Of a stretch of DNA of 35,340 nt, positions 1 to 35,340 are shown one piece after another. A program made the translations under genes and the position numbers. The stretch covers positions 1 to 35,340 of the forward strand of contig CAYPMQ010000001.1 of the NCBI GenBank assembly GCA_964411625.1, read 5' to 3'. The stretch comes from an uncultured Ignavibacteriaceae bacterium. GTDB lineage: Bacteria; Bacteroidota; Ignavibacteria; Ignavibacteriales; Ignavibacteriaceae. Each line of letters opens with the position of its first letter. The first letter of the stretch is position 1. Below the pieces are notes generated by a model, which saw only the letters and a program-made list of their open reading frames with translations, was not told the origin of the DNA and ran no database searches.

Positions 1-2118
1 GTTATATTCAACAGGGTTACCACCCTCTTCCTCAATACTTACAGGAACTTTAGTCTTAAATGCCCAGAAAGGTGACCATTCGCCGGTGCCGAACTGATTT
101 GTTGCTCTCACTCTCCAGTAATAGATCTTATTCTGTAATAAACCGGTAAACTGTGCAGTTGTATCTGTTACGTTTGTGAGATTCAGAATCAGAGTGCTTG
201 GTTCAAAGCTGTTCGTGGTTGCAAGCTGTACATCATAAGATGATGCAATCGGGTTTGTTCTCCAGACAAGCGAGGTATCTGTACTGATATTTGTAGATTT
301 ATCCAGAGGCAGTGCAAGAACGGGAGCTGCGGGGAATGCAGTCGTGAAACTGAACACCTGTGAGTATGGGGCGTTCCCTGCCGGGTTTTCAGACCTTACT
401 TTCCAGTAATATGTCTTCTGACCTTTGAGAGTTGCCTGTACGGTAACCATGGTATCGAAATAAACAGAGTTTATAAGCAGTGTATCAAAATTACTGTTTG
501 TTCCAAGCTGTACCTGATACTGAGTGGCACCCTGAGCATAATTCCATTTTAATGTGACCTGGGCTGTTATATCGCTTGCTCCGTTCAGGGGGAACGCAGG
601 CACTGCAGTTGCAGGTGCATTCATCTGAATAACATTCGAAACTGCCGATTCATTGTAGTTCCGGTCAAGAGCAGTAATTCCAAAGTAATATGTGCCCTGA
701 GCACCCTTAATTTCAGGATTGGAATTCCTCGAACCAACAATATCATTGATATTTGCAGGATCCGCAATTATTGCCGGAGTTATTGATGCCTGGCCGGATT
801 TATAAATCACATAACGGTATGCACTGTCACCATCTGAGGCCATTGCGGGTTTATCCCACTGAAGAGAGGTAATTCCTGTACCGGCAAGTCTTTCAAATCT
901 GAGATTCTGCGGAGCGTTAGGAACAACAACATCAAGCCAGTTCATTACCGGAAGCAGTGCCTTGGTATTGAACAGATTACTTTTCAGACTGTCTGCAAAT
1001 CCTTTGGGATTATTACTGAAATCTTCAGCCCTGAAAAAGATACTCCCGCCTGTTTTGGGGTTTGATCTGTTCTCCCTGATCTGGTTATGAATCTCGCTCG
1101 GAGATGACCATGAACTGATTCTGTAGGAAGCCTGCCCGGGATAAAAATGTCTTCCGTTTCTGAAGGTGGAATCGGCCCACCATCTTGAAAGCTTCAGATA
1201 ATCCTGCGAACCACCGATCGGCCAGTAGAGCTGGGGAGTCAGATAATCAATCGCATGGTTCTGAAGCCAGTTAATTGCATCACAGTAGATGGTTGAATAC
1301 GCATCAAGGCCGGTGATTCCCGGGGGCACACCGTTTTTCCAGATTCCGAACGGACTCATGCCAAATTTAACCCAGGGTTTGGCGGTTTTAACACTGTCAT
1401 TAATAGCCTTCAGGAGTATATTGATATTATCTCTTCTCCAGTCGTTGATGTTAGTGAATCCGCGGGGTTCTGCGGCAAATGTGTTTGCATCCTGATTGGA
1501 TATCTGATTTGGAGGATAAGGGTAGAAATAGTCATCCATGTGAAGCGCATCAATATCGTACCTTCTTACCACATCCATGATTACCGAAAGAATATAATTC
1601 CTTACAAGCTGCATACCGGGATTAAGAAATTTCAGAGTTCCTATCTGGAGTACATAATTGGGATTCTGAACTGTTACATGATTTGATGCAAGAGGGTAAT
1701 TTCCGACTGATCTCTCTGCCCTGTACGGATTAAACCAGACATGCAGCTCCATTCCTCTCTTATGCGCTTCTTCAATTGCGAACTGAAGAGGATCCCAGCC
1801 GGGGTTTGCTCCCTGCTGACCTGTGAGCCAGTATGACCATGGTTCTATTGATGACGGATACATTGCGTCGCACTCAGAACGCACCTGGAAAATAACCGCA
1901 TTTATATTGATTTCATCAAGCTTATCTAACAACTGTGTCAGCTCGAATTTCTGCTGTGCAACCACAGTTGGTGACGTACCTCTCGTCTTAGGCCAGTCAA
2001 GATTTGTTACGGTTGCTATCCAGGCTCCTCTGAATTCACGTTTTGGGTTTGCTGACTGAGGGAAAATGTAGAGTGTGCAGATCAGCATTATAAGTGTAAT
2101 TTGAAAGATATTTCTCAT
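1..2118 (-). CDS. Secreted glycoside-hydrolase-like family 10 (GHL10, YngK-type) protein with C-terminal Fn3-like tandem modules; C-terminal end runs off the window
   Basis: Absent from the ORF track because the frame is open to nt 1. My translation from ATG at 2118-2116 reads MRNIFQITLIMLICTLYIFPQSANPKREFRGAWIATVTNLDWPKT...MELHVWFNPYRA...IDALHMDDYFYPYP. That is a signal peptide followed by motifs typical of the GHL10 family. The frame stays open for 706 codons. The distal part holds two ~95-aa repeat modules, each ending ...YYW(K/R)VR.... Confidence 0.8.
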   Translation of the reverse strand, partial: MRNIFQITLIMLICTLYIFPQSANPKREFRGAWIATVTNLDWPKTRGTSPTVVAQQKFELTQLLDKLDEININAVIFQVRSECDAMYPSSIEPWSYWLTGQQGANPGWDPLQFAIEEAHKRGMELHVWFNPYRAERSVGNYPLASNHVTVQNPNYVLQIGTLKFLNPGMQLVRNYILSVIMDVVRRYDIDALHMDDYFYPYPPNQISNQDANTFAAEPRGFTNINDWRRDNINILLKAINDSVKTAKPWVKFGMSPFGIWKNGVPPGITGLDAYSTIYCDAINWLQNHAIDYLTPQLYWPIGGSQDYLKLSRWWADSTFRNGRHFYPGQASYRISSWSSPSEIHNQIRENRSNPKTGGSIFFRAEDFSNNPKGFADSLKSNLFNTKALLPVMNWLDVVVPNAPQNLRFERLAGTGITSLQWDKPAMASDGDSAYRYVIYKSGQASITPAIIADPANINDIVGSRNSNPEIKGAQGTYYFGITALDRNYNESAVSNVIQMNAPATAVPAFPLNGASDITAQVTLKWNYAQGATQYQVQLGTNSNFDTLLINSVYFDTMVTVQATLKGQKTYYWKVRSENPAGNAPYSQVFSFTTAFPAAPVLALPLDKSTNISTDTSLVWRTNPIASSYDVQLATTNSFEPSTLILNLTNVTDTTAQFTGLLQNKIYYWRVRATNQFGTGEWSPFWAFKTKVPVSIEEEGGNPVEYN

Positions 2119-2316
2119 GAAGAGGCCCATGTTTATTTGAACGTAAATAATTTAATATAATGTATAAATCTAATTAAAAAAAATCTATGGAAAAAGATGA
2201 GTATCATAACTCCGGACTATTTCCCGTTCAAACTATATGTTCATTCTTCTGCTTGAAGGTATCCCTGAGTATTATTAGATTATATATCTTAATTCATTAA
2301 AGTCAGTATAAGTGAA

Positions 2317-2793
2317 GTGAACTATAATAACAGCAGTGTCAGAAGGCAGGACAGACTTCTTCCCGAACCTGAGGCCCTGAAATTATTAAAAGAGGGAGAA
2401 TATGGTGTTCTCTCACTGATAACCGGGGAGAACAGACCTTACGGTATTCCGATCAGTTATGCCTGGTATGGTGAGAACTCAATTTTCCTTCATTCTGCCC
2501 CAGAAGGTAAAAAAATTATCTCTCTTCAGAATTATTCCGAAGTGTCTTTTTGTATTACGAGTAAAGCTGATGTTATTACGGAAAAATTTTCAACTTTTTA
2601 TGAAAGTATCATTCTGGAGTGCAAGGCATTCACCTCACTGTCTGATGATGAAAAGAGGAGGGGCCTTCTGTTTCTTGTGCAAAAATATTCTCCCGACCAT
2701 ATTGAAAAAGGTACCCGATATGCTGATTCTGCATTAAAAGGCACAGAAGTGATTCGCCCGGATATCATGAACTGGTCAGGTAAGAGGAAGTAA
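2317..2793 (+). CDS. Pyridoxamine 5'-phosphate oxidase family (FMN-binding split-barrel, NimA-like) protein
   Basis: 158-aa ORF with a GTG start. The N-terminus VRRQDRLLPEPEALKLLKEGEYGVLSL and the later LHSAPEGKK segment match the PNPOx-like family pattern. Confidence 0.7.
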   Translation: MNYNNSSVRRQDRLLPEPEALKLLKEGEYGVLSLITGENRPYGIPISYAWYGENSIFLHSAPEGKKIISLQNYSEVSFCITSKADVITEKFSTFYESIILECKAFTSLSDDEKRRGLLFLVQKYSPDHIEKGTRYADSALKGTEVIRPDIMNWSGKRK

Positions 2794-3000
2794 TGAATGG
2801 TCAGACCTGCTCCCGGTTTTCCGGTGAATTAATTCCAAAGTTTTTTTACCTGCGTTTATTACATGAAGAAACAGATCACTTCACGATTATATCTTCTCCT
2901 GTCAAAATGTAAACAATAATTCCCCATTTTTAAGCGACTTAAGAGGCGGTAAAACATCCGCAAAGCTTCAGCATTATCCCTGTTGAATCCTGCCTGATTT

Positions 3001-3035
3001 AAAATCAAAAAGCCGCTCCTTAGTAAGGAACGGCT
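3001..3035 (-). terminator. Rho-independent terminator downstream of the T9SS beta-propeller gene
   Basis: The minus-strand RNA reads AGCCGUUCCUU-ACU-AAGGAGCGGCU, an 11-bp stem with one G.U pair, followed by UUUUGAUUUU. It lies 24 nt after the stop codon at 3059. Confidence 0.6.
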
Positions 3036-3058
3036 CTTAATTTTAAAGATTAAATAAA

Positions 3059-4363
3059 TTACTTCATTAATACCATTTTATTGACTAATCTGATATTATT
3101 TGATCTTAATTCATAAATGTATGTACCTGAAGCCAGCTTGCCAGCATCAAAGTTGAATTCATAGTTGCCGGGGTTCATGTTTTCACTTACCAGTGTGGCA
3201 ACTTCGCTTCCTAACATGTCATAAACCTTTAAGGTTGTGAATCCGGCAGCCGGAATAGCAAACTTAATTGAGGTTGTGGGGTTGAATGGGTTAGGATAGT
3301 TCTGTGATAAAGCATAGTCTGTTGCAACGCCGGGTTCTTCTTTAACTGATGAAGGATTCGGGTTGATGGCTTTCTGAAGAGCCGGGAATCCTGAGCCGCC
3401 GAATACGCAGACATAAGCGGTATCGCCTGAAGGTGTGAATTCAATACCTCTGGGTCTCTGAGCGAGGGAGTCAGCACCCGGAACATAAGCCCATTTAAGA
3501 CTGTCAGTTAAATCACCGGTTGCAGTATTCCATGCATACCATGTTGCTACATCATAGTAGGTTGTAACACCGGGGTATCTGTTCGGTTTATCATTGGTTG
3601 AACCTGATGATAACCATAATCTGCCGTATTTTCTGTTCCAGGCAAATGATTCTGAATCAAAACCTTTTGCAACTGTATCCTGAAGTGTGAAAGGCGAGAA
3701 TTCATCAGGTCTGTTGTATTTCAGAACGCAATGGTTTGTGTAACCTGCCCAGTAAATTGTATTCCCGTCTGCGCTAACTTCAAATGCTCTTGAGAAACCG
3801 ACAGTTGAATCAAGGGCATTACCTAAAACGTTGAACTGAGCATCATAAATTTTCAGGGGTTTGCCTGTGCCGGGAACAACATGTGCTGTAAACATATTGA
3901 GGTTATCATCAACTGCAACTGCCGTTAATGACTGACCTACCGTCGGCTGTACTTTTGCAATACCTGCGCCGGTTTTGTAATCAATTTTGTAAACAGCGTC
4001 ATAGTATGAAGCATAGATGTTGCCGTCTTTATCGCTTCTCAATCCACGGCCGGCATTTTTCAGTGTATCAGGAACGCCGCCAACTGTAACAATCTTGATT
4101 GGTGAAAAAGGTGCCTGTGTTCCGTCGCCGTTAAATACATAAAGAGGTTTTACAAATACTGTACCGTTGGGAGTAACAATACTGTCAACGTTATAAAACG
4201 GCTGAACCCATACTCTTCCGTAAAGGTCAACTGCCACACCATGAAGGTCTCTTTTTGACTTGAATGATGTGTCAGGGAACGCACCAAGATTGGTCCATCC
4301 CTGTGAATATGCTACGGAGCCGATAAAAAGCACAAATAAAAGCGCCGTAAAGAATCTTTTCAT
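3059..4363 (-). CDS. T9SS-sorted secreted beta-propeller protein (NHL/SMP-30-like repeats)
   Basis: Signal peptide MKRFFTALLFVLFIGSVAYSQ. Repeated propeller-like blades are visible (DGNIYASYYDAVYKID, ADGNTIYWAGYT). The C-terminal ~85 aa (NYPNPFNPTTSIKF...GTYIYELRSNNIRLVNKMVLMK) is a classic T9SS type-A sorting domain. An AGGAG RBS precedes the start. Confidence 0.8.
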   Translation of the reverse strand: MKRFFTALLFVLFIGSVAYSQGWTNLGAFPDTSFKSKRDLHGVAVDLYGRVWVQPFYNVDSIVTPNGTVFVKPLYVFNGDGTQAPFSPIKIVTVGGVPDTLKNAGRGLRSDKDGNIYASYYDAVYKIDYKTGAGIAKVQPTVGQSLTAVAVDDNLNMFTAHVVPGTGKPLKIYDAQFNVLGNALDSTVGFSRAFEVSADGNTIYWAGYTNHCVLKYNRPDEFSPFTLQDTVAKGFDSESFAWNRKYGRLWLSSGSTNDKPNRYPGVTTYYDVATWYAWNTATGDLTDSLKWAYVPGADSLAQRPRGIEFTPSGDTAYVCVFGGSGFPALQKAINPNPSSVKEEPGVATDYALSQNYPNPFNPTTSIKFAIPAAGFTTLKVYDMLGSEVATLVSENMNPGNYEFNFDAGKLASGTYIYELRSNNIRLVNKMVLMK

Positions 4364-4466
4364 AATGTATCTCCTGTTTGATAGAATGATTAAGTTACTA
4401 AAATAAGAATATATTTTCTTTATTTCAACTTTAACTGTGGTTCCGGGTGGTTAACCCGGATCATAA

Positions 4467-5729
4467 TCACATATTTCTGCCCGGTGAAGGTGCTCCCTGT
4501 TTGAGAACCCTGATCATCAGGACTGTCTGTGGAATTACAGTTGTACCGCTCACCCCGGCTTCACGGGTATAGTAGAGATTGGTTCCGTTATCCCACGCAA
4601 AGTAGATAGCAGGGTAACTTGCCAGTACTCCGGGATAAAAGGCGCTGACCGCACCAACCGGTGATACCTGAACAATGGGGTCAGTTCTGTCTGTGCCAAC
4701 ATAAACAACACCATCAGCATCAACTGCCAAGGCATTAACTTTAATATTGTATCCGTAGGTTTGTGTAAGATCAGCAAAAAGTGTCTGATTAATCAGATCA
4801 TTGTTTGCATCAATATCAAATGAATAAACATACGCACTTGAATCCTGCTGAACAGCGGCATAAAGTTTATTTCCGGCAACTTTGAGTGCTTTTACGTTGA
4901 AAGCAAACGGATAAGTCTTCACTGATTTATCTGAAATTTTTACTCTGTAGAGTGCAGCATTATCACCGCCAAGCCACAGATGCGCGTTGGCATCTATATC
5001 CATATCTTTAAGTTTAACTGTATTAGGGGTAAGAGCCAGGAAGGTGCTTGATGATCCGCCGCCTGCAGGAATTTCAAATATGGCTCTCTGGAAGTTTCTG
5101 ATTCCGTACATTTTACCGCCCGGACCAAATTTCAGCGAGGTGTATCTTAAGCCGCCGCCTGCATCGGGAGTATATTTTGTTCTTACTCCTGCGGGGGTTA
5201 CTTTAACAATATTATTTGTTATCTGATTTGAAAGCAGCGAGATATACAGGTTGCCGTCTTTATCGAATTCAAGTGCCGAAGGCTCCTCAAATTCCTGAAG
5301 TGCAACAGGGGTTATTACAGCCTGCTGTAATCTGTACTTTGTGGTGTCACTGAATTCAATTGCGCCTGAAATTCTAATAAATACTCCGGCGGTATCATTT
5401 GCCAGATCAACCACTGCAGCCCTGACTTTTATCTCAGTGGCTGTTGATGATAATACGGTTCCCGGTTTTCCATTGAAGTATACAAATACTTCAGCAGGAT
5501 TTGCCGAAAAATTTGTACCTGTGATTGTCAGCTCGGTCACACCGGCTATACCTCCCCCGGCGGGAGAGATTGACGTGATGGTCGGTTTTGGTTTGAAGGT
5601 TACACCGGGATCATACAAGCTTTTTACTGACTCTTCACAACCGGTAAATGTAATAAGCGGTAACAGCAGTAATACTGCAAGAATTGCTGCCTGAACCGGC
5701 TTCATATAATTTTTTAAACGTTCTCTCAT
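4467..5729 (-). CDS. Lipoprotein with an IPT/TIG domain followed by a beta-propeller
   Basis: Lipobox ITFTGC follows a hydrophobic leader. An IPT/TIG-like segment follows (ITSISPAGGGIAGVTELTITGTNFSANPAEVFVYFNGKPGTVLSSTATEIKVRA). After that come NHL-like repeats (DGNLYISL, DGVVYVGTD). Confidence 0.7.
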   Translation of the reverse strand: MRERLKNYMKPVQAAILAVLLLLPLITFTGCEESVKSLYDPGVTFKPKPTITSISPAGGGIAGVTELTITGTNFSANPAEVFVYFNGKPGTVLSSTATEIKVRAAVVDLANDTAGVFIRISGAIEFSDTTKYRLQQAVITPVALQEFEEPSALEFDKDGNLYISLLSNQITNNIVKVTPAGVRTKYTPDAGGGLRYTSLKFGPGGKMYGIRNFQRAIFEIPAGGGSSSTFLALTPNTVKLKDMDIDANAHLWLGGDNAALYRVKISDKSVKTYPFAFNVKALKVAGNKLYAAVQQDSSAYVYSFDIDANNDLINQTLFADLTQTYGYNIKVNALAVDADGVVYVGTDRTDPIVQVSPVGAVSAFYPGVLASYPAIYFAWDNGTNLYYTREAGVSGTTVIPQTVLMIRVLKQGAPSPGRNM

Positions 5730-5753
5730 TTTAATACCTGTTCCTTTTCCCGA

Positions 5754-6782
5754 TTAATAAATGAATTTAACGCTTAGGTTATGAACATTATTGAATATAC
5801 CGAACGGTATATACGCATAATCCACTGCAAGATTAAATCCGAATTTTGAGGTATTAAGACCAACACCCATTGTCACATTTCTTTCATCATTGGGGAATGA
5901 ATATCCGCCTCTCAGAGAGAAAGTTTTCATAAAAGTGTATTCTCCGCCTATAAATACCTGCTCAGGATAATCTCTCGGGTGAGATGCATCAACCGAAACG
6001 AGGAATGTATGTTCTTCTTTATTAATTTCAACAAAATCAAGCACATCCATGGATAAACCGATTTTGAAGAGCAGCGGGAGCTGGAATCCTGCTTCCTTGT
6101 ATTTAAGCTCGGTCGAAAAATTTCTTACAGACATACCGAAGTTCAGGCTCTTGAATCCTGTTTTGTAGAGAATTCCAAAATCGAATGCGATTGCATTCAG
6201 AGCATTCTCTTCAGTAATCAGATTTCCTGAGCTGTCTATATCAACAACGCTCTGACCAAGATTCTGTCTTACTAATTTAACGTTTGCACCGAGTGAAAAT
6301 TTGTCTGAAAGTGCATTTGCATATCCGATACCGAATGAAAAAGCAGTCGGCTTGAACATATCAACGTCACGATAACCGCTCGGGCTTGAGCCGTCAACTA
6401 TCGTTCCCTGAAGTTCGCCGTAATCAACGTTCACTACAGTGATTCCGAATTTGCCGAAAACACTGCCAAACGGTTCAAACGCCGCAGATCCGTACAAATA
6501 ATTAATATCGGCAATCCATTTATTTACACCGAATGAAACATCCCACATGCTTGTGGAAAATGCCATTGTTGCCGGGTTATAAAATAATGCACCCGAATTG
6601 CCGGTCAGTGAGGTGAATGATTCACCCATAGCGGCAGCCCTTGCATCAGTTGGCACAGACAGAAATTTGAAACCGGTCTGAGCTAATTTTTCTCTTTGTG
6701 CATTCGTAACGGGTGTTGCAAGCATCACCAGCAAGATGGCAAAAAACAGTTTATATATTACTCTTTTCATTTTAATTCCCAT
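5754..6782 (-). CDS. PorV/PorQ-family outer-membrane beta-barrel protein
   Basis: Signal peptide, then the family-typical N-terminal motif GFKFLSVPTDARAAAMGESFTS...ALFYNPATMAF. Alternating beta-strand pattern throughout, with an aromatic C-terminus (...SVKFIY). The start could instead be the second ATG at 6770 (MKRVIYKLFF). Confidence 0.7.
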   Translation of the reverse strand: MGIKMKRVIYKLFFAILLVMLATPVTNAQREKLAQTGFKFLSVPTDARAAAMGESFTSLTGNSGALFYNPATMAFSTSMWDVSFGVNKWIADINYLYGSAAFEPFGSVFGKFGITVVNVDYGELQGTIVDGSSPSGYRDVDMFKPTAFSFGIGYANALSDKFSLGANVKLVRQNLGQSVVDIDSSGNLITEENALNAIAFDFGILYKTGFKSLNFGMSVRNFSTELKYKEAGFQLPLLFKIGLSMDVLDFVEINKEEHTFLVSVDASHPRDYPEQVFIGGEYTFMKTFSLRGGYSFPNDERNVTMGVGLNTSKFGFNLAVDYAYIPFGIFNNVHNLSVKFIY

Positions 6783-6791
6783 CTCTCTTGA

Positions 6792-8624
6792 TTAGCGAAT
6801 GATTACGAATTTAACAATATGCTTTTCACCGGTTTTGGTATCTTCAATAACTGCTATATAGATACCACTGACAACTATCTGCCCCGAGGATGTAACCTGA
6901 TTCCGGAATTCGTCCCCGCTTCCGTCGGTATGCTCAATTGTCTTTATCAATTCACCCATCTCGGTGTAGATCTTGATTGTGCACTCTCCGGGGATATCGT
7001 AGAATGCAATTCTGTCACCTGCACTGCCGCCCGGGAATCTGACTTTATCAGGTGATGCGGCAGAGTTGTACGGGTTGGGAACAACTCTGATCTGGCTGAG
7101 GCTCGTTCCTGCCTGTCTCTTAAGATTTGCAGGATCGTATGTCTGGGTCCAGTATCTGCTTGAGGATGTGTTTCTGTTTTTATCAACAGCAACTACGTAA
7201 TAGTAATAGTCAAATCCTCTTGAGAGGGAGAAATCATCATATCTTGTAACATCTGCAGTTACTTCAGCTATCTGATAGTAAGTGCTGTCTACATTACCGA
7301 GGGCTCTGTAAACCTGAAAATGTGTCGGAGGATTAGGATCATCGGCATATTTAGTCCAGCTTAAAGTTACACGGTCACCGCCTGATTTGACATCAAATGT
7401 TGCCGGCGGTCTCGGTGGTTCAAGTACGGGAGCCCAGTTAGCATCAAATCCTGCCTTGATCTTGTTAAAGGTAGCCATAAGAGAATCTTTGCCTTTAAGG
7501 AATTCTAGGTTCTTCTGTATTGCTGTAATCTGTCCGGCTTTGAACTGACGTCCTACAACAACACCTCTTTCATAACCGATACCTGCAGCGGCTTCAGCCC
7601 AGACAATTCTGATGCTGTCACCGGGAGCCAGAGTGTATGGTCCGTAACCGTTGTTGAATGAGTGTCCGCCTGTTCCGCCAAGTGCCGGGTCACCGGTCTG
7701 CTCTTCAAACTTACCGTTTGACTGAACTCTGTAAGCGTGTCTTTGTCCGTGTCCTTTAGTGATGAAATCAAATTCAGCCTGCATTCTTGTAACGTTGAAA
7801 GCGTTATTTCCAGCCAGGTACGGAGGAGAATCTGAATCCTGAGTATCTGTGGTTGAAGGCTGTGCAGGATCATCTGATTTATCTGTGGCTGATTTATCTG
7901 CGTGCAGAGTAACCATACCGACAAACTGCCATGCACCAAGTCTTCCTATGGTGTCATTCGGGGAAAGATATCTTGCAGCGGTTGAATTTCTTTCGAAAAT
8001 CGGGCCGCCGATATTGTCATAAGCAACGGTTTTTTCAGGTGAATAACCATGCCAGGAGAACTGAGCTCTTAAACCATTCGGGTTATCGGGATCATTGATG
8101 ATTCCGTCACCGCGGGCGTCACTCATTGTATTTTTACCCCAGCCGGTTGAGTTTGCAATAACATAACGTGTCTGTTTGTTAATTGCAAGCCTGTTGGTGA
8201 AGTAAAAATAAACGTCTGTTAATGTGTTGTTCGGTAATTCTATATCGTCATCGGCATCTGTGTTGCCGGTGTTTTTATAGGTGTATTCGTGAACAATAAA
8301 GTTATCATAAGCTGGATTACTGAACTGGTAAATCTTTCTTGTGAAAGTGATACCGAGCTGGGTGTTAACCGTGTTCACGATCTGACGATCCCACTTCATT
8401 GTGGGGTCAACTTTATCAAGAGCAACATCCTTCTGATATGAAGGATTACCATCAACTGAAGTTACCGGCGGGTCAAATTTTCCTGTCATTTCAAATTTGA
8501 CAGGATACGCAGCCCAGAACTGAGGATTACGCGGACCCATTGTCACTACTTTTACGGGATAAAAGGTTCCCGTCTCATCAGTAAAGTTTTTAGCACCTAT
8601 CCAGTGGCCTTTTGCAGCCTGCAT
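6792..8624 (-). CDS. Secreted Fn3-domain protein with a T9SS-like/FlgD-Ig-like C-terminal domain. This is the long 3' part of a gene interrupted by an in-frame TAG
   Basis: The 610-aa ORF has no signal peptide of its own. It contains an Fn3-like segment (PPATFDVKSGGDRVTLSWTKYADDP...YYYYVVAVD). Its C-terminus (IAFYDIPGECTIKIYTEMGELIKTIEH...SGIYIAVIED...KFVIIR) resembles T9SS sorting domains. It is in frame with the upstream signal-peptide fragment at 8712-8849. Confidence 0.7.
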   Translation of the reverse strand: MQAAKGHWIGAKNFTDETGTFYPVKVVTMGPRNPQFWAAYPVKFEMTGKFDPPVTSVDGNPSYQKDVALDKVDPTMKWDRQIVNTVNTQLGITFTRKIYQFSNPAYDNFIVHEYTYKNTGNTDADDDIELPNNTLTDVYFYFTNRLAINKQTRYVIANSTGWGKNTMSDARGDGIINDPDNPNGLRAQFSWHGYSPEKTVAYDNIGGPIFERNSTAARYLSPNDTIGRLGAWQFVGMVTLHADKSATDKSDDPAQPSTTDTQDSDSPPYLAGNNAFNVTRMQAEFDFITKGHGQRHAYRVQSNGKFEEQTGDPALGGTGGHSFNNGYGPYTLAPGDSIRIVWAEAAAGIGYERGVVVGRQFKAGQITAIQKNLEFLKGKDSLMATFNKIKAGFDANWAPVLEPPRPPATFDVKSGGDRVTLSWTKYADDPNPPTHFQVYRALGNVDSTYYQIAEVTADVTRYDDFSLSRGFDYYYYVVAVDKNRNTSSSRYWTQTYDPANLKRQAGTSLSQIRVVPNPYNSAASPDKVRFPGGSAGDRIAFYDIPGECTIKIYTEMGELIKTIEHTDGSGDEFRNQVTSSGQIVVSGIYIAVIEDTKTGEKHIVKFVIIR

Positions 8625-8708
8625 ATCCTGATAAGGATAGATGGCAGGGTATGCAAGACCATCCTGCTGGGTTTGAACGAAACCTTGTTCTTCAAGCTCA
8701 CAACCGAT

Positions 8709-8849
8709 CTATGAGTACCAGTTGTGAAGGGCGCCGACAGACATCCACATGTTCTTATACTGAGCATGGGAAGCCGTCGAGAATAACAAGACCCCGGCAA
8801 GAATTAAAAACAATTCTGCAAATTTATTTTTTTGAAAAACGGCTTTCAT
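8709..8849 (-). pseudogene. 5' fragment (signal peptide, 46 codons) of the 685-codon secreted-protein gene, ending in an in-frame TAG at 8711-8709
   Basis: My codon-by-codon translation from ATG at 8849-8847 (GAGGAAA RBS upstream) gives MKAVFQKNKFAELFLILAGVLLFSTASHAQYKNMWMSVGALHNWYS, then TAG. The same frame continues IGCELEEQGFVQTQQDGLAYPAIYPYQD and runs directly into the M at 8624 of the 610-aa ORF. Confidence 0.65.
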
Positions 8850-8875
8850 TATTTCCTCATCTAATTTTCTGTGGA

Positions 8876-11800
8876 TTACTGTAATTCAAACGAGAATCTT
8901 AAACCCCAGTAAATATCTCTTGGGCTTAAAAATGCAGTATAACCTAAGTTTGGCATATCAATATATGATTTGTTTCTTCTCCACTCGGCTTTCTGCTCTT
9001 CGCTCGCATTTTCATCCCAGGGAATATAAGGACCGGTTCTGATATCTCCGGGTTTATCGTCGCCGGTGATATTTCCGTAACCGAATTTATTAAATTCTGA
9101 AGGTAAATGAAGCGATTTCATATATGCATCGTAGTCTCTTGAATCAACAAAGCCGGCTCTGTAATCCAGATATTTGATATTAAAGACGTTATAGACGTCC
9201 ATAAAGAATTCAAAATTTGCCGGGCCCACTTTGAATGATTTTGATAATCTTATGTCTACGTTGAAGAAATCAGACCACTGGATATTATTCTGATATCCTG
9301 GTGCTGTTCCTCCGGGACCTGTCCATGAAAAGTAATCACCTGCACTCCATGTGGCCAGAACGTTAAGTCTGATATCTTCCAGTAAAGCATAATTGCCCAC
9401 TTTAGGACCAAATCCCTTAGGAGTGAAGAAGTCAACGTTTGCTCTTGCATACGGCTGAGGAACGGGTTTGGTCTGCTCAAATAATGCAGTGTTTCTTTCC
9501 TGTTCTCTCTGGAGAGCAGGGTTCTCATAATATCTCGGAAGCCCGAAATATCCGAAAGAAGTAACCATATAGGTGTAATTGATAAAACCGGTTACCCAGT
9601 CGCCTCTGCTCTTTGTAAAAGTGATTTCAAACCCTCTGATATCTCTGTAGAGATTAGGTTCCGGTCTGAGATAGTCAACTGAATTGTCACGGTTTGTGTA
9701 CTGTACCAGTCTTGTTTCGTTTGTAATGTCTTTGTAATATCCTGCAATCCTTACAAGGTACATATCCGCGAGGTTATGTTCGTATCCAAGCTCGTATGCA
9801 ACTGTTTTGGGGAGTGGATTATTGGGATCTGCTATGCGCACGATCTGATTGTTAACCTGACTTCTTCTTAAAAGGAATAACTGTTCAGGTGTTGGCATTG
9901 ATCTGAAATGACCATAGTTGAAGTAAAGTTTACTGTTAACTGTGATCGGGAATGCAACGCCGAGTCTCGGGCTGAGATCAATGAGTTTTTCAGTGGCCTC
10001 TTTAGCAAGCAGCTGGTCGATTTTAAGTGAGTTCGCTCCTGAAAATGCCTTGTTGTAAGGATCATAAACATACCATTCACTGTTTGCATCAGAATAATCA
10101 ACTCTTAAACCCAGGTTGGCTATCATACCTTCAAACTCAAGCTTTGCCTGTCCGTAGAGGGCTCCCCTCATCGGGAATGTATGCCATACTGACCAAGTGT
10201 TGCTGGTTGGGAGTGAAGGTTCAACAAGTGCGTAATTAACGTTATTGTCTGTATAGATGACTTCAAAGCCTGCTTTGATACCGAGGTATTTATTAAGCTG
10301 GCTTGTGTAGTCAAATCTTCCTGAATATGTGGCAACTTTTGAACTGTCCCTTGAGTTTGAGAAACCGAGACCCATGTTCATGGCTGAGCCGACACCGCTT
10401 GAGAATCCTGAATAGTAACCGTAAGGCGATTCATCAAAGAAGTTGTTTCCGAATTTATAAATTTTTGAAGTGTTTCTTGCCGCGCCCGGATTGGTGCTGT
10501 ATTCAGAACCAACCATGTTCAGCTGAATTTCATAGAATGTTGCCGGTGAAAGAACGTGTGTGAACTTTGCGCCGAACATTCTTCTGTCAATTGAGCTGGG
10601 TGCCCAGTAATCTGTTGAAAATAATCTCGCATCTGTAAAGTTTGCACCTGATCTTATGTCAACGTTTGATGCAATTCCTGAAGCTGATCTGAAAAGACCG
10701 GGCCCGCCTGCACGGCTTGAGTTTGTACCGGTCTGTTTACCCATAAGACCTTCAACCGTAAATTTCATTCCTGTTGCAATATCGCTTGTGAGTTTTACGT
10801 GACCGCTCCACTCTCTGTAAGCATCATCTGAGAGGGGGAAAAGATACACATCTCTCACCTGTCTGTATGATGCAAGGAATCTGAGGTCACCAAGCTGTTT
10901 GCTGATTCCCGGCACAGGTCCGCTGATGCTCATATCCATGTCATAATCCGAGAGTTTAATTCCGGTTTCACGTCTGTGCTGCCATAAGAATAGCTGCTGT
11001 GCGGCTTCGGGGGTGAGGTCATTTGTTGGATCTGCGTCTGAAAGAGACTGCTCTGAAATCTTGTTCCACCCTACAAATTCCTGATATTGCGCCTGAGTGA
11101 ATGCATCCCATGCGCCGCTCTTTGTTCCTGTCCAGGCAACTGCGGGATCCACATAAGGTCTTATCCAGTATGAATTAAAATCGTTAGGACTGTCTCCGAA
11201 ATTTTTTGGGGCTGCTGGTCTAAGTCTTCCCAGAAATGAAATGGTGTACTTATCTCTTTTACCTTCAGAGGTAACCACGTTGATAAGACCTGAACGTATA
11301 TTTCCGTACTCGGCGTTGAAACCGCCTGTCTGAATCTGGATTTCTTCAACCGATGTAAACGAGATACCCGTGTAAGGTGTGTTGTCTCTTTCATCCCTAA
11401 AGGTGATACCATTAATCATAAATGCAGTCTGGTCGCTTCCGCCGCCTCTTACCGAGAGATCCTGAACGCCGGCCTGCAAACCTACAACCGCGGTAACGCT
11501 TACCACGGGCAGGTTCTGAACAGCTTCGATATTCAGGTTAACTGTACTGGCAGAAACGTCTTTCTGCACAATAGGCTGTTCAGCAACAACCACTACTTCC
11601 TGAGTCGTAAAAGTTTCGTCCTGAAGTGTGAATTCCAGTTCCGTTGTCTGGTTTATATTAACTCTTACTTCCTTTATAACTTTAGGAGCATAGCCGATAA
11701 ATGATGCCTTAACGGAGTATGTGCCCGGCGGAACGTTGAGGATAACGTAATATCCCTCAAGATCAGCTGCTGCTCCAAGAGATGTACCCTCAATGAGGAT

Positions 11801-11929
11801 ATTTGTTCCCGGCAGTGGTTCTCCCGTCTTTGCATCTATTACCATTCCGGCTATTTTACCGGTCTGTGCAAAGGAATATGAAGCTAATAAAACAAACAAT
11901 AGGAAAAATTTTGTATAACTATACCTCAT
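8876..11929 (-). CDS. TonB-dependent outer-membrane receptor with an N-terminal carboxypeptidase-regulatory-like domain (SusC-like architecture)
   Basis: Signal peptide, then a CarboxypepD_reg-like segment (GKIAGMVIDAKTGEPLPGTNILIEGTSLGAAADLEGYYVILNVPPGTYSVKASFIGY). Plug motifs follow (VRGGGSDQTAFMINGI, EEIQIQTGGFNAEYGN), then an ~800-aa beta-barrel. An AGGAG RBS precedes the start. Confidence 0.9.
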   Translation of the reverse strand: MRYSYTKFFLLFVLLASYSFAQTGKIAGMVIDAKTGEPLPGTNILIEGTSLGAAADLEGYYVILNVPPGTYSVKASFIGYAPKVIKEVRVNINQTTELEFTLQDETFTTQEVVVVAEQPIVQKDVSASTVNLNIEAVQNLPVVSVTAVVGLQAGVQDLSVRGGGSDQTAFMINGITFRDERDNTPYTGISFTSVEEIQIQTGGFNAEYGNIRSGLINVVTSEGKRDKYTISFLGRLRPAAPKNFGDSPNDFNSYWIRPYVDPAVAWTGTKSGAWDAFTQAQYQEFVGWNKISEQSLSDADPTNDLTPEAAQQLFLWQHRRETGIKLSDYDMDMSISGPVPGISKQLGDLRFLASYRQVRDVYLFPLSDDAYREWSGHVKLTSDIATGMKFTVEGLMGKQTGTNSSRAGGPGLFRSASGIASNVDIRSGANFTDARLFSTDYWAPSSIDRRMFGAKFTHVLSPATFYEIQLNMVGSEYSTNPGAARNTSKIYKFGNNFFDESPYGYYSGFSSGVGSAMNMGLGFSNSRDSSKVATYSGRFDYTSQLNKYLGIKAGFEVIYTDNNVNYALVEPSLPTSNTWSVWHTFPMRGALYGQAKLEFEGMIANLGLRVDYSDANSEWYVYDPYNKAFSGANSLKIDQLLAKEATEKLIDLSPRLGVAFPITVNSKLYFNYGHFRSMPTPEQLFLLRRSQVNNQIVRIADPNNPLPKTVAYELGYEHNLADMYLVRIAGYYKDITNETRLVQYTNRDNSVDYLRPEPNLYRDIRGFEITFTKSRGDWVTGFINYTYMVTSFGYFGLPRYYENPALQREQERNTALFEQTKPVPQPYARANVDFFTPKGFGPKVGNYALLEDIRLNVLATWSAGDYFSWTGPGGTAPGYQNNIQWSDFFNVDIRLSKSFKVGPANFEFFMDVYNVFNIKYLDYRAGFVDSRDYDAYMKSLHLPSEFNKFGYGNITGDDKPGDIRTGPYIPWDENASEEQKAEWRRNKSYIDMPNLGYTAFLSPRDIYWGLRFSFELQ

Positions 11930-12095
11930 AAATATCTCCTGTGTATTGCTTTATTGTTTCGGAGGTGTGAAAATACGAATTGAAGAATGCATGTAGAAAT
12001 AACTGCAGCATAATAATAAACTTACTTACTTTAAAAAAACCGCACATAATATTAGTTAATTTTTCTGCGATTTTCAAATTCATTTAACAGTAAAT

Positions 12096-12143
12096 TTCCC
12101 TGCTTTCTCTCGCTCAGATAGCAGGGAATTTTAATTTTTTTTA
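12096..12143. terminator. Stem-loop with a flanking T-tract between the DPP-IV gene and the TonB-receptor gene
   Basis: A 9-bp perfect stem (TTCCCTGCT at 12096-12104, AGCAGGGAA at 12120-12128) with a 15-nt loop is followed on the plus strand by TTTTAATTTTTTTT. The U-tract is weaker in the minus-strand orientation that the flanking genes would need, so its function is uncertain. Confidence 0.35.
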
Positions 12144-12198
12144 TGTAACGTCAAAATAACGAAATTTTTAATGTTATAATCAACCGATTTACGAATCT

Positions 12199-14445
12199 TT
12201 ATTCATTATTTAACATTTCACTGACAAGAAAAGAATAAATACTGTTGAAAATGTGTCTCGTGGTGTTTTTGCCTTCAAAAATTCCGTGTGAACGGTTGGG
12301 ATATGTAAGCATACTGAAGTACTTGTCATGTTTGACCAGTTCGTTTATCAGCACTTCAGTATTCTGGTAATGAACATTGTCATCTCCGGTACCATGTATC
12401 AGAAGGAGCTTTCCTTTTAATCCCTCAGCAAAATTTACCGGTGAACAAACTTTATATGCCTCGGGACTTTCCTGCGGAAGTCCCATGTACCTTTCCTCAT
12501 AAATTGTATCATATAGCCTGAGGTCACTAACCGGTGCAACAGAGCAGCCAATTTTGTACTGACCGGGATATCTGAAAAGCATGTTTAGTGTCATTGAACC
12601 TCCCCCGCTCCAGCCCCAGATTCCAATCTTTTCAGGATCCATATAAGGTCTTTCTTTTAATAACTGTTCGAGAGCCTCACTCTGGTCCTGAGAAGAAATG
12701 ACACCAATTTTCTGATAAATTGATTTTCTCCATTTTTTTCCTTTTGGAGCCGGAGTTCCTCTTCCGTCAAGGCTCATAACTATCATTCCCTTATTCGCAA
12801 GAGCGAGATGAAACAGATAGTAAAAGCCCTGGTAGTTATCAGTTACTGTCTGTGCTCCCGGTTCGCCGTATATGTAAAAAAGCACGGGATACTTTTTGGC
12901 AGGATTAAAATCCGGCGGGTAAATCACCCATCCGTCAACATCAACGCCGGATTTGGTACGCACTGTAAACATTTCGGGAGCATGATTAGGTACCTGCTCA
13001 AGTTTTTTAACGGCAGCCTCACTGTTATTCAGCTCCTTTAATTTCCTGTTTTCTTGCATGTCAATAAGATTTGTCACTGCAGGATAACCCTGTCTTGAAT
13101 ATGTCTCTATCGCAAGCCTGAAATCCGGACTGATGTTATAACTTGCCATTCCTTTTATCTCGCGTGATGTAAGTCTTTCGGCAGGTTTTCTTCCTTTAAG
13201 GCTGCATCTGTACAGATATTTCTGAGTTGCATTTTCCGGAGAGGCATAAAAATATGCGTACCCACCCTTTATATCAACAGAATTAAAATCAATTACATCA
13301 AAAGGCTCGCTGAATAACGGAGTGACGTTTTTCTTTGATGATGATACTTTGTACAATCTCCTCCAGCCGTCTTCCTCACTCATCCAGAGGAATGAATCGT
13401 CATCAAGCCAGGTGAAAACGTCATTCACATCGATCCAGGTGTTTTCCTTTTCTTCTTTTATGACATCAGATTTACCGCTCTGATAGTTCCACGAGATAAT
13501 CTTCAGATGATTCTGAAGTCTGTTGAGATACTGAAATACGACCTCTTTTGATCCGGGCTTCCACTCCATTCTCGCAATGTAATTATTTCTGGGGTCACCC
13601 TGGTCAGGCATCATTGTTATTTTGCCCGATTCAACTTCAACCACTCCCAGACGGCACGCAGAATTTGTTCCACCTGCTTTGGGGTACTGAACAGGAATTG
13701 TGTAAGAGTAGATTGAATCTGTATTATTGATCATCAAAAATTCACGGACTCCCGATGCATCAAGTTTCCAAAAAGCAATTTTTTTTCCGTCATCACTCCA
13801 TCTGAATCCGTCTCTGAGCCCGAATTCCTCTTCATAAACCCAGTCAAATGTTCCGTTTATTATAGTAACGGAGCCGTCATCAGTGAGTTGTTTCTTTTCC
13901 CCGGTTAACAGCTCTTCAATGTAAATGTTATTTTTTGAAACATAGGCAATAAACTTTTCATCAGGTGAGAATTTTGCAAACATCATTGATGATGAAGGCA
14001 GACCCTCTCCGCATTTTTTAAGTATTCCATTCTGAATATCATAGAGATAATAATCACCTCTCGTATTTTGTCTCCAGACCCTTTCCGAATTAGTGAAAAT
14101 AAGTACTTTATTCCTGTCACCTGTGAGTGTATACTCCTCTATATAAAGCGGTTCACCACCGTTTTTTTCCTTCAGAAGTGCCGCAGAAAGGAATACAGTC
14201 TTTTCACCGCTGATTGCGTCGGTAATTGTAATTTCAGGGTAACCTGCAACCTCTTTAGACATCTCGGTTCTGAAGTACTTCCCCGGTTCGGTGGCCCACA
14301 CCACCCTTCCGAACGGTCTTGAGGAAAAATACCCCGAAAAAATCTTGTCAATTGTAACAGAGGCAGAATCGTTCTGTGCAAGAACGGTAATGCTGATGAG
14401 AAAAACAGCAGCAGCGGTTCTTCTGAAATATCTGATTATATTCAT
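12199..14445 (-). CDS. Dipeptidyl-peptidase IV (S9B family serine peptidase)
   Basis: 748 aa with a signal peptide. An N-terminal DPPIV beta-propeller region is followed by an alpha/beta hydrolase domain. The catalytic triad context is GIWGWSGGGSM (Ser), HGTGDDNVH (Asp) and YPNRSHGI (His). Confidence 0.9.
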   Translation of the reverse strand: MNIIRYFRRTAAAVFLISITVLAQNDSASVTIDKIFSGYFSSRPFGRVVWATEPGKYFRTEMSKEVAGYPEITITDAISGEKTVFLSAALLKEKNGGEPLYIEEYTLTGDRNKVLIFTNSERVWRQNTRGDYYLYDIQNGILKKCGEGLPSSSMMFAKFSPDEKFIAYVSKNNIYIEELLTGEKKQLTDDGSVTIINGTFDWVYEEEFGLRDGFRWSDDGKKIAFWKLDASGVREFLMINNTDSIYSYTIPVQYPKAGGTNSACRLGVVEVESGKITMMPDQGDPRNNYIARMEWKPGSKEVVFQYLNRLQNHLKIISWNYQSGKSDVIKEEKENTWIDVNDVFTWLDDDSFLWMSEEDGWRRLYKVSSSKKNVTPLFSEPFDVIDFNSVDIKGGYAYFYASPENATQKYLYRCSLKGRKPAERLTSREIKGMASYNISPDFRLAIETYSRQGYPAVTNLIDMQENRKLKELNNSEAAVKKLEQVPNHAPEMFTVRTKSGVDVDGWVIYPPDFNPAKKYPVLFYIYGEPGAQTVTDNYQGFYYLFHLALANKGMIVMSLDGRGTPAPKGKKWRKSIYQKIGVISSQDQSEALEQLLKERPYMDPEKIGIWGWSGGGSMTLNMLFRYPGQYKIGCSVAPVSDLRLYDTIYEERYMGLPQESPEAYKVCSPVNFAEGLKGKLLLIHGTGDDNVHYQNTEVLINELVKHDKYFSMLTYPNRSHGIFEGKNTTRHIFNSIYSFLVSEMLNNE

Positions 14446-14459
14446 TACAGGTTTCCTTA

Positions 14460-14987
14460 TTATTTAACTGCGGATTTCAGTTCTTCCATTGTAAAAAGCG
14501 GATTCAGTTTAAGCCCCTCTGTGCCAAGTTTTTCATGAGCACTTTCTTCTCTGAGAATCACACAAATCACGTCTGATGTCACTGCTCCCCCTCTGCGGAG
14601 ATCTTCGGTGCTGAGAATTATCTGACCGCCCGTGGTAACAACATCCTCAACTATGCATACCTTTTTCCCTGAAAAATCATTTCCTTCGGCAACCTTTCTT
14701 GTTCCGTATTCTTTTGCTTTTTTACGGACGAGAACGGAAGGGATTCCGGTTTTCAGTGAGAGTACCGTTGCCAGCGGAATACCACCCATTTCCAACCCCG
14801 CAAGAATTTCGGTTCCCTCAGGTATAAGATCTTTCATGTGATCCCCTATGGCATCAAGAAGCTTTGGATCGGTTTCAAAACGGTATTTATCAAAGTATTC
14901 ATTAGAAATCTTACCTGAACGGAGTAAAAATTCTCCCGTCAGATGAGCTGATTTAAAGATTTGTACGGCAAGTTCATTTCTGTCCAT
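14460..14987 (-). CDS. pyrE: Orotate phosphoribosyltransferase
   Basis: 175 aa. PRPP-binding motif KVCIVEDVVTTGG, with family-typical FLLRSGKISNEYFDKY near the N-terminus. Confidence 0.9.
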   Translation of the reverse strand: MDRNELAVQIFKSAHLTGEFLLRSGKISNEYFDKYRFETDPKLLDAIGDHMKDLIPEGTEILAGLEMGGIPLATVLSLKTGIPSVLVRKKAKEYGTRKVAEGNDFSGKKVCIVEDVVTTGGQIILSTEDLRRGGAVTSDVICVILREESAHEKLGTEGLKLNPLFTMEELKSAVK

Positions 14988-15281
14988 TTAATAGGGCTTT
15001 CCATTTAATAAAATACACAGGGGAAATTTAATAAAAATTTATCCTCCTTCTCCATTTTTATAATCTTTTTAAAATATATCCTTTCATATGTAATTTTTTT
15101 TATTTATTTTTAATTTCAAACTATTACTTTTTGTTAAAGTTTTTAATCATTAATGATCAACAGGGTTTAAGCGGCTCCTCACCGTCATTCAACGCTGAAC
15201 TCCTATCTGAACTGCAAATATAACCGGGCAGAGATATTTTACCCGGAACGATTGAATTAATAAAAATTGCAAAGGTGATTA

Positions 15282-16304
15282 ATGAAGTCATATTTATTTC
15301 CGAGTGTTCTTGAAAAACACGGCGAGGAATTAAAAAATGTTTTTGATGAATTAATCAAGGGCATGAAAATTTATCATGATGATGAAGCCTATCTTGTTGG
15401 GGATATAGCACTTGTTGAGGGTACTTCTCCTCACAGAGTTGTCAATAGTTCTCCGCTCGAGAGTGATTACAGAATACTTTCAAAGGCTGCTGTCTTACTT
15501 GCATCCTCTCAGATTAATAAACCGCTGAATATAACAGTCGGTTTTCCTTACAGTACCTACAATGCCAACCGCGGACTTGCTGTGGATTTTTTCAAAGGAA
15601 GACACGATATCTATTATGATTTATTTGCCTTTGAAAAAAACTTTACAAAAAAAGTTGAAGTTGAAATTGAATCAGTTGATGTGATTCCGGAAATCCTGGG
15701 ATGCAGTTTTGCCGTCAGGAATCACTTTAACAGTCCGGATAACTGTTTCGTAGTTAATCTCGGTTACGGTACATTTGAAGCATGTCTTACTAATAATTAT
15801 GGTCTCGTTGACAGAACGGTTATTTCAACCAATGGAATTAAATATGCCGTTGAAGACTGCATGAAGGAGCTGAACAAGAAATACTATCTCGGCCTGCGCA
15901 CTTCACATAAATTTGATACTTATTTCCAGCGCGGCTCAATAATGGTCAACAGAAGGCACCTTGATTTTTCCGAAATCAAGATGGATTCACTTAAGAAATA
16001 TTACAATGAAGTGATTTCACCCGCAATAAGAAATACATGGACTGATGATGATTTTGACCGTACACGCAAGCTGTATCTGGCCGGCGGAGGATCAAACTTC
16101 CAGGAAATAGTAAAATTTTTCCAGGAAGAATTCAACGGAATTCTCGATGTTGAAGTTATTCCTGAACCTCACCTTTCTGTCTCAAAAGGGTACTATCTGA
16201 GATCACTGAAATTAACTAATGATAAAGAAACTGCCGTTGGCATTGACATAGGAAATGCACAAACAGTTGTCACCTATGGTTTACCGCATTACATGCAAAT
16301 GTAA
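15282..16304 (+). CDS. ParM/StbA-like actin-fold ATPase (bacterial actin-like protein) with the phosphate-1 motif at the C-terminus
   Basis: 340 aa. It aligns by eye along ParM-R1. FPSVL corresponds to ISPNSF, AYLVGDIA to the subdomain IB hairpin, ITVGFPYSTY to VCTLPLTEY, and VDVIPEILG to VKVMPESIP. The phosphate-2 motif is FVVNLGYGTFE (aa 156-166), the adenosine motif is LYLAGGGSNF (aa 264-273) and connect-2 is VSKGYY. The phosphate-1-like AVGIDIGNAQTVVTYG occurs at aa 318-333. A TGA at 15276-15278 blocks any N-terminal extension, and an AAGGTGA RBS precedes the start. Confidence 0.7.
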   Translation: MKSYLFPSVLEKHGEELKNVFDELIKGMKIYHDDEAYLVGDIALVEGTSPHRVVNSSPLESDYRILSKAAVLLASSQINKPLNITVGFPYSTYNANRGLAVDFFKGRHDIYYDLFAFEKNFTKKVEVEIESVDVIPEILGCSFAVRNHFNSPDNCFVVNLGYGTFEACLTNNYGLVDRTVISTNGIKYAVEDCMKELNKKYYLGLRTSHKFDTYFQRGSIMVNRRHLDFSEIKMDSLKKYYNEVISPAIRNTWTDDDFDRTRKLYLAGGGSNFQEIVKFFQEEFNGILDVEVIPEPHLSVSKGYYLRSLKLTNDKETAVGIDIGNAQTVVTYGLPHYMQM

Positions 16305-16363
16305 TTTAAATTACGGGGAATGTAAAAAGCTCCCGGTATTAATTTGTCTGAGGATCAAAAAAG

Positions 16364-16954
16364 ATGATGTTTGTTAAGGATAAAGAGAAAGTCAGGAAAC
16401 CAGGACAAAGCGAGTCTGAAATAACCTACATTAACGATGAAGTTCAGATTATCGGTTGTTTTGCAGTACCTCACAATCTCGTCCTTTTAGGTAATATAAA
16501 AGGGGATGTTGTTGTTAAAGGTGATCTTATTATTGGCAAATCTGCTGCAATAATCGGAAATGTTTACTGCAAATCCGCCACCATAGACGGAATCTTAAAC
16601 GGTAATATCACTTGTGAGAAAAAGCTGACTGTAAATGAAGGCGGTCAGATTCTTGGTGATATCACTGCTGAAGATTTCCTGAGTTACGGCAAAGTTAACA
16701 TTGCCGGCAAGATAAATATCAGCAACAACGGTACATACATATCAGAAAACTATGAAAATCTGGTTTCAAAAATGCTTAATGATGCTAAATCAGGTAAAAG
16801 TGAAAACAGGAAATCCGGCGCTGATGAAAAGAATTTCGCTTACGAATCACATAACCTAAATAATGGCAGTTCAGTATTTTATGCTTCGGAAATTCCTGCA
16901 TCCTCTGCCGACGGGAATTCAGCTGATGCCCGGAAATCCAATCCCTGGGCCTGA
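16364..16954 (+). CDS. Bactofilin (polymer-forming cytoskeletal protein, DUF583/CcmA family)
   Basis: 196 aa. The core shows the repetitive beta-helix pattern of bactofilins (LGNIKGDVVVKGDLIIGKSAAIIGNVYCKSATIDGILNGNITCEKKLTVNEGGQILGDITA). It is flanked by low-complexity, probably disordered N- and C-terminal tails. It starts 59 nt downstream of the actin-like gene on the same strand. Confidence 0.85.
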   Translation: MMFVKDKEKVRKPGQSESEITYINDEVQIIGCFAVPHNLVLLGNIKGDVVVKGDLIIGKSAAIIGNVYCKSATIDGILNGNITCEKKLTVNEGGQILGDITAEDFLSYGKVNIAGKINISNNGTYISENYENLVSKMLNDAKSGKSENRKSGADEKNFAYESHNLNNGSSVFYASEIPASSADGNSADARKSNPWA

Positions 16955-16992
16955 TCAGGAATTAGTCTCCCTAAAGAGAAAACTTATAAATT

Positions 16993-17247
16993 TTATGGAA
17001 CAGGATCATATCCGCTGCCTCCCCAAGGGTGGCAGCGTGATATGCGCTTAATTCCAAGCCAGCCCCCCTTAAGGATTCCATACTTTTTCATTGCTTCAAT
17101 AGAATAATGTGAACATGTAGGAGTATAACGGCATGAGGGTGGAAACAACGGTGAAATAAATATTTGATACATTCTGATCAACATGATCAGAGGAACAGCA
17201 AGCAGCTTCATCAGTCTGATAAAAAACTTCATATTACCCGCCGGCAC
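16993..17247 (-). CDS. yidD: Membrane protein insertion efficiency factor YidD
   Basis: Signature [49 protein letters not shown]. Confidence 0.9.
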
Positions 17248-17268
17248 CTGTTTACTCTATCGTTAGTT

Positions 17269-17757
17269 TTAATCATTTCCGTCTTCTTCGTGATCTGCCT
17301 GCTCAAGGAGAAAATCTGTTATCGCCATTATATCAAAGCCTTTATTATCAGGATCATTTATCACCTCAAAATAAACTTCATAATGCCGGTAAACCTCGGT
17401 TTTTTCTCGTACAAGTATATCCGGAAGGCTTGTCATCATTTCATCCCTCTCAGATGGCAGCTTACTATTGACTGCGTCAATAATCAGCAGTTTCTGGTTA
17501 TAAGTAAGTACTGCAGATCCGGTCAACATGTGAAGAAAATAATCACGAAGTTCATTATCATGTGTCATTATTACAGAAAAAACAATGCTGCTGTAAGAAT
17601 CTTCATCGCAGAGAAGGTCTTCAATTGATACTGAATCCCGGATAGAAATCTGCCCATAAGTCTTTTCATTCGCATCACCTTTCTCTTTCCAGTCGCGATG
17701 ATGGAGCCAGGGAATGAAATCAGGTTCAGGAATTTTCGTTTTATATCGTTCCATCAC
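17269..17757 (-). CDS. Hypothetical acidic cytoplasmic protein, no recognisable domain
   Basis: 162-aa ORF packed between the CDF gene (12-nt gap) and yidD (21-nt gap). Its composition is protein-like with an acidic tail (EQADHEEDGND). The overlapping plus-strand ORF 17164..17628 looks like junk by comparison. Confidence 0.5.
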   Translation of the reverse strand: MMERYKTKIPEPDFIPWLHHRDWKEKGDANEKTYGQISIRDSVSIEDLLCDEDSYSSIVFSVIMTHDNELRDYFLHMLTGSAVLTYNQKLLIIDAVNSKLPSERDEMMTSLPDILVREKTEVYRHYEVYFEVINDPDNKGFDIMAITDFLLEQADHEEDGND

Positions 17758-17769
17758 AATCTGTCGCTT

Positions 17770-18745
17770 TTAATATTTAACCATTTTTAGCGGAAGAGGT
17801 TCCCTTAGTTCCTTTTTCTCACAAATAACGGGTTCAAATGGCTCAATATGCACCAGAACATCACTTATAGAGGGCTTCCCCTCTCTTATTTTATCTTTGA
17901 TGGCATGAGCTATATCATGTCCGGCACGCACTGATATTCCACCGTCAACAATTGCATGCAAATCAACAAAATATTCAAAACCCATTTTGCGTACAAAGCA
18001 TTTTTCTATATCTATAACAGCTTTAACTTTTTTTTGCGAGCTGTCTTACCTCTTCATGAACGGAATCAGGCGGAGCGGTATCAAGTACTTCTCTGAAGGC
18101 GGGCATAAAAAGAGATACAGCATTGTAAAGTATTATTGCCGAAGCAAACAGGGCAGCATAATCATCTGCTTCTTCATACCCCTCACCGCCGATAAGGGCA
18201 ATCGAAATACCGATAAAAGCTGCAGCAGATGTGATTGCATCGCTTCTGTGATGCCATGCATCGTTTGTTACCGCCGTGCTTTCAAGATATTTCCCCACAA
18301 CTATTATTTTTCTGAAAAGTAATTCTTTTACTGCCACAACCACCACAAGAACAAAAAGTGTGAAGGGAGCGGGAGCATAATGAGGCGTAAGAATCTCCCT
18401 TATACTCTGGATCACGATCAGAATACCTGCTCCCGCGAGCATAAGACCTACAAACATCCCCGCAAGCGGTCCGGCTTTTCCGTGCCCGTAAGGATGGGTC
18501 TTATCTCTTGGCTTTGAGGCAAACTTAATCCCCGCCGGTACAATTACTGATGTAAAGATATCCGGGAGTGACTCTATTGCATCAGCAATTAGGGCATAAG
18601 AATTTCCGGGTACGCCGACTGCACCTTTTATCAGTACAAGAAAAAAAGATACAATTATTCCTGCGAGTGTGGTTTTTAAGCCTTCAACGGATTTTTTCTT
18701 TAATAGAGGAAAATCAACAACGGATGCAGAAGTGTTGAATGACAT
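17770..18745 (-). pseudogene. Cation diffusion facilitator (CDF) family metal efflux transporter, split by a +1 frameshift in an A8 homopolymer
   Basis: ORF 18023..18745 encodes the transmembrane domain (HPYGHGK, DAWHHRSD). ORF 17770..17985 encodes the cytoplasmic dimerisation domain (FVDLHAIVDGGISVRAGHDIAHAIKDKI...VLVHIEP). Removing one A from the run at 18028-18035 joins them as ...EEVRQLAKKVKAVIDIEKCFVRKMGFEYFVDLH.... Confidence 0.8.
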
Positions 18746-18875
18746 CTGTTTTATTTAATGCAAGGCATTAAAGCCTGAAATGAAATAATTTATCTGAAAA
18801 ATAAAAACTTAATAATTAAATATCTGAAAAATCCTGAACTAACCTGAAAACAGAGAGCCTGATCACATTAAAATA

Positions 18876-20000
18876 CTAAGGCAGCAGCTTATATACTTTC
18901 ACCAAAGCTTTCCCGGTACCGGTAATCAGCATTCCTTTATGGAGTATTCCATTGGTTTTAAATCTTTCATCTGACTTCAAAATATTAATTTCTTCAAGGT
19001 TATCTGCAGTTAAAATTTCTATTTTTTTATCCTGATTCATTACAAGAATTCTGTTTCCGGTAATCAGTGGCGCTGAACTTATCATTCCACCTGTTTCTCT
19101 GGTTATTACCGGAGGAAATCCTTCTGTATCTGAAAAAACGGATATTCTCCCCGAAAGATCAGCAATAATAATTCTGCCATCGCTGCTGATCACCGGAGCA
19201 GATACAGTCCTGGTTTCAAGTTTTCTTTTGGTTACCGTTTCTCCGGAAAGGGGATCAGTTTTTCTGAGAATCAGATCGTCCGATACAGTGTATATCATTC
19301 CTTCTGAATAAGTTATTCCAGAAATTATATCATCTGCAATACTGAAATGCCTTTTATCTTCAGGTTTCCCGGGGTTCATTACATAAATACTACCCCTCTC
19401 ACCTGATGTAATAATGATTTGTTCATCCACATAAGATGCTGTTATATCTCTGCCCAGCCTGAATTTTGAAGTGTCACCTATTTGATAAAAATAGCCCGAT
19501 CTGCAAAGGATATGCGGCACTCCTCCGATATTCATAAGCCGAATACCGGTATCTTCAATTTCATAGGAAGAAATTTCTTTATTGCGGGTAAAATCATAGG
19601 TAAGTATTTCGGTGACTTCCCTGTTCTTCAGTACTGCTGCCGTGATTACTTCATTGCCTCTGATAAGAGGTGCTGAAATCACCGACGAATTTTTTATTGT
19701 AATTACCCCCCGCCCTTTGCCATCTGCAAGATTGTATGCATAAACCCTTCCGCTGAGATCGGAGATGAATAGTATGTCCCCCCTAACGGTGAATGGATCG
19801 GTACTCATACCGCCGTAAATTTCAAGGTCATATAGGAGTTCAAGGCTGTCAGGACCTGTCAAATGGCCGGGTTCTTTTTCCTTGAGCTCATCAGACTCTA
19901 TTCTCATACTTGTGGATGAACATCCTGCAAAGGTAAAAATGAGAGATACCGAAAAATAAAACAACCACAGTTTTCTGATAAATCTATGCTCCGCTTTCAT
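18876..20000 (-). CDS. PQQ-like beta-propeller lipoprotein (BamB-like)
   Basis: Lipobox FTFAGC. Repeated blades are visible (GRVYAYNLADG, GSIYVMNPG, GRISVFSD). The start codon overlaps the stop of the upstream Omp85-fusion gene by 1 nt (TGATG). Confidence 0.65.
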   Translation of the reverse strand: MKAEHRFIRKLWLFYFSVSLIFTFAGCSSTSMRIESDELKEKEPGHLTGPDSLELLYDLEIYGGMSTDPFTVRGDILFISDLSGRVYAYNLADGKGRGVITIKNSSVISAPLIRGNEVITAAVLKNREVTEILTYDFTRNKEISSYEIEDTGIRLMNIGGVPHILCRSGYFYQIGDTSKFRLGRDITASYVDEQIIITSGERGSIYVMNPGKPEDKRHFSIADDIISGITYSEGMIYTVSDDLILRKTDPLSGETVTKRKLETRTVSAPVISSDGRIIIADLSGRISVFSDTEGFPPVITRETGGMISSAPLITGNRILVMNQDKKIEILTADNLEEINILKSDERFKTNGILHKGMLITGTGKALVKVYKLLP

Positions 20001-22789
20001 CAGAAATCCCAGCCGAAGAAAAACTGATAAAAAAGACCCTCCTGAAACTTCTTAAAGTTATTTTCTATTTTTTTACCAACATCATACCTGAAAACAAGTA
20101 TGTTAAAGAAATTGAATCTGATTCCTGCTCCGATGCTTCCGATGGTTTCTTCATAAGTCTTATCCCACACTGAACCTGCATCAAAGAATACTGCTCCACG
20201 CAGACCCGGGAACGTAATGCCAAGAAAAGGGAAGTTCAGGACAATACGGTCAAGCAGAGGGAATCTGAACTCGGCAGAACTCACCCACACTTTTTCACCT
20301 CTCAACCCGAACCTTGTCCAGCCTCTCAGATCCCAGCTGCCTCCGGCGAGGTACCTTCTTGCATCAGTGCCATCATTGTAATACAATGATGTCCTCAGAG
20401 CAAGCGCAGTTGAAAATGAGGTTCTGAGATAATACCTGCCGTCAACTATGAGTGAAAGGTATCTTATATTATCATATCTTATATCAGAGGTATACCCTAT
20501 TGCCGCTCTGAGTCTTGCGCCATCAAGCGGACCGGTTGCTCCCCATAATGAATTATCAAAAACATACGATACCGAGCCGCTCAGCAGCAGAGCGCTTTTT
20601 TCGATCACGTTGGTGATAATCTCACGATTCAGATTTGAAAATGACGCTGATGCCTCAAGACGCGCAAAAGTGGAAAGCGGATACTGCATAACGGCAAAAC
20701 CACCGAAGCTTTTCTCGTAATAAAACTCATCACTCTCCCTGAGGTCATACCTTCTGCCTCTGTAGTTGAAAATTCCATAGCCGTAATTCAGGCGCTCACC
20801 CTGTCTGAGCCTGAAGAGTTCGACATTGAAATTATCCAGAAAATCACTCTGAACCTCAGCAGTGTTATAGAGTACAAAATAAAACTTATCATCACCCAGG
20901 AGATCGCTTACTGAAAGTACAGCACCCCCTCTGGTACCAAAAACGGGATCTGTTGTTACCTGGCTCTGTGCGTAGTCAAGAGTGTAATCTTCTTCATAAG
21001 GCAGTTTACTTTTCACCATTTCTGCCGGAATTCTGGTATAGTTGTTTGCTGATTGAGGAGTTCTGCCTTTGTTCCCGGTCAGTGAAAAAGCGGCAGTTTG
21101 AAGAACGGTGTCAGGATTTTCAATTGCATATATGCCAAACATAAATTTTTCAAAAACAGTGGCATAAATCCTGCCGTCTGTTCCCGGAACCGGCGTGCTT
21201 AGCCCCGTAAGAAAATTAGTGTGCTTAGTAACTTCATTGAAGTTATTCACGGGTACAGAGTAAAGGTTATAAACTCCGTCAGCATCCGCCGTGAAATAAA
21301 GTCTGCCAGAGGCAGTATCCGGCAGCGGGTATCTGATATTATGGTCAGACCAGGTAATTTGCGTGATCTCACCCGAGAGCAAGCTCAGTGTGTGGAGATT
21401 CATTGTTTTCTGATCGGCTCTGTCAGAACTGAAAATAACTATTGATGATGAAGCACCCGTAACCGGATATCTGTCTTCATAAAAATCATTCGTTAGCCTT
21501 CTCAGATTCTGGTCAGTGATATTGAGCAGATAAATATCAGAGAAACCTTTTCTGTCAATGGCTCTGAATAGCAGTATATTCTCCCGTGAAAAGCTCAGGT
21601 CCGATATTGTAACAAGAGAACTGTCAGAGAAAACGGAGATTCTCTCCGAAGAAGGAAGCCTGAAGAAATTGATTACATCCCTGCCCCCTGATTTGCTCAC
21701 CAGAGCGAGCATTCCGTCAGCAGATACCGAGATTGAAGGCTCGAATAGTCTGAGTGATTCATAATCCTCATTCTTTTCACCTCTGATAAAAAGTTCGGGT
21801 TTGACATCAGATTCAGGTTTCATTCTGTAAACCGATGAATAACCGTCAAGATTGGCAGTGAAATACATTATCTGCCCTCCTCCTGTTGTTTTATGCAATG
21901 AAGGGTTAAAAGCGTACCCTCCCGGTGTGATCTTCTCAGCAAAAAAAGAAGGCATTTCAAAGCCGGAAACAACAGGGTAATATTTCTTTCTCAGGTAATT
22001 TTCCCAGTCGCGGTTGATTTTTTCAAAAGGCTCACCAAATGTGTAAGCAAGCACATCTTCAAAAGTTTCGGCAACCCAGAGGTTTTCAAGCACCTCATTA
22101 ATTTTTCCGTGGCCATAACGCTCAGAGGCATATTCCATAAATGACTGCCCTTCCTTGTACATAAGAAAGGTGCCGTATATTGAATACATGTTTTCAAGAT
22201 TTACAAAATATCCGTTCAGCACGGCATCTCGCATTACCTGTTCCGCCTGGGCATCCCATCTTGTGGAGTAGTATTCTGCAATTCCCTCCACAAACCAGAG
22301 CGGAGGAACGAGCAGATCAGTTCGTCGCCTGTCAGAGAATAGTTTTGTAATCTTAGTTGTCATGAATACATGCACAAGTTCATGCTTTATTACATGCTCA
22401 AACTGACTTAATGAACCTGAGAAAGGAATAACAACTCTCCCCTTCATGAACTCAAAAAAGCCTCCCACACCGTCTGGAATAAAACCCGGGGTCGTATTTG
22501 TCTGTTGGAAATGAGTAGAGGTGTTATAAAATATCAGAGGTATTCTGTATGTAACAAGATGATTGAACTCGGTTTTGAGATACTGATATGAGTCTTCTGC
22601 AATTTTAGCCCCTTTTTCTGCAATCTCCTCAATCTCCTCATAGTAGTAGACATCAAAATTTGTGGTTTTAAGAACCTTCCATTCAAAGTTTTCATACTGA
22701 ACCTTATTCCTGCCGAAGTAATAGTACTGGCTGAATGAAGTCACTGAAAGCATCAGAATCAGTATAAACAGGATAATGGATTTATTCAA
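20000..22789 (-). CDS. Outer-membrane fusion protein: peptidase-MA-like (HExxH) domain + TolB-like beta-propeller + Omp85/D15 surface-antigen beta-barrel
   Basis: 929 aa with a signal peptide. The N-terminal region carries HELVHVF...LWFVEGIAEYYS, as in the Peptidase_MA_2 family. The middle has PD40-like repeats (SVSADGMLALVSKSGG, FSSDRADQ, YFTADADGVYNLYSV). The C-terminal region is Omp85-like (GGSWDLRGW, FRFPL, GAVFFDAGSVW) and ends FFFGWDF. Confidence 0.8.
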   Translation of the reverse strand: MNKSIILFILILMLSVTSFSQYYYFGRNKVQYENFEWKVLKTTNFDVYYYEEIEEIAEKGAKIAEDSYQYLKTEFNHLVTYRIPLIFYNTSTHFQQTNTTPGFIPDGVGGFFEFMKGRVVIPFSGSLSQFEHVIKHELVHVFMTTKITKLFSDRRRTDLLVPPLWFVEGIAEYYSTRWDAQAEQVMRDAVLNGYFVNLENMYSIYGTFLMYKEGQSFMEYASERYGHGKINEVLENLWVAETFEDVLAYTFGEPFEKINRDWENYLRKKYYPVVSGFEMPSFFAEKITPGGYAFNPSLHKTTGGGQIMYFTANLDGYSSVYRMKPESDVKPELFIRGEKNEDYESLRLFEPSISVSADGMLALVSKSGGRDVINFFRLPSSERISVFSDSSLVTISDLSFSRENILLFRAIDRKGFSDIYLLNITDQNLRRLTNDFYEDRYPVTGASSSIVIFSSDRADQKTMNLHTLSLLSGEITQITWSDHNIRYPLPDTASGRLYFTADADGVYNLYSVPVNNFNEVTKHTNFLTGLSTPVPGTDGRIYATVFEKFMFGIYAIENPDTVLQTAAFSLTGNKGRTPQSANNYTRIPAEMVKSKLPYEEDYTLDYAQSQVTTDPVFGTRGGAVLSVSDLLGDDKFYFVLYNTAEVQSDFLDNFNVELFRLRQGERLNYGYGIFNYRGRRYDLRESDEFYYEKSFGGFAVMQYPLSTFARLEASASFSNLNREIITNVIEKSALLLSGSVSYVFDNSLWGATGPLDGARLRAAIGYTSDIRYDNIRYLSLIVDGRYYLRTSFSTALALRTSLYYNDGTDARRYLAGGSWDLRGWTRFGLRGEKVWVSSAEFRFPLLDRIVLNFPFLGITFPGLRGAVFFDAGSVWDKTYEETIGSIGAGIRFNFFNILVFRYDVGKKIENNFKKFQEGLFYQFFFGWDF

Positions 22790-22926
22790 GGGTTGTAAAA
22801 TTTATTTATCAGGAAAAATTATATATGTTAACCGCAAATATTATCAGCATTTTCAAACCATAGCAAGAATTTAATTTACAGAATCTGCTTTAATTTCTGA
22901 TGCAATAAATTTTCCCGGATCAGCAG

Positions 22927-24684
22927 TTACACCAAATCTTTAGGAATTGCTATTTCATTTCCCGTGAAAAATTTATCCACCAGGTGCTCAACGGCTGAAG
23001 CCGATCTGCATCTGAGAGCTTCTTCGGCAAGTTTTTCACAGTCTGTGATATTCACTGAGAGGATGATTTTTTTCATCAGAGGAATTCCGGCAGGTGATGC
23101 ACTCAAAAATCTGTAGCCAAGTCCCAGTAACAACGGAATTGCTCTGGGGTCAGCTCCCATTTCACCGCACAGACTCAGAGGAAGATTTGATCCGGCAGCA
23201 TTATCTGCAATTCTTTTCAGAATTCTCAGAAATGAAGGATTAAATTCCTGATATAAATATGCTACTTCATCATTGGCACGGTCAACCGCAAGCGAGTACT
23301 GAATAAGGTCATTAGTGCCCACGCTCAGGAAATCAACTTCACCGCCCAGAAATGGTATCAGATCGGCAGCAGAAGGTACTTCTATCATGATACCGAGCTT
23401 AAATTTCCGGTGTGTCACACCCAGTTCAGCTTCACATTCAGCAATCAGTTTTTTTGACTCATCAATCTCCTCAAATACCGAAATCATGGGGAGAAGTATG
23501 TTCAGATTATTATTATATGATGCCTTTATAAGCGCCCTTAGCTGGGATTTAAATAATTCTTTATTGCTGAGGAGAAATCTTATACCTCTTAAACCAAGGA
23601 AGGGATTGTACTCGGTTTTATGAAACAGCCTTGTTTTATCACCACCGAGATCAAATACTCTGATGGTAACGTCTTTAGGGTAGTTTTTTTCGGTTATGTC
23701 AAAATACAGTTTAGTCTGATAATTTTCATCAGGGAATTCACCTGTCTCTTCAATGATCTGCTCAGTTCTGTATAGCCCGATCCCTTCTGCGCCGTTAGCT
23801 TCGGCGATCAGCAGCTCATCGGAAACATCAATATTTGCCAGAAGTGATATTTTCACACCGTCTTTAGTGGATGAGCTTATATCTTTCAGTCCCGAAAGCT
23901 CCGAATTTACCTTTGCGACAATTTCAGATTTTTTATCGTAAAAGGCTCTCTGCTTATGATCCGGATTAAAAATTATATAACCATTATAGCCGTCTATTAT
24001 AACTTCACAACAATTGTCATTTAATCTTTCCACGAGGGAATGTGCTCCGAGCACGGCGGGAATATTCAGCGATCGGGCAATAATTGCGGCATGAGAAGTA
24101 AGCCCCCCTTCCTCGGTAATATAACCTCTTACATTGCATCTGGAGAAAAGAAGAGTATCTGCGGCAGTAAGATTTGCTCCTGCTACAGCAACATCATTTT
24201 CTATTCTTGAAACCCATCTTTTCCGGCTGATGTTTCTGAGAATTCTGTTCTTTATATCCTCTATATCAAAAGCACGTTCCTTAAAGTAAATATCGTCACT
24301 GCGATTGAGCATTGTGATAAATTTATCAAACTCTTCGGCAACAATTACGGCAGGATCCCTTTTTTCCTTTCTGATGCGGGTTCTTATTTCATCAAGCACT
24401 ATAGGATCTTCAAGAACCATGATCTGTGCTTCGAAGATTTCGGCGCGTTTTTCACCCATTTTCTCTTTAGCGAGTGCAAATATTTTACTGAGTTCATACT
24501 TTGAGCGTTCTATTGCGTCATTGAATGACTTAAGTGCATCATCAACGTCTGATATTTCCTGCTCCTCAATATGGACCTCTTCTTTTATGAAAAGGTGAAA
24601 CCTTCCAATAAATATCCCCGGAGCAGCGGGAATACCCTTAATCCAGTTTTCTGACTCATTCAGTAATAGTTCTATCTCTTTCAA
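22927..24684 (-). CDS. ptsI: Phosphoenolpyruvate-protein phosphotransferase (PTS enzyme I)
   Basis: 585 aa. Active-site His region GGLTSHAAIIARSLNIPAV and a C-terminal PEP-utilising TIM-barrel domain (SVGTNDLIQYSLAVDR). The apparent TTG start overlaps the ptsH stop (TTGA). Confidence 0.9.
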   Translation of the reverse strand: MKEIELLLNESENWIKGIPAAPGIFIGRFHLFIKEEVHIEEQEISDVDDALKSFNDAIERSKYELSKIFALAKEKMGEKRAEIFEAQIMVLEDPIVLDEIRTRIRKEKRDPAVIVAEEFDKFITMLNRSDDIYFKERAFDIEDIKNRILRNISRKRWVSRIENDVAVAGANLTAADTLLFSRCNVRGYITEEGGLTSHAAIIARSLNIPAVLGAHSLVERLNDNCCEVIIDGYNGYIIFNPDHKQRAFYDKKSEIVAKVNSELSGLKDISSSTKDGVKISLLANIDVSDELLIAEANGAEGIGLYRTEQIIEETGEFPDENYQTKLYFDITEKNYPKDVTIRVFDLGGDKTRLFHKTEYNPFLGLRGIRFLLSNKELFKSQLRALIKASYNNNLNILLPMISVFEEIDESKKLIAECEAELGVTHRKFKLGIMIEVPSAADLIPFLGGEVDFLSVGTNDLIQYSLAVDRANDEVAYLYQEFNPSFLRILKRIADNAAGSNLPLSLCGEMGADPRAIPLLLGLGYRFLSASPAGIPLMKKIILSVNITDCEKLAEEALRCRSASAVEHLVDKFFTGNEIAIPKDLV

Positions 24685-24947
24685 AGCTCGCCAAACCCTC
24701 CTTCAATAAGGGAACTGATTTCCTGGCACATTTTTTCTTCGTCTTTACCATCGAACTCAAGCAGCAGTTCTGCTCCCTGAGGTGCAATGAGTGTCATGAC
24801 TCCCACAATACTTTTACCGTTAATACGGTACCCTTCATGACTTATAAAAAAATCGGCTTCAAATTTTCCTGCGGTTTTTACAATTGTTGATGCAGGCCTT
24901 ACATGAAGCCCAGCCCTGTTAACTATTGTAACTGTCTTTTGAATCAT
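24681..24947 (-). CDS. ptsH: Phosphocarrier protein HPr
   Basis: 88 aa. His-15 motif NRAGLHVRPAS and a Ser-46-type region NGKSIVGVMTL. Confidence 0.9.
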   Translation of the reverse strand: MIQKTVTIVNRAGLHVRPASTIVKTAGKFEADFFISHEGYRINGKSIVGVMTLIAPQGAELLLEFDGKDEEKMCQEISSLIEGGFGEL

Positions 24948-24950
24948 CCT

Positions 24951-25931
24951 CTATTTGCTTCGTTTGATTAGTGCGTTTGCAAGATCTCCCAGATAACCGG
25001 CGTATTCACGGTTACTGAGATGTTTGAGTGAATCTATTGCCTCGGAGCTTATCCTTTCCACCTCAGCCCTTGCTTCGTCCAGCACTCCGAGCTTTTCATA
25101 AAGATCCCTGAATTTTCCAATTTCGTTCTTTTTGCATCCCTTGTTTCTTACAACCCTGAGAAACTCCTCTTTATCTGCGCCTGAAGCTTTTTCAAGTGCC
25201 TTGATAAAAAGAAATGTCTTTTTGCCTTCAAGGAGATCCCCGCCAATTTTTTTGCCGAATTCCTCACTTCCGCTGATATCAAGCAGATCATCCTGAATCT
25301 GAAATGCAAGTCCCAGCTTCAGTCCGTATTCAGTGAGTGCATCAATTTCTTCAATAGTGCCGTTTCCAAGCACACCGCCCATTGAACAACAGGTTCTTGA
25401 AAGAGCAGCAGTCTTTTTGGAGATCATCTCAAGATACTCTTCAAGAGTGACTGTGTCTCTGACCTCAAAATCCTTATCAAGACTTTGCCCCTCACATACT
25501 TCTATAAGCCCTCTTGTAAACAGATAAGGTACCTGGAGATGTTCTTTTCTGACATCCTTCAGGAGATACTCATAGGCAACCGCCATAAGTGCATCGCCTG
25601 CCAGAATTGCTGTGTTAACATCGTAAATTTTATGGAGGGTCTCAAGTCCCCGCCGTGTATCAGCGTTATCCATAATATCATCATGGATGAGTGTAAAGTT
25701 GTGCAGCATCTCAACGGCAAGAGCCGCGTTGTAAACATTCTCAGGTTTCCCGCCAACCGATGCAGCGGAAAAAAGTACCAGTATAGGCCGAAGCCTTTTT
25801 GCCGGACTCACCAGAATATAATCCACGGGTTTATAAAGGGAAAGAGGAGCCCTTCCTTCAAGTGCCGTGGTCAGTTTCGCATCGATAATATTCTTAAGAT
25901 CTTCGTAAATCCGTCTGAAGTTTGAAGTCAC
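24951..25931 (-). CDS. Polyprenyl diphosphate synthase (trans-isoprenyl, probably GGPP-type)
   Basis: 326 aa. First and second aspartate-rich motifs are LIHDDIMDNADTRRG and FQIQDDLLD. The GTG start immediately follows the fni stop codon. Confidence 0.9.
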   Translation of the reverse strand: MTSNFRRIYEDLKNIIDAKLTTALEGRAPLSLYKPVDYILVSPAKRLRPILVLFSAASVGGKPENVYNAALAVEMLHNFTLIHDDIMDNADTRRGLETLHKIYDVNTAILAGDALMAVAYEYLLKDVRKEHLQVPYLFTRGLIEVCEGQSLDKDFEVRDTVTLEEYLEMISKKTAALSRTCCSMGGVLGNGTIEEIDALTEYGLKLGLAFQIQDDLLDISGSEEFGKKIGGDLLEGKKTFLFIKALEKASGADKEEFLRVVRNKGCKKNEIGKFRDLYEKLGVLDEARAEVERISSEAIDSLKHLSNREYAGYLGDLANALIKRSK

Positions 25932-26981
25932 TTAAAACAACTCGCTTTTTAGTATTAATTTTTTTTTCCTGAGCTCACTAAGATTTGAAGACCCGGTAAG
26001 AAACATTATTTTCTTAAGATCTTCAAAATAACCATTTATAAGATTAATAACACCCTCCGTGCCGCCGTCTAACAGCGCCTGAAGAACTTTTCTGGCAGAA
26101 GCAGTGATATCTGCCCCTAAGGCAAGAGCTTTTGCATTATCAAAAGAATTATCTATACCGCCCGAACCGATCAGAAGAAAATGATACCCCATTTTCAGTT
26201 CAAATACTTTTTTAATGCAGTAAGAGGTCGGTAAACCCCAGTTCCAGAACTGATCAGAATTATCACCCCCGTTGCGAAGTATTTCAACACCCGTCCAGGT
26301 TGTACCGCCTGCTCCGGCAACATCAATACCTCCCACACCTGTATCCAGCAGTCTTCTTGCGGGCTCATAGTCAATTCCTGAACCTACTTCCTTTGCAATG
26401 ATGGGAATCTCAAAATGACGCGTCATGTATTCAAGATTTTTTAACAGACATGAAAAGCTGAGATCTCCGCCTTTCTGAAACAACTCCTGAGCAGGATTAA
26501 GATGCACTGCCAGCACATCAATTTTTGAAGCTTCAACCAGTCTTGAAAATTCATCGGGATTTTCAGATAAACTTACTTGTGCGGCACCAATATTGCCGAC
26601 CAGAGGAACATTTCCGGACTCTTTTCTTATCTGTTCAAAATGATGAACAAGCTTATCGCTTTCAAGCAGATAACGCTGAGAACCAAGACCCAGCGGAATG
26701 TTCAGTTCCCGGGCCGCTTCGGCCAGTTTGAGGTTGATGTTATTAGCCTCATCAGTACCGCCCGTCATACATGAAATCATAAACGGCAGACTGATTTCAT
26801 GTCCCAAAAAAAGCGTATTCAGGTCAATTTCGTTTATATCAGTTTCCGTTACAGCATTGTGTATGAATTCATAATGCTCAAAACCGTTTGTTTTAGTATT
26901 ATACTTGACACGGTCGCTGGCACAGAGTCTGAGGTGGTCAGACTTTCTTTTTATTAATTCATCGTTATTGTGTTCGGGCAT
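25932..26981 (-). CDS. fni: Type 2 (FMN-dependent) isopentenyl-diphosphate delta-isomerase
   Basis: 349 aa. Family pattern RKSDHLRL, ISCMTGG, IAKEVGSGI, GIDVAGAGGTTW. Confidence 0.9.
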   Translation of the reverse strand: MPEHNNDELIKRKSDHLRLCASDRVKYNTKTNGFEHYEFIHNAVTETDINEIDLNTLFLGHEISLPFMISCMTGGTDEANNINLKLAEAARELNIPLGLGSQRYLLESDKLVHHFEQIRKESGNVPLVGNIGAAQVSLSENPDEFSRLVEASKIDVLAVHLNPAQELFQKGGDLSFSCLLKNLEYMTRHFEIPIIAKEVGSGIDYEPARRLLDTGVGGIDVAGAGGTTWTGVEILRNGGDNSDQFWNWGLPTSYCIKKVFELKMGYHFLLIGSGGIDNSFDNAKALALGADITASARKVLQALLDGGTEGVINLINGYFEDLKKIMFLTGSSNLSELRKKKLILKSELF

Positions 26982-27189
26982 CAGTAAGTAACTTCAGTTA
27001 AAAGGGAAAAATATCAATTATTTATATCAGTAACAAAAGTAAATCATTTTTTAATTCAAAAAAACCGATTTTGGATTAAAACATTCGTTTTTGGTAAAAT
27101 GTACTATATTAATACTTCCGCATGAAATTTTGTATTTTGAAGATAGAAATTAAATTGTTTAGCAAAATCACAAACATTACACTGCCCTG

Positions 27190-28731
27190 ATGAAAAGACT
27201 TCCGCTCGGAATCCAGACTTTTTCTGAAATTATCAACGGCAATATGCTTTATGTTGATAAAACCCGGTTTATCCCCGCTATGACGGAAAGATATAAATAT
27301 GTCTTTTTATCAAGACCAAGAAGGTTTGGGAAATCACTGTTTGTATCCACACTGGCGGAATTCTTCAATGGAAATAAATCCCTGTTTAAGGGCCTGGATG
27401 TTGAAAACATCAATTCATGGGAATCTTCACCTGTAATAAGAATAGATTTTTCTACCATTCCGAACAAAACTCCGGAGATCTTTAATCAACAACTAATGAT
27501 TACTCTCCGGGAAATCGGCGCTGTTGAAAATATTGATGTAAACACGGAATTTCCTCAGCGGGGAATTGATCTTCTGGTAAAAGGTTTTTATGATAAATAT
27601 CAAAAGAGTATTGTCATTCTTGTAGATGAATATGACAAACCGATAGTTGATCATCTCGATTTAATAGATAATGCTGAGGGAAATAAAACTATTCTGAGAG
27701 ATTTTTTCACCTCGATTAAAGGACTGGATCAGTATATCAGATTTATGTTTATTACCGGGGTGAGCAAGTTTTCCAAGGTATCACTTTTTTCCGGTATGAA
27801 TCAGATAGTGGATATTTCACTCCATCGTGACTTTTCTCAAATTATGGGTTATACGGTTGATGAAATTGAAACTTGTTTTGGTGATTATATTGAATCTGTT
27901 ACCGGAGAAAAGAATCTCACAAAGCAGGAACTCGTTAACTCGTTAGCTAATTGGTATAATGGTTATTCCTGGGATGGCTCTTCTAAGGTATTTAATCCAT
28001 TCTCGGTGCTCAATTACTTTGACAAAAAAACATTTGGTAATTATTGGTTTACTACCGGAACGCCTTCACATCTTATAAAATTGCTCAGGCAAAGTAATTT
28101 TGATCTGAACACTATCGAAAATGCTGAGGCTGTTGAATCTTCTTTTAATTCAGATGATCTTTCAAGAATTTCACTTACCAGCATTCTTTTCCAGACCGGA
28201 TATCTTACGATAAAACGTCTGCAGGAATATTTCGGAGTCAATACATATGTACTCGATTACCCAAATTATGAGGTTAAAGATGCAGTTTACCGGCTGATCA
28301 CTTCAGAACTTCTGGCTGAAAACCCTGAATCACTTAATATTCAGAGCCTGAAGATGAGGGATGCACTTAAGAATGGCGACACAGAATCATTCCTACGTCT
28401 GTTAAAAGCGCTTTTCGCCCAGATCCCTTCTAATCTTTTTATGGCAGAAGAGAAGTATTATCACTCCCTTTTTATTATGATAATGTTTTTGACAGGAATC
28501 AGAAGTGATGCAGAAGTTAATACAAACCTCGGCCGGATAGATGGGATTATGGAAACAAAGGATAAAATTTACATAGTGGAATTCAAGTATGACAAAACCC
28601 CGGGTATTGCTCTTGAACAGATTCATGCTAAAAAGTACTACGAGAAATATTCAGGGAAAGGAAAGCAGATAATTTTGGTGGGTGTCAATTTCAGCCGTGA
28701 AAATATCACAATGGTTACAGAATCAGTGTAA
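27190..28731 (+). CDS. AAA-ATPase-like domain protein with a C-terminal PD-(D/E)XK nuclease-like domain
   Basis: 513 aa. The N-terminus MKRLPLGIQTFSEII...YVDKTRFI, the P-loop-like LSRPRRFGKSL and the Walker-B-like ILVDEYDKP are typical of the AAA-ATPase_like family. The C-terminal GRIDGIMETKDKIYIVEFKYDK fits a D...ExK nuclease core. Confidence 0.8.
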   Translation: MKRLPLGIQTFSEIINGNMLYVDKTRFIPAMTERYKYVFLSRPRRFGKSLFVSTLAEFFNGNKSLFKGLDVENINSWESSPVIRIDFSTIPNKTPEIFNQQLMITLREIGAVENIDVNTEFPQRGIDLLVKGFYDKYQKSIVILVDEYDKPIVDHLDLIDNAEGNKTILRDFFTSIKGLDQYIRFMFITGVSKFSKVSLFSGMNQIVDISLHRDFSQIMGYTVDEIETCFGDYIESVTGEKNLTKQELVNSLANWYNGYSWDGSSKVFNPFSVLNYFDKKTFGNYWFTTGTPSHLIKLLRQSNFDLNTIENAEAVESSFNSDDLSRISLTSILFQTGYLTIKRLQEYFGVNTYVLDYPNYEVKDAVYRLITSELLAENPESLNIQSLKMRDALKNGDTESFLRLLKALFAQIPSNLFMAEEKYYHSLFIMIMFLTGIRSDAEVNTNLGRIDGIMETKDKIYIVEFKYDKTPGIALEQIHAKKYYEKYSGKGKQIILVGVNFSRENITMVTESV

Positions 28732-30532
28732 CTTCCTGCAGCATTCTCACCGAGTTACTTAAATAGATCTTCTCCGCATTTATCAAACGCTCCCTCGTAA
28801 TCAGTTCTTCAGATATGTTATTTGCCTTTTTCAGTTTTGCCCTCATTATTCCGGGGAGAATATGAAGCTTTAAGGGTGGAGTGATCAGTTTGCTGCCTTC
28901 CTGAATGATTACATTATTGATACATCCTTCAAGCAGAAAACCTTCTTCGTTGAAAAAGAGATAATCATACAAGCCCTCTTCAACGGCCTTTGAGTACCAG
29001 CGGTTATATGTTTCTCTGTTCGTGGTTTTATACAACCTTAATTTATCATTGACCGGCAAAACTTCATCGGCAATTCTGACCTTCTTCTTACCTTTATCAG
29101 ATTCGAGTTTGGTTTCTTCCACTTTAATATCGCCGTATTTGGAGAAAGAAAATTTAAGTTTATAAGGATGGTAGGTTCTGATCATCGGGATTGAACTGAC
29201 ATGAGCAGAGAGCTCGGAATAGTTTACTTTAAATAACAGCATTTCAGCAGTACGATTCAACCGTTCCATGTGTTCTTTAAGATAGTGATATCTCCCTTTT
29301 TTTATCAGCATAGATTCAAATATAAAAAACTCTTTTCCCGGATTTGTGAGGAATGTACCCTTGAGCAGAGTTTCCTCATATTCACTCTGAGGATATGCAT
29401 CAAATACAATTCCGCTGCCAAGTCCTATCACACCTTTCCGGGAGTTTTTATCTATCTCAAACGTACGGATGGCAACATTAAACATTGCAGAGTCTTGATT
29501 GATGATCCCGATGCTCCCGCAGTATATACCTCTGTTTCTCTGCTCCTGCTCCCTGATTATCTCCATGGTTCTTATTTTGGGAGCACCTGTAATTGAACCG
29601 CATGGGAATATCGACCTGAAAATATCTGAAAGAGATTTATCTTCCTCCAGGGTTCCCGAGATCTGAGACACCATCTGATGCACTTTTTCATAAGTCTCCA
29701 CGCTGAAAAGTTCTTCAACACTTACTGACCCCGGTTTGCAGATCCTGGCGAGATCATTTCGCATCAGATCAACTATCATTACATTTTCCGCTCTCTCCTT
29801 TTCACTGTTTTTGAGCTTTTTAACAAGAGCATTATCCTGCCTGAGATCATCACCTCGTTTTGTGGTGCCCTTCATTGGCCTCACAGTAATCTTACCACCA
29901 GATTTTCTGAAGAATAACTCAGGTGAAATTGAATAAGTAAGCTTTCCCCTGTGATTTATCAGGAACACATAATCAGCCGACTGGTTATAAACGCAGGAGA
30001 GGAAAAGCTCCTCAAAATCACCCTCAAACCTGAATCCGCCCTCAACGGTATAATTTACCTGATACGTATCACCATCCTTTATATGCTCCCGAATCAGTTT
30101 TATATCCTGCACAAATTCATCCCTGCTCCTGTTGATCTGAAAGTCTTTTACCGCCGCTTTGACCGGATCAAATGAGAAATCACTCAGATCCGGAGTAACA
30201 TCCTGTACTTTGTCATAGCAGTAAAACGCTGCAGATAAGGCAGATTGTTTAACTGAATCATCCTGGAGGAAGTGTTTGAATTTCTGTTCAAATAAATATC
30301 CGGTTTCATAGGGCAGATAAGCCAACAGATACTCCCCTTGTTTGACAGCGTTTTCTGCATCGGCAAAGAACTTTTCATAGCTGTTGTAATCACCAAGTCT
30401 GATTACCCGCTTGCAGTTCCGGTATAATTTTACAGATTCCGTTTTGAGAAGCGAAGGAGAGATAACAAGCGCTGAGTTATCCTCAGCCAGAATTATTTCA
30501 GTCAGTTTTCTTAGTGTCAGTTTTTGTTGCAT
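28715..30532 (-). CDS. pabB: Bifunctional aminodeoxychorismate synthase component I / aminodeoxychorismate lyase (PabB-PabC fusion)
   Basis: 605 aa. The chorismate-binding domain shows FPCGSITGAPKIRTMEII and IRPMKGTTKR-like motifs. A ~200-aa C-terminal class-IV aminotransferase-like domain follows (YKTTNRETY, EGCINNVI, LPGIMR). Confidence 0.85.
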   Translation of the reverse strand: MQQKLTLRKLTEIILAEDNSALVISPSLLKTESVKLYRNCKRVIRLGDYNSYEKFFADAENAVKQGEYLLAYLPYETGYLFEQKFKHFLQDDSVKQSALSAAFYCYDKVQDVTPDLSDFSFDPVKAAVKDFQINRSRDEFVQDIKLIREHIKDGDTYQVNYTVEGGFRFEGDFEELFLSCVYNQSADYVFLINHRGKLTYSISPELFFRKSGGKITVRPMKGTTKRGDDLRQDNALVKKLKNSEKERAENVMIVDLMRNDLARICKPGSVSVEELFSVETYEKVHQMVSQISGTLEEDKSLSDIFRSIFPCGSITGAPKIRTMEIIREQEQRNRGIYCGSIGIINQDSAMFNVAIRTFEIDKNSRKGVIGLGSGIVFDAYPQSEYEETLLKGTFLTNPGKEFFIFESMLIKKGRYHYLKEHMERLNRTAEMLLFKVNYSELSAHVSSIPMIRTYHPYKLKFSFSKYGDIKVEETKLESDKGKKKVRIADEVLPVNDKLRLYKTTNRETYNRWYSKAVEEGLYDYLFFNEEGFLLEGCINNVIIQEGSKLITPPLKLHILPGIMRAKLKKANNISEELITRERLINAEKIYLSNSVRMLQEVTLIL

Positions 30533-30543
30533 CTGAAATAAAA

Positions 30544-30621
30544 TTGAACTTAAACTTTGGAATGAAGAACTGATGATTTCAGGGAATCACATTTGCAGCC
30601 GCGAACTAAGTTTAAGTTCAA
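30544..30621 (-). promoter_or_regulatory. 14-bp perfect inverted repeat enclosing 50 nt in the pabB-pabC 5' leader
   Basis: TTGAACTTAAACTT (30544-30557) and AAGTTTAAGTTCAA (30608-30621) are exact reverse complements. The proximal arm ends 12 nt upstream of the start codon at 30532. Confidence 0.4.
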
Positions 30622-30755
30622 ATATCACTGCAGGATTGTAAATATTTTTCTTCATCTTTTTCTTTCCCGTTTAGCCTCTTGCGGCTTTTTCAAAGAGGCT
30701 ATAGCCGGGGCATCCGGGAGCATCTTATCCGTCGGTTAATACCGATGGCAACAGA

Positions 30756-30939
30756 TCATCATGAGTCTGAATTCATCAATCATAACTATTTCAAAATCTA
30801 TAGCCCCGATAAAACCGTGTCTTAACCCCATGCCTGAATTTCACCTTCTCAAAAAGTATTATATGGCTAAAGCCAAACTATCCGAGAGCAACCTGCAGCT
30901 TATAGTCATCATAACTCTGAACTCATAAATCATAACTAT
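30756..30939. repeat. Two 34-bp imperfect direct repeats spaced 150 bp apart
   Basis: Copy 1 (30756-30789) is TCATCATGAGTCTGAATTCATCAATCATAACTAT. Copy 2 (30906-30939) is TCATCATAACTCTGAACTCATAAATCATAACTAT. They share 30 of 34 positions. GGCT(A/T)TAGCC-type palindromes recur between the copies. Confidence 0.6.
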
Positions 30940-31439
30940 CACTCTGCCAGCCTTTGAAGAGCCTCCCCCTCCACTCTGAAAATGGTCCATTCATCCATAG
31001 GTACAGCTCCAAGCGATTTATAAAAATTAATAGCGGGAGTATTCCAGTCAAGAACTGCCCATTCAAACCTGCCGCAACCCTCACTCACTGCCAATGATGC
31101 GAGATATTTCAGGATGGTTTTACCAAACCCTTTCCCTCTGTATTCCGGATCAATGTAGAGATCCTCAAGATAAAGACCTTTTCTGCACTTAAATGAAGAG
31201 AAATTATAAAACCAGATTGTGAATCCGATGTCTTTACCCTCGTAAAATGCTATATAACCTCTTACATTTGTTCCCTCAGAGAGAAATACTTTATGTACAA
31301 GTTCTTCATTCATTTCTACTATATCAAGCAGCTTTTCATACCCGGCGAGTTTCTTTACCTGAGTTATGAATGTAAGAGTATTATCCCCAGTAACCGGTAC
31401 GAGGGATAATCCGTTTTCAAATACAATTGTCTCAGACAA
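30939..31439 (-). CDS. GNAT family N-acetyltransferase, diamine (spermidine/spermine) acetyltransferase-like
   Basis: Motifs match the SSAT-like GNAT pattern: LYLEDLYIDPEYRGKGFGKTILKYLASLA, RFEWAVLDWNTPAINFYKSLGA, MDEWTIFRVEG. The longest ORF extends to 31502 but would overlap the upstream MFS gene by 62 nt. I prefer the TTG at 31439-31437 (LSETIVFENG...), which is 1 nt past that gene's stop. The start remains uncertain. Confidence 0.8.
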   Translation of the reverse strand: MSETIVFENGLSLVPVTGDNTLTFITQVKKLAGYEKLLDIVEMNEELVHKVFLSEGTNVRGYIAFYEGKDIGFTIWFYNFSSFKCRKGLYLEDLYIDPEYRGKGFGKTILKYLASLAVSEGCGRFEWAVLDWNTPAINFYKSLGAVPMDEWTIFRVEGEALQRLAE

Positions 31440-31440
31440 A

Positions 31441-32775
31441 TCAGTGTCCTCCGCCTGAGGGCATTGCTGATTTAGAGCCTGAACGCTTGCTCTCCTGTAC
31501 AATCAGCCAGAGAACGGAGGATATTGCGAGTGAAACTCCTGAGATTATAAAAATAATATTCTTATCAGTCATATTAAGAACGATAGTTCCTACAAATAAT
31601 GATACCGCAAGCTGGGGCAAAACAACAGAAAGATTAAAGATACCCATGAATAATCCCATTTTGCCTTTGGCTACTTTTTCAGACATGATGGCAAATGGCA
31701 GACTTACAATCGCACCCCAGCCGATACCGCATATTGCAATCAGGATATAGAGCATGGCAGGAGAAGTTGCCAAAAATGCAATACCAAGATATCCGGCAGC
31801 CATAAGTGCGAGAGCCAGCACATGAGTTTTAACCCTTCCGAGTTTCTCGGAGATCGGCTCAAGCACAAAAGCAGGCACAATAAAGCCAACAATGTTCAGG
31901 ATCATGAACGTATAGGAGATGTTATCGCCAACTGATTTCTGTATTGCTTCAGTTGCTTTGTTCACAGCATTGGCTGCGTTCGAAAAGTCAAATCCCGGAT
32001 AAAATTTCTGCTGAATAAAAGCAATGATATAAACGAACATTGTCTGCACGCCGATCCACGAAAATGCATGGGCGAGGTAAATTTTAAGGAGTTCAACTGT
32101 TTCTGTTTTTCCTTTAACAGGCTCATCTTTTGTTTTATCCTTTGATTTGGAAACAACTTCAATATCTTTGCTTTCTGTTATAAAAAAGAGGGGAAGAATC
32201 GAGAAGAGAAGTACAATAACTGCCCCGGCATATATCAGAACGTAGTTTCCGAATATCACCCCCATGAAGTAAGCCATTACACCAAAGAAACCGGAAATGG
32301 TCTGCATCCATGTGTATCCTTTGGTTCTCTGATCACCTTCAGGAGTAACATCTGCAATGATGGATCTTGTCGGGTTGAAGCTGACATTAATGGCCAGATC
32401 GAGCGTGAGCGCAACAATTGTGGCGACAACAATGATACTGGTCAGCCCCAAGAAACTGCTTATCTTATCTATATTGGGGAGTGCAACAAGCATGAGAGCA
32501 GCTAAAACACCACCAATAATGATAAAAGGCCGCCTTCTTCCGCCCCAGAACCAGACTTTATCACTGATCAGACCTATGGTAACCTGTCCTATAATTCCTG
32601 CCAGAGGTCCCGCTGCCCAGACAAATCCTATTTCATGTATATCGAGTTTATATTGTGTGTTAAGAATCCAGCTCAAAGCGGCTATCTGTATCGAAAGCGC
32701 AAAACCCATTGCCGTGGCCGGTAAAGCCAGTACGGCATAAAAGGTGTTCGTCAACTTCTTCTGCATCTCAATCAT
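31441..32775 (-). CDS. MFS transporter, GPH/SLC45-like glycoside:cation symporter
   Basis: 444 aa with ~12 predicted hydrophobic helices. It has the loop motif GLISDKVWFWGGRRRPFII and a central charged loop. It is paralogous to the divergent neighbour. Confidence 0.8.
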   Translation of the reverse strand: MIEMQKKLTNTFYAVLALPATAMGFALSIQIAALSWILNTQYKLDIHEIGFVWAAGPLAGIIGQVTIGLISDKVWFWGGRRRPFIIIGGVLAALMLVALPNIDKISSFLGLTSIIVVATIVALTLDLAINVSFNPTRSIIADVTPEGDQRTKGYTWMQTISGFFGVMAYFMGVIFGNYVLIYAGAVIVLLFSILPLFFITESKDIEVVSKSKDKTKDEPVKGKTETVELLKIYLAHAFSWIGVQTMFVYIIAFIQQKFYPGFDFSNAANAVNKATEAIQKSVGDNISYTFMILNIVGFIVPAFVLEPISEKLGRVKTHVLALALMAAGYLGIAFLATSPAMLYILIAICGIGWGAIVSLPFAIMSEKVAKGKMGLFMGIFNLSVVLPQLAVSLFVGTIVLNMTDKNIIFIISGVSLAISSVLWLIVQESKRSGSKSAMPSGGGH

Positions 32776-32887
32776 TCGGTACTCCGTAACTGTTTAAGTA
32801 TATTTAGAAACTAACTTTTACATATATTAAAATACGAAAAATTGAAAATTGATTAACGGCTAAATTTACTGTTACGGAGTTATTTCT

Positions 32888-34213
32888 ATGAGCGGGAACA
32901 CCACCCCGAAGCCCAGGCTTAGTTTCTGGCAGATATGGAATATGAGTTTTGGATTCCTCGGAATTCAGTTTGGATTTGCACTGCAGAATGCCAACGTCAG
33001 CAGAATTTTTGAAACACTTGGCGCCAGTATAGACAGCATCCCAATCCTCTGGATTGCGGCACCCACAACGGGTTTGCTTGTTCAGCCGCTTGTAGGATAT
33101 TTCAGCGACAGAACCTGGGGAAAACTGGGCAGAAGACGACCTTACTTTCTTATCGGTGCAATACTCTCCTCACTTGCACTGATTATTATGCCCAACTCTC
33201 CCGTTTTATGGATTGCGGCAGGTACACTCTGGCTAATGGATGCTTCTATTAACATTACAATGGAGCCCTTCAGGGCACTCGTGGCAGATCTGCTCCCATC
33301 CGAACAGCGCACGGTCGGGTTTGCAGTTCAGAGTTTTTTCATCGGTACCGGCGCGGTTGTTGCCTCAGCACTCCCTTATATATTTACTAACTGGTTTGGG
33401 ATCAGCAACAGTGCACCTGCCGGATATATACCTGACTCCGTGATATATTCTTTTTATGTCGGCGCATTCGCATTTCTCTCGGCCGTTCTCTGGACAATTT
33501 TCAGGACAAAGGAATATCCCCCTGAAAATATGGAGGAGTTCAAAAAAGAGAAATCAGATGTCTCTCCCGGCCCTCTGATAAAAGAAATTTTCACTTCAAT
33601 TATAACAATGCCCAAAACCATGAAGCAGCTTGCTGTAGTACAGTTTTTCAGCTGGTTCGCACTTTTTGCTATGTGGATATATTCCACCTCCGCCGTGACT
33701 TCCCATATTTACGGAGTAACACAAACATCAAATTCTGATCTCTACAATGATGGTGCCAACTGGGTAGGGGTGCTGTTTGCCGCATACAACGGATTTGCAG
33801 CGGTAGTGGCATTCTTGTTGCCGCCTCTTGCCAGAAAGACATCACGAAAAACGGTGCACATGATCTCGCTTGTAATCGGCGGTGTCTCACTGATCTCATT
33901 TTACCTCTTCAAAGATCCGAATATGCTGCTGCTGCCCATGGTTGGAGTTGGTCTTGCGTGGGCGTCCATTCTTGCAATGCCTTATGCAATTCTTGCCGGG
34001 GCATTACCGCAGAATAAAATGGGGTTCTATATGGGGGTTTTTAACTTTTTTATAGTGCTCCCCCAGATCCTGGCCGCCGGAATTCTTGGACTTATAACCC
34101 ATCATCTTTTCGGAAATCATTCAATTTATACTATTATGCTCGGCGGTGCATCAATGATTTTTGCCGGGGTTCTTGTGATGTTTGTGAATGATGTTGACGA
34201 GGTGAACAGGTAG
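32888..34213 (+). CDS. MFS transporter, SLC45/sucrose-type symporter family
   Basis: 441 aa. Family-typical LSFWQIWNMSFGFLGIQFGFALQNANVSRIF and GYFSDRTWGKLGRRRPYFL, with 12 hydrophobic segments. Confidence 0.85.
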   Translation: MSGNTTPKPRLSFWQIWNMSFGFLGIQFGFALQNANVSRIFETLGASIDSIPILWIAAPTTGLLVQPLVGYFSDRTWGKLGRRRPYFLIGAILSSLALIIMPNSPVLWIAAGTLWLMDASINITMEPFRALVADLLPSEQRTVGFAVQSFFIGTGAVVASALPYIFTNWFGISNSAPAGYIPDSVIYSFYVGAFAFLSAVLWTIFRTKEYPPENMEEFKKEKSDVSPGPLIKEIFTSIITMPKTMKQLAVVQFFSWFALFAMWIYSTSAVTSHIYGVTQTSNSDLYNDGANWVGVLFAAYNGFAAVVAFLLPPLARKTSRKTVHMISLVIGGVSLISFYLFKDPNMLLLPMVGVGLAWASILAMPYAILAGALPQNKMGFYMGVFNFFIVLPQILAAGILGLITHHLFGNHSIYTIMLGGASMIFAGVLVMFVNDVDEVNR

Positions 34214-34256
34214 ATAGTCGTTCTTTATGCCGTGATTTTTAGTGGTGTAATTCTGA

Positions 34257-34396
34257 TGCAGAGTTACTCTGAAAACAATTGACAACATCTTGTAACGCCG
34301 TCCCGATTTTCGGGATCGGTCTGTTAAGATGCTTAAACCTGTCGGCAGCTGCATTGACTGATTAACTGCTGAGTTACTTTAAAACAATTGACAACA
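34257..34396. repeat. ~31-bp direct repeat pair spaced 110 bp apart, flanking an imperfect hairpin
   Basis: The copies are TGCAGAGTTACTCTGAAAACAATTGACAACA (34257-34287) and TGCTGAGTTACTTTAAAACAATTGACAACA (34367-34396), with 2 mismatches and 1 indel. Hairpin TCCCGA-TTT-TCGGGA lies at 34301-34315. Confidence 0.6.
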
Positions 34397-34973
34397 ACAT
34401 TGAACATTGAACTTCGAACTATTCAAAAATTACTTAACTGGTGGATTCATTTTATAAGGGAGGTACAGGCCGTGAGTATGAACTGGACTGGTTCCTCTCA
34501 TTTGAAATTTTCAGACAGGAGCTTCAAAGAAAAGCTTAAGATGATGGCCTAAAAAAAGCGTTTATTGTTTACACAGTATTGTTAAAGCCAGTTTAATCCT
34601 TAAACTGATAATATATATATTTTATCTTCAGATTATCAGATTTGAATAAGACTAAAAGCTGAATCCCGATTTTTAAGGTCAATAATTACAGATCTGATGG
34701 TTGCAGAGTGTATACCCCTGATGGTTGAGATCCTCAAAATTGAAATAAAATAGTACAGGAAGCTCATTTATCCGGGTTGTTTTATCATTTCAACAAAAGC
34801 TGAATTTTCACTGCTATCGTGGGCACTAAACCCTATGTTGACTTCTTATAGGGAAATCTCTCAGCCCCGGAAAAACTCCCTGCCTGGTGCAGAATTCGTA
34901 ATGCAAATTCTGACAGAGGCAATTCTTAAAAGGTCTTAAGTGTTCCTTATGTCAATATATATCAGGACAAGAC

Positions 34974-35008
34974 ACGAAGAACCGAGAACGAAGAACCAAG
35001 AACGAACC
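34974..35008. repeat. 14-bp tandem repeat, 2.5 copies
   Basis: ACGAAGAACCGAGA / ACGAAGAACCAAGA / ACGAACC. It ends 3 nt from the stop codon of the FGE-domain gene. Confidence 0.6.
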
Positions 35009-35011
35009 TCC

Positions 35012-35340
35012 CTATGAGCCGTTTCTCACCAGTCTCAGCCCCATAATATTACTGCTCCACATCGCATAAAAACCGGATCTTTCGGTTGTACTGAGGTACT
35101 TCTCTTCGAGAAAATATGCACCCCCTCTGCCTACTCGGTTACTTCCCTCCACAGCACCCGTCGGATCTTTATACTCTCCTGAGGGGAGGCTGTTGTACCA
35201 GTCCCAGCACCACTCCCAGACATTACCCGACATATCATAAAGTCCCAGCTCATTCGGTTTTTTCAGGCCAACCGGATTGGTCATGTCTCCTGAATTATTC
35301 TTAAACCAAGCCACTTCATCCGGATTATTGCTTCCTGCAT
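35012..35340 (-). CDS. Formylglycine-generating-enzyme (FGE-sulfatase/SUMF1) domain protein, C-terminal part; N-terminal end lies beyond the window
   Basis: Hallmark motif NELGLYDMSGNVWEWCWDWY. The frame stays open upstream of the track's GVG-type alternative start (a GTG) to the window edge (...AGSNNPDEVAWFKNNSGD). Confidence 0.85.
   Translation of the reverse strand, partial: AGSNNPDEVAWFKNNSGDMTNPVGLKKPNELGLYDMSGNVWEWCWDWYNSLPSGEYKDPTGAVEGSNRVGRGGAYFLEEKYLSTTERSGFYAMWSSNIMGLRLVRNGS

Follow-up and report, generated by a model that had tools for sequence, protein, structure and literature searches.

Bacterial actin homologues and bactofilins have so far been studied as separate systems. In an uncultured Ignavibacteriaceae bacterium, within the window analysed here (the whole stretch of DNA, 35,340 nt), a gene for a ParM-like actin has a bactofilin gene directly downstream in the same orientation. 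The locus raises the question of whether these genes are a segregation cassette in disguise, chance neighbours or the two parts of one cytoskeletal device. Together they appear to make up a cytoskeletal module of two parts, so far undescribed, in the FCB group (Fibrobacterota-Chlorobiota-Bacteroidota), for which polymerisation, binding and cellular role are inferred. The features of the locus are collected in Table 1.

Table 1. Coordinates of the features of the actin-like/bactofilin locus (positions in the window).
Feature	Position	Strand	Basis
pyrE	14460..14987	-	TIGR00336, 122 bits (cut-off 106.8)
Divergent AT-rich intergenic region between pyrE (-) and actin-like gene (+)	14988..15281		294 bp, GC 27.9%
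Actin-like gene, ParM/Alp type, circularly permuted (340 aa)	15282..16304	+	Pfam ALP_N, MreB-like_C; AF2; Foldseek; phrog_691
N-terminus of actin-like protein (MKSYLFPSVLEK)	15282..15317	+	First strand is the one after the phosphate-1 hairpin of canonical relatives
Connect-1 motif P136-E137-I-L-G140	15687..15701	+	E137, G140 invariant in alignment of relatives
Phosphate-2 motif N159-L-G-Y-G-T-F-E166	15756..15779	+	G161, G163, T164, E166 invariant
Adenosine-binding motif L-A-G268-G269-G-S	16077..16094	+	G268, G269 invariant; aligns with MreB ...LTGGGA...
Relocated phosphate-1 beta-hairpin (A318-VGIDIGNAQTVVT-Y332)	16233..16277	+	Invariant residues, MreB alignment, AF2
Spacer between the two genes	16305..16363	+	59 nt
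Partner bactofilin gene (196 aa)	16364..16954	+	PF04519; AF2 beta-helix
N-terminal peptide of bactofilin (MMFVKDKEKVRK)	16364..16399	+	Resembles membrane-targeting sequence; invariant in close relatives
Disordered hypervariable tail, about residues 143-190, rich in E/S/K/P/D	16790..16933	+	pLDDT about 30
C-terminal motif K-S-N-P-W195-A	16934..16951	+	Near-invariant Trp
YidD	16993..17247	-	PF01809, E 2.5e-32

Family and fold of the actin-like protein

The product of the first gene is an actin-fold protein of the ParM/Alp lineage, as shown by profile HMMs and structure prediction. It matches Pfam ALP_N with 40.9 bits (gathering cut-off 26.3), its second half matches MreB-like_C with 29.1 bits (cut-off 27.8), and phrog_691, 'partition protein', is its closest PHROG (E 8e-25). 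The AF2 model (pLDDT 89.7, pTM 0.89) predicts a two-lobed actin fold. The top Foldseek matches of this model are Ta0583, pCBH ParM, pSK41 ParM and CorM, with a probability of 1.00 and TM scores of 0.65-0.72 to Ta0583, pCBH ParM and CorM; PDB 4a62 is also among the matches. Further filament formers are matched by sequence or structure, including Bt ParM, Alp12, BeeR and MamK.

The protein scores far below the curated cut-offs of the ParM, MreB and MamK models. The NCBIfam ParM equivalog PRK13917 gives 30.4 bits, far under its cut-off of 417. The MreB models are not reached (PRK13927, 12.4 against 293; PF06723, 13.6 against 27), the NCBIfam MreB models overall giving 12-13 bits against cut-offs of 293-515. 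Hsp70 domains rank lower in Pfam, and the protein showed no kinase or chaperone substrate domain. Polymerisation of the permuted protein is unproven, and filament formation is only inferred.

Circular permutation of the actin fold

The chain of the actin-like protein is a circular permutation with the phosphate-1 hairpin moved to the C-terminus, as shown from the sequence together with the predicted structure. The hairpin (VGIDIGNAQTVV) is C-terminal instead of N-terminal, lies at residues 318-332 of 340 and is connected to the core by a variable linker. Residues G320, D322, G324 and N325 are invariant in the alignment of relatives, and the hairpin aligns with MreB 14-30, KDLGIDLGTANTLVYVK, the N-terminal phosphate-1 motif of MreB. 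AF2 predicts strands at 318-323 and 327-332, with a mean pLDDT of 94 for the block 311-320 and 90 for 321-330. Moving the hairpin to the N-terminus raises the ALP_N score from 40.9 to 52.1 bits (a gain of 11 bits) and extends coverage of the profile from 17-148 in the native protein to 1-148. Such re-permuted sequences align over their full length with canonical relatives, whose N-terminal pattern is GxDxGxGxxK...FPSxVG. The native match to phrog_691 begins at profile position 26 and that to ALP_N at 17. Among the best 80 relatives, the phosphate-1 motif is C-terminal in all 80 and lies upstream of the FPS in none (0/80).

Among the remaining motifs of the nucleotide site, the connect-1 position reads PQPxG in canonical relatives. 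The canonical phosphate-2 motif is DxG(F/Y)xTxD, as against (N/S)xG(Y/F)GTxE in the entire permuted clade; the leading Asp has become Asn or Ser, and the trailing Asp Glu. Because the phosphate-2 Asp of canonical relatives is replaced by Asn/Ser, ATP hydrolysis may be altered. If the protein forms filaments, as the bolder reading below supposes, it would be the first natural circularly permuted filament protein of the actin family known to us. A circularly permuted bacterial actin is undescribed in the open-access literature searched; most subscription journals lay outside this coverage, and novelty is unproven.

Conservation of the gene pair

Relatives of the actin-like protein are encoded in 281 species genomes. 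A bactofilin gene lies directly downstream in 75 of the best 80 loci, which span Ignavibacteria, Rhodothermales, Balneolales, Cytophagales, Sphingobacteriales and Bacteroidales; the other five lack an adjacent bactofilin. In these 75 loci the order, strand and tight spacing of the pair are kept while all other neighbours vary. No further gene cluster is common across lineages in the 80 loci, and the housekeeping flanks vary by lineage. Spacers in orthologous loci are typically about 4 nt, and in some the genes overlap.

The two genes are co-inherited. The pairwise distance matrices of both proteins correlate with r = 0.95, a value reached by 0 of 2000 Mantel permutations. This correlation indicates co-inheritance and not contact, since any two vertically inherited genes would correlate. 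The module also occurs in genera with cultured strains, among them Cyclobacterium, Roseivirga, Sphingobacterium, Mucilaginibacter, Parapedobacter, Echinicola and Maribellus; it is thus directly testable in existing strains.

The partner bactofilin and its terminal tryptophan

The bactofilin matches PF04519 with 64 bits (cut-off 27.9) over residues 21-117, covering profile positions 1-97 of 98. AF2 predicts a beta-helix of short strands at residues 20-120 (pLDDT 82-94), from a shallow alignment of 3 sequences. Residues 1-17 and 146-190 fall below pLDDT 50, the tail being at about 30. A DNA-binding domain was not detected in the bactofilin by Pfam search. The N-terminal peptide resembles the published membrane-targeting consensus of bactofilins, MFSKKKK, as well as the Bacteroidota form, in which position 4 is acidic (PMC12448750), and many of the partner bactofilins inspected have similar MxxF-K-rich N-termini. 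This is a resemblance only, from which membrane binding is inferred.

The tail cannot be aligned even between relatives that are 61-66% identical overall, and it varies between loci from 0 to 129 residues in length. In the alignment of close relatives, this hypervariable tail is closed by a conserved island containing the Trp. Of 74 complete downstream bactofilins, 72 have a Trp among their final 3 residues, the frequency of W elsewhere being 0.2%; a terminal Trp is seen in none of 10 upstream, tail-less bactofilin paralogues. In 17 sequences with a mean identity of 25%, the terminal Trp is the sole invariant column beyond four core glycines. A reciprocal sample, drawn by bactofilin profile search and neighbourhood look-up, gave an actin-like gene upstream of 3/3 bactofilins ending in Trp and of 0/4 without it, and is small (7 proteins). 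As a separate observation, the bactofilin alignment has no stretch conserved enough for DNA patterns, and a single-sequence search found 3 proteins only.

Chromosomal setting and search for a segregation cassette

The preliminary description placed both reading frames and the 59-nt gap on the plus strand between minus-strand pyrE and yidD, behind a 294-bp AT-rich leader. Its positions are exact, and the flanks and leader are likewise confirmed. Promoters of both pyrE and the actin-like gene presumably lie within this divergent region, as is likely by inference. A sigma-70-type scan gave no hit upstream of the actin-like start codon, and such a scan does not model FCB promoters. The 59-nt spacer contains no terminator-like site, and scans of the locus for iterons, terminators and sigma-70 sites gave nothing above expectation. 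An Rfam search of the window returned zero matches, hence no leader RNA was recognised, and no tRNA genes were found in the 35 kb. Genes elsewhere in the window include those for PorV, a T9SS sorting domain, a TonB receptor, DPP-IV, a PEP-utilising enzyme and a polyprenyl synthetase, a content that looks chromosomal and typical of the FCB group.

That ParR, centromere repeats and plasmid or phage genes are absent from the 35 kb, as had also been claimed, was upheld. The ORF list of the locus holds no small ParR-like ORF and leaves no room for one, the sole downstream gene being the bactofilin. The repeat search found no iterated centromere repeats, and no family of repeats exceeded 3 short copies. 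Genes for an integrase or of plasmid or phage type are absent from the 35 kb, and tblastn against 72,556 plasmid and 50,697 phage records gave no match. The genes of relatives sit on contigs several Mb long. Neither protein matches any PADLOC defence family; with no phage or plasmid matches either, a defence-system or prophage reading was rejected.

A perfect 12-bp palindrome, ATCATTAATGAT, had been pointed out in the leader and is indeed present at 15146-15157, where its significance ends. The window contains 14 perfect 12-bp palindromes as against 10.4 in shuffles, and 18% of shuffled leaders carry one. Because shuffle frequencies are similar and the palindrome is missing from the orthologous locus L001 (92% identical), it is judged to be chance, and its candidacy as an operator or centromere was rejected. 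Another 12-bp palindrome, TAATTTAAATTA, lies at the spacer and overlaps the actin-like stop codon.

In distant relatives of the permuted clade (4/4), an ORF of 87-116 aa follows the actin-like gene, where the bactofilin sits here. These ORFs have no Pfam match even at E = 10, and naming them ParR was not accepted; because no Pfam family matches, a ParR-like label would rest on position and size only. The proposal that the bactofilin occupies the position of ParR nevertheless gains support, because the distant permuted relatives carry a small ORF there.

Proposed mechanism

The reading preferred here is that a membrane-bound bactofilin uses its Trp peptide to anchor or nucleate actin-like filaments and so takes the place of ParR and parC. 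It is inferred and, on balance, modestly favoured. On the membrane's inner face, the bactofilin would form polymers that need no nucleotide, in line with what is reported for bactofilins (PMC12448750). The polymer would display an array of flexible tails with the Trp peptide at their tips. These peptides may dock on the actin-like protein and so anchor, nucleate or stabilise ATP-dependent filaments, for which no contact data exist. In ParMRC systems, the C-terminal peptides of parC-bound ParR play the filament-engaging part; here the bactofilin would be a protein-only stand-in for both adaptor and centromere. Recruitment of a client by a bactofilin tail has a precedent in BacP and PadC of M. 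xanthus (PMC12448750). The output may be local control of shape, polar organisation or positioning of scaffold-bound cargo, among which the sequence cannot decide. Against this reading stands the lack of direct evidence of contact between the two proteins. The terminal Trp could possibly serve otherwise, at the membrane interface, for another client or as a degradation signal.

A bolder reading extends this to a composite cytoskeleton, hitherto unrecognised and widespread across the lineages sampled from Ignavibacteria and Rhodothermales to Bacteroidota. In it, dynamic filaments of permuted actin would be nucleated or anchored by the Trp tails of membrane-bound bactofilin, which would have replaced ParR and the centromere. 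It is likewise inferred, and falls slightly short of being the probable one.

Of the claims made in the preliminary description, both folds, ParM-like actin and bactofilin, are supported by profile HMMs and structure prediction, and the pair proves to be conserved in several FCB lineages (75/80 loci). All of the checks suggested there that were carried out favoured the description. The ParM-like label needs qualification, the NCBIfam ParM cut-off being unmet (30 against 417 bits). The circular permutation and the conserved C-terminal Trp of the bactofilin tail had been overlooked. The claim that such a module is undescribed is consistent with the open-access literature searched, where no link between a bactofilin and an actin-like partner gene was found; most subscription journals were not covered. 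The suggested role in cell shape, polarity or cargo positioning remains a proposal only.

Alternative explanations

The alternative that survives best keeps both proteins in one shared pathway and remains possible. On this view the Trp tail brings in a third partner, either an enzyme of the membrane or cell wall or simply the membrane, and the actin-like protein, if contacted at all, is contacted by the bactofilin core. In its favour, PbpC, a client in C. crescentus, is bound by the core of the bactofilin instead of its tail (PMC12448750), and in 5/80 loci no bactofilin adjoins the actin-like gene. Trp is also typical of the membrane interface. Against it, the Trp tail is confined, among the bactofilins sampled, to those after an actin-like gene, and no third conserved gene lies beside the pair.

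A second alternative, which is unlikely, holds that the first gene encodes a non-filament ATPase of the actin fold (ASKHA: actin/Hsp70/sugar-kinase) that regulates, remodels or caps the bactofilin polymer. The permuted chain, the replaced phosphate-2 Asp and the scores far under the curated ParM, MreB and MamK cut-offs speak for it, and polymerisation is itself only inferred. However, the nearest sequence and structure matches are all filament formers, Hsp70 ranks lower, and kinase or chaperone substrate domains were not found.

Less likely still is a cryptic ParMRC-type segregation cassette, chromosomal or in an integrated element, whose adaptor and centromere went unrecognised. It is supported by the name of the best PHROG match ('partition protein'), by the annotation of homologues as 'ParM/StbA family protein' in source records and by the small downstream ORF of distant permuted relatives. 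Against this very doubtful reading, the locus has no small ORF and no iterated repeat, and the palindrome is a chance occurrence. There are neither integrase, plasmid or phage genes in the 35 kb nor matches to plasmid or phage records, the housekeeping flanks differ by lineage, and no DNA-binding domain was detected in the bactofilin. Fortuitous adjacency of functionally unrelated genes, which has no support except the lack of experiments, is practically ruled out by the 75/80 loci that keep order, strand and tight spacing as other neighbours change.

Implications

If the preferred reading is true, a genetically locked actin-bactofilin module would represent a novel means of assembling and placing filaments inside the cell. 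A plasmid-type segregation motor would have become a host cytoskeletal device by exchanging its DNA adaptor for a membrane scaffold. To our knowledge, actin-like and bactofilin cytoskeletons have not been directly coupled before, and this would be the first case if the bolder reading is true. The permutation is of interest to protein evolution and structural biology. It puts the phosphate-binding hairpin of the ATP site on a tethered C-terminal element, and this raises the question of exchange between subunits.

Comparison with known systems

Type II ParMRC systems (R1 ParM/ParR/parC, and likewise AlfA/AlfB, Alp7A/Alp7R and AlpC/AlpA) also pair an actin-fold ATPase with a gene on the same strand that takes the adaptor position. 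The logic proposed here matches too: a flexible array of C-terminal peptides would engage the filament protein, and a complex of ParM with a ParR peptide is known. In contrast to ParMRC, the present locus lacks a DNA-binding protein of the ParR kind and centromere repeats, and its context is neither plasmid nor phage; its second gene encodes a bactofilin, of a self-polymerising class, and the actin fold is permuted.

Chromosome-encoded ParM-like proteins are found elsewhere. CorM of the CorMR system of Anabaena (bioRxiv 10.1101/2025.06.27.661541; PDB 9rmi) matches the present model with a Foldseek TM of 0.65, and its authors propose repurposing from DNA segregation to a cytoskeletal role (bioRxiv 10.1101/2025.06.27.661541). 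The cParMs of Desulfitobacterium and Clostridium are chromosomal too (PMC12270681, in which neither a bactofilin nor a permutation is mentioned). Unlike the present pair, both have retained a partner of the ParR type (CorR, cParR), and their chains run in the normal order.

Ta0583 of Thermoplasma acidophilum (PDB 2fsj) is the best structural match (TM 0.70/0.74), and the second half of the protein described here matches MreB-like_C, whose name in Pfam refers to archaeal actin homologues. Ta0583 differs in being archaeal, in its low sequence identity (19%) and in its normal chain order, and no bactofilin partner is recorded for it in the literature searched. MreB shares the actin fold and a closely similar phosphate-1 motif (GIDLGTANT); here the chain is permuted and the scores are low.

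On the bactofilin side, the closest parallel is the BacNOP-PadC-ParA system of M. xanthus, in which a conserved motif in the long unstructured C-terminal tail of a bactofilin scaffold recruits a client tied to a nucleotide-dependent positioning ATPase (PMC12448750). That system has PadC and then the Walker-type ATPase ParA as client and KKKVVVKK as motif, whereas the present pair has the actin-fold product of the adjacent gene as candidate client and a terminal Trp as motif.

Locus and Chromosomal Setting

The two genes of the module are separated by a spacer of 59 nt. ORF A, the actin-like protein gene (gene 1), scores above the cut-offs of both ALP_N (40.9 bits, cut-off 26.3) and MreB-like_C (29.1 bits, cut-off 27.8), as does ORF B, the downstream bactofilin gene (gene 2), for its own family (64 bits, cut-off 27.9). 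Outside the pair, the window is unremarkable chromosomal DNA typical of the FCB (Fibrobacterota-Chlorobiota-Bacteroidota) group, with PorV, a T9SS sorting domain, a TonB-dependent receptor, DPP-IV, a PEP-utilising enzyme and a polyprenyl synthetase; it contains no tRNA genes and no Rfam matches. The nearest relative of the locus, L001, comes from an Ignavibacteriaceae MAG (92% protein identity). The GC content of the module (window 15001-17000) is 34.9-38.3%, below that of the flanking kilobases (~40-44%).

Features of the window and their coordinates
Feature	Coordinates	Strand	Description
ORF A	15282..16304	+	340 aa; Pfam ALP_N and MreB-like_C
Second palindrome	16302-16313		Perfect, 12 bp, TAATTTAAATTA; overlaps the ORF A stop codon at the beginning of the spacer
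ORF B	16364..16954	+	196 aa; Bactofilin PF04519
pyrE		-	Flank of the pair; TIGR00336, 122 bits (cut-off 106.8)
yidD		-	Flank of the pair; PF01809
ORF adjoining yidD	17269-17757	-	162 aa
CDF transporter, both pieces	17770-18745	-	Apparently split in two ORFs, 37 nt apart
CDF piece	18023..18745	-	Cation_efflux domain
CDF piece	17770..17985	-	ZT_dimer domain
Nuclease-domain gene	27190-28731	+	AAA-ATPase_like and PDDEXK_9 nuclease domains; strand opposite to neighbours

The preliminary description had given the same ORF positions, gap and minus-strand pyrE and yidD flanks, all of which held, and had proposed profile HMM searches of both folds, which were run with the scores reported here. It had also singled out a 12-bp palindrome in the leader upstream of ORF A (294 bp, GC 27.9%). 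The palindrome exists but is uninformative, and was rejected as an element: the window holds 14 perfect 12-bp palindromes against 10.4 in shuffles, one occurs in 18% of shuffled leaders, and that of the leader is absent from L001. The second palindrome, TAATTTAAATTA, is of a length whose frequency in the window is likewise about the chance rate. Iterated repeats were looked for and none is present.

Elsewhere in the window, the split cation-efflux (CDF) transporter may reflect a frameshift, a pseudogene or an assembly error. The nuclease-domain gene sits in the lowest-GC stretch (33.6%), has no NCBIfam match and is possibly a small island. The ORF adjoining yidD has no match in Pfam or NCBIfam.

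A Circularly Permuted Actin-Like Protein

The domain matches and predicted fold of the gene 1 product put it in the ParM/Alp group of actin-like proteins. Foldseek places its AF2 model (pLDDT 89.7, pTM 0.89) among filament-forming actin homologues, at the level of prediction: Ta0583 (TM-score 0.70), pCBH ParM (0.68-0.72), CorM (0.65) and pSK41 ParM (0.60), with further matches to Alp12, BeeR, MamK and MreB. The protein scores far under the curated cut-offs of the ParM, MreB and MamK models, and public sources give such proteins merely generic names ("ParM/StbA family protein" or "hypothetical"). The family is compact, with ~15 full-length clusters (50% identity) below E = 1e-94 and the next matches only at E = 1e-19.

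The protein departs from the canonical chain order and is circularly permuted, with its phosphate-1 element at the C-terminus. An alignment of 24 family members (A1) contains an invariant C-terminal block, VGIDIGNAxTVV (G320, D322, G324, N325), the phosphate-1 signature with which actin-fold ATPases begin; the N-terminus here starts at FPSV. In its native order the protein aligns to ALP_N from profile position 17 onwards only, and to the phrog_691 "partition protein" (E 8e-25) from position 26 onwards only. When residues 315-337 are put in front, ALP_N positions 1-148 are covered in full and the score rises from 40.9 to 52.1 bits. In the A1 profile, residues 320-336 align with MreB residues 14-30, KDLGIDLGTANTLVYVK. 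Canonical relatives, sought among 1.84 billion representative proteins, carry GxDxGxGxxK, ~10 residues and then FPSxVG (P0187, P0193, P0197), and align over their full length with re-permuted family members. The motif is C-terminal in 80/80 relatives and N-terminal in none of the 80. AF2 predicts strands at 318-323 and 327-332, with mean pLDDT of 94 (residues 311-320) and 90 (321-330). That the hairpin occupies the canonical phosphate-1 position is inferred from sequence and model confidence, and was not seen in coordinates.

Nucleotide-binding motifs are mostly retained in the permuted clade, with (N/S)xG(Y/F)GTxE versus DxG(F/Y)xTxD in canonical relatives, and PExxG versus PQPxG. Some members (P0125, L005, L007, L008) bear long low-complexity extensions after the C-terminal hairpin, ~190 E- and K-rich residues in P0125 (535 aa) and ~50 Q-, P- and E-rich residues in Rhodothermales proteins.

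Conservation of the Pair

Scanning one genome per species by pattern plus tblastn turned up relatives of ORF A in 281 genomes, and neighbourhoods were surveyed at the best 80 loci. These lie in Ignavibacteria and Melioribacteraceae, Rhodothermales and Balneolales, Cytophagales (Cyclobacterium, Roseivirga, Lunatimonas), Sphingobacteriales (Parapedobacter, Sphingobacterium, Mucilaginibacter) and Bacteroidales. By iterated HMM, a same-strand bactofilin ORF lies directly downstream at 75 of them, a tally that takes in one locus (L026) whose ORF start was over-extended; the downstream bactofilin is truly missing at five (two Balneolales, Odoribacter, Azobacteroides and one Bacteroidales). The gap is typically ~4 nt, with overlap in some cases. 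Because clustering of all neighbouring ORFs gave no further gene common to different lineages, the conserved unit is the two genes alone. Pairwise distances among the actin-like proteins track those among the bactofilins (matrix correlation r = 0.95, a value reached in 0/2000 Mantel permutations), which shows co-inheritance rather than contact. Of the two proteins, the bactofilin is the faster-evolving (mean distance 0.69 versus 0.44).

The preliminary description had claimed a chromosomal setting free of plasmid and phage genes, and this held: tblastn of ORF A gave nothing at E ≤ 1e-5 against 72,556 plasmid or 50,697 phage records, PADLOC returned no match, and contigs bearing relatives are several Mb long. 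Its proposed checks of synteny in related genomes and of the fold by structure prediction were run; the pair is kept as counted here, and AF2 and Foldseek support an actin fold. The permutation was absent from it.

At 10/80 loci, a second, short bactofilin (122-140 aa, tail-less, without the terminal Trp) lies ~400-800 nt directly upstream (L048, L051, L054, L058, L063, L065, L066, L069, L070, L077), so that two bactofilins bracket the actin-like gene in Sphingobacteriales and certain other lineages. The arrangement suggests a three-gene form of the module, in which the paralogue may co-polymerise. Many carriers belong to genera whose names refer to ring-shaped, crescent or pleomorphic cells. 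Such carriers include Cyclobacterium, Lunatimonas, Lunatibacter and Pleomorphovibrio (L014-L029, L032, L035, L036, L040, L052); the module also occurs in straight-rod genera, so no correlation with cell shape is established.

The Partner Bactofilin and Its Tail

The gene 2 product is a genuine bactofilin, judged from its domain match and predicted fold. AF2 predicts a beta-helix core (residues 20-120, pLDDT 82-94), a disordered N-terminus (1-17), a low-confidence helix (128-142) and a disordered tail (146-190). The N-terminus, MMFVKDKEKVRK, is invariant among close relatives and resembles the bactofilin membrane-targeting consensus MFSKKKK, also in the acidic residue at position 4 that is reported for Bacteroidota (PMC12448750); membrane binding is inferred from this resemblance.

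The tail is hypervariable in sequence and in length (0-129 residues). Nevertheless, W stands among the last three residues in 72 of the 74 complete downstream bactofilins (and is the final residue in 68), against a frequency of 0.2% in the remainder of these proteins. Across 17 diverse partners (mean 25% identity), only four core glycines and the terminal W are invariant. Of 120 bactofilins retrieved by a profile search, 55 are W-ended (median 222 aa) and 65 are not (median 135 aa). Among the seven whose genomic context was examined, the actin-like gene lies immediately upstream of the W-ended ones (3/3) and of none of the four others, two of which are flanked by fabH and the ATP synthase operon, one lies after secA and one elsewhere. 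A distinct short bactofilin without Trp (129-133 aa; L089 3001-3390, L090 3001-3402) recurs in the fabH-ATP synthase interval, adjoining an ATPase_gene1 ORF; one contig is from a Salinivirgaceae MAG and the other metagenomic.

Distant Permuted Relatives

Weaker matches (E 1e-19 to 1e-10) include further permuted proteins (P0176, P0179, P0188, P0189, P0192, P0206, P0229, P0252, P0256). All four with a contig examined (P0176, P0179, P0188, P0206; L081-L086) have an 87-116 aa ORF downstream of the actin-like gene, without a Pfam match. By eye, the small proteins of L081, L083 and L084, and an extra small L084 ORF, are alike (basic N-terminus, short strand-like segment, helices); that of L082 is different. 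One small ORF of the set ends ...ALDLWGGATT. Around them lie either ORFans or genes encoding a DNA polymerase B, an exonuclease and an HNH nuclease. These surroundings hint at mobile elements, a possibility that is not established, and the set has no match in the phage and plasmid collections. We infer that the FCB branch apparently carries a bactofilin where these relatives carry a small protein in the ParR position.

Proposed Mechanism and Alternatives

The folds, the permuted chain order, the co-inheritance, the layout of the tail and the chromosomal setting are shown by the present analysis. A terminal residue that stays conserved on a rapidly changing disordered tail typically marks a short docking motif, a reading that here rests on sequence. 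In the proposed mechanism, the bactofilin would polymerise on the membrane, exposing many flexible Trp-tipped tails; these would engage the actin-like protein, and the engagement may nucleate, stabilise or anchor ATP-dependent filaments at the scaffold. C-terminal peptides of parC-bound ParR engage ParM, and the M. xanthus BacP tail recruits PadC and ParA (PMC12448750); the proposed logic is similar to both. The mechanism as a whole, polymerisation and binding included, is inferred, and we judge it somewhat more likely than not.

Among the alternatives, binding of the tail to something other than the actin-like protein is possible but less likely. It is unlikely that the actin-fold protein regulates the bactofilin and forms no filaments; its closest structural matches are filament-forming. 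A cryptic DNA partition cassette is very unlikely, with neither repeats nor plasmid matches found, and chance adjacency, set beside the synteny of the pair, is all but excluded.

Comparison with Known Systems

The literature searched, which did not cover most subscription journals, contained no description of an actin-like/bactofilin gene pair or of a circularly permuted bacterial actin, and neither a bactofilin nor a permutation was found mentioned in the cParM paper (PMC12270681). All three defining features of ParMRC are unmet by this locus. The nearest described chromosomal analogues are CorMR of Anabaena (bioRxiv 10.1101/2025.06.27.661541) and the cParMs of Desulfitobacterium and Clostridium, each of which has a ParR-type partner, unlike the bactofilin found here.

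Follow-up and report, generated by a model that had tools for sequence, protein, structure and literature searches.

Evidence for a circularly permuted ParM/Alp-type actin-like protein encoded next to a bactofilin

Introduction

To our knowledge, every characterised polymer-forming protein of the actin fold -- actin, MreB, ParM, FtsA, MamK, crenactin and the Alps -- carries the phosphate-1 hairpin at its N-terminus. MreB, with its role in cell-wall synthesis and its phosphate-1 motif GIDLGTANT, has the canonical strand order, as does Ta0583 of Thermoplasma acidophilum. A known rearrangement is that of FtsA, in which subdomain 1C replaces 1B and which binds the C-terminal peptide of FtsZ.

Bactofilins, the second protein family concerned here, usually have poorly conserved tails, and BacP recruits a nucleotide-dependent partner via its C-terminal tail (PMC12448750). 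A full-text literature search yielded no account of an actin-like protein with permuted order, nor of an operon in which an actin-like gene and a bactofilin gene are combined. A candidate for each is encountered in the window analysed here, by which is meant the whole 35,340-nucleotide stretch of Ignavibacteriaceae DNA.

The open reading frame and its actin-fold motifs

The open reading frame that a sequence-only reading had singled out is present at positions 15282-16304 of the + strand and encodes a 340 AA protein, identified from Pfam, AF2 and Foldseek as a circularly permuted ParM/Alp-type actin-fold protein. It is preceded by a Shine-Dalgarno-like AAGGTGA (15272-15278, + strand, as read from the sequence), which itself holds the in-frame TGA (15276-15278) that had been reported 6 nt 5' of the ATG; with a stop at that position, an N-terminal in-frame extension is ruled out. 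The other features described in that reading were also recovered: the phosphate-1-like segment AVGIDIGNAQTVVTYG at residues 318-333, with 7 more residues before the stop codon; the phosphate-2 segment CFVVNLGYGTFE (155-166), the adenosine motif LYLAGGGSNF (264-273) and VSKGYY (300-305), following one another as it had listed them; and an Asn, N159, in place of the phosphate-2 Asp. The actin fold has five motifs whose canonical order is phosphate-1, connect-1, phosphate-2, adenosine, connect-2; here phosphate-1 comes last, and the canonical order appears only after in-silico rotation.

Two Pfam domains were detected, ALP_N (PF17989; 40.9 bits, cut-off 26.3) and MreB-like_C (PF21522; 29.1 bits, cut-off 27.8), while MreB_Mbl scored 13.6 bits, below its cut-off of 27. 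No dedicated model was found in NCBIfam, where the best match is PRK13917 ParM at 30 bits vs a cut-off of 417.

In the phosphate-2 segment (15744-15779, + strand; conservation, HMMER, hhalign), G161 and G163 are invariant among 120 homologs, and HMMER aligns the region to phosphate-2 of Hsp70. Ser is the family consensus (at least 90%) at the position of N159, the Asn state being limited to an Ignavibacteria/Melioribacteraceae subclade; the canonical relatives keep the Asp, in the form IDxGFxTTD, and the acidic residue is replaced by Ser or Asn in all permuted clades. This Asp is thought to coordinate Mg through water, so that its absence might compromise hydrolysis and perhaps Mg-ATP binding itself. 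The adenosine motif (16071-16100, + strand), which aligns to those of Hsp70 and MreB, has G268 and G269 invariant and G270 at least 90% conserved among the 120 homologs. Also, an IPE motif at 15684-15692 (+ strand) contains E137, invariant in 120 sequences; hhalign places it on IPQP in the canonical relatives, and we propose E137 as a putative counterpart of the ParM catalytic Glu.

The new and the old chain ends

Residues 2-12, KSYLFPSVLEK (15285-15317, + strand), form the new N-terminus, which hhalign and DSSP identify with strand β3 in subdomain IA; hhalign aligns them to the β3 segment 'IVIPSVIGEG' of the canonical relatives. The N-terminal 20 residues might have supplied the hairpin themselves, in which case there would be no permutation; FPSV aligns to the IPSV of β3, not to β1-β2. 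Positions 17-148 of the 148 in the ALP_N profile align to residues 2-140, leaving the first 16 profile positions, those of the phosphate-1 hairpin, with no N-terminal counterpart.

At the other end, the last helix of the canonical fold is found at residues 296-312 (16167-16217, + strand; AF2 helix H296-312), with the connect-2 residues SKGYY inside it and G303 invariant among the 120 homologs. In the canonical relatives the chain extends a few residues past the counterpart of this helix and stops; by this alignment, the helix is the ancestral C-terminus. It is followed by the linker NDKET (residues 313-317; 16218-16232, + strand), recognised from family comparison and AF2, which joins the old C-terminus to the old N-terminus and varies within the family in sequence and in length, from 5 to 16 residues, that of the Bacteroidales being ~11 residues longer. 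Beyond the hairpin lies a short variable tail, LPHYMQM, with the stop codon (16281-16304, + strand; homolog tail comparison); in homologs this tail runs from 6 to ~200 residues (e.g., P0129). The new C-terminus falls in the former β2-β3 turn. Both termini thus lie in that turn, and long charged extensions are found there in some family members.

The relocated phosphate-1 hairpin

The hairpin itself occupies 16233-16280 (+ strand), with β1 at residues 318-323 and β2 at 327-332, as judged from conservation, profiles and AF2. Across 120 homologs, in which columns average 35% identity, G320 and D322 never vary and G324, N325 and T328 are at least 90% conserved; on this conservation, the motif is far beyond chance. 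When the hairpin is moved to the front in silico, it fills ALP_N profile positions 1-16, coverage becomes 1-148, and the score rises from 40.9 to 50.7-53.1 bits, a gain of 9.8-12.2 bits; controls with a reversed (40.9 bits) or shuffled (41.8 bits) hairpin gain 0-0.9. Rotation of a second family member, P0037, raises its ALP_N score from 39.1 to 45.6 bits. Aligned by hhalign with 15 canonical relatives, the native protein scores 245.4 over 300 columns (template 26-338) and the rotated one 259.7 over 319 collinear columns (template 9-340), a gain of 14.3 and 19 columns by which the template N-terminus is reached. In this alignment the hairpin falls on 'NIGLDLGYGFNKILT' of the relatives, whose N-termini read IGxDxGYGxxK…FPSV and whose chains end at the last helix. 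Rotation thus gives both collinearity with canonical homologs and a gain in score, as is expected of a circular permutant.

HMMER aligns the hairpin to the N-terminal VVGIDLGTTYSCVGVF of BiP in a non-collinear match (profile 317-338 to BiP 24-45, 130-179 to 191-241 and 251-288 to 340-379), the individual score of the hairpin against Hsp70 being low, ~2 bits. Profile matches to PDB sequences are weak and near threshold (best E about 1e-3), and native and re-permuted scores barely differ; among these near-threshold matches, a collinear match to CorM (profile 5-167) is seen solely with the re-permuted profile.

Structure prediction

The AF2 model of the full-length protein has a pLDDT of 93.4 and a pTM of 0.91, with the two C-terminal hairpin strands (E318-323 and E327-332) at pLDDT 94-97 and the block containing the linker (311-320) at 97. 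Foldseek places it in the four-subdomain actin (ASKHA) fold, with probability 1.0 to Ta0583, ParMs, Alp12, Alp7A, MamK and MreB; the top matches -- Ta0583, pCBH ParM, Dh-cParM1, pSK41 ParM, CorM, Alp12 and Alp7A -- are all ParM/Alp-type filament formers.

In the full-length model, DSSP assigns two N-terminal strands, E2-7 and E9-12. A model truncated to residues 1-313 keeps the fold, confidently, while residues 2-7 turn from strand to coil, which implies pairing of this segment with the hairpin when the latter is present. By the topology of the actin fold, an IA sheet that lacked β1-β2 would be left open between β3 and β4; loss of the 2-7 pairing is what would be expected if the hairpin fills the β1-β2 slot beside β3. 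The DSSP changes and the model confidence are compatible with a β3-β2 pairing, and so with a putative position of the hairpin at the nucleotide pocket. A coevolution analysis (mean-field DCA, 171 non-redundant sequences, effective number ~100) was underpowered: the hairpin couples best to IA helices 61-75 and 296-312, couplings that are only suggestive, since strand pairs taken as positive controls did not rise above the background and the analysis is accordingly too noisy.

Family, clades and distribution

All 118 full-length homologs listed begin at FPS and have a single GxDxGN; the motif lies 12-50 residues before the chain end in every one, and in none of them at the N-terminus. Relatives occur in at least 281 species genomes, complete isolate chromosomes among them (Cyclobacterium xiamenense CP159481.1), and all genome matches reach query residue 330-332. 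An exhaustive HMMER search separated three groups: the core family, at 345 bits or more; divergent permuted clades at 54-90 bits, which begin at about residue 4-9 and have GxDxGN at the end; and canonical relatives at 55-75 bits, in which profile positions 3-6 correspond to residues 19-29 and which end at profile position ~310. The sequence-only reading had asked whether homologs share the permuted order; they do, as a large clade with no N-terminal phosphate-1 in any of the 118 listed. Its central proposal, a circular permutation with phosphate-1 at the C-terminus, is supported by these homologs, by the β3 alignment, by the AF2 hairpin and by the rotation gains, and none of the findings that it had named as refuting was encountered. 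On this distribution, the permuted order is the character of a clade, not an artefact, and the permutation is apparently ancient and accompanied by loss of the Asp in phosphate-2.

The chromosomal clade extends through Ignavibacteria, Rhodothermales, Balneolales and Bacteroidota, its hosts including environmental and gut-associated Bacteroidota (Cyclobacterium, Roseivirga, Sphingobacterium, Odoribacter, Azobacteroides). The divergent permuted clades lie in mobile-element-like contexts, with a small ParR-sized ORF downstream. PGAP names the protein 'ParM/StbA family'; that label and 'plasmid segregation protein ParM' are probably wrong for the chromosomal clade.

One protein, P0226, was considered as an evolutionary intermediate and rejected. 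It has a canonical N-terminal hairpin, and HMMER matched 'KPLNLGNMKFCIA' at its C-terminus to the relocated hairpin. This tail contains no GxDxG, is not conserved in homologs and is shared with one 77%-identical relative only, and its contig is 1.1 kb long with 1.6x coverage. As this was the sole candidate intermediate, an origin by duplication, fusion and trimming is as yet without support.

The bactofilin partner and gene context

A gene for a 196 AA bactofilin lies 60 nt downstream of the actin-like gene, at 16364-16954 (+ strand); its residues 21-117 match Pfam Bactofilin (PF04519) at 64 bits (cut-off 27.9). It has an MF.K-type N-terminus and ends in ...NPWA (16940-16951, + strand), a C-terminal Trp motif conserved among the downstream bactofilins: Trp occurs within the last two residues in 72 of 75, and as the exact terminal residue in 68 of 75, at an overall Trp frequency of 0.8%. 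An adjacent bactofilin on the same strand was found at 80 of 86 loci, across several phyla and often with gaps of 0-14 nt, and was absent at the other 6. The Trp motif might be considered a candidate docking peptide for the actin-like protein, by analogy with tail-mediated recruitment elsewhere. This conserved partner had been missed in the sequence-only reading.

Housekeeping genes of the chromosome flank the locus; except for the bactofilin, the neighbourhood differs between genomes. A search upstream for a parC-like centromere gave one 2-copy 14-nt repeat and no array; no ParR-like gene flanks the window gene, the downstream gene being the bactofilin. With neither ParR nor a parC array, and in a chromosomal context, the locus does not have the make-up of a type II partition (ParMRC) system. 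A promoter and terminator scan at the locus gave nothing informative.

Proposed architecture and alternatives

We consider it likely that the product of the open reading frame is an actin-fold ATPase of the ParM/Alp type that has undergone a true circular permutation, and that it is paired with a bactofilin and functions as follows. The canonical chain runs from β1-β2 (phosphate-1, GxDxGYGxxK) through β3 (FPSV), the rest of IA with IB, and IIA with IIB, to a last helix that returns to IA. In the permutant this chain is cut in the β2-β3 turn, so that the protein begins at β3, and the old C-terminus (helix 296-312) is joined through the 5-16 residue linker to β1-β2, now the end of the chain. On folding, the C-terminal hairpin would insert between β3 (2-7) and β4 (82-88), rebuild the five-stranded IA sheet and bring its phosphate-1 loop (G320, D322, G324, N325, T328) to a nucleotide site to which phosphate-2 (xSxGYGTFE; Asn159 here), the adenosine glycines GGG268-270 and Glu137 would also contribute. 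What the analysis establishes is the permuted order of the chain, its conservation, the kinship of the hairpin with phosphate-1 and the linkage of the two genes; ATP binding and hydrolysis, and polymerisation, are presumed activities. In the chromosomal clade, where the actin-like gene and the bactofilin gene form an operon-like pair, the most likely function would be a nucleotide-dependent actin-like polymer working on, or positioned by, a bactofilin scaffold. The two proteins presumably interact physically, the C-terminal Trp peptide of the bactofilin being the probable docking element, much as in ParR-ParM, FtsZ-FtsA and BacP-PadC.

Several other readings have to be weighed against this one. 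That the window comes from a metagenome-assembled genome raises the prospect of an assembly, frameshift or gene-calling artefact, in which the hairpin would in reality stand at the N-terminus as usual and the motif at the C-terminus would derive from a neighbour or a duplicate fragment; the same architecture in 118 of 118 full-length homologs listed, in at least 281 species genomes and in complete isolate chromosomes, the in-frame stop 6 nt upstream of the ATG, and a next gene that is a bactofilin and not a second actin-like copy reduce its probability to practically nil, and on the cross-genome conservation it can be regarded as already refuted. That the locus is a DNA segregation system of the classical type II (ParMRC-like) kind, to which the neighbouring bactofilin does not belong, is suggested by the PGAP name, by the ParMs being the closest structural relatives and by the mobile-element-like contexts of the divergent permuted clades with their ParR-sized downstream ORF. 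It is nevertheless very improbable for the window gene, which has no flanking ParR-like gene or iterated centromere-like repeats and a chromosomal context that varies between genomes apart from the bactofilin, the latter being linked at 80 of 86 loci in several phyla, often within 0-14 nt.

Two further readings concern the nucleotide site. The protein could be an N-terminally truncated, nucleotide-free pseudo-ATPase whose C-terminal GxDxGN belongs to an unrelated hairpin, for example a partner- or membrane-binding one, as might be argued from the loss of the phosphate-2 Asp to Ser or Asn in all permuted clades, from HMMER hairpin scores of only ~2 bits against Hsp70 and from the confident folding of the 1-313 model without the hairpin. 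The ALP_N gain is however specific to the true hairpin sequence and disappears on reversal or shuffling, the rotated protein is collinear end-to-end with its canonical relatives, conservation in the hairpin falls on the G, D and G that are canonical for phosphate-1, neither Glu137 nor the adenosine motif varies, strand 2-7 is modelled only when the hairpin is present, and the IA sheet would show a β3-β4 gap if β1-β2 were absent; we regard this reading as improbable. The hairpin could also complete the ATP site in trans, β1-β2 entering subdomain IA of a neighbouring subunit, in a filament or dimer, by a domain swap that couples polymerisation to formation of the site. Domain swapping is common with circular permutants and with β-hairpins at chain ends, the linker is flexible and variable (5-16 residues), and the 1-313 core is predicted to fold alone; yet the AF2 monomer has the hairpin docked in cis with high confidence, linker included (311-320, pLDDT 97), and the short linker, 5 residues here, suits a cis connection, which makes the swap unlikely. 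A speculative extension of the permuted-ATPase reading, for which we hold out only slight expectation, is that the hairpin acts as a detachable strand gating the ATP pocket, either in cis under control of the Trp peptide or by strand exchange in trans, so that binding, polymerisation and scaffold attachment would be coupled. Such gating, if true, would mean a composite actin-bactofilin cytoskeleton specific to the Bacteroidota group, with an assembly switch seen in no other actin.

Implications

As a natural, ancient and widespread permutant, this family would indicate that the actin fold tolerates a re-threading of its catalytic core, and it offers a natural counterpart to engineered permutants for studies of folding and evolution. 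The near-obligatory pairing with a Trp-ended bactofilin points to an undescribed two-polymer cytoskeletal module. There is a consequence for annotation as well: the proteins of the chromosomal clade currently carry ParM segregation labels.

Relationship to known systems

The ParM/StbA proteins (R1, pSK41 and pCBH ParM) share with this protein the fold, a similar size, the Pfam domains ALP_N and MreB-like_C, and the FPSV, phosphate-2, GGG and GY motifs, with Foldseek probabilities of 1.0 and TM scores of 0.5-0.7. They differ in having phosphate-1 at the N-terminus, where here it is C-terminal, and in their phosphate-2 Asp, which here is Ser or Asn; the present gene, in addition, has no ParR and no parC, and is chromosomal, vertically conserved and paired with a bactofilin. 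The best structural match is Ta0583 (PDB 2fsj, 2fsk, 2fsn; E 1e-15, Foldseek TM 0.71 by query and 0.76 by target), which we take to be of the same GxDxGYG…FPS Alp type as the canonical relatives found here; it differs in being archaeal and in having no known bactofilin partner. Among solved structures the best sequence match is Dh-cParM1 of Desulfitobacterium hafniense (PDB 8x1i; E ~2e-4 to 9e-4), also chromosomal, though the match spans only chain residues 75-292, the middle of the protein. MreB shows a weak match at the adenosine motif, and its GIDLGTANT is near the GIDIGNA[NQ]T of this family.

FtsA is a precedent for topological rearrangement in a bacterial actin, and for the docking of another cytoskeletal polymer onto an actin-like protein through the C-terminal peptide of that polymer, although in its case a whole subdomain has moved and the phosphate-1 hairpin is still N-terminal, and the sequence kinship is at the superfamily level only. 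In the Myxococcus BacP-PadC-ParA and Caulobacter BacA-PbpC systems, as is proposed here, a bactofilin polymer recruits a nucleotide-dependent partner; the partners there are a ParA-type ATPase or a PBP, whereas here the partner is an actin-fold protein and the bactofilin tail ends in Trp.

Motif order in the actin-like protein

The actin-like protein of the window is encoded at 15282..16304 (+), from an ATG start, and has 340 amino acids. An in-frame TGA lies at 15276-15278, two codons 5' of the ATG and within the Shine-Dalgarno-like AAGGTGA, so an in-frame N-terminal extension is impossible. The protein opens with MKSYLFPSVLEK, continues through a phosphate-2 segment, CFVVNLGYGTFE (residues 155-166), an adenosine motif, LYLAGGGSNF (264-273), and SKGYY (301-305), and only then reaches the phosphate-1 hairpin, AVGIDIGNAQTVVTYG (318-333; 16233-16280, +), after which come LPHYMQM and the stop codon. 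The sequence-only reading had reported the upstream stop, these three motifs and the phosphate-1-like segment at the C-terminus; all are present where it placed them, and its observation as a whole is confirmed. Pfam ALP_N (PF17989) matches residues 2-140 over positions 17-148 only of its 148; the first 16 positions are the phosphate-1 hairpin, which has no counterpart at the N-terminus of the window protein. MreB-like_C matches residues 157-273.

The permuted order in homologs

The window derives from an Ignavibacteriaceae MAG, and the protein carries the NCBI label "ParM/StbA family protein". Whether its motif order defines a clade or is peculiar to one locus, a question raised by the sequence-only reading, is settled by the homologs. 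Among 5.8 billion proteins searched, 137 relatives came up, belonging to Ignavibacteria/Melioribacteraceae, Balneolaceae and Bacteroidota; of the 120 listed, most have 325-390 aa and every one aligns over 93-100% of the query. The full-length members listed begin 5-8 residues ahead of the FPS motif and carry exactly one GxDxGN, always near the C-terminus; the single exception is a protein truncated by a contig end. Against a mean column identity of 35% in the 120-sequence alignment, G320 and D322 are invariant and G324, N325 and T328 at least 90% conserved, so that few parts of the protein are as conserved as the C-terminal segment. With one genome scanned for each species, at least 281 genomes have a relative, with every match running through query residue 330-332; carriers include isolates (Cyclobacterium xiamenense CP159481.1, Roseivirga, Sphingobacterium and Parapedobacter), one of them a complete chromosome. 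An artefact is rejected on these grounds, the order being common to the listed full-length homologs and to all those species, isolates included; it is a clade character.

Some members are longer. P0016 and P0018 have Lys-rich N-terminal extensions of ~110 aa, while C-terminal extensions, Lys/Glu- or Gln/Pro-rich and placed at the new terminus, reach ~190 aa in P0129 and ~40 aa in P0012-P0017. The former β2-β3 turn holds both new termini, so its surface tolerates added sequence and may serve in interactions. P0270 (378 aa), which came from the representative search, has a family C-terminus with the hairpin VGIDIGNSNTV in its last ~65 residues, fused behind ~310 acidic and unrelated ones; it probably represents a chimera or a mis-called gene of metagenomic origin.

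Canonical relatives and collinearity after rotation

When the family profile was run exhaustively with HMMER against 1.84 billion cluster representatives, the matches fell into three groups: the core family, with full-length members at 345 bits or more; divergent permuted proteins at 54-90 bits; and canonical proteins at 55-75 bits. In the canonical group profile position 3-6 maps to residue 19-29, and the proteins terminate at profile position ~310, just past the helix equivalent to residues 296-312. One reads MKSNNLGIDLGYGFVKATDGKTDYIFPSVVG, in which β1-β2 and its phosphate-1 motif run directly into the FPSV strand, the same strand that opens the permuted proteins. In hhalign, the native family alignment scored 245.4 against 15 canonical relatives (300 aligned columns, template range 26-338), and 259.7 (319 columns, 9-340) with the hairpin rotated to the front, AVGIDIGNAQTVVTY then lying over NIGLDLGYGFNKILT. 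ALP_N behaves likewise: the native window protein scores 40.9 bits (profile positions 17-148) and the rotated one 50.7-53.1 bits (1-148), whereas a reversed or shuffled hairpin in front gives 40.9 (16-148) or 41.8 bits (9-148); P0037, a second family member, rises from 39.1 to 45.6 bits. Against BiP the native family profile matches non-collinearly in HMMER, with profile 317-338 on BiP residues 24-45 (VVGIDLGTTYSCVGVF), 130-179 on 191-241 and 251-288 on 340-379.

Taken together, the hhalign, ALP_N and BiP results amount to a circular permutation as defined on sequence. The proposal of the sequence-only reading is thus supported by the rotation gains and their controls: the actin fold has very probably been circularly permuted, leaving phosphate-1 C-terminal. 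The cut in the chain is in the β2-β3 turn; the linker joining the old termini is NDKET in the window protein and reaches ~16 residues in Bacteroidales. P0226, which has the canonical order and a C-terminal "KPLNLGNMKFCIA" that HMMER aligns to the relocated hairpin, was the one candidate intermediate for an origin by tandem duplication, fusion and trimming, the route that the sequence-only reading put forward as possible; it was rejected, the tail lacking GxDxG and being found in one close homolog only. Its source is a 1.1 kb contig (L092) at 1.6x coverage, and the likeness is probably due to chance.

Predicted structure and active site

AlphaFold2 with the 120-sequence alignment gave a model of pLDDT 93.4 and pTM 0.91, in which 318-323 and 327-332 form a β-hairpin (block pLDDT 94-97); the linker ahead of it is also confidently predicted. 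The best Foldseek match is Ta0583 (TM 0.71 normalised by query, 0.76 by target); other top matches are pCBH ParM, Dh-cParM1, pSK41 ParM, CorM, Alp12 and Alp7A, then MamK, MreB and Hsp70. Predicted from the same alignment minus residues 314-340, the fold is still confident (pLDDT 92.9), and strand 9-12 and every other element are kept, except that residues 2-7 pass from DSSP strand to coil. Because DSSP strands require backbone bridges, in the full model strand 2-7 is hydrogen-bonded to the C-terminal hairpin, which is the β3-β2 pairing expected from the canonical subdomain IA sheet with its order β3-β2-β1-β4-β5. The models thus give good but indirect evidence for where the hairpin sits. Coevolution analysis was underpowered, the effective number of sequences being ~100.

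The family phosphate-1 motif, GxDxGN[AS][NQ]T, is closer to GIDLGTANT, the MreB version, than to GxDxGYGxxK, which the canonical relatives have. At phosphate-2, at least 90% of family members have xSxGYGTFE, and the Asn for Asp noted earlier is indeed present as Asn159 in the window protein's subclade; canonical relatives have IDxGFxTTD. As the divergent permuted clades also have Ser (SLGFGTVE, SIGYGTVE), loss of the Asp at phosphate-2 accompanies the permutation. E137 (in IPE), G268, G269 and G303 are invariant in the 120-sequence alignment; the predicted pocket is, judging by this conservation, under strong purifying selection, yet chemically altered.

Neighbouring bactofilin and genomic context

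The window gene is flanked by chromosomal housekeeping genes, among them those for a phosphoribosyltransferase, YidD, DPP IV, a TonB-dependent receptor, PorV with a T9SS-sorted protein, PTS enzyme I, and Omp85 next to a BamB-like protein; neither a ParR-like gene nor a centromere-like repeat array was found around it. The type IX secretion neighbourhood (3059-6782, - strand) comprises a Por_Secre_tail sorting-domain protein (3059-4363, -), an IPT/TIG-domain protein (4467-5729, -) and the PorV homolog (5754-6782, -); next come a 610-aa ORF that matches no Pfam model (6792-8624) and the TonB-dependent receptor (8876-11929). On the other side, a 162-aa ORF (17269-17757, -), also without a Pfam match, is flanked by yidD (16993-17247) and a gene for cation efflux (18023-18745).

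Sixty nt downstream of the actin-like gene is a 196-aa bactofilin (16364-16954, +; PF04519, 64 bits). An adjacent same-strand bactofilin is present in 80 of 86 loci, usually 0-190 nt and often 0-14 nt downstream, while other neighbours vary between genomes. In Sphingobacteriales, and in some Bacteroidales/Cytophagales, a further bactofilin, short (122-135 aa) and lacking the terminal Trp, precedes the actin-like gene (L001 4574-4954, L074, L075, L082, L063, L068, L071), giving the order short bactofilin, permuted actin, long bactofilin ending in Trp; in Maribellus (L005) the sole bactofilin, of 195 aa, is upstream. The downstream bactofilins (L006-L084 and the window) share just 21-26% pairwise identity, with an overall Trp frequency of 0.8%. 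Trp nevertheless falls within the last two residues in 72 of 75 and is exactly last in 68; the tail ahead of it varies and is often acidic. Endings such as ...PRTW, ...GSVAW, ...RFW and ...GWW are typical, with ...NPWA (16940-16951, +) in the window. Bactofilin C-terminal tails are normally poorly conserved, a known exception being BacP, whose tail binds PadC (PMC12448750). From its conservation the terminal Trp looks like a short linear docking motif.

The divergent permuted proteins (P0177, P0184, P0190, P0194, P0195, P0199, P0202, P0244, P0247) start near [FYI]PS and end with GxDxGN. No bactofilin lies beside their genes at the loci examined (L087 4001-5050, L088 2349-3353, L090 4001-5071, L086 230-1258), where the neighbours are mobile-element-like: polB with a 5'-3' exonuclease, terminase GpA, or HNH genes. 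Immediately downstream at each, in the position of ParR, is a small unannotated ORF of 87-116 aa, interrupted in L086 by the contig end. These contexts and the missing bactofilin suggest, by analogy, segregation roles on mobile elements, and a permutation older than the bactofilin partnership.

Proposed function and relation to known systems

The C-terminus of ParR binds ParM, and the C-terminal peptide of FtsZ binds FtsA. Given the bactofilin linkage and the conserved Trp in otherwise variable tails, the permuted protein is proposed to be a nucleotide-dependent polymer or switch that would act with a bactofilin scaffold, the terminal-Trp peptide serving by analogy as docking element. A permuted actin-fold ATPase linked to bactofilin is, as a whole, a likely explanation; that it polymerises with ATP in a manner coupled to bactofilin has about even chances.

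No specific NCBIfam model exists for the window protein, and full-text searches across 8 million papers and preprints turned up no account of circular permutation in an actin-like protein or of an operon that pairs an actin-like gene with a bactofilin. The protein clears the Pfam thresholds and its fold is that of ParM/Alp, but it lacks both the motif order and the phosphate-2 Asp of canonical members, and its locus is without the ParR/parC partners of ParM. The description that fits it best is not ParM but a permuted lineage that is sister to the GxDxGYG…FPS-type Alps.
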